DNA of 64,000 nt from an uncultured Phycisphaerales bacterium (GTDB taxonomy: Bacteria > Planctomycetota > Phycisphaerae > WQYP01): NCBI GenBank assembly GCA_963766775.1, contig CAVYBP010000006.1, positions 6,939-70,938 of the forward strand, written 5' to 3'. This document shows positions 1 to 64,000 of this stretch, piece by piece; positions within the stretch are counted from its first letter, which is position 1; each line of letters starts with the position of its first letter. The position numbers and the translations under genes are program-made. The notes under the pieces were generated by a model. That model was given only the letters and a program-made list of their open reading frames with translations, ran no database searches and was not told the DNA's origin.

Positions 1-136
1 GCCTGCGGCAGATCGCGCACGCCCCGATCAAGATGCGCGACTGAGGCATCAATGCGTAGCAACGCCTATGCACGGTCGCCGATCTGGATGCTGGCGCGTG
101 GGCCCCGGTTTCGGGGAGGACCAGGGCTTTGGCCAT
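1..136 (-). CDS. Zn-dependent alcohol dehydrogenase/quinone oxidoreductase (MDR) family protein; only the N-terminal ~45 codons are visible and the gene runs off the left edge
   Basis: A minus-strand ATG at 134-136 opens MAKALVLPETG...SRILIGACAICRR. This resembles an MDR N-terminus followed by the A-C-x-I-C zinc-ligand stretch. The frame stays open to position 1. The visible part is short, so support is weak. Confidence 0.35.
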   Translation of the reverse strand, partial: MAKALVLPETGAHAPASRSATVHRRCYALMPQSRILIGACAICRR

Positions 137-564
137 CGCGGTCGGCACGATCGCTTCGATCGTCGTCGGCGCCTCGAAGCTCGCTTCTGGTTTGGCGACG
201 AGGGGATCACGCGGGGTCTGCTTCGACGAGCGAGTGCTTGGCCCGCGGTTGGGATCGTCAGCCGCGGCACGTCGACCGTCACGAGGCGTTAGCTCCCGCC
301 GGGGCGCCGACGATCGCATTGGTCTCGACCTACCGGCAGCGAGAAACGTCGCGTCAACTCCATCGAGCGCCAGCGAGATCCGGCGAGAGCGCAGCGGTTA
401 CCGACGCGCGCACCAAGCAGCGGCCCGGGTCGGTCGCCCACCGTGACCGACATCTGTCGCAACTACCGGAGTCATGCGAAGCTGATGCCGATGCTGGGAT
501 TTCGGCAAGGAACAGTGCTCTGGTTTGGCGGTGGCCCGCTGAACGGTGGGGACTTGGACCGGCC

Positions 565-1785
565 TTGAGGGGGTTGCCGGCGTGGGCGCGGGTCGCGGGG
601 GTCATGTTCGGCGTGGGCTGGGGCGCGAACCAGTTCTCCTCGCTGCTGTTGGCCTATCGCCTTCATCGAGGCGTGACTGAGAGCACTGCTGATGCGCTGT
701 TCGGGGTCTATGCGCTAGGGCTGATCCCGGCGCTGCTGGTGATCGGGCCGGTTTCTGACCTGCACGGCCGTCGCGGGATCGTGCGCGTCGCCGGCGCGCT
801 GTCGGTCGTGGCGTCGCTCGCGCTCATCGCGGGCGAGCATTCGCTGGCCATGCTGTATCTGGGGCGCGTTTCTCGCCGGTGTGTGCAGCGGCGCTGCGTT
901 CGCGGCCGGGACGGCATGGGTCAAGGAGCTATCGGCAGCGCCCTACGATCCGCTTGCCGGCGAGCAGGCCGGGGCCAGGCGCGCCGCGATTGCGCTGTCG
1001 GCCGGTTTCGGCCTCGGGCCGCTGGTGGCCGGACTGCTGGCTCAATGGGCCCCGCATCCACTGCTGACCGCCTACCTGCCACACCTCGCAGTCATGCTGA
1101 CCGCGCTCGTCCTCGTCATCGGCGCTCCTGAGACGATTACCGAGCCGCGTCATCAGCTTCGTTGCGTGGCCTGCTGCGCGTGCCCACAGCGGCTCATATC
1201 CGCTTTCGACGAATCGTCGCGCCCAGCGCCCCGTGGGTGTTCGCAGCACCATCGATCGCCTTCGCCGTCCTGCCTGGACTGGTCGCGCATCGGACCGGTA
1301 GCTTCCAGGTCGGCTTTGCGGCGCTCATCGCCGGCCTGACGCTGGCGCTCGGGGTTCTCATCCAACCCCTCGCGCGCCGCCTGGATCAAACCGACGGTGT
1401 GCGTGGCACGCTCACCGGTCTGAGCGCCATCTGCGCCGGGACCGCGCTCGGGGCCGTGGCCGGCCACCAGCAGAGCTGGCCGCTGGTCATCCCCGCCGCC
1501 ATCCTGCTCGGCTCTGGCTACGGACTATGTCTTGTCTCAGGCCTGCTGGAGATCCAGAGGCTCGCCACCGCCCAGGACCTCGCGTCCCTGACGGCCATCT
1601 ACTACGCGCTGACCTATGTCGGCTTTGCTGCCCCGATCGTGCTCGCCGAACTCCAACGTCTGGCCAGCGTCCCGACACTGCTCCTGCTCACCGCCATGGT
1701 CCTGCTCCTCACCATCGAAGAGATCCACCGCGCCCAGGTCCGCTCGGGCGCCGAAAACCCGACGCGCGGCAGCCCTCAGACATGA
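565..1785 (+). CDS. MFS transporter; frameshifted as written (2 frame changes)
   Basis: Three ORF pieces in different frames read as one polytopic MFS protein. The pieces are FGVGWGANQFSSLLLAY..LIPALLVIGPVSDLHGRR (frame of 52..1131), CSGAAFAAGTAWVKE..GFGLGPLVAGLLAQW (881..1339), and further hydrophobic helices in 1162..1785. The frame changes are near 870 and 1150. The start (TTG ~565) is uncertain. Confidence 0.75.
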
Positions 1786-2027
1786 CCTCGCGAAACGGAT
1801 CGCTGGGCGGCCCAGGCCGCGTGGTCTTGCACAGGTACGGCCGCGCCTGCCAGGCCGCGCCCGCCTGCCGCCCTGCATTTCAGTGATGCGCGAGTCGTCA
1901 TCGCAGCACCGTACCCCGGGGCGCAGCGGTCGCAGGGATGGATCTGGGGGTGCCCGAGATGGGTCAGCGTCGTTAGCGCCGGGAGAGCGGCCCTTCCTCG
2001 GTGGGTGCTCGCCAGACGGGTGACGAT

Positions 2028-2921
2028 CTACTCGGAGGTGGTCGAGGGGCGCTCAGGTCGGGGTCGCTGCGCAGCGAGTCTGGTGAGGGCGCTGAGCAGC
2101 CGGTCCACCGAGTCTTCTGCGTGGTGGTGTGCGGCGAGCGCCCGGAGGGCGGGTTCGTTGGTCGGGTAGGCGTCTCGTTGGCCGGGCGGGAGCGCGATGG
2201 GGAGATCGTCGACCGGCCGCACGACGGTGATCGCGGCCTGGAGGTACTCCCGGTCCGGTGCGCGCAGCGGGCGGTCGCGCAGCACCCCCGCGATGTCTCC
2301 GTGGCGGCGGATCATCGCTGCCGCGGTCACCGCGCCGACGCCCTTGAGCCCGGGAAGTCCGTCGGAGGGGTCGCCGCGCAGGATCGCGAAGTCGGCGTAT
2401 CGACGGCCCGGGATCGCGTAGCGGCGCGTGATCTCGGTTTCGTCGATCACCGCCAGTCCTGACCGCTCCGGATACAGGACGCGCACGCGCGGATCCTCGA
2501 CGAGCGCGAACAGATCCCGGTCACCGCTGGCGATCTCGATGGTCCCGGGGGCGAGTCTGGTCAGGGTGGCGATCACGTCCTCGGCCTCGTGATCGGCGAC
2601 ACCAACGACGTCGATCCCGATGTGCTCAAGCAGCTGGCCGATCACCGGAAGGTCGGCGACCAGCCCGGGTGGAACCGGCTCAGAGACCCGGTGGGCCTTG
2701 TAGTCCGCGATCAGGTCCACTCGCCACTGGGGCCGCCATGCCCAGTCCTCGGCGATCACCAGCCGCCGCGGCCGGCGGTCGGCGACCAGCCGCGCCAGCC
2801 TGTCCAAGAAACCGCCGACCGCGTTCCCGTCGGTCCCCGAAACGCGCGCGCGGGCCAGCGCGCCGTAGTAGGCGCGGAAGATCAGGCTCGACCCATCGAT
2901 CAACAACCATTCGCAGGCCAT
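2028..2921 (-). CDS. 5'-3' exonuclease (FEN/Pol I N-terminal nuclease family)
   Basis: Intact 297-aa ORF. Motifs LIDGSSLIFRAYY, DYKAHR, GDRDL and the helix-3-turn-helix region PSDGLPGLKGVGAVTAA are typical of this family. Confidence 0.85.
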   Translation of the reverse strand: MACEWLLIDGSSLIFRAYYGALARARVSGTDGNAVGGFLDRLARLVADRRPRRLVIAEDWAWRPQWRVDLIADYKAHRVSEPVPPGLVADLPVIGQLLEHIGIDVVGVADHEAEDVIATLTRLAPGTIEIASGDRDLFALVEDPRVRVLYPERSGLAVIDETEITRRYAIPGRRYADFAILRGDPSDGLPGLKGVGAVTAAAMIRRHGDIAGVLRDRPLRAPDREYLQAAITVVRPVDDLPIALPPGQRDAYPTNEPALRALAAHHHAEDSVDRLLSALTRLAAQRPRPERPSTTSE

Positions 2922-3144
2922 CCCCGCGCGATTCTGCCGCAGCCGTCACGCCGGCCAGGCTCGCGCCATGCGACGTGCTCGGCAAATGGCAGACGGCGTG
3001 ATCCAACAGGACGGACGCCTCGGATAGCAAGCACTTCATGGGCTAGCCACCGTCGGAGGCGCGGCAGGCATCCGAACCTAGAACGGCCGCGCGGACCCGG
3101 AGCCGGTGATCCGCGCCCGACCTGGCGGCGTAACAAGGTGTGCG

Positions 3145-3417
3145 ATGTCGACGAAGCGCGAGGTCACGCCAGCACCAGTGGGTGCGCAACGCTCGCCGCT
3201 GGCCAGCGGTTCGGTTCGCGAGCATCTCCTCAGAGGAGCGGTCGGCCTGGCAGCTGGAGTGCTCGCGATCGTGCTGTTCGCCGTCGTGGGTCCCATCGCG
3301 CTTCTGCTCCTGCTCCTCACGGCGGTCGCCTGGCGAGGCTGCCCGACGTGCTGGACCGTCGGCTTGCTCGGCACGCTCGCCGATGACCGCGCCCGGCGCA
3401 GCTGTTCCCGTTGCTAA
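3145..3417 (+). CDS. Small membrane protein with a CPTC motif; hypothetical
   Basis: ORF 3106..3417. An internal Met at 3145 gives MSTKREV..., then two hydrophobic segments (LAAGVLAIVLFAVVGPIALLLLLLTAVAW), then GCPTCW. No family recognised. Confidence 0.4.
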   Translation: MSTKREVTPAPVGAQRSPLASGSVREHLLRGAVGLAAGVLAIVLFAVVGPIALLLLLLTAVAWRGCPTCWTVGLLGTLADDRARRSCSRC

Positions 3418-3518
3418 CCGGTCGCTGCGCCAGCGACACGGATTCACCGAGTTACAGGGCGGGGCGGCAGTGTGCAGGATTGCGGCGCTCCGTCTGAGGT
3501 TCCCGCGCTTGCGGTGTG

Positions 3519-4493
3519 CTATCCGACCTTGTGGGCCCTGTCGATGTGCACACTGACACGTGCATGGTCGGTCGACGTCCAGTGCTCCTCGCGGCATCCT
3601 GAGATCGAGAGCCTGATCCGGTCCGGGAGACCCCGCTGGCCATCGGTCAGCCACAGCCCGGCCAGCTTCCCGGGGCGGCAGTGCGGATCATCGGAGCTCG
3701 TCACGAGCCCGGCGAGGACGAGTTGCTCGCGGCGGAGCCCCTCGAACACGCGCCGGCCCTCCCGCAGCTCGACCGTGATGTGCAGGCTCTGGGCTCCGGA
3801 GATCTCATCGATCGCGAGCACTCCTGATCCGGGCGCGGCGTGGCCACGCGTCCCGCCGTGGCGATTGGCGACCGGAGCCTCGTCCCAGATCACCGAGCCC
3901 GCTCCCCCCGTTTGCGTGCTGATGGTCGTGTGACCATCGGGACGGCCCCGCTGGGTAAAGCGGAAGCCCGACACCCACGCCGGGCCGTGCTTGACGCCGT
4001 GAAGATGGTGGTGATCGGTGCAGTTCTCCGGCAAGAAACAGGCCTTCCAGAACCCACCGCGCTCCGCGTCACCGTAGCGGTAGAGCAACATCGGATAGCA
4101 CGCGTTCCCGCGCGAGCCCGGAACCTCGAGGCTGAACGGCCCCAACCAACACGGCTCGAGACTGGCGTCATCGGCTCCGGTCGGAGTCCCCTTGAGCGGC
4201 ACCCATCCGTGCCCTGGCCAGCGCCACATGCCACGCAGCAGCCAGTGGTACTGACAGTGCCGATACTCGACGCATGTGCTGACCTCGGCGCCGGTGTTGT
4301 CCCACGTCACGTCGGTGTAGCTCAGGTCATAGAAGAACAGCGGACCGAAGTTCGTCGCCCACGAACCGAGCCACGCCCGAGCGCCCGCGGGCGCCTCTCG
4401 GGCCCTGCCGCTGCTTGGCGCTGCCACAAGCGCCGCCAACAGTGAAGCGGCCATCGCCAAGCACACCCACCGTCTGAGCTGCGTCCCGGTCAC
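3519..4493 (-). CDS. Secreted hypothetical protein (Cys/Trp/His-rich)
   Basis: Intact 324-aa ORF with an N-terminal signal-like segment (RRWVCLAMAASLLAALVAAPSSG). No recognisable domain. Confidence 0.55.
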   Translation of the reverse strand: MTGTQLRRWVCLAMAASLLAALVAAPSSGRAREAPAGARAWLGSWATNFGPLFFYDLSYTDVTWDNTGAEVSTCVEYRHCQYHWLLRGMWRWPGHGWVPLKGTPTGADDASLEPCWLGPFSLEVPGSRGNACYPMLLYRYGDAERGGFWKACFLPENCTDHHHLHGVKHGPAWVSGFRFTQRGRPDGHTTISTQTGGAGSVIWDEAPVANRHGGTRGHAAPGSGVLAIDEISGAQSLHITVELREGRRVFEGLRREQLVLAGLVTSSDDPHCRPGKLAGLWLTDGQRGLPDRIRLSISGCREEHWTSTDHARVSVHIDRAHKVG

Positions 4494-4651
4494 GCGCTCT
4501 CCTCAACGCCGTCGCCAACGGCTGGCGAGTCTACCGACGCCTGTGGCCGCGGGCAACGCTCGAGCGAGCCTGGCTCGGGAACGTCCCTCGCGTTGTGAGC
4601 GTCTCGGTCGGGCGGAGCTCGGTGCGCACGCGTCGATCGGTCTCGACGGTG

Positions 4652-5272
4652 CTACGCGGCCCCGTCGTTGAGTCTGTTCTGCAGTCCGGGCCAGACGACG
4701 GTCATGATGCCGTCCACCACGGTTGCGATTGACACGTCGGGGTTGCGGCGCCACCAGCGCGCGAGTTGCTCTGCGGCGCCGGAGACGATGTGTGCGGCGC
4801 CGACAGCCTCGTGTCTGGGGATGCGGGGGGCGGCGGCGATGAACAGCGCGGCGATCTGCTCGGCGGTCATGAAGCGCAGTTCTCCGGTTTGTTCGGCGAG
4901 CGGGCCTCCCGCGCCACCGGGCCCGTAGAGCAGCTCGAAGCGCTGCGGGCGCTCGCTGAAGTAGCTGAAGTAGGCGAGGAGTCCGGCTCGTAGCTGATCT
5001 TGTAGCTCGGGGCCGGCCAGGGCGACGGCCTCGAACACGCGTTGTTGCATCTCTTCGCGTGCGGTGCGGTGGCATTCGAGGTAGATCTCATCGATGGAGG
5101 CGAAGTGCTCGTAGAGGAGGGAGCGGGTGACGCCGTCGTGAGCAGCGACCAGCTCCATGGTCGCGCCGCTGTAGCCGACCTCGCTGAACACCGCTTCCGC
5201 GGCGGCGATCAGCTGCGCCCGCCGAGCCTCCTTGGACAGGCGGCGACGGGGGTGGGCGGACGCGGTGGCCAT
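4652..5272 (-). CDS. TetR/AcrR family transcriptional regulator
   Basis: Intact 206-aa ORF. The N-terminal HTH reads RRAQLIAAAEAVFSEVGYSGATMELVAAHDGVTRSLLYEHFAS. It is divergent from the CocE/NonD hydrolase gene. Confidence 0.9.
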   Translation of the reverse strand: MATASAHPRRRLSKEARRAQLIAAAEAVFSEVGYSGATMELVAAHDGVTRSLLYEHFASIDEIYLECHRTAREEMQQRVFEAVALAGPELQDQLRAGLLAYFSYFSERPQRFELLYGPGGAGGPLAEQTGELRFMTAEQIAALFIAAAPRIPRHEAVGAAHIVSGAAEQLARWWRRNPDVSIATVVDGIMTVVWPGLQNRLNDGAA

Positions 5273-5303
5273 GCGCGGATGATGTTATCCGCTGCGTTCC
5301 TGG

Positions 5304-5342
5304 ACTGACGTCGCCGTCAGTTCTACTGACGTTAGCGTCAGT
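5304..5342. promoter_or_regulatory. Two tandem 18-bp palindromes ACTGACG-N4-CGTCAGT; candidate TetR operators
   Basis: actgacgtcgccgtcagt (5304-5321) and actgacgttagcgtcagt (5325-5342) share perfect 7-bp half-sites. They lie in the 124-bp divergent spacer between the TetR gene and the hydrolase gene. Confidence 0.6.
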
Positions 5343-5396
5343 TATGTGTTACGATCGCGGCATCTACAGGTTCTGTTCGAGGGAGACGGGCGGGAG

Positions 5397-7245
5397 ATGA
5401 GACCACGGGTGATGGGCTGCCGGTTTGCGATCGGTCGCGCGGCTTGCGGCGTGTGCGCGTTGATTCTGTTGAGCGCGGTCTGGCTCGTTGCCGGCTCAGC
5501 CGTGGCTGCGGCGGCGACGGTGCAGAAGCAGGGTTACATCCCGATGGCCGACGGCACGCAGCTGGCGTACACGGTGGAGCTGCCCGCCGGCCACCGGCCG
5601 GTTTCCCGTGGCGCTGGCGTACGCCGGATACTGCGAGGGCAGCGACGCGCAGTGCAATGACGCGACGAACGCAAGCGCGCTGCTCGCCGCGGGCTACGCC
5701 GTGCTGGGAGTGAACATCCGCGGCACGGGCTGCTCCACGGGAACGTTCGATGCCTTCACTGCCCAGGAGTGGCGCGATGGTGCGGCGGCGATCGAGTGGG
5801 CCGCACGGCAGCCGTGGTCGACCGGACATATCGGCATGTTCGGCGATTCGTTTCCGGGAATCACGCAGCTCGGTGTCGCCGGGCTGCGGCCGCCACACCT
5901 GGACGCGATCGCTCCGTTTCAGGTGACCACCGATCTCTACCGCGACGTGGGCGACCCGGGAGGCATCACCAATACCGGTTTCGGCGCCTTCTGGGCGGGC
6001 GTCGACCAGCCTTTGGCCTCGTATGAAGGCGGCGTCGAGCGGACCGAGGAGAACGGCGACATGCGGTTGTGCCGAGGTCCACGGTGACCGATCTCGCGGA
6101 GGAGGGCTTCCACAACGTCGCCCTCGAGGGTCTCCAGCACCCGTACGACGACGCGTTCTGGCAGGCGCGTGAGCCCGGCGCCAACGCATCCAAGATCAAC
6201 GTCCCGGTGTTCGGCTGCCTGACCTGGCAGGACGACGAGGTCTCAAGCCGCTCGTCCTCGTATCTGAGCGGAGCTCGATCCGGCGCGCACGTGGGTCGTT
6301 GCCAGCAACGGCTACCACGCACAGTGCGAGATCTCCGCTCCGCAGATCACCGACGAGCTGGTCGCGTTCTTCAACCGGTTTGTGAAGGGCCAGGCCAACG
6401 GGTTCGAGCACACCCCCCACATCCAGCTCTGGCACGAAGCGACCGCGAACAGCGCCGGCGACGACGTGCCCAGCTGGGTCACGACGTTCCCCTCCTACTC
6501 GTCGATTCCGGCCCGGCCGCTCGCGCTCTACTTCCGATCTGACGGCGCACTGTCCCTCAGCCCGCCGAAGAGCCAGGACTCACCGGACCGCTACGCGTAT
6601 CCCGGCCCGGCCCTGGGCACCGAGAACGGCATCGTTTTCGGTCAGCACAACCTTCTGTGGAAGGGTGAGGAGCCGCCGGGCGCGTCCGTCGCGTACACGA
6701 CGCCGCCGCTGACCCGCGACTCCGAGTTCTTCGGCTCGGGCTCGGCCAACATCTGGCTGAGCTCGACCGCACCCGACACCGATCTCCAGATCACGCTCAC
6801 CGAGGTCCGCCCCGACGGGCAGGAGGTGTACGTCGCGCGCGGCTGGCTGCGCGCCTCCCACCGAGCCCTGGACCCGGCGCGCTCAACCGCGCTGGCGCCC
6901 TACCAGACCGACCAGCAGGCAGACGCCCGCCCGCTCGTGCCCGGAAGCCCCACCTACATGCGCGTCCAGCTTTGGCCGTTCGACTACGTCTTCCGCAAGG
7001 GATCGAGCATCCGCCTCTGGATCGACGCGCCCACCGGAGAGACCGGTGGCTGGTCCTTCGACTACACCAAGACCCCCGCGATCAACAGCATCTACGCGGA
7101 CGCCCAGCATCCATCGGCGATCGTCCTCGGGCACCTGCCGGGCGGCCACGCGCAAGCGCCGCTGCCGACCTGCGACACGCTCCTCAACCAGCCCTGCCGT
7201 CGAAACCTGACTCCCGTCCCGTCCGGAACGATGACGATCCGGTAG
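5397..7245 (+). CDS. CocE/NonD family hydrolase (S15 X-Pro dipeptidyl-peptidase-like), secreted; frameshifted as written
   Basis: The ATG at 5397 follows GGGAG and is followed by a signal peptide. Family-typical pieces are spread over the frames of ORFs 5346, 5488, 6069 and 6382: GYIPMADGTQLAYTVELP, GVNIRGTGCSTG, WRDGAAAIEW, GMFGDSFPG, VFGCLTWQDDEV. The long C-terminal beta-sandwich part includes GWLRASHRALD and IRLWIDAP. Confidence 0.85.
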
Positions 7246-7324
7246 TAGCCGTCGGTACGTGCAGGCGACCAAGCCAACCCGGCCTCTGCATCCGTGACTG
7301 AAAGGCAGGCTCGCCCGCGCGAGC

Positions 7325-7906
7325 TCACTCCTTGTTCGGCAGCAGCTCGAGCAGGCCGGAGAACAGCGGGGTGATGAGGCGCGAATGCGGATACACGCGG
7401 TAGGTGTTGTAGACCGCGCCGTCCTGCATTGCGAACACGCTCCATCCCGCGCTCACGGACACAGCCGAGACGAGGTCCGGTGCCCCGACGTCCCCGCGGG
7501 AGTCGCGCAGCCACTGCGGCGCCTCGCGGAGCAACCGTCCCATGTCGAACTCGTCTCGGACGCTGCTGGACATCTCCTCCCGGCGGAACGCGTAGCCGTA
7601 GTCGAATAGGAAGTCGTCGCCGTGCGCCGACACGTACGGCATCGTCCACCCCCGACGCCGCTTGTACGCGACGAGCTTGTCGAGCGGCGCGTGCGACATG
7701 CAGAGGAGGGTGACGTCGCGGTCATTCAGATGCATGACCACGCCGCCTCGGTAGCGAACCTGTACTCCTTATCGACGGGTACCCAGGGCAGCTCGCGGCG
7801 CTGCTCCTCGATGTGCTTGGCATGCTCTTCCAGTTCTCGCTCAGCGCCGAGCAGCTCCTTGCGCGCCGTCTGCCACTCCTGCTCCGTGGCGATCGGGTGG
7901 TTTCAT
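7325..7906 (-). CDS. DUF899 thioredoxin-like family protein; frameshifted as written
   Basis: The C-terminal 138 aa are ORF 7325..7741. The upstream third frame reads PIATEQEWQTARKELLGAERELEEHAKHIEEQRRELPWVPVDKEYRF, a typical DUF899 N-terminus. The ATG at 7904-7906 is followed almost at once by a frame change, and there is a second change near 7741. Confidence 0.8.
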
Positions 7907-8354
7907 CGACCGGACGACGTCGGCGATAGCTGGCGTAAGGGGCCATCGTTGCTGCGCCGTGTCCTCGCGCCGCGCGACGATCATCCCGGGGACCGACTCG
8001 GTAATCGCAACGTGATCATGCTGACTCCGACGCGCGTTCTCGCGATTGCCGGCAGCGTTCCGCGCGCCGCTGGTCCGGGCGCGTGGGATCGTCGTCGACT
8101 GGCCGCGCGCAGAGGTCAGGTTCGCCAAGGGCACGCGCACGGCGAGCTCGCTGATGAACGCGACCGGTAACACATATCAACGGCGCTTGACCCTGGTCAC
8201 GCTGACCGGCCCGGGGGACGTGCAGCTAATGCTCGAGCTTGAGCGTGACGGCGTGGCGCGGGCCGTCGTCGAGGCGCTCGGTCACGCACTCGCGCCGGCT
8301 TGAAGTCGGCGTCGCCGACGTGAAGCGAAACCCTCCGTGGCCTGGCGGTGTGCT

Positions 8355-9440
8355 CTACGCACTCGCCGCCCGCGTGATGCGCGGCTCCTCTCGGCGGCAT
8401 TGAGTGATCCACGCGTCAAGTTCCAACCAACGTGCGTAGAGCCATGCGATCAGCTCTTCGCGGCCGACGGGGATCTCGGCCGCCGGATAGCGCCAGAACC
8501 TCATCTTCACAGTTGTCCCGACGAGCCCACCCGCCCAGATGTCGGAGACATACTCGAACCCGTCGAGCCCAAAGTGGCCGAAGATCACGACGTCGGCGCC
8601 TCGGGCCTCGTCGAGTAGCTTCAGCGTGCCGCCGAGGCGCGGCGGCAGGAGATGATGGAGCTGGCTCGCGTACTCGGCGAGCGCTGGCTCGCGCTCGGCG
8701 ATGATCTGCTGGGCGCGGGCGAGCTTCTCCGCGGTCCAGCGGGTGCCCTCTGGGTAGATCAGGAGTCCGTCGTGCCCGAGGTTGACGGTGAGCTGGTGCA
8801 TCTTCTCGAGCTCGGCCGCGGTGTCGCCGGAGCCGCGCCGGACGAACAAGGTCGGCACCCAGCGTCCGCCGATGTCGATCGTCGGAAGCATCCTGAGCTC
8901 GCGCTTGATCACGAACCGGAAGCCGATCCCGTGCGCGGCGCCGATCACGACGTCGGGCAGCGTGTTGTCGATGATGCTCGCGTGCCGGGTCATCACGAGC
9001 ACCGGACCGGGACCCGCCAGCTCCAGGCCCTCGGCCTCAAAGCGCAGCCGGAACAGCACCTTGACCGCGCCCAGGTGGCTGCCGAGCCAGCGGCGCTTGA
9101 GCCGGAAGACGCGCTCCCGCCGGATGTGCGAGTCACGCCCGCCGGAAGCGACACCGATCGCCACCAAGCCGATCAGCCCGTAGAGCTCTCCGAGCAGGAA
9201 CCACCACAGCATCGCGGCAAGGCGCAGCGCCATCCACGGCTTGCGTCCCTTCACCCACAGCGCGAGGTCGGTGAGAACCGCACCGAGCACGAGCAGCGGC
9301 GAGAGCGCCGTGACGAGCACGAACATCACGAGGATCAGTGCAATCCCGCGTGCCCTGCGCGACCACCGCTCCGCCAGACTGCTGTCGTCCGGGATCAGTG
9401 GGCCGAGATTCTCACCGCGCTGTGATTCGGAGGGACGCAC
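8355..9440 (-). CDS. Membrane-anchored acyltransferase (PlsC/LPLAT family)
   Basis: Intact 361-aa ORF with N-terminal TM helices, an HX4D motif (HASIIDN) and YPEGTR. Its start directly abuts the stop of the upstream hydrolase gene. Confidence 0.8.
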   Translation of the reverse strand: MRPSESQRGENLGPLIPDDSSLAERWSRRARGIALILVMFVLVTALSPLLVLGAVLTDLALWVKGRKPWMALRLAAMLWWFLLGELYGLIGLVAIGVASGGRDSHIRRERVFRLKRRWLGSHLGAVKVLFRLRFEAEGLELAGPGPVLVMTRHASIIDNTLPDVVIGAAHGIGFRFVIKRELRMLPTIDIGGRWVPTLFVRRGSGDTAAELEKMHQLTVNLGHDGLLIYPEGTRWTAEKLARAQQIIAEREPALAEYASQLHHLLPPRLGGTLKLLDEARGADVVIFGHFGLDGFEYVSDIWAGGLVGTTVKMRFWRYPAAEIPVGREELIAWLYARWLELDAWITQCRREEPRITRAASA

Positions 9441-10442
9441 CTAGCGCCGACGGCGAGAAAGACAGATGTCGGTAGGTGGGATGCCAACGTGCCAGTTACA
9501 CGCGCATGCGCGCGTGGCGGCCTCGAGGTCAGCCGCTCGCTCGTCTGAGCCGACGGGCACCTCACCGCCCCCCGTCAGCTCGCGGCATTGGCCGGCCAGC
9601 GAGAGGTCCTCTGCCACCGGCGTCGCGAGGTGCGCCTCGACCCAATCGGTGATCGTCGTGACGACGAGGCGGGTGTCGTCCCACATCGGCACGTGCCCGA
9701 CGCGCGGCAGGACCCGGAACTCCGCGTTAGGGATCTCTCGCCGAAAGCGCGCAGAGCAGGTCGCGAGCGGGAGGATCCGGTCGAGCTCGGCCCAGGCGAT
9801 GAGCGTCGGCGCAGCGACCTGGTCGAGGTCCTGGACGTGCGCGCGACCGGCGCGGAGACTCGCGAGGACGTCGTTGACGACGGTGCAGCCGAGCGGATCG
9901 AGACTCAGGTCGACGGCGTCCCGCTGGAGAGATCAGCTCACCGTGGCGCATGATGTCCCGCAGCGCGAGCTTGCGCGCGCCGGGCCGGCCGCATGATGCG
10001 CGGGATCTGCTTGCGCGAGAACGCGGATCATCCGCATCTGGCGCGCGAAGAAACGCGCGATCCGCTCCGGCTCGGGACTACCGAGCTCCCAGCCGCCGCC
10101 CGGCGAGAACGCGACGACGCTGCGCGCCCGGCCGCGCTTGGCAAGCTCGATCGCGAGTGATCCGCCCATCGAGTTACCGACGAAATGGGCGGTGCCGACG
10201 CCGAGCTCGTTGAGATGACGCTCGAGCGAATCGCCGGCGTCCGCGAGCTTCTCCAGGCCCATGCCGCTCGGGTACGCGGGTCCGCCCTTGTGCCCCGACA
10301 GCGTCGGCGCGATCACCTCGTAGCGCGCGACGAGATCCGCAAGCACCGGCTTCCAGTGGCGCCAGTGGCCGGTGAACCCGTGCAGGAGGACCACTGGCTC
10401 GCCCTCCCCGGCGCGGTACAGAGACGATGAGATCTCGGCCAT
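9441..10442 (-). CDS. Alpha/beta hydrolase; frameshifted as written
   Basis: The ATG at 10440-10442 opens MAEISSSLYRAGEGEPVVLLHGFTGHW...FVGNSMGG (nucleophile elbow). Middle and C-terminal pieces are in other frames (..TLIAWAELDRILP..RVLPRVGHVPMWDD, with the catalytic His). Confidence 0.75.
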
Positions 10443-10565
10443 TGGCGCGAATCCTAATGTGAATGCCCGTCGATGCGCGCGGGTCATCGTTGAACGTGGC
10501 CCGCCGCGGACTCACCTGCGCCTCGGGCGTGAGGGTGACGACGAGTCGGGCGTAGAGTCCGCCGC

Positions 10566-10879
10566 GTGCCCACGTTCGTCCTGCGTCTCATCGCTCCGCG
10601 CCCGAACTTCGCCCAGACCCTGACCGATGCCGAGCGGGAGATCATGAACAGCCACGCCGCCCACTGGCGTCCCGTACCTCGAGCGCGGCGACATGGTCGT
10701 GTTCGGACCGGTCCTCACCGACGATGGACTCGTACGGCCTCGCGGTTGTCGAGACCGACGACGAGCAGGCGTTGCTTGAGTTCGCCGCGCAGGATCCGGT
10801 CGTGACGACCGGAACGGCGGCATTCGAGTTCGGGCGGCTCGCTGCGGGTCACGTTCGCGAGCGCCGCCCGGGTCAGTAG
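10566..10879 (+). CDS. YciI-like small protein; frameshifted as written (2 changes)
   Basis: A GTG start opens PTFVLRLIAPRPNFAQTLTDAEREIMNSHAAHWRP, followed by YLERGDMVVFGPVLTDDGL and YGLAVVETDDEQALLEFAAQDPVVTTG in successive frames. Both changes look like an extra G in front of TAC (cccGtac, ctcGtac). Confidence 0.6.
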
Positions 10880-11346
10880 TCGTTCTTGATGTTGAAGTAG
10901 GAACCGCGAATGGTGCCGGCCAGCTTTGACTTCTGCCGTGCGAACTTGAACCGCGAGGCGAGCTCCGCGGGGATGTCCATCCCTTCGGAGAGCTTGAACC
11001 CGACCGCCCGCTTGGTGGGGCCGTCGACGGTGTACATCACGTTGATCGACAAGCCGCTCTCGTAGAAGACGTAGGCGATTCGGATGTTCTCGACCTCGAA
11101 GGCCGTGGCCTCGAGCGGGCGAGACGAGATCACGATGTCGCGTTCGTCCTTGAGGATCCGGTGCACCCAATCGATGGTCGTCTGAGCGACGCTCGCAGGC
11201 TCCACCGTGAAGACGTGGTCGTACTTGTTCTTGAAGTAGCGGGCCTCGTGCGCACGCAGACCAGCGAGCGCGGGTGCGACGGGCGAAGACTCCAGACCCA
11301 CGGTGGAGACGGTGTTGAAATCCACGGCGTTGGGCATGGCGCGCAC
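10873..11346 (-). CDS. Hypothetical protein, 157 aa
   Basis: Intact ORF with protein-like composition (..YFKNKYDHVFTVEPASVAQTTIDWVHRILKDERDIV..). It is visibly less GC-rich than its neighbours. No family recognised. Confidence 0.55.
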   Translation of the reverse strand: MRAMPNAVDFNTVSTVGLESSPVAPALAGLRAHEARYFKNKYDHVFTVEPASVAQTTIDWVHRILKDERDIVISSRPLEATAFEVENIRIAYVFYESGLSINVMYTVDGPTKRAVGFKLSEGMDIPAELASRFKFARQKSKLAGTIRGSYFNIKNDY

Positions 11347-11555
11347 TCTCCTGTCATCGGGGTTGGATGGTGTCGGTCTGCCGACTATGACCCCAAACCC
11401 AGACCCTAATGTGACATGGACCGGCTGCGCTTGCCAGCAGATTCGATCGCGAGCGGCCGAGGGCGCGGTCGGTCCGCCTGCATTCGCCAGTTGACAGGAA
11501 AGTGGAGGGACGGACTACGATCTCGCCGCTCTGAGCGCGGAGAGGAATGATCTAG

Positions 11556-14294
11556 GTGCGGCGGACGAATTACGGTGTCGGTCCTCGCGGTCGTCGCGCT
11601 CGCGGTCAGCGCGGTGGGAGCCGCGGCGCCTTCGGCGCACTCGCGCGCGATCCGCGATCGGCCCGGCGCATCTGGTTCGTCTGGCCGTGCTCTCCACGCG
11701 GGCTGACCTGGTCTCGGGAGGCGAGGCGCTGGTGCAGGTGTTCCTCCCGCCCGGCGCCCGGGCCGCCCAGACAAGGCTCGACGTCAACGGACGCGACGTC
11801 ACGCGGGAGTTCGCGGTGCTCAGCGGCGGAGAAGTTCGAAGGTCTGGTGACCGGCCTGGCCAACGGGCCCAACGTGCTGACCGCTCGGCTTCCCGACGGT
11901 TACGGAGCGCACCTGACGATCACCAACCACCCGATCAGCGGCCCGATCATCAGCGGCCCGCAGCTCGAGCCGTGGGGCTGCGAGTCCGGGCGCGACCGAC
12001 GCGGCCTGTGACAAGCCGGCCACGTACAGCTACGTACTACAAGTCGACCGACTCCACCAAGACCGGCCTGCAGCCCTACGATCCGGCGAACCCGCCCACC
12101 GACGTCGCCACGACGACGACGCAGACGGGGACGACCGTGCCGTTCATCGTCCGCGTCGAGACCGGCTACGAGGATCGCGATCAGTACCAGATCGCCGCGC
12201 TGTTCCAGCCGCGCAAGCCCTGGAGCGCGCTGGCGCCGCAACCCCAGTTCAACCACAAGCTGCTGATCACCCACGGGGTCTCGTGCGGGGTCGACTACCA
12301 GACCGGGACGGCACCGAGCGTGACCAGCTACAACCCGTCGCCGGTCTCCTCGCCGATCGTGCCGACCGCCGACAGCGGCCAGTACGCGCTCGGCGCCGGC
12401 TTTGCCGTGATGTCGACCGCGCTGGACTACAGCGGCCACAACTGCAACCTGCCGCTCCAGGCCGAGTCGCTGATCATGGCCAAGGAGCATCTGATCGACA
12501 CCTACGGGACGCTCCGCTACACGATCGGGACCGGGTGCTCGGGCGGCTCGCTCGCGCAGCAGTGGATCGCCAACGCCTACCCCGGCATCTACCAGGGGAT
12601 CCTGCCGACCTGCTCGTTCCCCGACGCGTGGGGAACGGCGACGCAGTTCCTCGACTACCACCTGATGCTGGCCTACTTCAACGACCCCTCGAAATGGGCG
12701 ACCGGGGTCGTGTGGAGCCCGACCCAGATGGCCGACGCCGAGGGGCACATCTCGATCGTCAACTCCGAGGTCAGCGACAACGCCCAGTGGCACGTGGCGG
12801 TCCCGACCGACAACTGCGCCGGCGTCACCGACGCTCAGCGCTACAACGCGCAGACCAATCCCGGCGGCGTGCGCTGCGACATCCAGGACGCGGCGATCAA
12901 CGTCTTCGGCCCCGATCCGCGGGCGGACTGGTCCGCGAGCGAGAAGAAGGCCGGCCATGGCTTCGCCGTGCCGCCGATCGACAACGTCGGCGTGGAGTAC
13001 GGCCTCGGCGCGCTGCAGCAGGGCAAGATCACGCCCGCGCAGTTCGTCGACCTGAACGAGAAGATCGGCGGGGTGGACATCGACACCAACCCGACCGCGA
13101 GCCGCATCGCGACGCGTGGGGCTGCGCTGGCGAATGCGTACCGCAGCGGCATGATCAACGAGACCAACAACCTCGACCAGACCGCGATCATCGACTGCCG
13201 CGGCCCCGACCCCGGTGCCTTCCACGACGCCTACCGGGCGTTCGCGCTGCGCGCGCGCCTGGATCGCGAGCACGGCAACCACGCCAACCAGCTGATCTGG
13301 GAGGGCCCGGCGCTGATCATCGGCGACACCCAGTGCAACCTCACCAGCCTGATCGCGATGGATCGCTGGCTCGGCGCGGTCGAGAAGGACACGAGCTCCA
13401 AGACGCAGGCGCAGAAGATCGCCGACGACAAGCCCTCCGACCTCGGCGACGAGTGCTACGACGGAAACGGGAACAAGGTCTCCGACGGGCTCTGCCCGCC
13501 CGGTGTCGTGCCGATCTACGGAACGCCGCGCACCGTCGCCGGCGACGCGATCACAACCGACGCCAACAAGTGCCAGCTCAAGCCGCTGAGTCGCTCGGGC
13601 AACTACGGGCCGATTCCGTTCACCGACGCGCAGTGGGCGCAGCTGCAGTCGCTGTTCCCGAACGGAGTGTGTGACTTCAGCAAGCCGGGCGTGGACCAGC
13701 AGCCGACGATCCCGTGGATGACCTATCAAGACGCGCGCGGCCACGTGATCTATGGCGGCCGGCCGCTGGGGCCGGCCGCCGGCGTCGGTCCCGTTCGGTC
13801 CCAGCGCCGCCTGCACCCGCGCCCCGGGCTTCATCGCCGGCTCGTCTCTCGGCCCGGTCAGGCTGGGCATGACCCGCGGTCAGACCCGTCGCTTGTTCCC
13901 GAGCTTCTCCACCCGCCACCGCCGCTACATGGACTTCTTCTGCCCGACCGTCCACGGGATCCGCGTCGGCTACCCCTCACCCGCTCTGCTGCGGACGCTC
14001 TCGCCAGCGCAGCGGGCGCGCGTGCGCGGCCGCGCGATACTCGTCCTGACCGCCAACCCCAGCTACGCCCTGAAGGGCGTGCACCCCGGGGCCAAGCTGG
14101 CCGCCGTCGCGCGACGGCTGAAGGTCGGACGACGGTTCCGGATCGGCCTGAACTCCTGGTACCTCGCCCCCGCCGGACCGAGCCGCGGCGTGCTCAAGGT
14201 CCGTCACGGCCGAATCGAGGAGATCGGACTCGCCGACAAGCGGCTGACCACCAGCCGCGCCGCCTCCAGGCGCTTCCTGGCCAGATTCTCCTGA
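11556..14294 (+). CDS. Large secreted serine-hydrolase-like protein (DUF6351-like; tannase/feruloyl-esterase-type GCSGG motif); frameshifted as written
   Basis: A signal peptide (TVSVLAVVALAVSAVGAAAPSAHS) sits in one frame. An N-terminal beta domain spans two more frames. A ~600-aa core in the frame of ORF 11687..14314 includes YTIGTGCSGGSLAQQW. The C-terminal domain is in the frame of ORF 13752..14294. There are at least 4 frame changes. Confidence 0.7.
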
Positions 14295-14338
14295 CCGCGG
14301 ATAGACGTGGGTGAAGCGGCAGGTCACCGAGCCGCCGC

Positions 14339-14369
<31 letters not shown>

Positions 14370-14448
14370 TGATGCAGCTACCGCATCGGCCTCATCTGCC
14401 GACACCGCTGCGCGGCGGCGAAGGCCAGTCGCCACGGCACCCGGTCAC

Positions 14449-14826
14449 TCAGCTGCTGCGGGCCACAAACGCTGCGACGGCTTTGATCTCGGCGTCGCTG
14501 AGTTGCCCGGCGAACGCGGGCATCGAACCGCCTCCGTTGCGTACTTGGCTCTCGACCTGCGAGGAGGTCAGCGGAGCTTGGCCGAGGTTCGGCCCCAGCC
14601 CGCCCGTGGTGCCGGCAGCGGCGAGCGTGTGGCACGAGCCGCAGTTATTGACGAACACCTGCTTGCCATCAACCGCGGTGACGCCGTAGGGTGAAGCGCC
14701 GGATGCGCCGTTGGCTTGGTCGTGCGCCACGAGCGCCGGGCCAAACAGCAGCATCACGATGACGATGCCTGCCACCAACCAGGTCACCAGCGCGAAGACC
14801 CTGTCGACTCGCTGGAGCACGGTCAC
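14449..14826 (-). CDS. Membrane-anchored class I cytochrome c
   Basis: The GTG start at 14824-14826 overlaps the upstream stop (GTGA). One TM helix (ALVTWLVAGIVIVMLLFG), then the heme motif CGSCH, and a distal GGSMPAF. Confidence 0.8.
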   Translation of the reverse strand: MTVLQRVDRVFALVTWLVAGIVIVMLLFGPALVAHDQANGASGASPYGVTAVDGKQVFVNNCGSCHTLAAAGTTGGLGPNLGQAPLTSSQVESQVRNGGGSMPAFAGQLSDAEIKAVAAFVARSS

Positions 14827-15377
14827 AAACTCGGGAACCCCTGGTGTTGCACGAACCACAGCGCGCTGAAGCACCAGGCCAGTACGAGAAGAGCAAACAC
14901 GAGCCCACCGGCCACCGGTAGCGCCCATCCCGGCAGGCCCTTCGAGCGGACGATCGTCACCTTGGTGGCAAACGCGCCGTAGAACGCACAGCCGAACAGC
15001 GAATGGACGAGCACACGGGCATTCGTGGTCTGGAAGCCGAGCGACCACAGGCAGTGATATGCCACCGGCAACGAGATCAAGAACGCTGCCCGCCCGGACA
15101 GCCGATGAGCGGTCCCAAGCCACGACGGCGCCCGCCACGGCAGCTTTCCATAGACCCAGAGCGCGGTGAGGACTTGCGCGACCGAGAACGCCAAGGCCAC
15201 GGTCGCCAGCCACACCTTCATCGCGATCGTCGACGACAGGCCCAGGGTGAAGACCAACTGCTGGCTCGGAGTGTGGACGCGCCCATACACACCCAGCGCG
15301 ACCGCGAGCGCCGCACCGAGCCCCGCCGCCAGCAGTAGCCTCGGCGCGGCCGGCCGTGGGACGCTCGTCGCACTCAC
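14823..15377 (-). CDS. Polytopic membrane protein (DUF6529-like)
   Basis: Intact 184-aa ORF with 5 hydrophobic helices and conserved His residues. It is translationally coupled to the cytochrome c gene. Confidence 0.55.
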   Translation of the reverse strand: MSATSVPRPAAPRLLLAAGLGAALAVALGVYGRVHTPSQQLVFTLGLSSTIAMKVWLATVALAFSVAQVLTALWVYGKLPWRAPSWLGTAHRLSGRAAFLISLPVAYHCLWSLGFQTTNARVLVHSLFGCAFYGAFATKVTIVRSKGLPGWALPVAGGLVFALLVLAWCFSALWFVQHQGFPSL

Positions 15378-15390
15378 AGCGAGCGCGAGT

Positions 15391-15861
15391 CTATCTGTTG
15401 TGATGCCCGCGGCGCGCTCGCAGCAGTTCAGTGTTCAATTCGTCACAGATCAGCTCCACCGCGCGCTGGCCGCCGAATCGGTATTCGGTCGGGGTCAGGA
15501 ACACCCGGCGGTTGCTCAGACTCATCGCCACGACCGGCCCGCCGTAGCCTCCGGGCACCTTACCGACGGCGAAGCCGGTGATCTCCGACCATGCATATGT
15601 CCTCGCCCGCCCGATGACCGGCACGCTCCTGATGCCCTCCGAGGACACGTGCACACCGGACCGCTCAGTGCAGAGCAGCAGGAGGACCGCAGTCAGCGTC
15701 AAGACGATCAGAGCCGCGGGAGAGTGGTGTTGATCGGCGACGACGGTCACCGCCCCCACCGCGACCATCGCACCGCCCAGCAGACGGATCGGCCACGGGC
15801 CTCTTCGGTACACCCGTACGCGCGTCGCCTCGGACGCGGGCTTGTCGCTGTCGGATGACAT
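15391..15861 (-). CDS. Membrane protein with a bacterial PH-like domain
   Basis: Intact 156-aa ORF with two TM helices followed by GVHVSSEGIRSV..YAWSEITGFAV..., the pattern seen in actinobacterial 2TM+PH proteins. Confidence 0.45.
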   Translation of the reverse strand: MSSDSDKPASEATRVRVYRRGPWPIRLLGGAMVAVGAVTVVADQHHSPAALIVLTLTAVLLLLCTERSGVHVSSEGIRSVPVIGRARTYAWSEITGFAVGKVPGGYGGPVVAMSLSNRRVFLTPTEYRFGGQRAVELICDELNTELLRARRGHHNR

Positions 15862-15900
15862 CGTCGGGGGTTCTCGTCACGTCGAAGTGTCCCACAGGGC

Positions 15901-16275
15901 TCAGTGCCCGAACCCGCAGGCGGTCGCGGCCTGCTTGAACGCGGGCGACGCCGCGTTGATCGTGTTCGGGATGGCGACCACGACCCCGCCGCGATCGATC
16001 ACCTGCCTGTACCCGTTCGGGCTGGACGGCAGCGTGAACGTCGGATCGGGAAAGGCGCTCACGCCGTGCCGGCGCATGCACTGCGAGACGTGAAGCATCT
16101 GGCTCTTGGCGTGCGCGGTCGGGTGCGCTGAGCCGGGGCCGCCGCTGGCGGCGGCGCTGCTCGGGCCCGATGACCCGCACGCGACGAGCGCGACTGCACA
16201 CGCGATCGCGGCGAGCGTGATCAAGGGGCCGTCGCTGGGACGGCTTCGGGGTTTGCTGATCCGCGCGCCATGCAT
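15901..16275 (-). CDS. Lipoprotein, hypothetical
   Basis: An internal ATG at 16273-16275 gives MHGARISKPRSRPSDGPLITLAAIACAVALVACGSS (lipobox LVAC). The C-terminal part has a Cys pair (SQCMRRHG...ATACGFGH). Confidence 0.5.
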   Translation of the reverse strand: MHGARISKPRSRPSDGPLITLAAIACAVALVACGSSGPSSAAASGGPGSAHPTAHAKSQMLHVSQCMRRHGVSAFPDPTFTLPSSPNGYRQVIDRGGVVVAIPNTINAASPAFKQAATACGFGH

Positions 16276-16330
16276 GTCGTTGAGCGTTCGGTCGGCCGCC
16301 GGCCAGGGGTGAGTTCTAGAGCGAGACCGA

Positions 16331-16352
16331 TAACAGCGACGTAACGCTGTTA
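16331..16352. promoter_or_regulatory. 22-bp palindrome TAACAGCG-acgtaa-CGCTGTTA; candidate operator
   Basis: Perfect 8-bp arms in an AT-richer patch of the divergent spacer upstream of the GH54-like gene. Confidence 0.35.
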
Positions 16353-16506
16353 CGCCGGCGTTATGCGGAAGGCGCCCGATGCCGATCGCTTGGGGGGCTC
16401 TCGCTTCGGGTAGTCCGCCGTCTCGCCACTCTGTTCGGTCTGTCGGGAGAGGATTGGATGAGCCACGAGCGATGCAGAACCCATCGCCCAGGCCGCGGCC
16501 GCGCGG

Positions 16507-17797
16507 GTGGCACGGAAGCTCGCGCGGGTGATGGCGGTCCTCGTCGCCTCCGCGCTGGCGCTGACGCCTGCGGCCGCGACGGCCGACCAACGCGGGGCGC
16601 CAAACGTCGCATGTCCGTCGCGCATCACCGCGTCGTCCGGCACCACCCAACCACAGTCGGCGCCATCACAAGCGCTCTCGACGCCACGCCCATGGCACGG
16701 AAGGGGTCGCGTCCGTGTGATCTGTACGCGAAGGCCGGGACCCCGTGCGTGGCTGCGTTCAGCTCGACCCGGGCGCTGTTCGCCGGCTACGCGGGACCGC
16801 TGTATGAGGTCAAGCGTGCGTCGGACGGCACGACGCTGAACATCGGCGTGCTCGCCCGCGGCGGGTACGCGAACGCGGCAGCGCAGGACGCGTTCTGTGC
16901 CGGCACGAGCTGCGTCGTGGAGAAGATCTATGACCAGACCGCCCACCACAACGATCTGGTCCCGCAGGGGCCGACGACAGCGGTCTACAGCAACACGACC
17001 TACTCGCATGACCCCGTCTCCGCGAGCGCGCTGCCGATCCTCGCCGGCGGCCATCCGGTCTACGGCTTGAAGTTCCAGAGCGGCTCACCGCACGGGCCTG
17101 CCGTGCCCCACGGCCGCCACGTGCATCGAAAATCGCGGGGCGGCCTACAACAACGGTCACGTCCGGGCCAAGGGGGTCGCGGTCAACGGACAGGCCGAGA
17201 GCGTCTATGGCGTCTTCGGCGGCACCTACTCGGGAAGCGACTGCTGCTTTGACTTCGGCAACTCCGAGGTAGCCGGAACCGACAACGGCAACGGCACGAT
17301 GGACGCGCTGAACTTCAGCCGGGACTGCTGGGACGCCTGCGGGCCCGGCGGGGGCCCGTGGGTTCAGGCCGACCTCGAGAACGGCATGTTCATGACCGGC
17401 ACCACGACGCCGACGCCGGAGGCCCCCACCGCCTTCATCGGAGGGTCGTTCCAATCCGGCGACGGATGGTGCTGCGCCGCGACATCTCACAACCTCGCGA
17501 TGCCCTACCCGTTCGTCACCGGCATGCTCGACAACCCCGGCGCCAGGACGTTCACGATCAAGGGCGCCAACGCCACCACCGGCGGACTCACGACGTTCTA
17601 CGGCGGACCCACCCCTCCCGGCAAGGGATACTCGCCGATGCGCCAGGAAGGAGCCATCATCCTCGGCTCAGGCGGCGACCAGGGCACCACCGACGGCGAG
17701 TTCTTCGAGGGCGTGATGACCGATCGGCGTGCCTCCCACCGCCACCGAGGCCGCCGTGCAGGCCAACATCGTCGGGGTCGGCTACAAGCTGCGATAG
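16507..17797 (+). CDS. GH54-type alpha-L-arabinofuranosidase B catalytic-domain protein, secreted; frameshifted as written
   Basis: Signal peptide MARKLARVMAVLVASALALTPAAA. Then PCDLYAKAGTPCVAAFSSTRALFAGYAGPLYEVKRASDGTT..CVVEKIYDQT..., CCFDFGN, GPWVQADLENGMF and PMRQEGAIILGSGGDQGTTDGEFFEGVMT. These parallel the fungal AbfB catalytic domain from memory. There are at least 3 frame changes. Confidence 0.7.
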
Positions 17798-18050
17798 CTC
17801 GCGATCCGGCGGGGCCGGCGCTGATGCGCTAGGCGCGCTGACCGCGCACATGGGTTCACCCCGCTTCGGGCGGCAGCCCGGCAGCGGAAGCGGCAGCGCA
17901 GCGGGGTGGGCCCCCCGGCGGGGATGAGTCCAGCGTCCAGGGATGTGAGCGTCTAGCCTGCCGGGATCGGGGTGGCGGTCGTCGGTCGGCGACATTGCGC
18001 TGATGATCGGCTGCTGCTGGAGAGGCTTCACCAGGAGAGAGGGGCTGCTC

Positions 18051-18163
18051 ATGCGGCGGTTTGGAGTGGTGGGCGTGATGGTCGGCGTGTTCAGTTTGGC
18101 CGGTGCCGGCTCGGCGCTGGCCGCGCAGGTGAACTTGTGTGTGCCGGTGAGCGCAGGGCCGGT
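18051..18163 (+). pseudogene. 5' fragment of a secreted repeat (adhesin-like) protein gene, cut by an IS256-family insertion
   Basis: The ATG at 18051 follows GGAGAGAGGGG. Signal peptide MRRFGVVGVMVGVFSLAGAGSALAAQVNLCVPVSAGP. The reading frame then enters the IS terminal repeat. Confidence 0.6.
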
Positions 18164-19662
18164 GACGTCGAGGTTGTCCGGATCGTCGTGGAACTTCGTT
18201 GGCGATCCTCACGGATTGACGGTCACACGGTAACGGGCTCGCGGGTCTCGTGATGGTCGCGGTTGTTGTTGGCGATGAGGATGCTGTGACGCTCGATCGC
18301 GATCACGAGCTTGGCGAGGTCGCGGTAGCCGATGATCCTGCGGAACTGCTGCTCGGCGACGAGCATCCCGGCGGCGGTCCAGCGCTTGCGCATGTCACCG
18401 TCCTGCCAGCGCTTGACGTTGCGCTGCGTGTACCGGACGATCTCGATCATCGACTCGCACGGGTTCGTCGAGCACAGCGTCTTTGAGAGCTGCCCATCGA
18501 TCCCGAGCCGCATCAGCGTCAGCGTGTCGTGCATCCCTTCGCGGAGTGAGGCGGCGGCGTCGGGCCAGGTGCGGTCGAGGTCTGAGGCGAGCAGCTCGAG
18601 TCGCTCGTGCGCGAGGTGATGGTCGCTCAGCGCCCACGCGCCGCGGATCCGGACGAGGACCTTGGGCCGGTCTCGCTCGGGCAGCAGGTCGGTGACGTTG
18701 CGTTCTTTGTGGCGGTGGCAGCGATGCACGAGCGCGTGCTCGCCGAACACGTCCTTGATCGCCTTGCGCAGCGCCTTGCCGCCGTCGATCACGAACAGGA
18801 TCCCCTGCTCAGGATCGAGGCCGCGGTCGACGAGGTCTGAGAGCAGCATCCCGACCAGCGTCGCGTTCTCCGTCGAGCCTTCCCACAGCCCGAGCGGGAT
18901 CTTCACTCCCTCGGTCGAGATCCCGAGCGCGACGACGTGCGTGCGCTCAGCGATCTCGAGCCCGTCGAGCATCATCACCGCCAGGCGCGTGTCGTGCAGC
19001 CGGCGCGCCATCAGCTCTGAGAGCGCGGTGCGAGTCCGCTCGATGAACAGCTCTGACACCGTCGACTTGCCCGTCGAGCTCGCTTCCTGCTCGACGTCCT
19101 CGCCGACCGGCTCGCCGACGACCGCGAACTTGCGGGTCGAGACGCCGGCGAGCACCCGGTCCATCACCGCCCGGGTCAACGGGTCACGATCAGCGAAGTA
19201 CTCGTAGCTGGCAACGGGCAGCTCGTGCTCGTCGTCGGCCGTCCGGATCCGCGGACGACTGACCGAGACGCGCCGGCCGCCGAGCGTCATCGACCCGTCC
19301 TCGTGGCCGTGACGCTTCGCCGTCCGGTCGGGGTTGTGCTTGTGCTTCGGGCCGACGACCTCGTCGACTTCGCGCTCCATCAACTGATGCACGACGCCCA
19401 GGCCGAGACCGACGCTCAGCGCGAGCAGTCCCTCCCTCGCTGCCCCGACGAGCTCGCCGAGCGCCTCCTGAATCTCCGCAGGCAGCGGCAACTCCGACGC
19501 CTGCGTGGTCGTGACGACCTGCGGTCCGGATACCTTCTTCATGGCGGTCCTCCTGTCCTGACGGACTTGGTTTGGCAACCACGAACGCTCCCAACAAGAG
19601 CGGACGAGGCGGGAGGACCGCCACTCAAAGTTCTACGAGGTTCCGGACAACCTCGTGACGTC
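18164..19662 (-). mobile_element. IS256-family insertion sequence (~1.5 kb)
   Basis: Imperfect terminal inverted repeats: left gacgtcgaggttgtccggatcgtcgtggaactt (18164-18196), and right 19628-19662, whose reverse complement is gacgtcacgaggttgtccggaacctcgtagaactt. They enclose one mutator-type transposase gene. No target-site duplication could be confirmed by eye. Confidence 0.8.
18223..19542 (-). CDS. IS256-family (Mutator-type) transposase
   Basis: Intact ORF (18223..19578; likely start MKKVSG at 19542). Family-typical stretches are ..VMMLDGLEIAERTHVVALGISTEGVKIPLGLWEG.., FVIDGGKALRKAI and VHRCHRHKERNV. Confidence 0.9.
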   Translation of the reverse strand: MKKVSGPQVVTTTQASELPLPAEIQEALGELVGAAREGLLALSVGLGLGVVHQLMEREVDEVVGPKHKHNPDRTAKRHGHEDGSMTLGGRRVSVSRPRIRTADDEHELPVASYEYFADRDPLTRAVMDRVLAGVSTRKFAVVGEPVGEDVEQEASSTGKSTVSELFIERTRTALSELMARRLHDTRLAVMMLDGLEIAERTHVVALGISTEGVKIPLGLWEGSTENATLVGMLLSDLVDRGLDPEQGILFVIDGGKALRKAIKDVFGEHALVHRCHRHKERNVTDLLPERDRPKVLVRIRGAWALSDHHLAHERLELLASDLDRTWPDAAASLREGMHDTLTLMRLGIDGQLSKTLCSTNPCESMIEIVRYTQRNVKRWQDGDMRKRWTAAGMLVAEQQFRRIIGYRDLAKLVIAIERHSILIANNNRDHHETREPVTV

Positions 19663-20691
19663 GAATGGATCGGCCACGTCGTGTTCGACCGGCAACACGG
19701 CGGTGGCGTTGCCGGCCAGCGCGGTCGATCAGCACACCTTGCTCTCCATCCTGCCGCACATCTCATTCATTGCCAGCGGCGTGGCGGGCAAGCCAACGAT
19801 CCGCCTGAGTGGACTGAACGTGCAGGTGGTGCCGGCGCTGGAAGCTTCTCATCGACCTTCACTTACTGTGAGACGCCCGGCTACTCCCCGACGGTCAGCG
19901 GGGGCTGGCTCAACATCGCCAGCGCCCGCAATACATCTGTCAGCGGCGGCTTCGAAAACCAGGCGTCCGGAGATGACGCGACGATCAGTGGATGTGACGA
20001 GTGTTCCGCGGGCGGCTATGGCGCATCGGTCACCAGCGGTATCGAAAATACGGCCAGCGGTCAGCAGGCGTCGGTGAGCGGCGGCGTACATAACACCGCC
20101 AGCGGTGAAGACGCGTCGGTCAGTGGTGGCACTGGCAACACAGCCAGCGGCAACGCCAGCTCGGTGAGCGGCGGCTACGCCAACACGGCCTCAGCAAACT
20201 ACGCCTCCGTCAGTGGCGGGGAGTCAGGCTCCGCGGTCGGACCCGCGGCGTCGGTCAGCGGCGGCGACAGCAACATCGCTTCGGGCAACGACTCCTCGGT
20301 CAGCGGCGGGAGCAGCAGCAGTGCCTCAGGCGATCACGCTTCGGTCACAGGAGGAGACAACAACCTCGCAGCCGGTGTGTTCGCCTCGGTCGGCGGCGGG
20401 ATTTTCAACGATGCCTCTGAGCAGTACGGCTCGATTCTCGGCGGCTGCTCGAATCTCACCGGCGCTGGCCCCAATCCGTACGCCAACAGCTGCACCACGT
20501 TCTCGACGCCCTTCGCCGACGCGGTCGCAGGAGGGAGAGGCAACAAGGCGAACGGAGCCAGCGGCTCGATCAGCGGCGGGCTCACCAACAGCGCGACTGG
20601 CAGCGCGACGTCGGTGGCCGGCGGCCACAACGAGGCGCTCACAGGACCCGCCAACGAGAGCGAGGTAGGAAACACCACGTTCGGTCCGTGA
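19663..20691 (+). pseudogene. 3' part of the IS-disrupted secreted repeat protein gene (about 15 Ser/Gly-rich 13-14-residue repeats, YadA-head/Hep_Hag-like)
   Basis: Directly after the IS: NGSATSCSTGNTAVALP..LLSILPHISFIASGVAGKPTIRLSGLNVQVV. After one frame change come repeats of the form NTASGxxASVSGG up to 20691. Confidence 0.6.
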
Positions 20692-20701
20692 CCGGGCTGA
20701 G

Positions 20702-21343
20702 CTAGCGGCGCTTCAGCGAGAAGCCGTCGAAATCGGCGATCGTGCCGGCAAAGCCCGTCGAGGTCGCCTCGATCCGCAGCCTGACGGTCTTGCCCGCGTA
20801 GGCGAGGACGTTGACTGACTTGGTCACCGGTCGCTTGCCCGAGCAGCCGTTGGCTCGGTTGCCCTGCAGAGCCGGTGGCGAGTACGTCTGCACCCGGTGG
20901 ACCTGGCCGTGGGCGACGATGCTGACCGTCACCTGCGTCGGCTGCAGGTTGCCCCAGGTCCGGAACTTCAGCTTGCCGGGGGACCGCGGCACTTTCAGCT
21001 GCTGCTGGATGTAGCCGTCGGCCCCGCCGGGCGCGTCGATGAATGCGAACGGCCTGCTGCCCTGCGAGCGAGCGCACTTCTGCATCCAGGACCACGTCTC
21101 CCCGTTCGCAGTCGAGTTCAGCGCGCCGACCGCGATCCGCGGATAGCCGGCCCCATTCTGGCCCCGGGACACCACTTTCTTGGACCAGTGGGCCAATCCA
21201 GCGGTGAAGCTGCCGTTCGATACGACGTTGGGCGTGGTGGCGCCCGCGGCGGCCACCGGGAACGCCGCAGCGAGCACCGCGAACGCGAATCGCCGGCGCC
21301 TCTTCCAGCCGGCCCGAAGGGTCCTCGCTGTGGTCGCTTTCAT
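20702..21343 (-). CDS. Secreted protein with a CBM4/9- or DUF642-like beta-sandwich signature
   Basis: An internal ATG at 21343 gives MKATTARTLRAGWKRRRRFAFAVLAAAFPVAAAGA (signal), then NVVSNGSFTAGLAHW. Intact to 20702. Confidence 0.5.
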   Translation of the reverse strand: MKATTARTLRAGWKRRRRFAFAVLAAAFPVAAAGATTPNVVSNGSFTAGLAHWSKKVVSRGQNGAGYPRIAVGALNSTANGETWSWMQKCARSQGSRPFAFIDAPGGADGYIQQQLKVPRSPGKLKFRTWGNLQPTQVTVSIVAHGQVHRVQTYSPPALQGNRANGCSGKRPVTKSVNVLAYAGKTVRLRIEATSTGFAGTIADFDGFSLKRR

Positions 21344-21436
21344 CTCCACCGCCCCTTCCTCAAAGTCCTGTTCGAGTGCGTCGGTCAGCGCAAATCTACA
21401 CCTCAGGTGCGTATAACAGTATGTCACCCAAGTTAC

Positions 21437-21465
21437 TTGACAATACACCGGCAGATGACTAACGT
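21437..21465 (+). promoter_or_regulatory. Candidate sigma-A type promoter TTGACA-17-TAACGT
   Basis: ttgaca (21437-21442), a 17-nt spacer, then taacgt (21460-21465), in the only AT-rich patch of this spacer. It would give a ~225-nt leader to the ORF at 21691. Confidence 0.3.
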
Positions 21466-21690
21466 GATCGGTCGTGAGCCCGCCTGCGAACAGAAGCCCG
21501 GCGTCCGTGGGGCAAGCCGTGTCCCACACAGCCTGGGCGCGGTCGTGGCGATGTTGCTCCCCGGCGTGGTCTGACTGACCTGAAGCTGTCACGAGCGAAC
21601 GCCGAGAACCGGTGTCAACGGTATCGGTAGCCGTGCGAGGTCCAGACCAACAGACCAACGGAGTGACCTGTCATGCGTGAAAGGAACGCA

Positions 21691-21954
21691 ATGCCCAGAA
21701 TCATCGTCGAGGCAGTCCACGCCGACGGCGAGCCGCGCCGCTGGACCCTCAGCGAACGCATCATCGTCGACAACCTCACCACCGACCACTACGCCGACCA
21801 CTTGATCGAACGGCTCAGCTGGGCGACCGCTGACGCTGAGGCCATCGAGTCGCAAACCTCGGATGTCGAGACAGGCCGACAGGATGGCGCCCGGCGGCGC
21901 CGGCTGCCGGGAGCATCGCGGACCGATAGGCGAGTGCGCTCCGCGTTCGGCTAG
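21691..21954 (+). CDS. Small hypothetical protein
   Basis: MPRIIVEAVHADGEPRRWTLSERIIVDNLTTDHYADHLIERLSWATADAEAIE... has protein-like composition. No family recognised. Confidence 0.35.
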   Translation: MPRIIVEAVHADGEPRRWTLSERIIVDNLTTDHYADHLIERLSWATADAEAIESQTSDVETGRQDGARRRRLPGASRTDRRVRSAFG

Positions 21955-22010
21955 CGACCGAGCCTCGCTGGCGGGCGCGTCACCGCCAGCAGCGACGCTA
22001 GCCTCGGTTC

Positions 22011-23436
22011 ATGAGCGCGCAGGCCCATGATCCGCCGCCGGAGGCAAAGAAGCTGCCGACCGGCCGGGTCGCGCGGACGGCCCGGGTCGGCGGGTTGGTG
22101 ACGGGTCAGGGCGTGCGCTGGGCCGGGATGCGAGCCGCCAATCGGGTCCGGACGCCTGAGCGCGCCGCGGCCGCCGAGAACGAGCGGACCGCAGCCCTGG
22201 TGCACGAGCTCGTCGAGCAGCTTGGTCAGATGCGCGGCGCGGCGATGAAGATCGGTCAGATGATCTCCATGGTCGAGTTGGATGGCCTCGCCGAGGAGCA
22301 GCAGGACGAGTTGCAGCGCGAGCTCGCCACGCTCCGCGACGGCATCCCGCCGGTGCCCTTCGCGCGGCTGGAGAAGCTGCTGCGCAAGGAGCTCGGCGCG
22401 CCGCTCGCGAGTGTGTTCTCTGACTTCGACGAGCATGCGTTTGCCGCGGCCTCGATCGGCCAGGTCCATCGCGCGACGACCCTCGATGGTGAGCAGGTGG
22501 TCGCGAAGGTCCAGTATCCCGGGGTGGCGGAGGCGGTCGAGACCGACCTGCGCAACGCGATGATGTTGCTGCCGCTGGTCAAGCGGCTGGCCCCCGGACT
22601 GGACGCGAAGGCGCTGGCCACGGAGATGCGCGAGCGGATCGGGGAGGAGCTCGACTACGAGCTCGAGGCCCAGAACCAGCGCCGCATCGAGCGGCTGATG
22701 CGCGGTCATCCGTTCATCCGCGTGCCGCGCGTCTACACGGACCTTTCGACCCGGCGCGTTCTGGTGTCCGAATACATCGAGGGGGAGAGCTTCGAGGCGG
22801 TGCGCCGGGCCGACGAGGCGCAGCGCGACCGCTACGGGGAGATCGTGTTCCGGTTCTTCTTCGGTCTGCTGTACCGCGACCGGATCGCTCTCGGCGACCC
22901 GCATCCCGGCAACTACCTGCTGCGTCCCGACGGCCGGGTCTGCTTCCTGGACTTCGGATTGCTTCGCGACGTCGACGCCGGCCGTGTGGCCGCAGGAGCG
23001 AGCGATCGCGCTCGCGGTCCGCGAAAAGGACGCGACCGGTCTGAAAGCCGCTCTGGTCGCCGGCGGCTATCTGCCCGGCGGTCGGGCGGACTCGGTCGAC
23101 GCCGACCTCGCCTTGAGGCTGATGCGACGGGCGATCAAGTGGTACGCCGTGCCGGGCGCAGCGTCGATTCTCGTCCGGCCACGAACGTCGAGGCCGCGAT
23201 CGCGAGCGCTCGACAGCGAGCAGCGGGCCGCGATCAGGACGCAGGTCAACCAGTTCACCGTGCCGCCGGAATCAGTCCTGATCCGGCGAATGCACGGCAT
23301 CGTCGCGATCGTGCTGCAGCAACTGCGCGCCGGCGCAGACTGGGGCGCGATCGCGGCCGAGTATCTGCACGGCGCCGAGCCCGCGACGCCGCTGGGGCAG
23401 GCCGAAGCCGATTTCCTCGCGCGCCGCGGTCGGTAG
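22011..23436 (+). CDS. ABC1/UbiB (AarF) family atypical kinase; frameshifted as written
   Basis: MRGAAMKIGQMIS.., FAAASIGQVHRATTLDGEQVVAKVQYPGV, DYELEAQN, VLVSEYIEGESF, GDPHPGNYLLRPDGRVCFLDFGL. The C-terminal part is in the frame of ORF 22984..23436 with further local frame changes. Confidence 0.85.
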
Positions 23437-23568
23437 CCGAGGATCGCTCAAGGGACGGCCGGGCCGCCGCCCGAGTTCGATCCCAGCCGGTCTGACTCCC
23501 GGGGTCCCCGGTTGGGTTAGCATGGCTCCTGCTGGGCATTCGGGTATCGGGTTCAAGGGGGGCTAGGG

Positions 23569-25313
23569 ATGCGGCGGCGGGCGATGGCGGTTGCCGGTCT
23601 GTTGGGGTTGGCTGGTGGGCGTGCAGGCGGCGCTCGCGGGCCCGGCGTTCGTCGGCGTCGGGCTGGACCGCGTACGTCGCCGACTTCGGCGGCAACACCG
23701 TGACGCAGATCAGCACGGCGACCAACACGACGGTCGGGGACCGCGATCCCGGTTGGCGGCGGCCCGCTCGGCGTGGCGATCACGCCCGACGGCAAGACCG
23801 CCTACGTCACCAACAACACGGACGCCGAACGGTGACGCCGATCAGCATCGCGACCAACACGCCGGGGACGGCGATCCCCGTCGGGAAGGCCCCCAGAGGG
23901 ATCGCGATCACTCCGGACGGCAAGACCGCCTACGTCGCCAACAACGACGACAACACGGTGACGCCGATCACCATCGCCACGAACACGGCGGGAACGGCGA
24001 TCCCGGTCGGCACGCACCCCGGCGACGTGGCGATCACTCCCGACGGCAAGACCGCCTACGTCGCCAACTACGCCGCCAACACGGTGACGCCGATCAGCAC
24101 CGCGACGAACACGCCGGGGACGGCGATCCCCGTCGGCACGGGCCCGTTCGCGCTGGCGATCACTCCCGACGGCAAGACCGTCTACGTCGCGAACTTCAAC
24201 GCCGACACGGTGACGCCGATCAACACCGCGACGAACACGCCGGGGACGGCGATCCCCGTCGGCGCCCAACCCGTTCGGGGTGGCGATCACCCCGGACGGC
24301 AAGACCGCCTACGTCGCCAACAACGGGCTCCAACACGGTGACGCCGATCAACACCGCGACCAACACCGCCGGGCACGGCGATCACCGTCGGCGCGGGTCC
24401 CGAAGGGATCGCCGTCACGCCGGACGGCAAGACCGTCTACGTCGCCAACGAGGTCGGCGACTCGGTGACGCCGATCAACACCGCCACCAACACGGCCGGG
24501 ACGGCGATCCCCGCTCGGCACGCAGCCCACCGCGATTGCCATCACGCCCGATCAGGCGCCGAGCTGCGGCGTTCTCGGTGACCGCGGCGCCGGCCGGCCA
24601 GGCGTCGAGCTTCGACGGGTCGGCCTCCTCGAGCCCGGTCGGGTCGATCGCCGGCTACCGGTGGGACTTCGGGGACGGCCAGAGCGCGACGACCACGACC
24701 CCGGCCACCTCGCACGTCTACACCCAGCCGGGCACCTACACCGGCTCGGCTGACGGTCACCAACAGCGCCGGCACGTCGCTCGCGCAGGTGTTCACCGGC
24801 CAGACCGTCAGCAACCAGGGCGGACCGCAGGCCGCAACCACCCATGCCGTCACGGTGGCCAAGCCACCACACCGGCGGCGGCGGGTCGCAGCTGTCGAAA
24901 CTGCGCATCTCACCGAGCAGCGTCTCGATCGCCGGGCGACTGGTCAACGGCGAGTGCGTCAAGTCCACCGCCAAGAACAAGCACAACAAACGCTGCCGGC
25001 GCGCGATCAATCTGCACGTCAGCTACAAGCTCACAGCCGCGGCGAACGTCACGTTCACGCTCAAGCGCCAGGACGCCGGCCGCAAGGTCAACGGCCGCTG
25101 CGTCAAGCCCACGAAGAACAACCGCAAGCACAAGCGCTGCACACGGCTGACCGCGCGTGTCAGGAAAGATCACCAAGACCGGGCCGCCGGGCCAACAGCT
25201 TCAACTTCAACGGCAAGATCGGCGGCCATAACCTCGGCCGCGGCAGCTACCAGCTCACCGCCACACCGAGCGGTGGCGGATCCAAGCAGGGCACGTTCCA
25301 GATCACGGGATGA
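23569..25313 (+). CDS. Secreted YVTN-repeat beta-propeller protein with a PKD domain and a C-terminal Lys/Arg-rich domain; frameshifted as written
   Basis: The ATG at 23569 is followed by a signal peptide. Seven ~40-residue units follow, of the form AYVAN..NTVTPI.TATNT.GTAIPVG..P..VAITPDGKT, spread over 3 frames. Then a PKD-like stretch (GYRWDFGDGQSATTTTPATSHVYTQPGTY) and the tail ..GSYQLTATPSGGGSKQGTFQITG. Confidence 0.8.
23690..24540 (+). repeat. Seven tandem ~120-bp coding repeats (YVTN blades)
   Basis: Recurrent ..acgcccgacggcaagaccgcctacgtcgccaac..acggtgacgccgatc..accgcgac(c/g)aacac.. at a ~120-bp period, inside the CDS. Confidence 0.85.
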
Positions 25314-25371
25314 CGGCCGCGGAGTGGGCCACACGTTGACGCGGGCGTGCGGCCCACACTACGATCGCCCG

Positions 25372-26829
25372 ATGGATGTTCGGAGTGCCGCCCCCCGCGG
25401 GCTGACTGCCGTCCTGATCGCGGCGGTCGTGCTCTGGTCGGCGGCGACGGCTTCCGGGGCGGCATTCAAGCGCGCGGTGCGTACCCGATCCCGGGGCCGC
25501 CGGTCGTCCTGGTCACGGGCTTGGACGACTCGACGCCCGGGATGAGCCCGGGCGGCAACTGCAACTCCGTCGGCAGCATGGCGGCGATGTGCTCAGCGCT
25601 CCAGAGGGCCGGGCACAAGGTCTACGTGGTCTCCTCGCGCAGCGGCTCCGGCGCGGTGATCGACAACCACGCCGCATTTGACGGCAACGCGCGCAGCCTC
25701 GCCCACTACCTCGCCACGGTGGTCAAGGCGCCGGCGCTGCTCGTCGGTCACAGCATGGGCGGGATCCTGTCGCGGATCGCCATCTCACGGTACGGCGCCG
25801 CGAGCGTCGGCCTGTTCACGATCGGCTCGCCGCACGACGGGAGCTTCGGCGCCGATCTCGTCGAGGGCGCGGCCGGACTGCCGTGCAGCGGCGTCATCTG
25901 CCTCGGGTCTGAATCCGCAGCCAAGCTGATCCTCTCGCACATGGGATCGGGCGCGGTGGCCGACCTGACCCAGTCAGCCAGAACGGCCGACAACGCGAAC
26001 CTCTCGCCCCGGGAGTGCCGATGTGGACCTATGCCGGCACCGTGTGCAGTGCGCCCGATCCGTCGGGCTACTACTTCCCGAACGACGGAATCGTCGGCCG
26101 CTCGAGCGCCTTCGGCGTCAGCGCCAATCTCGGGTCGACCGCGCGCTACCAGGGCAACACGTTCCACCAGCAGACGCTCGAGACGGTCCTCAAGCTGATC
26201 TGCAGTCCGTTCTCCGGAACCGGCACCGAGCTGAACGATCCGGCGGTGATCAGCGACGTCGTCCACGCCGCGGCCTGCTCGGGCGCGGAGCTGCGGCGGC
26301 GCCGCGGACGGCGTCGGATGCCCGCGCGAAGAAGCACAAGCGCCCAAGCGCCCAAGCCCCGATTCACGTCCGGATCGTCGTCAAGCTGCTGTCCGCCCAC
26401 TCCGAGACGGCGCCCCCCGGCACGACGGTCACCGTATCCCGGTCGACCAGCCTGATCGCCACCAGCGCGTTCAGCGCGAAATGCAACGGCAACCAGGTGC
26501 CCGCGCTCCCTGCCCTGTCGGGGATCTTTACGGCTTCGCGCCCGGCTCTCTGAACTGCAGCACCGTGACGATCACCGGCTCGGCGCCCGTGGAGCTCGGC
26601 GTTCTGTCCGATGAGCACAACGTGGTGGCGAGGATCGTTGGGCAGAAGAAGGTGCTGCACATCACCGTGTCGGCCAACGGCTCGATCAGCGCCACCGCGA
26701 TCACCACTGCCGTGGCCGCACTGTGCACTCACCCGGGTCCGCCACGGGGCTCGCCGGGTGACGTTGACCGTGACGCTCAAGCGCGCGAGCAACACGACCC
26801 TCTCGGCGACCGTCGCCGGCCAGCGGTAA
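25372..26829 (+). CDS. Secreted lipase/esterase (alpha/beta hydrolase, GHSMGG) with a C-terminal extension; frameshifted as written
   Basis: The ATG at 25372 is followed by a signal (LTAVLIAAVVLWSAATASGAA). Then PVVLVTGLDDS.., LVGHSMGGILSR, FTIGSPHDGS. Later pieces are in the frames of ORFs 26015, 26023, 26481 and 26611. Confidence 0.7.
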
Positions 26830-26996
26830 ACGGGCAAGATCCCCCGTTCGCCTAGACAAGCAGGGACAGATCAGCGGCGGTGGTAGGGTCGTCGGCGTGC
26901 TGGGCCGACCTTCTCGGAAGACGCGCCAGGATCCTTAAAAGCCCATGGCCATCGGCGGTGGCGGTCGTGCTCGAGGCGGGCAAGCACGGGTTCAGC

Positions 26997-27323
26997 ATGA
27001 GCTCCGGCAATGAGACCAGCTGGAACAACGAGGTCGCAGCGAAGGTCCGAATTCGCGTCGAGCCGGTCAATGAGCCGAGCTTCGAGTGGGAAGGCCGGCT
27101 TCGCTTCTGGGAGACCCAGACCCCGGTAGCCGACGATCGGATCTGGGTGCTCTTTGATCCCGAGGACCACGAGAAGCTGATGGTCGACTTCTCCGAACAC
27201 GCCGGCGCCTTCGGTGGACACTTCTCCAAGGAGGCCAACGCTGATACGGCCGCCGGCCTGACGTGGGCGGTCCAGTCCACCCAGGACAGCCCGGTCCCCG
27301 CTCCGGGTCCCGACGTCGGCTGA
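26997..27323 (+). CDS. Hypothetical protein (small beta-rich domain)
   Basis: MSSGNETSWNNEVAAKVRIRVEPVNEPSFEWEGRLRFWETQTPVADDRIWVLFDPEDHEKLMVDF... It ends at a TGA (27321-27323) that is in frame with the next ORF. Confidence 0.45.
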   Translation: MSSGNETSWNNEVAAKVRIRVEPVNEPSFEWEGRLRFWETQTPVADDRIWVLFDPEDHEKLMVDFSEHAGAFGGHFSKEANADTAAGLTWAVQSTQDSPVPAPGPDVG

Positions 27324-27335
27324 TTTCTCCAGGAC

Positions 27336-27578
27336 GTGGCGAAGGCTCAGCAGCAGGCTGGGGGTGACCGCGAGAAGCTGGGCGAGTCCCTTCAGCAGCT
27401 GCTCGGCGGCCGGGCGACGATCATCGGGACCGCCGGTGGCTCCGCGGCGGCGCCCGACCCGCTCGACTCCGTGGCCGGGCTCGAGCGGCTCGCGGACCTG
27501 CGTGATCGCGGCGTGCTCACGCCCGAGGAGTTCGAGGTGCAGAAGCGACGGCTGCTGGGCGAGCCGCCGTCCTCGTAA
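27336..27578 (+). CDS. SHOCT-domain protein
   Basis: The C-terminus LERLADLRDRGVLTPEEFEVQKRRLL is the SHOCT short C-terminal oligomerisation motif. The start is GTG, in the same frame as the preceding ORF. Confidence 0.6.
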   Translation: MAKAQQQAGGDREKLGESLQQLLGGRATIIGTAGGSAAAPDPLDSVAGLERLADLRDRGVLTPEEFEVQKRRLLGEPPSS

Positions 27579-27676
27579 CCGAGACGGCAGCTCCCGTTTC
27601 GCTGTGGTGCCGCCGTTCGGTGCTACGCTGCGCGCCGCCGAAGAGATCTGCGGATTGACGGTAGAGGAGGAGTGCC

Positions 27677-30158
27677 ATGGTGCGAACGTTCGCTGGAGGC
27701 GTCGTAGCGACGCTTGTCGCGTTGTGCTGATGGTGGCCCCCGCCGGGGCGCGGGTCGACTTCTCCGGGCCGGCGTTCAACATCCTGGCGCCCGGCGAGTT
27801 CGGCGGCGCTGCCGGCCAACCAGTACTCCACCGATCAGGGCGAGCTCTACAACGCGCTCACGCCGCTCGCAGGGCCACGTCACGACCGCCGACCTGAGCC
27901 GCTACTACCTGTCGGAGAAGTTCGGCGTCACCGGTCCGATCGTCCGGCGCGAGCAGACCGGCCGAGCCGGGGCTGCAGATCCTGCGCGACAAGCAACGAC
28001 ATCCCGCACATCTACGGCAAGACCCGCGCCGACGTGATGTTCGGCTCGGGATGGGTGGCGGCCGAGGATCGCGGGCTGCTGCTGCTCGAGGGCCTCGGCC
28101 CGGCCTACCTGGCCACGCTCGACGTGCCCGGGCATCAACCCGTTCGGCCTCGTCACCTCGGCCCGCTCGTTCACGCCGAGCCAGCAGACGATCCACTTCG
28201 TCGCCAAGCAGGAGAACGTGCTCCGGCGGGCCGGCGCGACAGGGCCGGCAGGTGCTGCGCGATCTCCAGAACTGGGTCGACGGCATCAACGCCTACGAGG
28301 CCTCGCCCGCCCAGGCCGGCCCGAAGCTGCCGCACGCCAAGCTGACCGACGCGATCGCGGGCTTCGCCTTCATCGGCTCGATCTTCGGCAACGGCGGCGG
28401 CAACGAGGTCGCCAACTCCGACTTCCTGGCCCGCCTCGAGCGCCGGCTCGGGCGCAAGGCCGGGACTGAAGGTGTTCCGCGACCTGCGCGAGGTCAACGA
28501 TCCCGAGGCGCCGACGACGATCAGCAAGCCGTTCCCCTACGACGGCGTGCCCAACGGGCCCGACCCCGGGCGCGATGGTGATCGACCCCGGCTCGGAGAG
28601 CAGCTCCGCAGACCGCCGCGGCCACCGCGCACGCGGCCTCGCATCGCCTGGCCTCGAACTTCATCATCGCCGGCGCCAAGCACTCGGCCGACGGTCATCC
28701 GCTGGCCGTGATGGGCCCGCAGCTCGGCTACTACTACCCCGAGATCGTGATGCAGGGCGACCTCCACGGCGGCGGCATCGACGCGCGCGGGATCATCGCG
28801 CCGATCGCGCCGTACGTGTTCATCGGCCGCGGCCGCGACTTCGCCTGGAGCCTGACCAGCGCCGACTCCCAGAACGAGCAGCAGTTCCTCGAGCAGCTGT
28901 GCAACCCCGACGGGAGCACGCCCCACGCGCGCCTCCACGCACTACCTCTACAAGGGCCGCTGCCGGGCGATGCAGCTGTTCGACGCCGGCCTGCTCGGAG
29001 CCGGCGGCGGCCAGCCGGCGCGCGAGCTGAAGCTTCTACGAGACCGTCCACGGCCCGGTCAGCGGGACGGTCACGGTCCACGGCCGGCCGTACGCCGTCG
29101 CGCTCGACCGCTCGACGCGCGGCGACGAGCCCGATGGCGAGCTGGCCCTCAGCGCGCTCGACTCGAACGAGGTGCATTCCCCGCAGCAGTTCTTCCAGGC
29201 GGTCAACCACTTCGGGACGACGTTCAACTGGCCCTACATCGACAGCAAGCACATCGCCTACTTCTCCTCCGGGCCGGCTGCCGATCATGGCGCCGGGCAC
29301 CGACCCGAGCCTGCCGGCGCTGGGAACCGGCAAGTACGACTGGCGCGGCTGGCTGCCGCTGAACCGCCACCCGCACATGATCGAGCCGCGCTCCGACATC
29401 CTCACCAACTGGAACAACAAGCCGGCGCCGGGCTGGGGAGCGGCCTCTGACAACTACGGCTACGGCGCGGTCCACCGCGTGCAGCTCTACCGCGGCTTCA
29501 CCAAGGGGATGCATGAGAACAACGACGTCTCGATCATGAACCGCGCCGCGACCGAGGACCTGCGCGTGATCGAGGTCTGGCCGATCATCAGGCGCGTCCT
29601 CGACGGCGGACCGGCCCCGAGCAAGCTCGCGGCGCGGGCCGCTGCGCTGATCGACCGCTGGCGCAGCCAGGGCGCGAGCCGCATCGACCTGAACCTCGAC
29701 GGGCGGATCGACGCGCCCGGGCGCCGCGGTCATGGACACCGCCTGGGACGGGATCGCCACGGCGGTCATGCGACCGGTGCTGGGCCCGCTGACCAGCAAC
29801 CTCGCGCAGCATGCTCCGTTCAGCTCCACGCCGTCGTTCGATCCCGGCTGGTTCGGGTACGTGTCCAAGGACCTGCGCACCGAGCTGGGGATGAAGGTCC
29901 GCGGCCCGTACAGCCGCCGCTACTGCGGCAACGGCAGCCTCAAGGCGCTGCCGAGCCGTCGTTGTGGGCGGCGATCCAGGCCGCGGCGGTCAAGCTGTCA
30001 AGGCAGCCAGGGCCCGAACCCTTCGAGCTGGCACTCGAGCGCCACCGCCGAGCGGATCACGTTCATCCCGGGACTGATCCCGTTCACGATGCGCTGGACG
30101 AACCGCTCCACCTTCCAGCAGGTGATCGAGTTCACCGGCCACGCCGGGACCTGGTTGA
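27677..30158 (+). CDS. Penicillin acylase (S45 Ntn-hydrolase) family protein, secreted; heavily frameshifted as written
   Basis: The ATG at 27677 follows GAGGAGGA. Pieces across all three frames read IPHIYGKTRADVMFGSGWVAAEDRGLLL, SNFIIAGAKHSADGHPLAVMGPQLGYYYPEIVMQGDLHG (Ser nucleophile context), VHGPV, FNWPYIDSKHIAYF, NWNNKPAPGW and WTNRSTFQQVIEF. The expected stop (TGA 30156-30158) is out of frame as written. Confidence 0.8.
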
Positions 30159-31324
30159 CCCCAACTCTGCAGTCCTCTGCGTCGGCCGTCCGCGTCGAGG
30201 GTGTGACCAAGCGCTTCGGCGCGACGGTCGCGCTCGCGGGGGTCGACCTCGAGGTGGCCGAGGGGACCGTGTTCGGGCTGCTCGGGCCGAACGGGGCCGG
30301 GAAGACCACGCTGGTTCGAGTGCTCGCGACCCTGCTGACGCCCGACGCGGGGCGCGCCGAGGTGTTCGGGCGCGACGTGGTGCACGAGGCCGCGGCGGTT
30401 CGCCAGCTGCTCGGTCTCACCGGACAGTTCGCCGCGGTCGACGAGATCCTCACCGGGCGGGAGAACCTGCAGATGTTCGGCCGGCTGTTCGACCTCTCGC
30501 CGGCCGAGGCGCGCCGGCGGACCGGCGAGCTGCTGGAGCGCTTCGAACTGGCCGACGCCGCCGACCGACCGGCACGCACGTACTCCGGAGGGATGCGCCG
30601 CCGGCTCGACCTCGCCTCGAGCCTGCTCACGCGTCCGCGGATCCTGTTTCTCGACGAGCCGACCACCGGGCTCGATCCGCGCAGCCGCAACGAGATCTGG
30701 GCGATCGTGCGCGAGCTCGTCCGCGAGGGGACGACGCTCCTGCTGACGACCCAGTACCTCGAGGAGGCCGACCAGCTCGCCGACCGGATCGCGGTGATCG
30801 ATCACGGGCGGGTGATCGCCCAGGGCACAGGCAACGAGCTCAAGGATCAGGTCGGCGGGCAGATCCTCGAGGTCGAGCTGACCAGCGCCGCCACGTCGCG
30901 ACGAGGCGCTGTCGGTGCTGGCCGGGTGGGCTGCGGCGACCCAGAGCCGGGCGAGCGGCTGGACCAGCTCACGCTTCCGGCGCCGCGCGATGGCCTGGAG
31001 CTGATCGAGGACGCCGCCTCGGCGCTGCGTCATGCGGGGATCGGCGTGAGCGACCTCGGGCTGCGCCGGCCGACGCTCGACGACGTGTTCCTGCAGCTCA
31101 CCGGCGCGCCGCCGAGCGAGGACGGCGCCGGCCCGGAGGCGTCCGCAGGGCGGCGCCGGCCGCGTCCGCGACGCGCGCGCAGCGCCGCAGCCGACCGTCG
31201 CGCGAGGCGGTCGCTGCGCGTTGCACCGCCCCTCGCTGCAGCGGGCTGCGCTCGGCCGTCACCGACGCGCGCGTGGTCACCGGCCGCAACCTGCGCCACT
31301 TCATCCGCCAGCCGCAGCTGCTGA
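30155..31324 (+). CDS. ABC transporter ATP-binding protein (DrrA/daunorubicin-resistance type)
   Basis: The TTG at 30155 overlaps the acylase stop (TTGA). Motifs: GLLGPNGAGKTT (Walker A), YSGGMRRRLDLA (signature), ILFLDEPTTGLD (Walker B), LLTTQYLEEA. The literal stop at 31322-31324 overlaps the permease gene by ~100 nt, so the true 3' end is unresolved. Confidence 0.8.
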   Translation: MTPTLQSSASAVRVEGVTKRFGATVALAGVDLEVAEGTVFGLLGPNGAGKTTLVRVLATLLTPDAGRAEVFGRDVVHEAAAVRQLLGLTGQFAAVDEILTGRENLQMFGRLFDLSPAEARRRTGELLERFELADAADRPARTYSGGMRRRLDLASSLLTRPRILFLDEPTTGLDPRSRNEIWAIVRELVREGTTLLLTTQYLEEADQLADRIAVIDHGRVIAQGTGNELKDQVGGQILEVELTSAATSRRGAVGAGRVGCGDPEPGERLDQLTLPAPRDGLELIEDAASALRHAGIGVSDLGLRRPTLDDVFLQLTGAPPSEDGAGPEASAGRRRPRPRRARSAAADRRARRSLRVAPPLAAAGCARPSPTRAWSPAATCATSSASRSC

Positions 31325-32010
31325 TCTTCTCGACCATCCAGCCGATCATGTTCGTGCTGCTGTTCGCCTACGTGTTCGGCGGCGCGGTGCGCGGCTCGCT
31401 GCACGGCGTCAAGTACATCGACTTCCTGCTGCCCGGCATCTTCGTGCAGTCGGTGGCATTCCGCGCGACCCAGACCGCGGTCGGCCTCTCCGAGGACCTG
31501 GAGCGCGGGGTGGTGGATCGCTTCCGCTCGATGCCGATGACGCGATCGGCCGTGCTGATCGGGCGCACGGTGGCCGACCTCGTGCGCAACGTCCTGATCA
31601 TCGGGCTGATGATCGTCGTGGGCTACCTGATCGGCTTTCGCTTCCACGCCGGGCTGCTGCAAGCGCTGGCCTCCGTGGCCATCGTCAGCGCCTTCGGCTT
31701 CGCGCTGAGCTGGATCTTCGCGTTCGTCGCGCTGACCGTGCGCGGCGCCGAGGCGGCCCAGTCGGCCGGCTTCGTCGTGATCTTCCCGCTGGTGTTCGCC
31801 AGCTCGGTGTTCGTGCCGGTCTCGAGCATGCCGCACTGGCTGCAGGCCTTCGCGAAGGTGAGCCCGGTGACGCTGACGGCGAACACCGCGCGCTCCTATG
31901 CGCTTCACGGCGGCGTGCCGAGCTCGCTTGGAGGAGCGGCGGCCTGGATCGCCGGACTGTTGGTCGTGTTCATCCCGCTGTGCGTGTGGCGATACCGGCG
32001 GATGAGCTGA
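31221..32010 (+). CDS. ABC-2 type transporter permease (DrrB-like); one early frameshift as written
   Basis: ..VVTGRNLRHFIRQPQLLIFSTIQPIMFVLLFAYVFGGAV.. followed by six hydrophobic helices to 32010. The candidate TTG start at 31221 is in another frame, with the change near 31255. Confidence 0.75.
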
Positions 32011-32092
32011 ACCCAGAAGCGGCGCACCGGCGGCTGGCAGCGGGCGGCTGCCGGTCTTGGCGCCGGGCGTACACTCCCTCTTCGATGGGGGC

Positions 32093-32296
32093 ATGACCAG
32101 GATCGAGTCGGTGCCGCCGGGGTCGCGACGCGTTGCGAGGTGTCCGGGTTCGGTCCTGGCCGTCCTGGCCGTCCTGGCGGTCCTGGCCATCGCGACGATT
32201 GCCGGCGCCACCTCGCGGGCGTGGGCGACCGCTCCGACGGCCACGTTCGGCAAGGGGACCGTCGGTGGTGGCGCGGATCCAATCGGCTCTGACTAG
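32093..32296 (+). CDS. Small TM-segment ORF; the last gene-like feature of the GC-rich half
   Basis: MTRIESVPPGSRRVARCPGSVLAVLAVLAVLAIATIAGATSRAWA... It contains the 9-bp x4 repeat. Its stop lies in the CTAG at the composition breakpoint. Confidence 0.3.
   Translation: MTRIESVPPGSRRVARCPGSVLAVLAVLAVLAIATIAGATSRAWATAPTATFGKGTVGGGADPIGSD
32153..32188 (+). repeat. 9-bp tandem repeat gtcctggc(c/g) x4
   Basis: gtcctggcc gtcctggcc gtcctggcg gtcctggcc, encoding (VLA)n within the small ORF. Confidence 0.95.
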
Positions 32297-32757
32297 AAGG
32301 TGCCGTAGAGGGCGTATTGAGGTTTGATGCGGGTATCGCCCGGAGCCGCGGTGCCCGGCGTGCCGCCGAGTTCTTCATTCTGCAGTTTTTCAAGCGTCGC
32401 TTTTTCTTCAACGAACAGCAGGCGGTCGCGCGTCGGTGCCTGATTGAGAAGACCGGCAAGGCGGGCAGCATAGATATCCATATTCCGGCCGGGCATGTCT
32501 TCCGTCTTGTTCTGCACGCCTTTTACGACAATCGTGACACGATATGGGCTCTGCGTGATCTCCGAAATGGTGAGCATGTCAGGAGCCATCCGATCGGTCA
32601 TTTCTCGCAAATCACGGCTCTGCAGTCCGTGCTCATTGGACACAACTTTATCCATATCCGGCCGCATTTCCGCCCGGCTCTTTTCGCCACAGCCGACCAC
32701 CGCCATCCCAAGGACCGCCGCCAAGCAACCGACAGCCAATCTGTTCACAATGCTCAT
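32293..32757 (-). CDS. LpoB/COG3417-like lipoprotein, 3'-truncated at the breakpoint
   Basis: Lipobox LGMAVVGCG. The domain pattern ..RVTIVVKGVQNKTED..IYAARLAGLLNQ..LLFVEE.. ends at PQYALYGTF*, where related proteins continue for roughly 35-45 more residues (from memory of E. coli LpoB). Confidence 0.55.
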   Translation of the reverse strand: MSIVNRLAVGCLAAVLGMAVVGCGEKSRAEMRPDMDKVVSNEHGLQSRDLREMTDRMAPDMLTISEITQSPYRVTIVVKGVQNKTEDMPGRNMDIYAARLAGLLNQAPTRDRLLFVEEKATLEKLQNEELGGTPGTAAPGDTRIKPQYALYGTF

Positions 32758-32859
32758 GATTCCTCCGATTTGTTTTAAACGTGGAAATTTTCGCTCGTAT
32801 GGTCACTAGATTACTGCCGAGGTGGAAGGTTAGTCAAAGGGATCGCACGGGCGGAAAGA

Positions 32860-34047
32860 ATGGAGACCGCAATGCGTTGGAGCGCTCAAACGGCTACAAT
32901 TGCTCGGATCATGAAACAAAAACCTGCCATTGGTGGAAAAAAGAAACCGTCCTCAAAAGAAGATGCAGCCGCCGCGAAGCCCCCGGTGGAGGTTATTCCC
33001 GAGGCCGTCGCTGTGGAAGCTGTGGACGTTGCCGTCGCGGAAGTCGCGGATGAAGAAGTCCTGCAGCAGATGCAATTCGACATCAAGCACGACTTGCAGA
33101 AGCGCGTCGATCTGTACCTGCGCGATCGTCTTCCCGATATGTCGCGCGCCATGCTGCAGAAAATGGTGAAAGCGGGCGGGGTGATGGTGAATGGCCGTGC
33201 GGCAAAAAGCTCGACATTATTGCGGGCGGGAGATGTGGTGAACGTGGCGTTGCCGAAAATTGTCCCGCTCGAATCCTTGCCGGAGAATATTCCGCTCGAC
33301 ATCGTGCACGAGGATGCGCAATTTATTGCCGTGAACAAGCAGGCCGGGCTGATCGTCCACCCTGCTCGCGGACACTGGAGCGGCACGCTGATTAACGCGA
33401 TTCTCTGGCATGCCCAAGAAACCCAGGGAACCCTCTCCGTCGGTTCAGACCCCTGGCGCCCGGGCATTATTCACCGGCTCGACCGCGACACCACCGGCCT
33501 TATCCTTATCGCGAAAACCGATGAGGCCCATTGGCGCCTCGCCGGCCAGTTTGAACGCCGCACCATCAAGAAAACCTACCTCGCCCTCGTCCACGGCGAA
33601 ATGGACCTCGACAGTGACCTCATCGACGCCCCCCTTGCCGTCCATCCTAAAATTCGCGAACGCTATGCCGTTCGCACCGACATCGGCAAACCGGCCCAGA
33701 CGGTCTATGTCGTCAAGGAACGCTTCAAAGGCTATACCCTGCTCGAACTCCTCCCCAAGACCGGACGCACGCATCAGCTCCGCGTGCATTGTGCCCACGT
33801 CGGCCATCCGATCGTCGGCGACGTCGCTTACGGAGGCAAGGCGATCACGCTTCGCGATATCGAAGGCCAAAAATCCAAGACCGCCGGCAGCGCGAGTGAA
33901 GAGCCGCTGATCGAACGTCAGGCCCTGCACGCACATCGGCTTCAATTCGTCCATCCCACGCAGTTCACGCGCATGCACCTCGAGGCCGCGATGCCCCCGG
34001 ACATGGTGCACATTTGCGAGCTTCTGCGGATTCATCGAAAACGGTGA
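32860..34047 (+). CDS. rluD: RluA/RluD-family 23S rRNA pseudouridine synthase with an S4 domain and an acidic/Lys-rich N-terminal extension
   Basis: Intact ORF. S4-like region RVDLYLRDRLPDMSRAMLQKMVKAGGVMVNG, catalytic HRLDRDTTGLILIAKT, and TGRTHQLRVH. The start could instead be the ATG at 32911. Confidence 0.85.
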   Translation: METAMRWSAQTATIARIMKQKPAIGGKKKPSSKEDAAAAKPPVEVIPEAVAVEAVDVAVAEVADEEVLQQMQFDIKHDLQKRVDLYLRDRLPDMSRAMLQKMVKAGGVMVNGRAAKSSTLLRAGDVVNVALPKIVPLESLPENIPLDIVHEDAQFIAVNKQAGLIVHPARGHWSGTLINAILWHAQETQGTLSVGSDPWRPGIIHRLDRDTTGLILIAKTDEAHWRLAGQFERRTIKKTYLALVHGEMDLDSDLIDAPLAVHPKIRERYAVRTDIGKPAQTVYVVKERFKGYTLLELLPKTGRTHQLRVHCAHVGHPIVGDVAYGGKAITLRDIEGQKSKTAGSASEEPLIERQALHAHRLQFVHPTQFTRMHLEAAMPPDMVHICELLRIHRKR

Positions 34048-34059
34048 GCGGAATTCGTT

Positions 34060-35295
34060 TTGTTCGCGACACGCGATTGTTACAATGCGGCCCGCACAAG
34101 CGCTTCGGGGACCGTGCGCTTTGATTCTTGGAGTGCCTGCTTTTCTCAATCGGCCGGAATGCCGGGAAAGCAGTGCTGGAGCCGCCCTTCGGTGAGTGAA
34201 CCTGCGACATCAGCGGAGTTGATCCGTACGCCGCTTCAGTTGTATCGGCTGCCCGTGGACAAGGCGGGGCCGGCGGTGGCGTTTCTGCATGCGCGGTCGC
34301 AGGGCGTCATGGATTTGATCGCGCACTTCTGGGAGCGATTGGCGCAGACCCCCCCACTCCAGAGAAACGATCTTCACCTGATCGTCGCCGCCTCCAATGA
34401 ATTGTCGAATGAACATATAGACATACAAAATTTAGACGGCAGGATTTCCGGCGCGATGCTGTACGTGCCCAAGGCGCATTGCGCGGATGTGCTGGCACTC
34501 GATCCGGTGACGGCGTCGGCCTTCTGTATGTACATCCGGCATCGAGGGGTTGCTGCGATAAGGTCCGATAATGGAAAGACGCATTCCGCTTCTACAGATA
34601 CGGTTGAGCCCGCACCTGCGGAAAAGGATGGGGTATTAGATGATAATACCTTGTCAGTGCTTGATTTATCTTCTCAAGTGAAGGGGGTGGCACCGGCATC
34701 CGATTTGTCATCGATTGCGTCGGTGCCCGCTATCACCGCCGAGCAGATTCCCATCGATTTTATTACGGGGCCGTCGGAGACGATTGAATGGATGGTCCCA
34801 GTGCTTTTACCACTGGTGCATCGGAAGAGTCCCGCCCGGCGGCTGGTCAATTCCGTAATGCAACTGCCGGAAAACGTACCATGTGCAAGCGACAGTAATG
34901 TGCGACTCGCGAAAGAATCAGATGTGCCCACATTGAATCGTTGGCGAAAACAATATCGTGAGGAGCGGGGCATTTTGTTCAACGCGGATCTTGACGCATG
35001 GGTCGATGCGGGCCGCGTGTTCGTCTATGAACACGACAAGCAAGTCGTTGCGATTGCGAAGTTTGATCTGGAACTGCATCGGTTGATTGAGATCGGGGGG
35101 GTCTATACTTTTCCGGAGTTCCGCCAGCAAGGTTTCGGTGGGAAGATCGTGAGCGACTTGGCGTGTCGTATCCGGGAGGCAGGGAAAATTCCTACCTTGC
35201 AGGTGGATGAGTCGAATGCCCCCGCAATGAATCTCTATCATAGCGCAGGCTGGCTGCCCATGGGAAAATTATCCCGAGTCTGGCTCACCGGATAG
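34060..35295 (+). CDS. GNAT-family N-acetyltransferase with a ~260-aa uncharacterised N-terminal region
   Basis: Intact ORF. The C-terminal ~130 aa read ..VFVYEHDKQVVAIAKFDLELHRLIEIGGVYTFPEFRQQGFGGKIVSDLACRI..NAPAMNLYHSAGW (acetyl-CoA binding Q/RxxGxG/A pattern). The start is uncertain, and the gene is lower in GC than its neighbours. Confidence 0.7.
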   Translation: MFATRDCYNAARTSASGTVRFDSWSACFSQSAGMPGKQCWSRPSVSEPATSAELIRTPLQLYRLPVDKAGPAVAFLHARSQGVMDLIAHFWERLAQTPPLQRNDLHLIVAASNELSNEHIDIQNLDGRISGAMLYVPKAHCADVLALDPVTASAFCMYIRHRGVAAIRSDNGKTHSASTDTVEPAPAEKDGVLDDNTLSVLDLSSQVKGVAPASDLSSIASVPAITAEQIPIDFITGPSETIEWMVPVLLPLVHRKSPARRLVNSVMQLPENVPCASDSNVRLAKESDVPTLNRWRKQYREERGILFNADLDAWVDAGRVFVYEHDKQVVAIAKFDLELHRLIEIGGVYTFPEFRQQGFGGKIVSDLACRIREAGKIPTLQVDESNAPAMNLYHSAGWLPMGKLSRVWLTG

Positions 35296-35299
35296 GCAA

Positions 35300-35315
35300 T
35301 GTTCCACGTGGAACT
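35300..35315. promoter_or_regulatory. parS-like site 1: tGTTCCACGTGGAACt
   Basis: Perfect 14-bp palindrome GTTCCACGTGGAAC (35301-35314), about 90 bp upstream of parB. It differs from the canonical GTTTCACGTGAAAC by one symmetric position per half-site. Confidence 0.7.
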
Positions 35316-35363
35316 TGTTTGGATCAAAAACCAGTTGACCAAGGCGACCCATCTAGAGTAGAA

Positions 35364-35379
35364 CGTTCCACGTGGAACC
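35364..35379. promoter_or_regulatory. parS-like site 2: cGTTCCACGTGGAACc
   Basis: The identical 14-bp palindrome at 35365-35378. It is 64 bp centre-to-centre from site 1 and 26 bp before the parB ATG. Confidence 0.7.
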
Positions 35380-35403
35380 TCTCTCGAGAATGGAGTCTCT
35401 CTC

Positions 35404-36351
35404 ATGACCACCAAAGACCGCCCCCGCCTTGGTCGTGGCCTCAAGTCGCTCATCTCTTCCCCCGTGATGATGCAACATCCTCAAGCCTCCTCCCAGCCAA
35501 CCTCCTCCAGCGACGCTGACCTCAAAGATCGGCTGACCCAAGTCGAAATCACCTCCATCCAACCCAACCCCCATCAGCCCCGTGCGGCCATGGACCCCAT
35601 CGCACTCCGCGAACTCGCCGCCTCCATCAAAGCCTCCGGCATCCTCCAACCCGTCATTCTCCGTCCTTCCTCCCCCATCGACGGCAAGCCCTCGTACCAA
35701 CTCGTCGCCGGCCATCGCCGCACCGAAGCCGCCAAACTCGCGGGCCTCACCCACGTTCCCGCCATCATCCGCCAGGATTCCACCGATGAACGCCAAGCCG
35801 AATGGGCACTCGTCGAAAATATCCAACGCCAGGACCTCAACGCCATCGAACGCGCCAAGGCCTACCGCTCCTACGTCGATAAATTCCACTTCACCCACGC
35901 ACAAGCCGCTGAACGTCTCGGTGAAGACCGCACCACCATCAGCAACTTCCTACGCCTCTTGGACCTCAACCCCGGCGTGCAAGACCTCGTCGGCCGAGGC
36001 ATCCTCTCCGCAGGCCACGCCAAAGTCCTCGCTGGCGTGACCGATCCCGCCCAACAGGATGCCTACGCCAACCGCGTCGTCACCGACGGCCTGAGCGTTC
36101 GAAAACTCGAAGAGCTTATCACCGCCCCGCCGGCCGCGCTGGAGTCCGAAGAAGACACCACCACCGTCTCCGCCCATACCCGTACCCTCATCGCCAAAAG
36201 CCCCCATGTCGTTGAACTGGAACAAGACCTCTCCCGAAAACTCGGCACAAAACTCCGCATCTTCCCCAGCAAAAAGAAAAATACCGGAAAAATCATCATC
36301 CAATACTTCTCCCTTGATGAATTCGACCGAATTGTGGAAAAGTTTAGCTAG
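35404..36351 (+). CDS. parB: Chromosome partitioning protein ParB (Spo0J)
   Basis: Intact 315-aa ORF. Motifs: IQPNPHQPR, GILQPVILRP, LVAGHRRTEAAKLAG (the GxxRxxA arginine patch), ENIQRQDLN, and the HTH region HAQAAERLGEDRTTISNFLRLL. Confidence 0.9.
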   Translation: MTTKDRPRLGRGLKSLISSPVMMQHPQASSQPTSSSDADLKDRLTQVEITSIQPNPHQPRAAMDPIALRELAASIKASGILQPVILRPSSPIDGKPSYQLVAGHRRTEAAKLAGLTHVPAIIRQDSTDERQAEWALVENIQRQDLNAIERAKAYRSYVDKFHFTHAQAAERLGEDRTTISNFLRLLDLNPGVQDLVGRGILSAGHAKVLAGVTDPAQQDAYANRVVTDGLSVRKLEELITAPPAALESEEDTTTVSAHTRTLIAKSPHVVELEQDLSRKLGTKLRIFPSKKKNTGKIIIQYFSLDEFDRIVEKFS

Positions 36352-36437
36352 CTACATATCTATATTTAATATTACCCGACGTGCCTTCTGCCGCCGCGAT
36401 TCCTTCTACCATTCCGCAACTTCGCCACGGACCTCCA

Positions 36438-37557
36438 ATGCGTAAAACCCCACGCAAAACCATCATCCCTCCCAAAAAGCCGAGGAAGCACCCGGTTGCC
36501 CCACCCCCCCCCCCCGCACTCCCCGCCGCGACCTCCCGACGCCGCTCCAACAACGTCGAAGCCCTCCCCTCCACCGGCCCCGGCCATGCGTCCGCCGCGG
36601 GCCCCAAGTCCGGCGTCGTCATCGTCGGCTCCCTCAACATGGACCTCGTCGTCCGCACCGAAGTCATGCCCACCCCGGGCCAAACCGTCATGGGTCAGGA
36701 CCTCCTCGAAACCCCCGGCGGCAAGGGTGCCAACCAGGCCACCGCCGCCGGCCGCCTCTGGAATAAACGCTCACCCGGTGCCAAACTCATCGGCCGCATC
36801 GGCGAAGATGTCTACGGCACCCACATGCTCGCCGCACTCGAAAAAGCAAAAGTGGACACCACCTCCGTCCTCAAAACCCGGGGCATCCCCACCGGCACCG
36901 CGCATGATCATCGTCGACCGCCACGGCGAAAACGCCATCGTCGTCGCTGACGGCGCCAATCGCCGCCTCTCCGCCACCGACCTCCTCGCCCAGCGAAAAA
37001 CCATCGAAACCTCCACCGTCCTGATCGCACAACTCGAAATCCCCCACGACACCGTCGCCTGCGCCTTCGCCCTCGCCAAACGCTCCAACGTCCTGACCAT
37101 CCTCGACCCCGCGCCCGCCCCTCCAGAAGGCCTTCCCGAATCACTCTACCATGTAGATATCTTGACCCCTAATCAGTCAGAAGCGCAGCTCCTCACCGGA
37201 ATGCCCGTCCGCAACGTGGAGGAAGCCCGCCGCGCCGCCGAACGACTCCTCCTCCGGGGCACCCGCATCATCATTTTCAAAATGGGATCCCAGGGCGCCG
37301 TCATCGTCCAATACGATGGCCGCCACCAACCCCTCGCCCAACACATCACCGGCTTCCGCGTCCCCGTCGTCGACACCACCGCCGCCGGCGACGCCTTCAC
37401 CGGCGCCCTCGCCGTCGGACTCGCCGAAGCCATGCCCCTCCCCCAGGCCGTCCGCTTCGCCAACGCCGCCGGCGCCCTGGCCTGCATGAAGTCCGGAGCC
37501 GCCGCCTCCATCCCCACCCGCGCCGAAGTAGAAGCCTTCATGAAGGAACGCCAATGA
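36438..37557 (+). CDS. rbsK: Ribokinase (PfkB family); one frameshift near 36900 as written
   Basis: VVIVGSLNMDLVVR..PGQTV.G..ETPGGKGANQA in the frame of ORF 36381. Then MIIVDRHGENAIVV.., DTTAAGDAF.GAL and NAAGALAC in the frame of ORF 36496. The Pro-rich N-terminal extension contains a C12 run, so the start is uncertain. Confidence 0.85.
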
Positions 37558-37970
37558 GTACGCCCCCCAAAATCCCCGCAACCGACGACCGCTCCCAGCG
37601 CGGCACCGACACCCTCGCCAAAATCCACTCCGACTGGGGCACCCCCAACGTCCTTTCCCAACTCGACGACATCGCCCCCGACTTCAAAAACCTCATCCGC
37701 GACTTTGCCTTCGGCGAAATCTATTCCCGCCCCGGCCTCGACCTCAAATCCCGCCAACTCGCCACCGTCGCCGCCCTCGCCGCCATGAACAACTCCCCCC
37801 TCGAACTCAAAGCCCACCTTCACGGCGCCCTCAAACTCGGCTGGACCCAAACCGAACTCGTCGAACTCCTCATGCAAATCTCCCTCTACGCCGGCTTCCC
37901 CGCCACCATCCACGGCCTGCTCATCGCCAAAGAAGTCTTCAGCGAGCAGCCACCGACCCGCCAACCATGA
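37554..37970 (+). CDS. Carboxymuconolactone decarboxylase (CMD/AhpD-like) family protein
   Basis: Intact ORF. FAFGEIYSRPGLDLKSRQLATVAALAAMN..ELKAHLHGALKLGWTQTELVELLMQISLYAGFPA. The ATGA overlaps the ribokinase stop. Confidence 0.8.
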   Translation: MSTPPKIPATDDRSQRGTDTLAKIHSDWGTPNVLSQLDDIAPDFKNLIRDFAFGEIYSRPGLDLKSRQLATVAALAAMNNSPLELKAHLHGALKLGWTQTELVELLMQISLYAGFPATIHGLLIAKEVFSEQPPTRQP

Positions 37971-38091
37971 CCTCAACAATGCGGCATCCCCCCGCCAAAT
38001 TAGCCAAGCTCATTCATATTCTTCTGGCAAATTTCATTTTCATGATTATTCTATGCGAATTACGAATCATAAAGACATGAACAGGTGACGC

Positions 38092-38701
38092 ATGCAACCG
38101 CTCAAGGTCCAGAACTCCTCGGGCGACATCGCGGAATTCTCTGTCGACCGCTTCGCGGGCACGATGGTGCGCATAGGGATCCTGCCCGCCGATGCCTTCG
38201 CCATCGCAAACTCCCTGGCGGCCGTTCTGAAACAAAAGTTCGCCGCCGTCGGCGATCCGGTCCCCACTTCCCTCTTGAGTCATCTCGCCGTCAATGCCCT
38301 TGAAACCGACCTGCGGCAAAGCGGTGTCCAGCAGTTGCTCAATGCCACCATTGAGCCTTTTCTCGCCGCAAACGCCGCACGCAATCTTCCCCAAGCCAGC
38401 CTCGTGCAGGGCACTGCCGCCCCCGTTGCACTGCGCGGTCCATCCCAGTACGGACTGGTTCCACTCCGGATGCTCTTCAATGGCATTCGAGAACTCGACA
38501 ATGATTTTTCCGAATACGGGCAGGCCTTGATCGACTTCATCGGGGCTGCCGTGGAACAAGTCGTCGAAAAAAAAATCCCGCTGTTCGCGGATGCGGTAGG
38601 CAAGACACTTGGGCTGGAAGCGAATGCTCTGAAGCATTTCAAGCAGCGATTGCTTGCCGACATCCCCGGACAACCTCTCACGCGCACACAATGGCCCTCA
38701 T
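38092..38701 (+). CDS. Hypothetical protein, ~200 aa, with a possible ATP-cone-like N-terminus; 3' end unresolved
   Basis: LKVQNSSGDIAEFSVDRFAGTMVRIGILPADAFAIANSLAAVLKQKF loosely resembles an ATP-cone. A protein-like sequence continues to ..LADIPGQPLTRTQ. The literal ORF (to 39000) then runs as junk over the next gene, and a stop exists in a neighbouring frame at 38699-38701. Confidence 0.45.
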
Positions 38702-39853
38702 TGAAAAATACGAAAAGCTCGTCGAGAAAAATTTCTTCGGCAAAGACGATCCCATTGATGAAGCGACCCAGAAAAAACTCATCACCTATCTCACTCAGGC
38801 ATTGCGCACTCCCTACGGCTCATGGGACGTACCTGAAGGAATGGACTTCGTCAAAGTCGCAACGACCGAACGCCTGCAGCTCCTGTACAACCCACGCTCC
38901 ACAGCCGACACGTCCGCATACCCCCTCTACTGTTCCGTCGCGACCGACGAAAGCGTCCTGTCAAATACCGGAAACGACGAGCCTCAGGCGATCAAGGTGA
39001 ACTATCGCGGAAATATCGTCCCCGCTCTGATCGCACCCGACGATTCAGTGCCCTCCGCGACCGACGTGACCGCGGGCTGGATGAAGATTTTGGGCAAGGA
39101 CTGGAAGGGCGCATTGACCGACGACCTCCCGCTCAAGCCGCCGGGTTATTGGGACGGCGTCCCCGTCGGTATCCGCGTCCATTACTACAACTGGTTCCTG
39201 ATCGAGCCCGACAGCATTTCGTCCTCAAAGCTTTTCAAAGAAGGGCTGAAGAATCTGGAAAAAACGCTCGACGACCAGAAGAAGGAGTTGGCGGACAAAG
39301 CACAAAAAGCTGTCGACGATGCGCTCAAGAGGACCAACTACCCTGGAAGCAACCTGGCGGGACAACTCGCCGGAGAAATTGTGAAGTTCCTCGTGCCATG
39401 GCTCATCGACATGCTTTCCGACAACAAATTCCCCACAATCACGATCACCCACATTACCGTGCGCCCGACGTGGACGTGACACCGTTTTCTCAGGTGTCCA
39501 TGACGACGAACAAAGCCATTCAACCGTTGATGAAGCCGCAGATCGACGCCACAGGCCGGATTACGGGATTCACCAAGGACTACGGTTTTATCAGCGACCA
39601 AGTTTATTACTCCGCCTGGTATGGTCCGTCGGCCCCCACTCACTCGCCATGGGGACTCAAGGAAGCCGTGGCAAAAGCCCCCGAAGGCAGTGCGGTCGTA
39701 TGGAGGAAGCCGGTGAACGGTTTCGGAGTCTTCGTCCAACAGAACGAACCGAACTCCGCATTTTGGACCAAGGACGGCGTCTACGTGACATGCCTCCGCG
39801 CAGATGTCCACCTGGTGCCGAAGGACGATCCAAACTTCGGCGGCGGCGTTTAA
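38691..39853 (+). CDS. Hypothetical protein, ~385 aa; one frameshift near 39465 as written
   Basis: MALIEKYEKLVEKNFFGKDDPIDEATQKKLITYL... to ..FPTITITHITV in one frame. It continues as ..DVDVTPFSQVSMTTNKAIQP...VYVTCLRADVHLVPKDDPNFGGGV in the frame of ORF 39149..39853. Includes a coiled-coil-like segment (LEKTLDDQKKELADKAQKAVDDALK). No family recognised. Confidence 0.5.
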
Positions 39854-40152
39854 CGCATGATCGAAAAAATGCCGGTACGGATAATCCAAAGATTCATAGT
39901 TCCTTTTGAAAGTGGATACCCGTGAGATCGTGGCATTGATTTCCCGCCAATCTTGATCCCTTTTTGGGTCCCCTCTCTTGCGTTGCACAATGTGGACGTG
40001 AAATATATCCCTTATTCAAATCTCGCCGTCTCGATTCTCAGGTCTTTATTCGATGAAGCGGGGTTTACGCGGCGTCCGCCGGGCGATAAAGTGAAAGTTG
40101 GTTGACACGGTGACGCCCATTGACCATTGGTCCGCTACAACGCAGGTGAACC

Positions 40153-40533
40153 ATGCCTACTATTCTGCAGAATCACTACGTGCTTGCTGTCCATAACGTG
40201 CGTGCGTCAGCTCGCTTTTACGTGGATGTTCTGGGGTTCTCGATCGTATCCGATATTGGCGGCTGGATCTTCGTCCAGAAGGACAACTGCATGATCATGC
40301 TTGGGGAGTGTCCAAATGATATGCACCCCAGTGAGCTCGGCTGCCATAACTACTTCGCCTATCTACGAGTCGATGACGTGGATACTTTCCACGCACAGAT
40401 CAAGCTTGCCGGCATCAAATCTCTTGACGGCATTGCGGACAAGCCTTGGGGCATGCGAGAGTTCGGAATCAAAACGCCGGATGGTCATCGGATCAAGATC
40501 GGCCAAGTTATTAGCCAACCGGCTGCGGTATAA
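40153..40533 (+). CDS. VOC (glyoxalase/bleomycin-resistance) family protein
   Basis: Intact 126-aa ORF. HYVLAVHNVRASARFYVDVLGF... and ..KPWGMREFGIKTPDGHRIKIGQ. Confidence 0.8.
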   Translation: MPTILQNHYVLAVHNVRASARFYVDVLGFSIVSDIGGWIFVQKDNCMIMLGECPNDMHPSELGCHNYFAYLRVDDVDTFHAQIKLAGIKSLDGIADKPWGMREFGIKTPDGHRIKIGQVISQPAAV

Positions 40534-40786
40534 TCAACCGTTGCTGTTGAACGGGCGTGGCGACGTGGAGTAAGTCGGATATTCTCAGGGTTGCGAGTCT
40601 TTGGTCCCCAGAGTTCCAGTCGAGAAACGCAGCGTTCCATTTCGCTGGAACCGTAGTGTTCGAGTGACAATGGACCGGTGAGTGCTACAAGATTAGCATG
40701 ATGCGGACAACGCCGATTTCAAAGCAGCCCGCTACGAAAGTTCAACGGGTGTCTTGTCGCCCTGATTTTTTTTGGAGGAGCACTCA

Positions 40787-41365
40787 ATGCACTATTCACG
40801 TCACCTCTTGGCCCTATCAGTCGTGGCCGCGATCCTCGCAACCGTCGGCATCGCGCGGGCGGCCACTGACCTGCCTAACCTCGCCTTGAAAAAAACCGCC
40901 ACAGCGTCCGCGTCGCAAGACGGAAACCCGCCCGAAAACGCCGTCGATGGCAATGCGGATACCCGCTGGTGCAACGCCGGAGCGGCAACGGGCGCATGGT
41001 TGCAGATCGATCTCGAAAAGGCACAGCCACTCGGCGGCTGTGAAATCACCTGGGAACACGACGGCGCAGTCTATAAATATGTCGTCGAAGGCTCCGCTGA
41101 TGGCAAGACCTGGACCCCACTCAACGATCAGCGCGGAACCACCGCCGCCACGCAGCAGCAAAAACTTGCCCTTGCCGGCGACCCCGTCCGCTATGTCCGA
41201 ATCACCGTCACCGGCCTCGACGACGGCTCCTGGGCCAGCATCTGCGAACTCAAACTCTTCGACACCGAAAGCATGTCAAAGCTGACGCCCGACGAAGCAA
41301 AAACGTATCGTCCATCCGCACCGGAGGCCCCCACGACCGCCCCCGCTTCCGCCCCGGCGAAATAA
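40787..41365 (+). CDS. Secreted F5/8 type C (discoidin, CBM32-like) domain protein
   Basis: The ATG at 40787 follows GGAGGA and is followed by a signal peptide. NLALKKTATASASQDGNPPENAVDGNADTRWC..AWLQIDL..., VRYVRI. Pro/Ala-rich tail. Confidence 0.8.
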   Translation: MHYSRHLLALSVVAAILATVGIARAATDLPNLALKKTATASASQDGNPPENAVDGNADTRWCNAGAATGAWLQIDLEKAQPLGGCEITWEHDGAVYKYVVEGSADGKTWTPLNDQRGTTAATQQQKLALAGDPVRYVRITVTGLDDGSWASICELKLFDTESMSKLTPDEAKTYRPSAPEAPTTAPASAPAK

Positions 41366-41366
41366 T

Positions 41367-42928
41367 TCAACGCTTGAAAGAGCTTAACCCAACCCTACTT
41401 GGACGCCGTGAGACGGAGCAAATAATCCGCGCAGGCGCGGTGAAGTTAAACTCGCCCGCCTTGGCCGGTTTTAACAGTTCCTTCTTCATGCGCCACGTGT
41501 CGATCGCCTCGACCGTGTAGTCCCGCTCGCCTGCAAGCTGCAACTTGGCCGATGCTTCTTTCAGCGCATAGATCAAATACACGCTCCCCGGCTTCGACAA
41601 AACAAAAACATTCGGATCAAGGCGCACCGGCGTCATCTCCGAAAACGGCAACGCCTCCATCATCTTCCGCAAAAATGCGATCCGTGGCGGACTCTCACCA
41701 TGCAGCACCCCGCCCTTCGACCACCATAAAATATCGTGCGGATCAAGCAACGTTTCACCATGCCCGACATAGCCCCCGCAGATCGTGCCGATCCAGAATT
41801 GACGCACCATCTCCGCAGCCGTCAACTTCCCCCAGCTATTCGGAATGTTCCCCTCATAACGGCATTCATCGACCACAATCGGCTTCTGAAACTTCTCCCG
41901 CCATGCAATCACCTGCGTCAAGTCGCTTTTCTGAATGCTCGCATGCGTCACCCACGGCTTGGTGTGATCGTACATCTTTGACGCCTGGTGAATGCTGCGC
42001 GCTGCCGATCGAATGCATCCTCCTTTTGAAGGATCGAAAAAAACCGGTCAAAGTCCGCAACGGTTTTGTTCCCTCGCTGGCCCTTGCGCAGCGGCGGAAT
42101 CATGAAGTCATACTCATTCGCCAGCGACCACCACACATTCCGATACGCCCCCAGCCGCGCGATCGCATACCGCAGATACCGATCATCGCTCGCGGAATCC
42201 ATTTCCGAAAAACCCCACCGATCATACGGATGAAAAAGAATCAGATCCGCCTCAATGCCGAGCTTCTGAAGGTCTTTCACCCGCCGCTCGAGATGCTGCC
42301 AATTCGCCGGATCGAATTGCGTGAGATCGAACTTCCCGTCCGGCTTGCGCACGAAAGGATAGTTCACCGGGTCATTCGTGTTGTATGTGTACGACTTCGG
42401 AAAGATGCACATCCGCATCTTGTTGAACGGCGACGTGGCCAACGTCTTCAACGTCTGCTCTTCGAGATCATCCGGCTGATGCGTCCACGCATAGCACGTC
42501 GTCCCCACCTGAAAATACGGCGTGCCGTCGGCATACGCGAAATGAAACGTGTCATGCACCCGCACCGGCCCATGATTCGACCCGGTCGGTGCCGTCACAT
42601 GGACCTGCCCGCTCTTCCCCTCCAGCTCCGCCGCGTTGCTGCTGGTGCGATAGGTCCAATCCCCATGCGTCGGCGGCGAAAATCGAATGCGATAAGTCCC
42701 CCCACCATCGTAAAAACCCGGAACCGTCAACGACTCGCGCCCGCTGCTGAATTGCGCCGACAACTTCACATCCACAAACGGATTCCCCCCCGTCGGCCCC
42801 GGCAGCGACACCTCAAACAAGTCCCACTGTTCCACTGTCGCCGGTGCCGCTGCCAGCACCCGGCCCGGCACCACCCCAGCGATCACACCGCACAAAATAA
42901 AAACAACCCGAAACCATTTCATCAACAT
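41367..42928 (-). CDS. DUF5060 + DUF4038 (GH-like TIM barrel) + C-terminal domain protein, secreted; frameshift near 41985 as written
   Basis: Signal MLMKWFRVVFILCGVIAG.., then VEQWDLFEVSL..GNPFVDVKL.A.F (DUF5060-like), HFAYADGTPYFQVGTTCYAW (DUF4038-like), WWSLANEYD. The C-terminal 202 aa are in ORF 41367..41975. Confidence 0.7.
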
Positions 42929-42960
42929 ACAAACCCTCCGCGCACGGGTTTCAAACTCGT

Positions 42961-45900
42961 TCAACCAATCTCCACCAGCAGGTCCCCCGCCGCTACCAGA
43001 TTCCCCGGCTGCACATAAATTTTACCGACCTTCCCATCGCGCGGAGAATACACCGCCGTCTCCATCTTCATCGCCTCAATTGACAGCAGCTTCCCTCCCT
43101 TCTGAATCGACTGGCCAAGCGAAACGTTCACCGAAGTCACCTTGCCCGGCATCGGCGCGCCGACATGGCTCGCGTTCCCCGCGTCGGCCTTCGCGCGTTC
43201 CACTTTCGTCACCGCCACGCTTCCGGTCGGGAACCTTCACTTCTCGCGGTTGGCCGTTCAGCTCGAAGAAAACCGTCACCATCCCGTCCGCATCCGGATC
43301 CCCTGCCGTTAGAAACTTCACCATCAGCGTCTTGCCCGGCTCAATCTCAATCGGCACTTCCTGATACGCCTGCAACCCATAAAAGAACACCGGCGTCGGT
43401 ATCACTGAAACGTCGCCATAAATCTTCCGGAAACGCTCGAACTCCAAAAACACCTGCGGATACATCAAATAACTCGCCAGATCCGTCTCCGTCACTTCCC
43501 GATGAACCTTCTCCGAAAGCTCCTCCCGCGTTTTTTCCAGATTCACCTTCGGCAGCGTCGCCCCCGGCCGCCCCTTCAGCGGTTTTTCCTTCCCCAACAC
43601 AATCTTCTGCAGCTCCTTCGGGAACCCGCCCGTCGGCTGCCCAATATCGCCCCGGAAAAATTCAATCACGCTCTTGGGAAACGCCAGATGCACGATTCGG
43701 ATCAAGCACATCCGCCGGCTTCAGATTATTAGTCACCATGAAGATCGCCATGTCGCCCACGATCTTCGACGACGGCGTCACCTTCACATGTCGCCAAACA
43801 ACTGGTTCACATGCGCATACATGTCCGCAACTTCGTTCCATCGCGTCTCAAGCCCCAGCGACTTCGACTGCACCCGCAAGTTCGTGTATTGCCCGCCCGG
43901 CATTTCATGCTGATAAACGCTCGCCGTCGGCGCCAGCATCCCCTCCTCAAACGGCGAATAAAACCGCCGCACCGCCTTCCCAGTAATCACTGTACGCACT
44001 CAACGTCTCTTCGCTCAGCCCCGTATCCCGCGGCGTATTTCGCAACGCCGCCACCACCGCATTCATGTTCGGCTGGCTCGTCATCCCCGACATCGACGAC
44101 ACCGCGCAATCCACAATATTCACCCCCGCCTCCGCCGCCATCAGATACGCACCCGCCTGCATCCCCGCCGTGTCGTGCGTGTGAAAATGGATCGGCACTC
44201 CCACCTCCTCCCGCAGCGCCTTCACCAGCTTCCGCGCCGCCAGCGGCTTGAGCAGCCCCGCCATATCCTTGATCGCCAGAATGTGCGTCCCCATCCTCTC
44301 CAATTCTTTCGCCAGCTTCACATAATACTTCAGCGAATACTTGTCCCGCTTCGGATCGAGAATATCCCCCGTGTAACAGATCGCCGCCTCGCAAATCGCA
44401 TCCGTCTCCAGCACCGCCTCCATCGCCACCTTCATGTTCTCCGTCCAGTTCAGACTGTCGAAGATGCGAAAGACATCCATCCCCTGCTGCCGCCGCCAGC
44501 TTCGCGAATTCCTTCACCACGTTGTCCGGATAATTCGTGTACCCCAGCGCATTGCTCGCGCGGAACAACATCTGAAACAGCACATTCGGCATCTCGCTTC
44601 CGCAGCTGCTCAGACGCTCCCACGGATCCTCGCTGCAGAAACCGCAACGTCGTATCAAACGTCGCCCCGCCCCACATCTCCAGCGAAAACAGTTCCGACA
44701 GATTCTGGCTGCATAAACGGCCGCCGCGCCAGCATGTCCACCGTGCGAACCCGCGTCGCCAGCAGACTCTGATGCGCATCCCGCATCGTCGTGTCCGTGA
44801 TAAGCAGCTTCTTCTGCTTCAAAATCCACTGCGAAAATTTCTTCGCACCCAGTTCTTTCAACTTATCGCGTGAACCCGTCGGCAGGGCGGGGCGCGGATG
44901 ACTCAGGAACCAGCAGGCCGCGGCGGCGTCATCACCGTGATATCCGGCTTCTTCTTCATCTCCGGACGACCATTCACAATCACATCGCCAATGTACGTCA
45001 GCAGCCGCGTCGCCCGATCCCGCCGCTGCGGAAACTTAAACAGCGCCGGCGTCGTATCAATGAAACGTCGTCGTCGTATGCCCCGACCGAAAATCCGGAT
45101 GCGCCACCAGATTCTGCAAAAACGGAATGTTCGTCTTCACACCCGCGAATCCGAAACTCCGCCAACGCCCGCTGCGTCCGCGCAATCACCTCATCAAATG
45201 TGCTCCCAAAACAAGTCAGCTTCACCAGCAGCGAATCAAAGTACGGCGTGATCACCGCCCCCGCATACGCCGTGCCCCCATCCAGCCGCACCCCATACCC
45301 CGCCGGCGAACGATACGACGTAATCCGCCCATAATCCGGCGTGAAATTGTTCGCCGGATCCTCCGACGTGATCCGCGCACTGCAACGCCACCCCGCGAAA
45401 CGTAATCTCACTCCTGCTGCGGCAAATTGATCGGCTCTTCATGCAGATCGTAGCCCATCGCCACCCGAATCTGCGACTTCACCAGATCCATCCCCGTGAT
45501 CAATCTCCGTCACCGTGTGCTCAACCTGAATCCGCGGATTCACCTCAATAAAGAAAAACTCGTTCGTCTCCCCATCCACCAGAAATTCCACCGTCCCCGC
45601 ATTCCGATAATTCACCTGCCGCCCAATCTTCAGCGCCGCTTCGCAAATGCTCCGCCGCACCTCCAGCGGCAAACTCACCGCCGGCGCAAGCTCCACCACC
45701 TTCTGATGCCGCCGCTGTACCGAGCAATCCCGCTCAAACAGATGCACCAGATTGCCATGCGAATCGCCCAGCAGTTGCACCTCAATATGCTTCGCCCGCT
45801 GGATGTACCGTTCCAGGAAAACCTCCCCCTTCCCAAACGCCGCGCCCGCCTCCCGCGATGCCTCCGCCAATTTTTCCTGCAGCTCCCCCATCTCCTTCAC

Positions 45901-46413
45901 CACCCGCATCCCACGCCCGCCGCCCCCATGAGCCGCCTTGATGATCAGCGGAAACCCGATCCGCTTCGCCTCCCGCTGCACATCCTTCCACTCCAGTCAG
46001 CGACTCCTCCGTGCCCGGCACAATCGGCACGCCCGCCGCATCCGCGATCTTCCGCGCTGCCGTCTTATCCCCAAAACCCCGCAGCATCTCCGGCGTCGGC
46101 CCCACAAAAGTGATCCCCGCCTCCGCGCACGCCTCCGCAAACTCCGCATTCTCCGACAAGAAATCCATACCCCGGATGGATGTATTCCACCCCCACTTCC
46201 TTGGCGATCGCGATGATCGCCGGAATGTTCAGATAATTCTTCACCGGCGCATCCGGCACCGCCCACCTGATAACTCTCATCCGCCTTGAACCGGTGCAGC
46301 GAGTACCGATCCTCCCACGAATAAATCGCCACCGTCCGAAAGCCCAATTCCGTGGCCGCGCGCATCACCCGAATGGCAATTTCGCTGCGATTGGCGACAA
46401 GCAATTTCTTCAT
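42961..46413 (-). CDS. pyc: Pyruvate carboxylase (single-chain: biotin carboxylase + carboxyltransferase + biotinyl domains); at least a dozen frame changes as written
   Basis: Pieces in order from the N-terminus:
- [24 protein letters not shown]
- [15 protein letters not shown]
- [18 protein letters not shown]
- [14 protein letters not shown]
- [18 protein letters not shown]
- [22 protein letters not shown]
- [12 protein letters not shown]
- FRIFDSLNW
- HFHTHDT
- [12 protein letters not shown]
- the biotinyl motif IEAMKMET. Confidence 0.9.
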
Positions 46414-46554
46414 GGATCCCATCCCTGCGTGGTGTGAGCAAAGCGGCAAGAGGATACACCATCACACGCCGGAGTTCACCCATCAACACCCCCAATCAAC
46501 GCCCATTCACGCGAAACGGACGCATAACCCCTTCGCACCGATTCCCCATTGTGG

Positions 46555-46610
46555 CACGGCGGCCCCCCGCCGTGATCGATCCACAGCCCTCGCATGGGCT
46601 GCGGATCGAT
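46555..46610 (-). other. Two adjacent GC-rich stem-loops in the DUF3300-pyc spacer
   Basis: The first is cacggcgg-cccc-ccgccgtg (46555-46574). The second is gatcgatccacagccc-tcgcat-gggctgcggatcgat (46574-46610), with a 15-bp stem. The single mismatch is C.A on the plus strand but G.U on the minus strand, the strand of the flanking genes. Confidence 0.6.
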
Positions 46611-46666
46611 GCAATGTGCGTAATAAACACACAACTTCTCTTTACACTTCACCCCTCCCCACACCA

Positions 46667-46688
46667 GAGTTCACGCTTCAGCGTGTCT
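46667..46688 (-). repeat. Copy 1 of a 22-nt intergenic motif (minus strand AGACACGCTGAAGCGTGAACTC)
   Basis: Identical 22-mer at 58696-58717. It contains CACGC-TGAA-GCGTG (a 5-bp stem with a tetraloop, or a 14-bp palindrome). It lies roughly 45-65 nt downstream of the DUF3300 stop, after a T8 G10 run. Confidence 0.8.
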
Positions 46689-46732
46689 CCCCCCCCCCAA
46701 AAAAAACCATAAACTACCGCCCTGCACTCGGA

Positions 46733-48490
46733 TCACGCCGACCCACCGTGCGCCCGGCGCGTTCGCATCGCTCCCATCACTCGCCGCCGGCCGGTCCGAA
46801 GCCGCCGGACGTTCAGCCGCGCGGGCCGAGCCTCTGGCGCCGCTGCCGGACGCTCCACAGGCGCGGGAGCCGGCGCAGGCCGTTCAACCCGCGGCTCAAT
46901 CGGGGCCGGCGCTGCTCGTTCAATCGGAGCCGCTGCCGGACGTTCCACAGGAACCGCCACCTGACGCGGCCGCTCCGCCGCACTGGGCACTGGACGCTCT
47001 GTTGGCACCGCCGGCTCGGGTCGCTGCACCGGCGCCGGACGAGCTACCGGGGCTGCACGCTCCACAGGTGCCGGCGCTGTCCGTTCTAAAGGCATCGGCC
47101 GAGCACGTTCCGCCGGCACCGGTTCAACCCGCTGCGGAGCCGCCTGTTCTCGAACCCTCTCTCCTGACGAAGGCTCCGCTTGCGGCCTGGCTTGCCCGGC
47201 CGGAATCGGCTTTTCAACCTGCGGTGCCCGCGCCGGTTCAACCGGACGGTACTTAATCGGCGCCGGTGCCGGGGGTGGCAAGGGACGCGCACCGGGTTGC
47301 TCCGTCCGTGCCGGTGAATTCTCACGCCCACGCGGATCAACCGCCGGCTGCGCCGTGCTCCGCAGGACGCTCCGCGCCACGCGAGTTTTTCGGCGGTGCC
47401 ACACGCGGATCGCTCGGAGGCAGCGGCCGCCGCTCCCCCGCGCCCGCCCTCACATTACTCGGCTGAACCCCATGCGGACGCTCCGCTGAAAACTGCGGAC
47501 GCGGTATCGGCCGATCCCGATCATGTTCCCACTGCCGCGCCCGACCATAATCCGGATGCCGCCAATCATCATTCCACCGCACATCCCGATCGATCCGTCG
47601 GCTGTGCCAATCCACACCAAGGTCCAGCCATACGCCCGCACCATATCCCTCCGAGAACGTCACACACTGCTCCGGCTCATAATCCCGCCTCACATACACC
47701 ACATCAGGATCGTAATACGGCACATAAATCACGTTCGGCTGCGCGGGCAGCACTTCAACATAACCATTCTCCACGATCACCTGCTGCTGCTGCGTGCTCA
47801 CCAATGTCTGCATTCCTGCGCCTCAACACGCAATCGCTGGATGGAATTCATCACATCCTGCGGCTGCGTCGCGAACGCCGCACCGAGCGTCGCCGTCCAA
47901 CCCGGCTGGCTTGCGAGCATGTTCACCACCGACGGGTAATGCACCAGCGCCTTCACCGAAGGATCCCGCGCTTCGCCGTTGATGTCGTACTCCGAACGCG
48001 CCGTCGAGTATTGCAGCCATTGCGCCGCACTCCCGATGTCCTGCGGGTAAGTCGCCGCCGCAAGCACCTGCGATAACAGTGGATCGGGATAGAGCGCGAT
48101 AGGCCCCAGCACCTGATCCAACTGCTGATTATTTAAAAGCGCCGGCTGCGCGGCCTGATAAACAGGTGCCGCCCCGGGCGCATATCCCTGGGGCGCCGCC
48201 GCATACCCAGACGGCGTATACCCCTGTGCCGGCGCATATTGCGGGGTAGGGGGGGGGGACTGTGCCGGGGTATAGACCTGTGGCGAGCCATAACCCTGCG
48301 GCGGATACGCCTGCGGAGCCGGCGTATACTGCGGCGCAGCCGAGTAAACCGGTACGGGTCTGTAGACCGGAGCGTCATACCGTCTGGACGCATATCCGTC
48401 ATCGCGATACGTAGTGGCCGTGCAGCTAGTGCCTGCCGCGACAACTGCCGCCATAAGAATCGCGCCAATCGTTTTATTCATACCGTTCAT
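46733..48490 (-). CDS. DUF3300-domain protein with a long Pro/Ala/Arg-rich C-terminal region; frameshifted as written
   Basis: The ATG at 48488-48490 opens MNGMNKTIGAILMAAVVAAGTSC. A Pro/Tyr-rich linker follows, then LDQVLGPIALYPDPLLSQVLAAATYPQDI..ALVHYPSVV (DUF3300). After a change near 47810 comes QTLVSTQQQQVIVENGYVEVLPAQPNVIYVPYYDP. The tail is in ORF 46733..47404. Confidence 0.75.
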
Positions 48491-48811
48491 AAACTGCCTC
48501 GCTTCCGTTGAGCCGTCCTTGGCTGAAACACTCTGCGGCGACCATTCTCCCCGCAAACCGCGTGGCTGTCGCATCATCGCTATAAAGACACGCGTCAACC
48601 GAGATCGCGAGTCCGCAACGGAATTCTCCGAACACGCCCCATCACCGTCCCTGGCCACCATTAACGGCCTCCTACGTCCCTTTTCATAAAATCCTTCATT
48701 TTACGGAACATTCGTGCGCAACCCCCCAAATTGTCTGACGATGGCCCTCTTGATTTCAATTTACAGAAAGAAAGTTGCACGCCCAAGAAACTTTACCCAT
48801 CACTTCAGGAT

Positions 48812-48841
48812 TGACGGGGACACTACTTGTCCCCTATACCG
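48812..48841 (+). promoter_or_regulatory. Candidate promoter TTGACG-18-TATACC with an embedded 7-bp inverted repeat GGGGACA-ctact-TGTCCCC
   Basis: ttgacg (48812-48817) and tatacc (48836-48841). The palindrome at 48817-48835 fills the spacer. It lies ~110 bp upstream of the RraA-like gene that heads the sugar-acid cluster. Confidence 0.4.
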
Positions 48842-48948
48842 AGCCTTGTGGGCAAGACTTCATTTTTATGATTCCGGCGGCAGCCCGTACTTGCGGCCCA
48901 AACCGCGATTGCTTAGGGGGGGTCGCTGTCCCTCGCAGGAGTTTTACT

Positions 48949-49615
48949 ATGTCTGAATGGTCCTCGGACGAACAACTCTTCTCCCTCATGAAGCAGACAC
49001 TGTATACACCCGTCGTCGGCGACATTCTCGATGCCCTTGGCCATTTCCATTCCTTCCTCCCTCCCCCCATTCAGCCACTTCGCGAAAATATGATCCTCGC
49101 CGGCCGCGCCATGCCCGTGGTCATGTGCGACGTCTACGGCCACCAGAAAGAATCCTTCGGCAAACTCACCGAAGACGCTCGACCAGCTCGAGCCCGGCGA
49201 AATTTACCTCGCCTCCGGCGGTGAAATGCGCTGCGCGTACTGGGGCGAAATCCTCACTGCCACCGCCAAACAACGCGGCGCTCTTGGAGCCATCATCAAC
49301 GGGTTCCACCGCGATACCCCCAAAGTGCTCGAACAGAACTGGCCCGTCTTCTCTCGTGGCCGCTTCGCCCAAGACTCCGGCGTCCGCACCAAAGTGATCG
49401 ACTACCGCTGCCCCATTCAGGTGGGCGAAGCCTGGGTCCATGCCGGCGACCTTGTATTTGCCGACCTCGACGGCGTGGTCATCGTTCCAAAACACCTCGA
49501 GGTCGAAGTCATTGGCAAGGCGATGGAAAAAGCTCGCGGAGAAAAACTCGTCCGCAAGGAAATCGAGGCCGGTCTCTCCAGCACCGCGGCCTTTAAGAAA
49601 TTCGGCATCCTCTAA
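48949..49615 (+). CDS. RraA family protein (class II aldolase/oxaloacetate decarboxylase-like); one frameshift near 49190 as written
   Basis: [35 protein letters not shown] in ORF 48775..49224. Then [50 protein letters not shown] in ORF 49226..49615. Confidence 0.75.
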
Positions 49616-49642
49616 ACCGGCCACCGCTCTTAGGGATCCTCC

Positions 49643-49969
49643 ATGCCCCGCTGCTTTAAAATTCACCCGCAGGACAACGTCGCGACGCTCCTGGATGATG
49701 TGCCCGCCGGCCCACTCGATGTGCTCAACGCCGGCGCGCCGCTGGTGATCGCCGCACTCGAAGAAATCAAGATCGGCCACAAGGTCGCGCTTGTGGACAT
49801 CCCCTCGGGCAGCCACATCATCAAATTCGGAACCTCCATTGGCCACGCTTCGCAGCCGATCGCAATCGGTGCCTGGATTCACCTGCACAACTGCAAAAGC
49901 AACTTCGACGAACGCTCCTCCACCCTCGACAACGTCACCGGTGCCCCCACCGACACCTCTTATGTGTAA
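49643..49969 (+). CDS. UxaA/GarD-family sugar-acid dehydratase, small (SAF-domain) subunit
   Basis: Intact 108-aa ORF. IHPQDNVATLLDDVPAG...IKIGHKVALVDIPSGSHIIKFGTSIGHASQPIAIGAWIHLHN. Confidence 0.75.
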   Translation: MPRCFKIHPQDNVATLLDDVPAGPLDVLNAGAPLVIAALEEIKIGHKVALVDIPSGSHIIKFGTSIGHASQPIAIGAWIHLHNCKSNFDERSSTLDNVTGAPTDTSYV

Positions 49970-50160
49970 GGCTATACCCTGAAGATCAGCAGGTCTGCCT
50001 GTCCCTGAAGAAAAATTCCGCTTCCCAATGAACTTGACTGGAATGTCATCGACAACGCTTGCGTCAGCCACGACGTCTGAAGAACGTGACCCACAAGCGC
50101 CTTTTCGATAGAATGAATTCTGCGATCATTCTCTATCCCACTCAGCCCTTGCAAGGCTTC

Positions 50161-51373
50161 ATGACCACGACCCCCACAATCTGGCCCGCCTTCCTCCGCC
50201 CCGACGGCAAAAAGGGGATCCGCAACATCACGCTCGTAATCTACACCGTTGAGTGCGCCCAGTTCGTCGCCCACGCCATCGCCCGCGATGAACCGGACGC
50301 CCATGTCATCGGCTTTCCCGGCTGCTACGACAATGCGTACGCCATCCGCCTCATGCTCGCGCTCGGCCGGCATCCCAACGTCGGCGCGGTTCTCGCCGTC
50401 GGCCTGGGCTGCGAATACACGCAGCCCGGAAAAGATTGCCGAAGTCGTGCGCGCCTCCGGCCGTCCCGCCGAATGGTTCTTCATCCAGGAAGCCGGCGGC
50501 ACGCCAAAAGCATCGAAAAAGGCAAAGATCATCGTCCGCGCTTTCCGCGAACAACTCGACCGCGACACCCCCACGCACCACCATGTCGCTCGCCGATCTC
50601 GTCGTCGGCTGTGAATGCGGCGGCTCCGACGGCACCTCGGGCCTCGCCGGCAATCCTGTCGTCGGCGCATTCTTTGATCGCCTCGTGGATGCGGGGGGCA
50701 CCGCCATCTTCGAGGAAATCGTCGAAATGATCGGCCTGAAGCAGGTCATCGCTGTCGCGCGCGCCTCGCCCGCCGCCCGCGAGCAAGTCGTCGCCGCCTA
50801 CGACAAGGCCGTCCGCTACTGCCAGGACGTCCGCCAGTATTCCGTCTCCCCAGGTAACTTCGCCGGCGGCCTCACCACCATCGAAGAAAAATCCATGGGC
50901 GCCTTCGCCAAATCCGGCAGCCGCCCCATCCAGGGCGTCATCCGCGTCGCCCAGCAGCCGCCCGCTCCGGGCCTGTGGATCATGGACACCGTCCCCGATG
51001 AACACTTCATGCAGTTCGGCTACACCAACCCCAATGACACCGAAGGCATCATGGACCTCATCTCCGGCGGTTCCCACATCGTCATCTTCGTCACTGGCCG
51101 TGGCAGGTTATCGGCACCCCCGTCGCCCCTCTCATCAAGATCACCGGCAACTCCCAGACTTTCCGCCGGATGCAGGAAGACATGGATTTCGACGCAGGCC
51201 GCGTTCTTGCAGGCGAGCTGTCCCTGTCCCAAGCCGCTGCGGAACTCGAATCCCTCATCGTGCAGGTTGCCGCAGGCCAGCTCACCAAGCCCGAACGCCT
51301 CGGCCACCGCGAGTATTTTGTCGTGTACAAGCATCAGGACACGGTTCCATTGGAGATCGGATGTCGCGCGTAA
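50161..51373 (+). CDS. UxaA/GarD-family sugar-acid dehydratase, large subunit; 3 frame changes as written
   Basis: [19 protein letters not shown].., GFPGCYDN.., LAVGLGCEY, then [23 protein letters not shown].., [26 protein letters not shown], and the tail [16 protein letters not shown] in four ORF pieces. Confidence 0.8.
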
Positions 51374-52167
51374 CTTCCTCTTCCCCCACTCCCTTCTCCA
51401 CTGTGTTTTCTCTCGAAGGCGAAACAGCCCTCATCACCGGCGGCGGCTCTGGTCTCGGCCTTGGCATGGCCCGCTGCATGGCCCTGGCCGGCGCCAACGT
51501 CATCCTTGTTGGTCGCCGTGCCAACGTTCTCACGCAAGCCTCCGAAGAGCTCGCTTCCCACGGCGTCGACCCCGCCCGCGTCGCCCTCGAATCCTGCGAT
51601 GTCACAAATTTCGCTTCCGCTAATGCCATGGTGGAGCGCCTCCAGAAAAGCACTCCCATCTCCATCCTGGTCAACAACGCAGGCATCCACCTCAAAAAGC
51701 CCGCCATTGAGACCACGCCCGAAGCCTTTCTTGAAGTCCTCAATACCCACGTCCTCGCCGCCCACAATCTTACCCGCGCCGTCCTGCCCGCCATGCTCGA
51801 ACGCCGCCACGGCAACATCATTTTCACCGCCTCCATGGCTTCCCTCTTCGGAATCCCCCAGGTCATCGCCTACTCCGCTGCAAAGTCCGCCTTGATCGGT
51901 ATGGTCCGCACGCTCTCCACTGAGGTCGCAAGTCACGGCGTCCGCGTTAACGCCATCGCCCCCGGCTGGATTGAATCGCCCATGCTCCGCAAAGCCCTCT
52001 CCGGCGATGAAAAACGGACCAACAAAATCCTCTCCCGCACGCCCATGAACGCCTTCGGCGACCCGACCGACGTCGGTTGGGCCGCCGTCTACCTTGCCTC
52101 CAAAGCGGCCCAATTCGTCACCGGCGTCGTCCTGCCCATCGACGGCGGCGCAAGCATCGGCTTCTGA
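51361..52167 (+). CDS. SDR-family oxidoreductase (KduD/gluconate 5-dehydrogenase-like)
   Basis: [15 protein letters not shown] (TGxxxGxG), NNAG, catalytic S...[15 protein letters not shown]. Intact from the ATG at 51361. Confidence 0.85.
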
Positions 52168-52198
52168 CGCACCACGTCTATCCCGCTGATCGTGCGGG

Positions 52199-53600
52199 AT
52201 GCCTTTCAGCCGCCTTTACCCCGAGGACTCATGGCGCCTCCGCAGCCTATCCCGACCCTCTCCACGACGTGCCCGCGCACCCCACCATTACCTTCGCTGG
52301 TTCATCTGCTTCCTCCTCTTCCTCTCCACCACCATCAACTACATGGATCGCCAGATCCTCGGCATCCTCAAGTCCACCCTCAACGCCGACTTCCACTGGA
52401 CCGAACGCGATTACGCCAACGTCGTCACCGCCTTCCAGTTCGCCTACGCCTTTGGCTATCTCTTTGCCGGCCGCATGATGGACCGCCTCGGCGTCAAATT
52501 CGGCCTCCCCCTCGTCGTTGCCCTCTGGTCACTTGCTGCCGCAGGTCACGGCTTGGTCGCCTTCATCTCCCCCGCCTCTAAAATGTCCCTCTGGTTCGTC
52601 ACGCTCCCCACATCGGTCGCAGCCTTTTCCCTCCTCCGCCTCGCTCTTGGCCTCGTCGAAGGCGGCAACTTCCCCGCCGCCATCAAGGCCGTCACAGAGT
52701 GGTTCCCTATCCGCGAACGCGCTCTTGGCCACGGGCATCTTTAATGCCGGCACCACGTTCGGTGCCATCTTCTGCCCCCTGATCGTCCCTCCCATCAACC
52801 ACGCCCTCGGCTGGCCCACCGCCTTCTACATCACCGGCGCCTTGGGCGCTGCCTGGATCCTTCTGTGGGTCCTCACCTACGACTCCCCCTCCAACCACCG
52901 CCGCCTCTCCCCAGTTGAACGCGCCTACATTGAATCCGACTTTGCCTCCTCATTTGACAACCAAAACGCTGCTCTTGCCAAACCAATCTCCGTCTACAGA
53001 CTCCTCACATTCCGCGCCACTTGGGCCTACATTGCCGGCATGGTTTTCACCGCCCCAGTGTGGTGGTTCTATCTCTTTTGGATCCCCGACTTCCTCCAAA
53101 AACGCTTCGGACTCACTCCGGACAACGTCGGCTTCCCCGTCGGCGTCATCTATTTCCTCACCCTCTTCGGCTCTATCGGCGGTGGCTGGCTCCCCTCGCT
53201 GCTGCTCTCCCGCGGCTTTTCCCTCAACGCCTCGCGAAAAATCTCTCTGCTCATTCCCTGCCTTTGTGCGGTCCCCGTCGCCCTGGTGCCTCTCGCCAAC
53301 AACCTCTGGCTCGCTGTCCTCTTCCTCGGCATCGCCGCCTCCGCCCACCAAGCTTGGGCAGCCAATCTTTACACCCTCGTCTCTGACACCATTCCCGCAC
53401 GGTCCGTCAGTACTGCTGTCGGCATCGGCGGCCTCCTTGCCAGTCTCGCTGCCATGGCCGCCTCACAGGCCGTCGGCTTCATCCTCGACGCCACCCACTC
53501 CTATTACCTCCTCCTTACGGCCTGCTGCTTCGCCTACCTACTTGCCATTGCTGCCATCCAACTCTTCGTGCCCCACATCGAACCGGCCAGCCCCGCCTAA
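52199..53600 (+). CDS. MFS transporter (hexuronate/sugar-acid ExuT-like); one frameshift near 52725 as written
   Basis: LRWFICFLLFLSTTINYMDRQILGIL.., GYLFAGRMMDRLG, LVEGGNFPAAIKAVTEWFPIRERA. It continues in ORF 52518..53600 with six more helices. Confidence 0.8.
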
Positions 53601-53737
53601 AACGACGGTGGCTCCCCATGGACCTACCTTTGTTGATTTTCCTCTAATCAACCGCGCGGATGTTGCCTCCAGTGTTGGATTAGTCAGGGTCGTGGGAGAA
53701 AATAACCGCACATTGCCGCCGGGGCGTCCTGGACACT

Positions 53738-53771
53738 CGACCCCCCCCAAATTATCGACCCCCCAAATTAT
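53738..53771. repeat. Direct repeat CGA-C(6-8)-AAATTAT x2
   Basis: cgaccccccccaaattat followed by cgaccccccaaattat, in the spacer upstream of the CrtC-like gene. A TATACT-like -10 element follows ~25 bp later. Confidence 0.8.
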
Positions 53772-53914
53772 CCATGCAAATCGACTCTCCCGACGATATA
53801 CTTCGAGCGTGACACTTCTTCACGGGGCTTGAAAAATGTCCCCAACGCCCGCACCACCACCCCAGCGCCTCTTGAGCATTCGCGCGATCCTGCGGCGCCG
53901 GTTCCGCCGCCGGA

Positions 53915-55069
53915 ATGGCCGGACTCGACGTCGTCACCGCTCAGCAGCGATGGGCTGAAGAAAACGGCCAGGCCCTCAAAACCCCCGGTGCCTACGAATG
54001 GTGGTGCTTCCATTCCATGACGCCCCAGGGCGACGGCATCTTCGTCGCCCTGTTCCACGGACTCCCCTTTGATCCCCATTATTTAACCCAGGGCTTCCGC
54101 CACCGCGCCAAGGGCCCCCTCGCGGACCTGCCTCCCGGCTTGTCCGCCGGCCATTATCCCGCCGCCTACTTCGCCGTATATCAGGGCGGAAAAAAAGTCG
54201 CGCAATTCCTGAACGTCTACCCCGCCGAAACCGACCCCACCGACTCTCCCGACATTCGCATCGGCCCCAACCGCATCACCCTCCGTCAGGACGGCTCCTT
54301 CGGCCTCATCGTCAAGGGTTACCCCTTCACCATCACCCGTGGCCAGCCCCGAAGCCGCAAAGATCAAGTCTTGTCCGGCCAGTTCACATTCACCCCAACA
54401 TTCTCCTCCGTGCCGCACTCCCGATCGTTCCGTAAAGACAACGCCAACGGCGCAAAACATCATTGGATCCTCGCCGCGCCCCACGGCCAAATCGCCGGCA
54501 CCGTCAGGCTCATCGACTCCGCCGAAAATGTCTCCACCCTCGACCTCCGCATCAACGCCGTCGGATACCACGACCATATCTACGGCCACGGCAGCCTCTC
54601 CGAAGGCATCCACAAACAAATGTGGGGCTATATCCAGGGCGACACCTGGACCGCCGCCTGGCACCAAACATTCTTCAAGGAAGGCCCAAACGACCACGCC
54701 GGCGGACTCCTCTTTTTTGAACAGGGAAAAAAGCCCGTCGTCGTCGAGGGACCCGCCTCCCGGCTCGAGCACATGCAGGTCGGACGCTGGCTCATGCGAT
54801 ATCCCGGCCGAATGACCATGCACGGCTCCGACGGCCATGGCCACCCCGTCGAGTTCATCCTCGCCCACGACCATGTCCTCGATACCTCCCCCTTCCACAC
54901 ACGCCTCAACGCTTCCGGAAAACTCACCATCCCCGGCCGCGGCTCCTATCAGGGACAGGGTGCCACCCACACCCTCCAGCTCCGCCGACTCCGCTGGCCC
55001 ATCCTCTCCGACCTCACCCTCCTCGCCATCACCATGGTCCAACAAGACGACCCCCTCTGGCATGAGTAA
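53915..55069 (+). CDS. CrtC-like (carotenoid 1,2-hydratase/AttH-type lipocalin) family protein
   Basis: Intact 384-aa ORF. YEWWCFHSMTPQGDGIFVALFHGLPFDPHY, GYHDHIYG and LDTSPFHTRL parallel the WWY..., GYLDSN... and EDAPFY... blocks of CrtC as I recall them. The match is from memory only. Confidence 0.55.
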   Translation: MAGLDVVTAQQRWAEENGQALKTPGAYEWWCFHSMTPQGDGIFVALFHGLPFDPHYLTQGFRHRAKGPLADLPPGLSAGHYPAAYFAVYQGGKKVAQFLNVYPAETDPTDSPDIRIGPNRITLRQDGSFGLIVKGYPFTITRGQPRSRKDQVLSGQFTFTPTFSSVPHSRSFRKDNANGAKHHWILAAPHGQIAGTVRLIDSAENVSTLDLRINAVGYHDHIYGHGSLSEGIHKQMWGYIQGDTWTAAWHQTFFKEGPNDHAGGLLFFEQGKKPVVVEGPASRLEHMQVGRWLMRYPGRMTMHGSDGHGHPVEFILAHDHVLDTSPFHTRLNASGKLTIPGRGSYQGQGATHTLQLRRLRWPILSDLTLLAITMVQQDDPLWHE

Positions 55070-55100
55070 ACCCCGTCCCGCCCGCCCGCCTCCCGCCCCC

Positions 55101-55631
55101 TCACATCCCCATATCACTCTTATCCAGAATCGCCTCATACCCCACCCCCGGTGCCGCCTGCAAAATATTCTCCTTCCCCCCTTCAAGCCGATCCAGCGCA
55201 ACGATCACCGTGGTCACGCGGCCCCCCGCATCCGTAATATTCTTGATCGCCTCAATCACCTGCCCCCCCGTAGTCACAATATCTTCCACTAGAACCACCT
55301 GATCCCCCGCCACAATCTTGCCCTCGATCGTCTTACTCGTTCCGTACTCTTTCTTCGCATTACGCACGATAAAAAACGGCACATTCGACGCAAGGCTCCC
55401 CGCCGCCGCAAGCGCAACCGCGCCAAGCTCCGGACCCGCGATCCGCGTCGTCCCCGCCGGAAGCCGCTTCGCAATCTCCCGTCCCATCGCCGCCAGAATA
55501 TCCGGCTGCGTCTCAAACAAATATTTATCAAAATAAAACCGCGATTTTTTCCCCGAACGCAGCGTGAAATCCCCCTCAAGAAGAGCGACTTCCTTCACCC
55601 GTCTGGCCAATGCGCCGTGATCCATGTGCAT
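55101..55631 (-). CDS. pyrE: Orotate phosphoribosyltransferase
   Basis: The ATG at 55629-55631 follows AGGAGC. GDFTLRSGKKSRFYFDKY, and the PRPP-binding loop VVLVEDIVTTGGQ. Confidence 0.9.
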   Translation of the reverse strand: MHMDHGALARRVKEVALLEGDFTLRSGKKSRFYFDKYLFETQPDILAAMGREIAKRLPAGTTRIAGPELGAVALAAAGSLASNVPFFIVRNAKKEYGTSKTIEGKIVAGDQVVLVEDIVTTGGQVIEAIKNITDAGGRVTTVIVALDRLEGGKENILQAAPGVGYEAILDKSDMGM

Positions 55632-55781
55632 GCTCCTAAAACAACAAGCGGAGTATTCTAACGACCCCCACCCCGAAGTAAAAAGATTCCAAGACGCGCC
55701 TGAAACGTTTACCACGCATCCCCAATGTGCTCTACCTTCCTCTGATTTGATGCCCGCCGCACGAACCGGGATGATAAAGAC

Positions 55782-57005
55782 ATGCCAAATGAAATCATGA
55801 TTCACACCAGTCGCCTCGGGAAAGCATACGCGCTCTTCGCACGCCCCTGGGATCGCCTCATGTATCAACTGTTTCATTCGCGCCGCCATCTGCAAGAACA
55901 AAACTGGGTCCTGCGCGACATCAGCTTCGACGTGCGCCAACGCGAAACCGTCGGCATCATCGGCCGCAACGGATCCGGGAAATCAACCCTCCTCCAATTG
56001 ATCTGCGGCACCCTGGCCGCATCCGAAGGCGAAGTCGAAACCCACGGCCGCATCGCCGCCCTCCTCGAACTCGGTGCGGGCTTCAACCCCGAATTCACCG
56101 GCCGCGAAAATGTCTATCTCAATGGCCGAATTTATGGCCTCTCGCACCCCCAGGTCACCCAACGCTTCGACCGCATCGCCGCTTTCGCCGACATCGGCGA
56201 CTACATCGATCAACCCGTCAAAACTTACTCCAGCGGCATGTACGTTCGGCTCGCCTTCGCCGTCATCGCCCACGTCGATGCCGACATCCTCGTCATCGAC
56301 GAGGCACTCTCCGTTGGCGACGCTTTCTTCCAACAAAAATGCATGCGCTTCCTCCGAACATTTCGTGAGACCGGAACCATCCTCTTCGTCAGCCACGACG
56401 CCGCCGCAGTCGTGAACCTCTGCGAACGGATGATCTGGCTCGAAGCCGGCCGAGTGAAACAAATCGGAGACGCCAAGACCGTCTGCGAGGCCTACCACGC
56501 CACGATTGTCCGCGACGCCGCGCCCGCCGCGCAGCCCGCCCTCACGATCAGCCCCGAAAGTTTCGGCGAAGGCGGCGCGATCATCACCGAAGTGCTCCTC
56601 CAAAATGAACTCGGCGAGAGGCTTTCTTCCGTCGTCGGCGGCGAACACATCACAATACACGTCCGCGCCCGAGCCGACATTCTCATCCACCGCCCCATCC
56701 TCGGATTCTTCGTAAAAGATCGCTTGGGACAAACCCTCTTCGGCGACAACACCTCCGCCATATCCCCCCGCCAAAGCGTCCAACCCGCCACCCCATGCGA
56801 GGCCGCATTCACTTTCAAAATGCCCATCCTCCTCCCCGGCGATTACACCATCGCCGCAGCCATCGCCGACGGCGACCAGCACCAGCACCGCATGTTGCAC
56901 TGGATCCACGATGCAACCATGTTCACCTCCCGCGCAACCGGCCATCACCGCGGAATCGTCGGAATCGCAATGGACGCCGTCACATTTTCCGTCTCAAAAT
57001 CCTGA
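55782..57005 (+). CDS. Polysaccharide/teichoic-acid-export type ABC ATPase (Wzt/TagH-like) with a C-terminal beta-sandwich domain
   Basis: Intact 407-aa ORF. WVLRDISFDV..GETVGIIGRNGSGKSTLL, ELGAGFNPEFTGRENV, YSSGMYVRLAFA, LVIDEALSVGD. The ~150-aa C-terminal domain is Wzt_C-like. Confidence 0.8.
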   Translation: MPNEIMIHTSRLGKAYALFARPWDRLMYQLFHSRRHLQEQNWVLRDISFDVRQRETVGIIGRNGSGKSTLLQLICGTLAASEGEVETHGRIAALLELGAGFNPEFTGRENVYLNGRIYGLSHPQVTQRFDRIAAFADIGDYIDQPVKTYSSGMYVRLAFAVIAHVDADILVIDEALSVGDAFFQQKCMRFLRTFRETGTILFVSHDAAAVVNLCERMIWLEAGRVKQIGDAKTVCEAYHATIVRDAAPAAQPALTISPESFGEGGAIITEVLLQNELGERLSSVVGGEHITIHVRARADILIHRPILGFFVKDRLGQTLFGDNTSAISPRQSVQPATPCEAAFTFKMPILLPGDYTIAAAIADGDQHQHRMLHWIHDATMFTSRATGHHRGIVGIAMDAVTFSVSKS

Positions 57006-58564
57006 CCCGCCCTCGGCCGCCCCAAAACACACACCACAAAACTCATCCCCGTCCCAATCGGCATCCACCACGGCCACGCCAGCTTCACCGCATGACCAAA
57101 AATCAGCGGCGACCAATGTCCCATCACCCCTTCCTGCATCGCCCCAACCACCACCGCACCCGTCACCAACGCCGCGATTACACTCCCGGAATTCCCGCGC
57201 CGCGTCAGCAGCGCCGTCAAAAACACACCCAGCATTCCGCTCAACGCAAACGTCAGCACCCCCAACGCAAAATCCACCAGCGTCGTCTGCCGGTCATACA
57301 CCCCCGCACATACGATCGCGAATCCGCACATTAAAGTCCCCACCCCCGCCACCACCCACTTCGACGCATGGCCCTCCGCCGCCCCCTCATATCCCAGCCG
57401 CCGCCGCAACGGAACCCACACGTCCGCCACCAGGCTCGACCCCAGCGCATTCATCGCCGAATCCAACGACCCCTGCGCCACCGCGAACAACCCCGCCATC
57501 GACAACCCCGCCAACCCCGTCGGCAACTCATGCATCAAAAACCACGGATACACCGACTTCCGATCCACCGCCACCTCATGCACCATCCCCATCACATCCG
57601 GCCGATCGTAAAACAAATAAAGCAGCAGCCCAATCCCCAAAAACAGCATCACCACCGCCATCCCAATAAACTGCGACGCGATCACCGACACCCCGCCCCG
57701 CGCCGCCGACTTGGAAATCAAAAACCGCTGCGCCAAATCCTGATCCGTTCCATAAGCCGCGATCATCAAAAGTGTATTCCCAAAAATCGCCGCCCAAAGC
57801 GTAAAAGGCTTCGCCGGATTCGCCGATAAATCCAATACCGCCAGCTTACTCCCTCCCCCATCCTTCACTTGCGACTCCTTCAGAACATGCACAATCTCCG
57901 TCATGCTCAAAGGAATTCGATGCAGCAAAATTCCAATCGTCACCACCGCCGTCCCCACGACAATCGCGAATTGAATCGTGTCCACCCACACCACCGCCCG
58001 CACCCCGCCAACCGTCGCATAAAAAGTCCCCACCGCCCCGATCAAACAGATCGCCACCACATACTCGCCAAACGTCGGCGTCTTCGCCCCGAACATCAAC
58101 AGACACAACGGAATCGCCGCTAGAAACAACCGCGCCCCTGACGCCAGCATCCGCCCCACAATAAACGCGCAACTCACCGCCAGCTGCGCGCCCTCCCCAA
58201 ACCGCTGCGCCAAAAATCCATAAATCGTCACCGTCCCCGCCGCATACAACCGTGGCACAAACAGAAACGTCACCGCGAACACCGCCGTGATCCCCCCCAC
58301 ATTCAATATCAAATACGTCAGGTTCCCCCCAAACGCCAAATCCGGAACCCCCACGAACGTCGCCGTCGACAGCATCGTCGCCACCAGCGACACCGCCACC
58401 GCCCACGTCGGCAACGACCGCCCCCCCAAAAAATACTCCTTCGCATCCCCACCTCCCCCCACCCGCTTCCGCCCCACCCACAACCCCACCACCGTCACCA
58501 ACGCAAAATAAACCCCAACCACCCCCCAATCCAACAAACCAAATTGCCCCAACGTACCCATCAT
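56945..58564 (-). CDS. Sodium:solute symporter (SSF) family transporter
   Basis: Intact 539-aa ORF. EYFLGGRSLP.WAVAVSLVAT..S..TFVGVP and 13-14 hydrophobic helices. The last 61 nt overlap the 3' end of the convergent Wzt gene. Confidence 0.85.
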   Translation of the reverse strand: MMGTLGQFGLLDWGVVGVYFALVTVVGLWVGRKRVGGGGDAKEYFLGGRSLPTWAVAVSLVATMLSTATFVGVPDLAFGGNLTYLILNVGGITAVFAVTFLFVPRLYAAGTVTIYGFLAQRFGEGAQLAVSCAFIVGRMLASGARLFLAAIPLCLLMFGAKTPTFGEYVVAICLIGAVGTFYATVGGVRAVVWVDTIQFAIVVGTAVVTIGILLHRIPLSMTEIVHVLKESQVKDGGGSKLAVLDLSANPAKPFTLWAAIFGNTLLMIAAYGTDQDLAQRFLISKSAARGGVSVIASQFIGMAVVMLFLGIGLLLYLFYDRPDVMGMVHEVAVDRKSVYPWFLMHELPTGLAGLSMAGLFAVAQGSLDSAMNALGSSLVADVWVPLRRRLGYEGAAEGHASKWVVAGVGTLMCGFAIVCAGVYDRQTTLVDFALGVLTFALSGMLGVFLTALLTRRGNSGSVIAALVTGAVVVGAMQEGVMGHWSPLIFGHAVKLAWPWWMPIGTGMSFVVCVLGRPRAGQDFETENVTASIAIPTIPR

Positions 58565-58695
58565 CGCCTCACCAACCGCCCCCCTTCACACAAAAAGAAA
58601 CCCCAACGAGTTTAACCCCAAACTCACCAAGGCACGAAATGCCGGGCTCTCCACCGCACCCGCAAAACGTAACGCGGCCATCCCGCCCACAACCG

Positions 58696-58717
58696 GAGTT
58701 CACGCTTCAGCGTGTCT
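58696..58717 (-). repeat. Copy 2 of the 22-nt intergenic motif (minus strand AGACACGCTGAAGCGTGAACTC)
   Basis: Identical to 46667-46688, and the next ~15 nt are also similar (cggttgtgggcggg vs tggtgtggggaggg). It lies roughly 20-40 nt downstream of the last pseudopilin stop. Confidence 0.8.
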
Positions 58718-58735
58718 TCATTCATCGCAGGCAAA

Positions 58736-59209
58736 TCACTCTCGCAAAACCGCACCCACCACCACCCACGCCCCATCCGCCCCACGCCCGAATCGAACCA
58801 CCTCCAACCCCCGCGCCTCCCGCAACGACGCCTCAACCCGCACGCTCGCCCCCGTCCCTTCCGCAACCACATGCAGCCTCAATCCGCCTCCCTCCACCGG
58901 CACCTTCACCGCCACGTCCCGTTCCGCCCCACCATGCATCCGCAACTCCTCCTCCGCAACCACCGTCCCCGCCAGCAACAACTGCCGCAGCTGCGCCCCA
59001 CCCGCCGCTGCTCGCGTCCGCCGCACCTCCGTCGCGAACAACGCCGTCATCGACACCACCGCCGCACCAATCAACACAAACATCACGATCACCGCCATCA
59101 TCGCCATCCCCCTCTCGCCCGCCATCCGTCCCCCGTCCCGCCACACCTCCGTCGTAAGCATCCGCACCCCACCCACACACCCGCCTCGACCATTCAACAA
59201 AATCTTCAT
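58736..59209 (-). CDS. Minor-pseudopilin-like protein (GspK-like N-terminus without Glu5)
   Basis: The ATGA overlaps the upstream stop. ERGMAMMAVIVMFVLIGAAVVSMTALF hydrophobic N-terminal helix. 157 aa. Confidence 0.45.
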   Translation of the reverse strand: MKILLNGRGGCVGGVRMLTTEVWRDGGRMAGERGMAMMAVIVMFVLIGAAVVSMTALFATEVRRTRAAAGGAQLRQLLLAGTVVAEEELRMHGGAERDVAVKVPVEGGGLRLHVVAEGTGASVRVEASLREARGLEVVRFGRGADGAWVVVGAVLRE

Positions 59210-59691
59210 CGCCCACCCCCCATCATCACCTGACTCACAAAAGTCACCGTCTCCAACGGCACCTTCACCCCGCTAAAACGAGCCGTCACCAACGCCCCAC
59301 GCACCTCCACCGCGCCCTCCGCAGGCATCTCCTCCCACCGCCGCACCAACTCGCGTTCACCCGTCTCCGTCCTGCTCCACACATTTCCCAATCGCCACCG
59401 CACCGTACCCTCCCCCTCGCTCAACATCAATTCTCCATCACGAAGTTCCATCGCCCTCGCCCCCCACACATCCCGCCGCAACATGCCAATCGCCGCATCC
59501 ACTCGCAGCACGACCGCACCCCGCCGCTCCGAATCCACCTGCCCGCGATACGCCGCCTTGAACAGTGCGCTAATCACCACCATAAAAATCGCCAGCAACC
59601 CCACCATCGCAATCATCTCAATGATCGTAAACCCGCCCCGCCGCCTCCATACCATTGCCAAAGACGCTGATCCTCGAACAAAATTATTCAT
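59206..59691 (-). CDS. Pseudopilin with a canonical prepilin-type N-terminal cleavage/methylation motif
   Basis: RRRGGFTIIEMIAMVGLLAIFMVVISALF (G/FTxxE). 161 aa. Overlaps both neighbours. Confidence 0.7.
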   Translation of the reverse strand: MNNFVRGSASLAMVWRRRGGFTIIEMIAMVGLLAIFMVVISALFKAAYRGQVDSERRGAVVLRVDAAIGMLRRDVWGARAMELRDGELMLSEGEGTVRWRLGNVWSRTETGERELVRRWEEMPAEGAVEVRGALVTARFSGVKVPLETVTFVSQVMMGGGR

Positions 59692-60043
59692 CGTCCACCT
59701 CCATTGCCGCCCGCCGCCGACGCATCCACCAGCCCGATAAGCCTCGCCTCTCGCGCGCCACCTTCGCCGTCACCCGCACCCACGCACGGCGCCACGGCGT
59801 CCGTCGCCAATTTCTCAACCCGCGCCCCCGTGGGTAACGCCTCCCCCGACTCCAGCGCCAACATCGCCGCTTCCGCCCCCCGCGCCGCGCGCGAATCTCT
59901 GCCAGCTCCTGCTCCCGCCGGCCCTGCTTCACCACCGATACCGTCATCACCATCAGTAAAAACAGCGCCAATACAATCCCCGCAATCGCATCCATGACCA
60001 GAAAGCCGCGCCGTGACCCCATTCCTGTTCCCGTCTCACTCAT
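59684..60043 (-). CDS. Pseudopilin-like protein with a degenerate class III signal (GFLVMD); the C-terminal half is possibly frameshifted
   Basis: SRRGFLVMDAIAGIVLALFLLMVMTVSVV. The Arg-rich remainder looks out of frame, while an alternative frame reads more protein-like. Confidence 0.4.
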   Translation of the reverse strand: MSETGTGMGSRRGFLVMDAIAGIVLALFLLMVMTVSVVKQGRREQELAEIRARRGGRKRRCWRWSRGRRYPRGRGLRNWRRTPWRRAWVRVTAKVARERRGLSGWWMRRRRAAMEVDDE

Positions 60044-61464
60044 AAAAAACCTCGCTCACTACTGTCTATCGCCGCATTGATTAACGCCACCAGCGGCACA
60101 AACAGCGCGTAAACAAGCCCGCCGACAAAAAACCCCATCAAAAGCACCGCGAGAGGCTCCGCCGCCCCCCGCAAAAAAATGGCCAGCCGCGCAAATCGTT
60201 CCCGGTAATAACTTGCCAGAAAATCAAACATCTCCGGTGCCGCCACCTGCCCAATGGCTCCGCCGCCCCCAACTCGCGGCACCGACTGCAGAAATCCCGC
60301 CACCAGTTCCGGCATATCCGCCGCCCGCGCCGCCTCCGATGGCGTTCCACCCGCAACCATCCCGCTCAACCACCGCTCCACCCGTCGCCGCAACGGCTGC
60401 GGAAGCGCAAGCTGCAGCGACGCCTGCACCCCATCCACCAGCGGCAACCCCGCCCGCAACCCGTCCGCCAAAAACTCCAGCACCCCAGCCATCGCACGAT
60501 CACGCACCAGCCGCCGCCACACCGGAACATGCCACGACAATCGACGCACGCTCAACCCCGGAAAAAATTCCTCCGTCCGCTTCGCACCACGCAGCCGCTG
60601 CCCCACACGCTGCATCGCCCGCGCCACGGCAACGATCACCAGCACGCCCACTCCCAGACTCACCGTCGGCAGAAACCATTCATTGTTCACAAACCCATCC
60701 GACATATTCATCAGCCACGATGTCGGCTCCGGAATAATCGTATGAAAATCCCTGAAAATGTCCCGATACTTCGGCACTATAAAAACATCGAGAAAAATCG
60801 CCAGGCCCCCCACACATATCACCATCAGCGGCAAATAGAATCGATAAAACGGCGTCGTTCCACTCTGAGCCATCGCGTGGTCCCGTTCCTCCCGCACCAG
60901 CAGACGTGTCAACGTCGGTTGCAACTGACCAATCCCCTCCGCCGCTTTCACCGCAGTCGCGATCTCCACCGGCACCTCCGGTACCGCCCGCGCCAAGGCC
61001 TCTCCGACCGCCGCCCCTCCCGACAATACCACCCGCAAATCCGCAAGCCGCCGTCGCGCGCCGCCTTCTTCACTTTCCTCCGCCGCCAACAAATACCGGT
61101 CCAGCGGAAAGTTCAGCCGCATCGCATTTTCCAGATATCCCACCACCACCATCGCTCGCCGCCGCCGATTCATCCGCACCGCGCGGCGAAGCGTATAAAA
61201 AACCAGCCCCAGAAGCGTCCCAAATGCCACCAACCCCGGCGGCCCCACGAAAAACGCAACGAATAAAAACGCGCGCCGCATGCCGCCCCCATCTTCATCC
61301 GATGATCCCTGGCTCAGCACCCACACCACCCCAAACACCAGCCCCGCCACCAGCGGCACCCACACAAAAAGCCACAGAATAATCTCCAGCACCAACCTCC
61401 GCCGCGCCGTGCGCTCCAAAGACGGTTTCGCATATTCCAATGTCTCTCGCTCGATCGACATCAC
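60040..61464 (-). CDS. Divergent GspF/PilC-family platform protein paralog with an extra N-terminal membrane segment
   Basis: Intact 474-aa ORF. Two extra TM helices sit at the N-terminus in place of the usual cytoplasmic F-x-Y domain. T2SSF-like repeats follow (..IATAVKAAEGIGQLQPTL.., ..LLMGFFVGGLVYALFVPLVALI). It overlaps the upstream gspF stop by 4 nt. Confidence 0.6.
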   Translation of the reverse strand: MMSIERETLEYAKPSLERTARRRLVLEIILWLFVWVPLVAGLVFGVVWVLSQGSSDEDGGGMRRAFLFVAFFVGPPGLVAFGTLLGLVFYTLRRAVRMNRRRRAMVVVGYLENAMRLNFPLDRYLLAAEESEEGGARRRLADLRVVLSGGAAVGEALARAVPEVPVEIATAVKAAEGIGQLQPTLTRLLVREERDHAMAQSGTTPFYRFYLPLMVICVGGLAIFLDVFIVPKYRDIFRDFHTIIPEPTSWLMNMSDGFVNNEWFLPTVSLGVGVLVIVAVARAMQRVGQRLRGAKRTEEFFPGLSVRRLSWHVPVWRRLVRDRAMAGVLEFLADGLRAGLPLVDGVQASLQLALPQPLRRRVERWLSGMVAGGTPSEAARAADMPELVAGFLQSVPRVGGGGAIGQVAAPEMFDFLASYYRERFARLAIFLRGAAEPLAVLLMGFFVGGLVYALFVPLVALINAAIDSSERGFL

Positions 61465-62718
61465 TCTCCCCCACTCACGGACTGAATCAATTTCACCAAC
61501 GGCAAGAACATCGCCAACACCGTCATCCCAATGAAAAATCCCGTGACCACCACCAACATTGGCGTAAGCACCGCAGGCAACAGTTGCAGCCTCCGCTCCG
61601 TCTGCTGCTCATACATCCGCGACAACGTCCCCATCGTCGCCGCCAAATCTCCCGACCGCCCCGCCAGCTCAAACGCCGCCGGAACAGTCGCGGGCAAAAT
61701 ATCCCGAGGCACATTTTTCAACGGCCGACCCGATGACATCGCTTCCACCAGCGCCTCCCGAATCACGCGCCACACGCCTCGAACCCGTCGCCTCCGACGC
61801 CAGCCCCATCGCCCGCGGCAGATCCAACCCTGCCTCCACGCCCAGGCGCACCGCATCGCACCAACGCGCCAACGCACTTGCTCGAAGCACCCCCCCAAGA
61901 AGCGGCAACCGCATTCCCACCCCGTCCGTCAACACCCCCGCCCTCCCCGTCATACGAAATAATAAAATCACCGCCACCACAATCCCACCCACCACCGCCA
62001 CTCCACCCACCAACGACGGCAACGCTTCTCCCACCCATAACACCAACTCCGTCAGCGCCGGCAATGTGGTATGAAAATCCTTATAAATATCCCGCAATGA
62101 CGGCAAAATGAAAATCGACACAAACAGCATCACAAACATCAACGCCATCAGCACCGCCACCGGATACGAAAACGTCCGCCACAACGTCCGCCGCAACCGC
62201 TGCATCATTTCCAAATGCCGCCCCAGATTAAATAGCATCGCCGGCAAGTTCGCCGACTGCACCCCCGCCTCCACCATCCGACCATACAACGCCGGAAACC
62301 GCGACGCATGATGCGCAAACGCATCCTTCAACGGCACACCCTTCTCCAACTCCCCCGCCACCGCATTCGCCGCCGACGCCAACCGCCCCGCCTTCAAATC
62401 CGCCGCGATCAATCGCAGCCCGCTCTCCACCGGCAACCCCGCCGACGTCAGATGCGCAAGCTGCTGATTAAAACTCAAAAAATCATCCAGCCCGAGCGCC
62501 CCACCCCGCCCGCCTCCCCCGCCCCTCCGCCGCGAACCCTCGCCCACATCCTTCACCGGAGCAACGGACAACACGCGCAGCTTCAGAGCCGCAAGCCGCG
62601 CCTGCGCATCCACCGCGCTCGTCGCCTCCAGCGTCCCGCGCATCGCCTCCCCTGACGGGCTTTGCGCCTCATACTGATACGGATCAACCGACGGACTGTT
62701 TGCCGCTTGTGTCACCAC
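61461..62718 (-). CDS. gspF: GspF/PilC-family inner-membrane platform protein; one frameshift near 61790 as written
   Basis: YQYEAQSPSGEAMRGTLEATSAVDAQARLAALKLRVLSV (typical N-terminal domain), LAHLTSAGLPVESGLRL, MVEAGVQSANLP. The C-terminal repeat is in ORF 61461..61898 (..ELAGRSGDLAATMGTLSRMYE..PMLVVVTGFFIGMTVLAMFLPLVKLI). Confidence 0.8.
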
Positions 62719-62746
62719 GATCCTCCTGCCAAGGGGTGTACGAGGT

Positions 62747-62759
62747 GGGGGGGGGGGGG
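62747..62759. repeat. Homopolymer G13 (C13 on the coding strand) between the gspE stop and the gspF start
   Basis: gaggt-ggggggggggggg-aagag, counted from the sequence lines 62741-62760. Confidence 0.9.
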
Positions 62760-62811
62760 AAGAGAATAAAATCCCTTTCCCTTATTCAGACGCAGTCAAC
62801 CGCAAACTCTT

Positions 62812-63917
62812 TCACTCACCCAACACGCGGCGAACTTCCCCCAAATCCGTAATCCCCTCCGCCACCAGTCTTTCCGCCGCCATTCGCAAACTCAAATGAC
62901 CCGCCTGATTCTTGAAAATCGTCCGCAACTCCTCCGCATCCGCACGCCGTAGCACTGCCGCCCGCGTACCCGCCTCCAACTCCCCAAACTCGCCCACCGG
63001 CACCCGCCCCCGATAACCCTCTCCCTCCCGCCGACGTACCAGCCGCTGCGTCAACACCCCAAACACCGTGCTCGTGATCTGATACGGCTCGATCCCCATC
63101 TCCAGCAACCGCGCCAACGCCGTCGCAGGCTCACCCGCATGAAGCGTCGCTATCAGCCGATGCCCCGACAACGCCGCCTGCACCGCCACCGATGCCGTCG
63201 CCGCATTCCGAATTTCCCCCAGCATCAGCACCTGCGGATCCTGCCGCAGAATCGACTGCAGCGCCCGGTCATACGTCATCTGCCCATGAGGCGTCACCTC
63301 AATCTGCGTAACGCCGCGAATGAGCCGTTCGATCGGATCCTCCAGCGCGATGATCGACAGCCCCGGATTCGTCGCCGCAATATATTCCAGCAACGCATAA
63401 ATCGTCGTCGTCTTCCCCGACCCCGCCGGCCCCGTGACCAACAGCATCCCCGCATCCGTCCTCGCAAACCGCTTCAAACCCTCCAACGCCGCCGTCGGCA
63501 ACGCCAAATTCTCCAACGACTTCGCCTCTGTCAAATCCGCCGGCAACCGCACCACCGCCCGCAGGCCATGCGCCACCGGCATGATCGCCAGCCGCAAATC
63601 CAAAGGCCGATCCGGCCCGCCCTCCACCACCGTATGAATCCGACCCTCCTGCGGAATATCCAGCCGATACGTCAGCAACTGAGCCAGCACCATCAACCGC
63701 AAAACCGCCTCCGCCCGACCTCCGCCGACAATGTCTCCACCCGCTCCAGCAATCCATCCACCCGCAACCGCACCTCCATCCCCGCCCCCGTCGGCTCCAA
63801 ATGAATATCCGACGCGCCACTCCCCAACGCCCGCCGCAACAACCCATCCACCAACGGCCGCGCATCCGGCCCCACAAATGACATATCGGAAACCATCAAT
63901 ACATTCTTCCCACCCAC
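62812..63917 (-). CDS. gspE: Short GspE/PilB-type secretion ATPase (no N-terminal N1/N2 domains, no C-terminal Cys4 zinc motif); one frameshift near 63700 as written
   Basis: The N-terminal piece is in ORF 63693..63917 (..GASDIHLEPTGAGMEVRLRVDGLL..). Then ..LRLMVLAQLLTYRLDIPQEGRI.., Walker A GPAGSGKTTT, ALEDPIE, QDPQVLMLGEIRN, ATLHAG. The last 80 residues contain no cysteines. Confidence 0.8.
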
Positions 63918-64000
63918 CCCAAAAAACGCAAGACCAAACTACTCTCCACCCAACCCGGTCTGACAATTTTCCAATGCAGATTTAAAATCTGTCGCGTTAC

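Follow-up and report, generated by a model that had tools for sequence, protein, structure and literature searches.

The stretch of DNA analysed here (64,000 nucleotides; hereafter, the window) raises the question of whether its two halves, which meet in a CTAG shared by two convergent open reading frames, come from the same organism and, if they do not, how they came to be joined. A preliminary description had placed an abrupt break at about 32,293-32,297 and had proposed that two unrelated genomes are joined there. The evidence from composition, nearest relatives, gene truncation and gene order makes it very probable that the window is part of an inter-phylum chimeric contig that was joined within a few bases of 32,296 and that, as we infer, had a technical origin in sequencing or assembly.

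Composition and relatives of the two halves

Per-kb values of GC content lie at 0.66-0.72 in the first 32 kb and at 0.55-0.65 in the remaining 32 kb. A maximum-likelihood search places a single change point of G+C at 32,276-32,370, with a log-likelihood 280 units above that of a model with no change, and the drop in mean GC from 0.689 to 0.600 is confined to about 100 bases around 32,296. In confident open reading frames GC3 is ~0.85 on the left versus ~0.69 on the right, and the fractions of individual codons differ widely (left versus right: GAA, 0.14 and 0.61; AAA, 0.05 and 0.53; ATC, 0.97 and 0.58; TTC, 0.90 and 0.43). Leave-one-out likelihoods of tetranucleotides in 500-base windows assign all 64 windows of the left half to the left type and 62 of the 63 windows of the right half to the right type; in 200-base windows the sign flips at ~32,300, positions 32,101-32,300 being still of the left type. 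The GC skew of the plus strand is close to zero in the left half (-0.013) and strong in the right half (-0.264); elsewhere it amounts to 0.18-0.30 in Phycisphaerae relatives and averages 0.015 in 20-kb Solirubrobacterales loci. The profiles of GC, GC3 and tetranucleotides that had been suggested as checks all change sharply at the junction, as do codon usage and GC skew, and the abrupt break first described is borne out as the only composition switch in the window, not one of several.

The sole 500-base window of the right half that scores as left type (47,001-47,500; LLR +23) lies within a GC-rich stretch (0.64-0.65) directly upstream of the DUF3300 gene, and is probably a low-complexity G/P-rich region, not a second join. 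The many partial Pfam hits of the left half had led to the suspicion that it is a mosaic of many fragments; this reading was rejected because the partial genes are frameshifted, otherwise complete genes and the composition is uniform.

The left block (1-32,295), in which GC skew is close to zero, is DNA of Solirubrobacterales type (Actinomycetota). Its 5'-3' exonuclease (2,028-2,921) matches 80 loci among species-representative genomes at 66-94% amino acid identity, and every one of them bears the title Solirubrobacteraceae, Solirubrobacterales or Actinomycetota. Four left proteins share 90%-identity clusters with proteins from soil metagenomes; the named members of left-protein clusters are one Solirubrobacteraceae MAG and one AcrR member labelled Chloroflexota, the latter on a contig of 2,954 bp. 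Pfam confirms the PKD, DUF6351, DrrAB-like (ABC_tran and ABC2_membrane) and IS256 (Transposase_mut) families that had been recognised on this side by eye. The accompanying claim that recognised core housekeeping genes occur on the right side only needs correction, as the left block also has genes of housekeeping type, namely those for the 5'-3' exonuclease, for an acyltransferase and for an ABC1 kinase. The transposase gene nearest to the junction, at a distance of 13 kb, belongs to the IS256 family (Transposase_mut); it lies on the minus strand at 18,223-19,578, has 451 codons and is seemingly intact.

At the DNA level, the left half matches its relatives only in the exonuclease gene (1,828-3,013) and in a plus-strand drrA/drrB-like ABC transporter cassette (30,170-32,010; Pfam ABC_tran and ABC2_membrane), which comprises the last recognisable genes of the left block. 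Soil metagenome contigs match the cassette with identities of up to 93% in amino acids and 88% in nucleotides; the DNA similarity of the cassette to 80 metagenome loci extends from ~30,170 to ~32,010, and the downstream genes differ there. The drrAB loci were considered as a route to the native continuation of the left side and were rejected for this use: the matches stop at 32,010, with other genes downstream. Left-half synteny proved uninformative as a test, its relatives lacking synteny among themselves as well. The exonuclease gene and the drrAB cassette share ~75-92% nucleotide identity across dozens of species-level genomes of Solirubrobacterales (loci L005-L164) and sit in unrelated context in each genome, one MAG possessing two copies (L118 and L119); this suggests cassette-like mobility or an unusually fluid gene order in the Solirubrobacterales.

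The right block (32,296-64,000) is DNA of Phycisphaerae type (Planctomycetota): the organism-named relatives of its ParB and LpoB-like proteins are all 'Phycisphaerae bacterium', and the best non-self identities are 77% for ParB and 83% for LpoB. The ParB, DUF3300, pyruvate carboxylase, T2SSE and T2SSF (GspE/F) assignments made earlier were also confirmed. The nearest relatives of the window switch from one phylum to another along with its composition, and the two halves, taken from the outset to be of unrelated lineage, differ in lineage and codon usage alike.

The right half possesses an extreme strand asymmetry, whatever the orientation of its genes. Measured per kb on the plus strand between 35,300 and 64,000, GC skew ranges from -0.2 to -0.53 (-0.26 for the right block as a whole), and from 56 to 64 kb the plus strand contains G at 0.18 and C at 0.44; third-position plus-strand skew is -0.4 to -0.84, with values of -0.69 for parB, -0.68 for an ABC ATPase gene and -0.74 to -0.84 for minus-strand genes. 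The preliminary description of right-hand coding strands as G-rich was correct only in part: C predominates over G on the plus strand in either gene orientation, which leaves minus-strand genes G-rich but the plus-strand parB, pfkB and ABC ATPase genes C-rich. This skew is far beyond the bacterial norm. Four related contigs (L001, L002, L004 and L165) share a skew that amounts to 0.18-0.30 in stretches of 10-20 kb and that may have either sign when lpoB is taken as the reference. The asymmetry of the right half looks like a replication-strand mutational bias; no title or abstract found in the literature on Phycisphaerae and GC skew appears to address it. The first 3 kb of the right half (32,296-35,300; lpoB, rluD and GNAT) have almost zero skew, with third-position values of -0.16 to +0.23 versus -0.4 to -0.7 from parB onward; lpoB and rluD of L001 are strongly skewed, unlike those of the window. 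The low-skew stretch may mark a transition in skew, or else the site of a recent rearrangement beside parB.

Genes and gene order at the junction

Immediately to the right of the break, a minus-strand gene (32,293-32,757) encodes an LpoB-like lipoprotein, the signal peptide of which is of the lipoprotein type and includes the lipobox cysteine (lipobox …AVVGCG; N-terminus MSIVNRLAVGCLAAVLGMAVVGCG, of which G22 and C23 are invariant across homologues). Its product has 154 amino acids versus 186-208 in ~60 homologues. The closest homologues (76-84% identity), which are full-length and carry PF13036 (LpoB), run 37 residues past …YALYGTF (FSMDNGKTTYYLCQFKLTSLLTGAEVWSGQYEVRTLN), and the missing C-terminus of 37 (up to 39) residues includes 12 nearly invariant columns. 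Pfam yields no match to the 154-residue stump at E<=0.01, its PF13036 domain being incomplete. The gene, with 154 codons present and 37 missing, is cut after codon 153 at the very base where composition switches; alignment to homologues here agrees with the loss of 35-45 residues at the 3' end that had been estimated beforehand.

Contigs found via lpoB homologues carry the locus intact in four relatives. The order TPR gene-lpoB2-lpoB is kept in L001, L002 and L165 and partly in L004, and on the other side of lpoB L001 and L165 have a pseudouridine synthase, GNAT, parB and a pfkB kinase. Between 32,860 and 37,557 the window follows the order of L001, L165 and, in part, L004, with plus-strand genes recognised by Pfam as an rluD-like pseudouridine synthase (32,860-34,047), GNAT (34,060-35,295), parB (35,404-36,351) and a pfkB kinase (36,496-37,557), and its DNA aligns collinearly with that of L001. 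Nowhere in the 64-kb window, the left block of which runs off the window start, is there a remainder of lpoB, an lpoB2 or the TPR gene. The conserved gene order is broken inside lpoB at the same base as the composition change. Similarity to Phycisphaerae relatives in blastn and tblastn comparisons stops at 32,295-32,297, with 32,296 as the last base of right-hand homology. Beyond the junction, on its left side, similarity to the remaining part of lpoB is no greater than for shuffled sequence. Candidate residual matches there ('TCAG' and 'GGAT', from a MAFFT alignment) were rejected on the same comparison.

On the left side, the last open reading frame is a plus-strand orphan of 67 codons (32,093-32,296), the TAG of which occupies 32,294-32,296, while the minus-strand lipoprotein frame ends with TAG on 32,293-32,295; these coordinates verify the earlier observation that both convergent frames stop within one CTAG (32,293-32,296). 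The region of the orphan has left-type tetranucleotides, and its GC3 of 0.83 in its own frame is equalled in the antisense frame, so the coding strand is not settled by GC3. The orphan is probably the 5' stump of a secreted-protein gene of the left genome because its N-terminus resembles a signal peptide; because it has no homologues (none among 1.84 billion representatives), we can only infer that it is truncated. A 9-base tandem repeat (GTCCTGGCC, 4 units; 32,153-32,188) encodes the VLA-VLA-VLA-VLA hydrophobic core of this signal-peptide-like N-terminus. The shared CTAG is best read as chance; that the truncated lpoB frame should meet a stop right at the join has a chance of a few per cent by a rough estimate, uncomputed and prompted by a post hoc observation.

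The two sides meet bluntly, and neither microhomology nor any other shared sequence is detectable between them. There are no tRNA genes within the 64 kb, no meaningful repeat pair flanks the junction, and no integrase, att-like repeat or IS is present at the border; the 50-base string across the junction is absent from GTDB species-representative genomes. These features bear on the proposal that the join is real biology, in which at least 32 kb of Solirubrobacterales DNA was transferred very recently by illegitimate recombination into a Phycisphaerae lpoB gene, or the reverse. The window does resemble a horizontally acquired genomic island in having a block of foreign composition beside native genes and an IS256-family transposase inside that block, and the differing contexts of the left cassettes among Solirubrobacterales genomes hint at actinobacterial mobility. 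Unlike an island, the window has a border devoid of tRNA, integrase, att-like or direct repeats and IS, its nearest transposase being 13 kb off; its foreign block is at least 32 kb long and consists of genes of another phylum that look like ordinary chromosomal ones, including the non-mobile functions of the exonuclease, acyltransferase and ABC1 kinase; donor composition and codon usage are unameliorated over all 32 kb; and the conserved gene that is cut has lost its remainder and its neighbours lpoB2 and the TPR gene, which do not reappear in the window, whereas the locus is intact in the four relatives. Inter-genome chimeras in metagenome assemblies are far commoner than inter-phylum transfers this large, and we consider a transfer extremely improbable. 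Composition, taxonomy, truncation, loss of synteny and the lack of integration marks all support the original judgement that the window contains an assembly chimera rather than an acquired island.

Deposited record and origin of the join

Exact proteins from both halves are recorded on an NCBI/ENA contig of 775,687 bp: P0073, P0088, P0094 and P0099 from the left, and ParB (P0072) and the 154-residue lipoprotein (P0001) from the right. The length of 775,687 bp recorded for both sides indicates one and the same contig, and since that single public contig carries the exact proteins of both halves, the join is present in the deposited assembly and did not arise when the window was cut. A further contig of mixed taxonomy was briefly suspected because the left-type locus L006 has the same length, 19,637 bp, as the contig that carries the right-type proteins P0008 and P0109. 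This was rejected: these are different records, and L006 is without right-type genes.

Frames are broken on both sides of the junction. A 609-residue peptidase (PepX; 5,412-7,242) is in four pieces with three frame changes, arabinofuranosidase and apiosidase-like genes (16,458-17,832; 41,367-42,964) are split, and pyruvate carboxylase (pyc; 43.0-46.5 kb) is in at least 10 pieces across all three frames in a stop-to-stop listing. These breaks point to an indel-rich long-read consensus. They are unevenly distributed: close to broken genes there are unbroken ones, such as those for DUF6351, ParB and a sodium:solute symporter. The nearest named relatives, judged by the exonuclease, are Microflora Danica MAGs, which were made with Nanopore reads, metaFlye and one Medaka round (PMC12313526). 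The contig of the window presumably comes from a Nanopore/Flye-type assembly as well.

A later step could in principle have produced the same record: two contigs that shared a bin, of which one was a contaminant, might have been pasted together without a spacer after assembly and before deposition. This would be compatible with a blunt join free of detectable microhomology, with two genes cut as at contig ends and with a join that is already in the deposited record, and the window is like the pseudo-chromosomes made of concatenated contigs in having unrelated ends side by side and stop codons at the joint. Such steps, however, normally insert an N run or a six-frame stop linker. Unlike pseudo-chromosomes of that kind, the window contains 0 N bases and its joint has no recognisable linker but a single CTAG, which supplies stops in 2 of 6 frames, or 3 of 6 with the adjacent TGA at 32,290-32,292; the adapter and linker sequences that were compared score no better against the joint than against shuffled sequence. 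Furthermore, the pipeline of the closest public MAGs, which is presumably also that of this contig, includes no such step (PMC12313526). Concatenation after assembly is in our estimation very unlikely. The presence of the join in the deposit favours a misjoin by the assembler or in a chimeric read over later concatenation, a distinction that sequence alone cannot make.

Most likely, two molecules were fused during sequencing or assembly, one from a soil Solirubrobacterales bacterium (Actinomycetota), which would have contributed bases 1 to ~32,295, and one from a Phycisphaerae bacterium (Planctomycetota), which would have contributed bases 32,296-64,000. The long-read metagenome assembler would then have accepted either a long read that was itself chimeric or an overlap that was false, and bridged it into one contig. 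The join cuts the lpoB-like gene of the Phycisphaerae side after codon 153 and probably also cuts a secreted-protein gene of the Solirubrobacterales side after codon 67, and each broken frame would read into foreign bases and by chance meet a stop in the same CTAG. Such a fusion would be technical rather than cellular.

Consequences for the record and for comparative analysis

The window is like inter-genome chimeric contigs in its abrupt switch of composition and taxon, its cut genes, its lack of integration machinery and its error-prone assembly. Nothing essential sets it apart from them, the unusual features here being the base-exact blunt join and the shared CTAG stop. Tools such as GUNC (Orakov et al. 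2021, cited in PMC12313526) deal with chimeric contigs of this kind in metagenome assemblies and MAGs.

There is no biological novelty in the junction, and the value of the finding is practical, not biological. Reading of the raw sequence alone had placed the chimeric join within a few bases. Public protein collections already list the 154-residue 'lipoprotein' like any genuine gene product, and the public genome that holds the 775,687-bp contig includes at least 32 kb from another phylum and should be split or flagged. Any argument across 32.3 kb from operon structure, synteny, genomic islands or horizontal transfer would be false.
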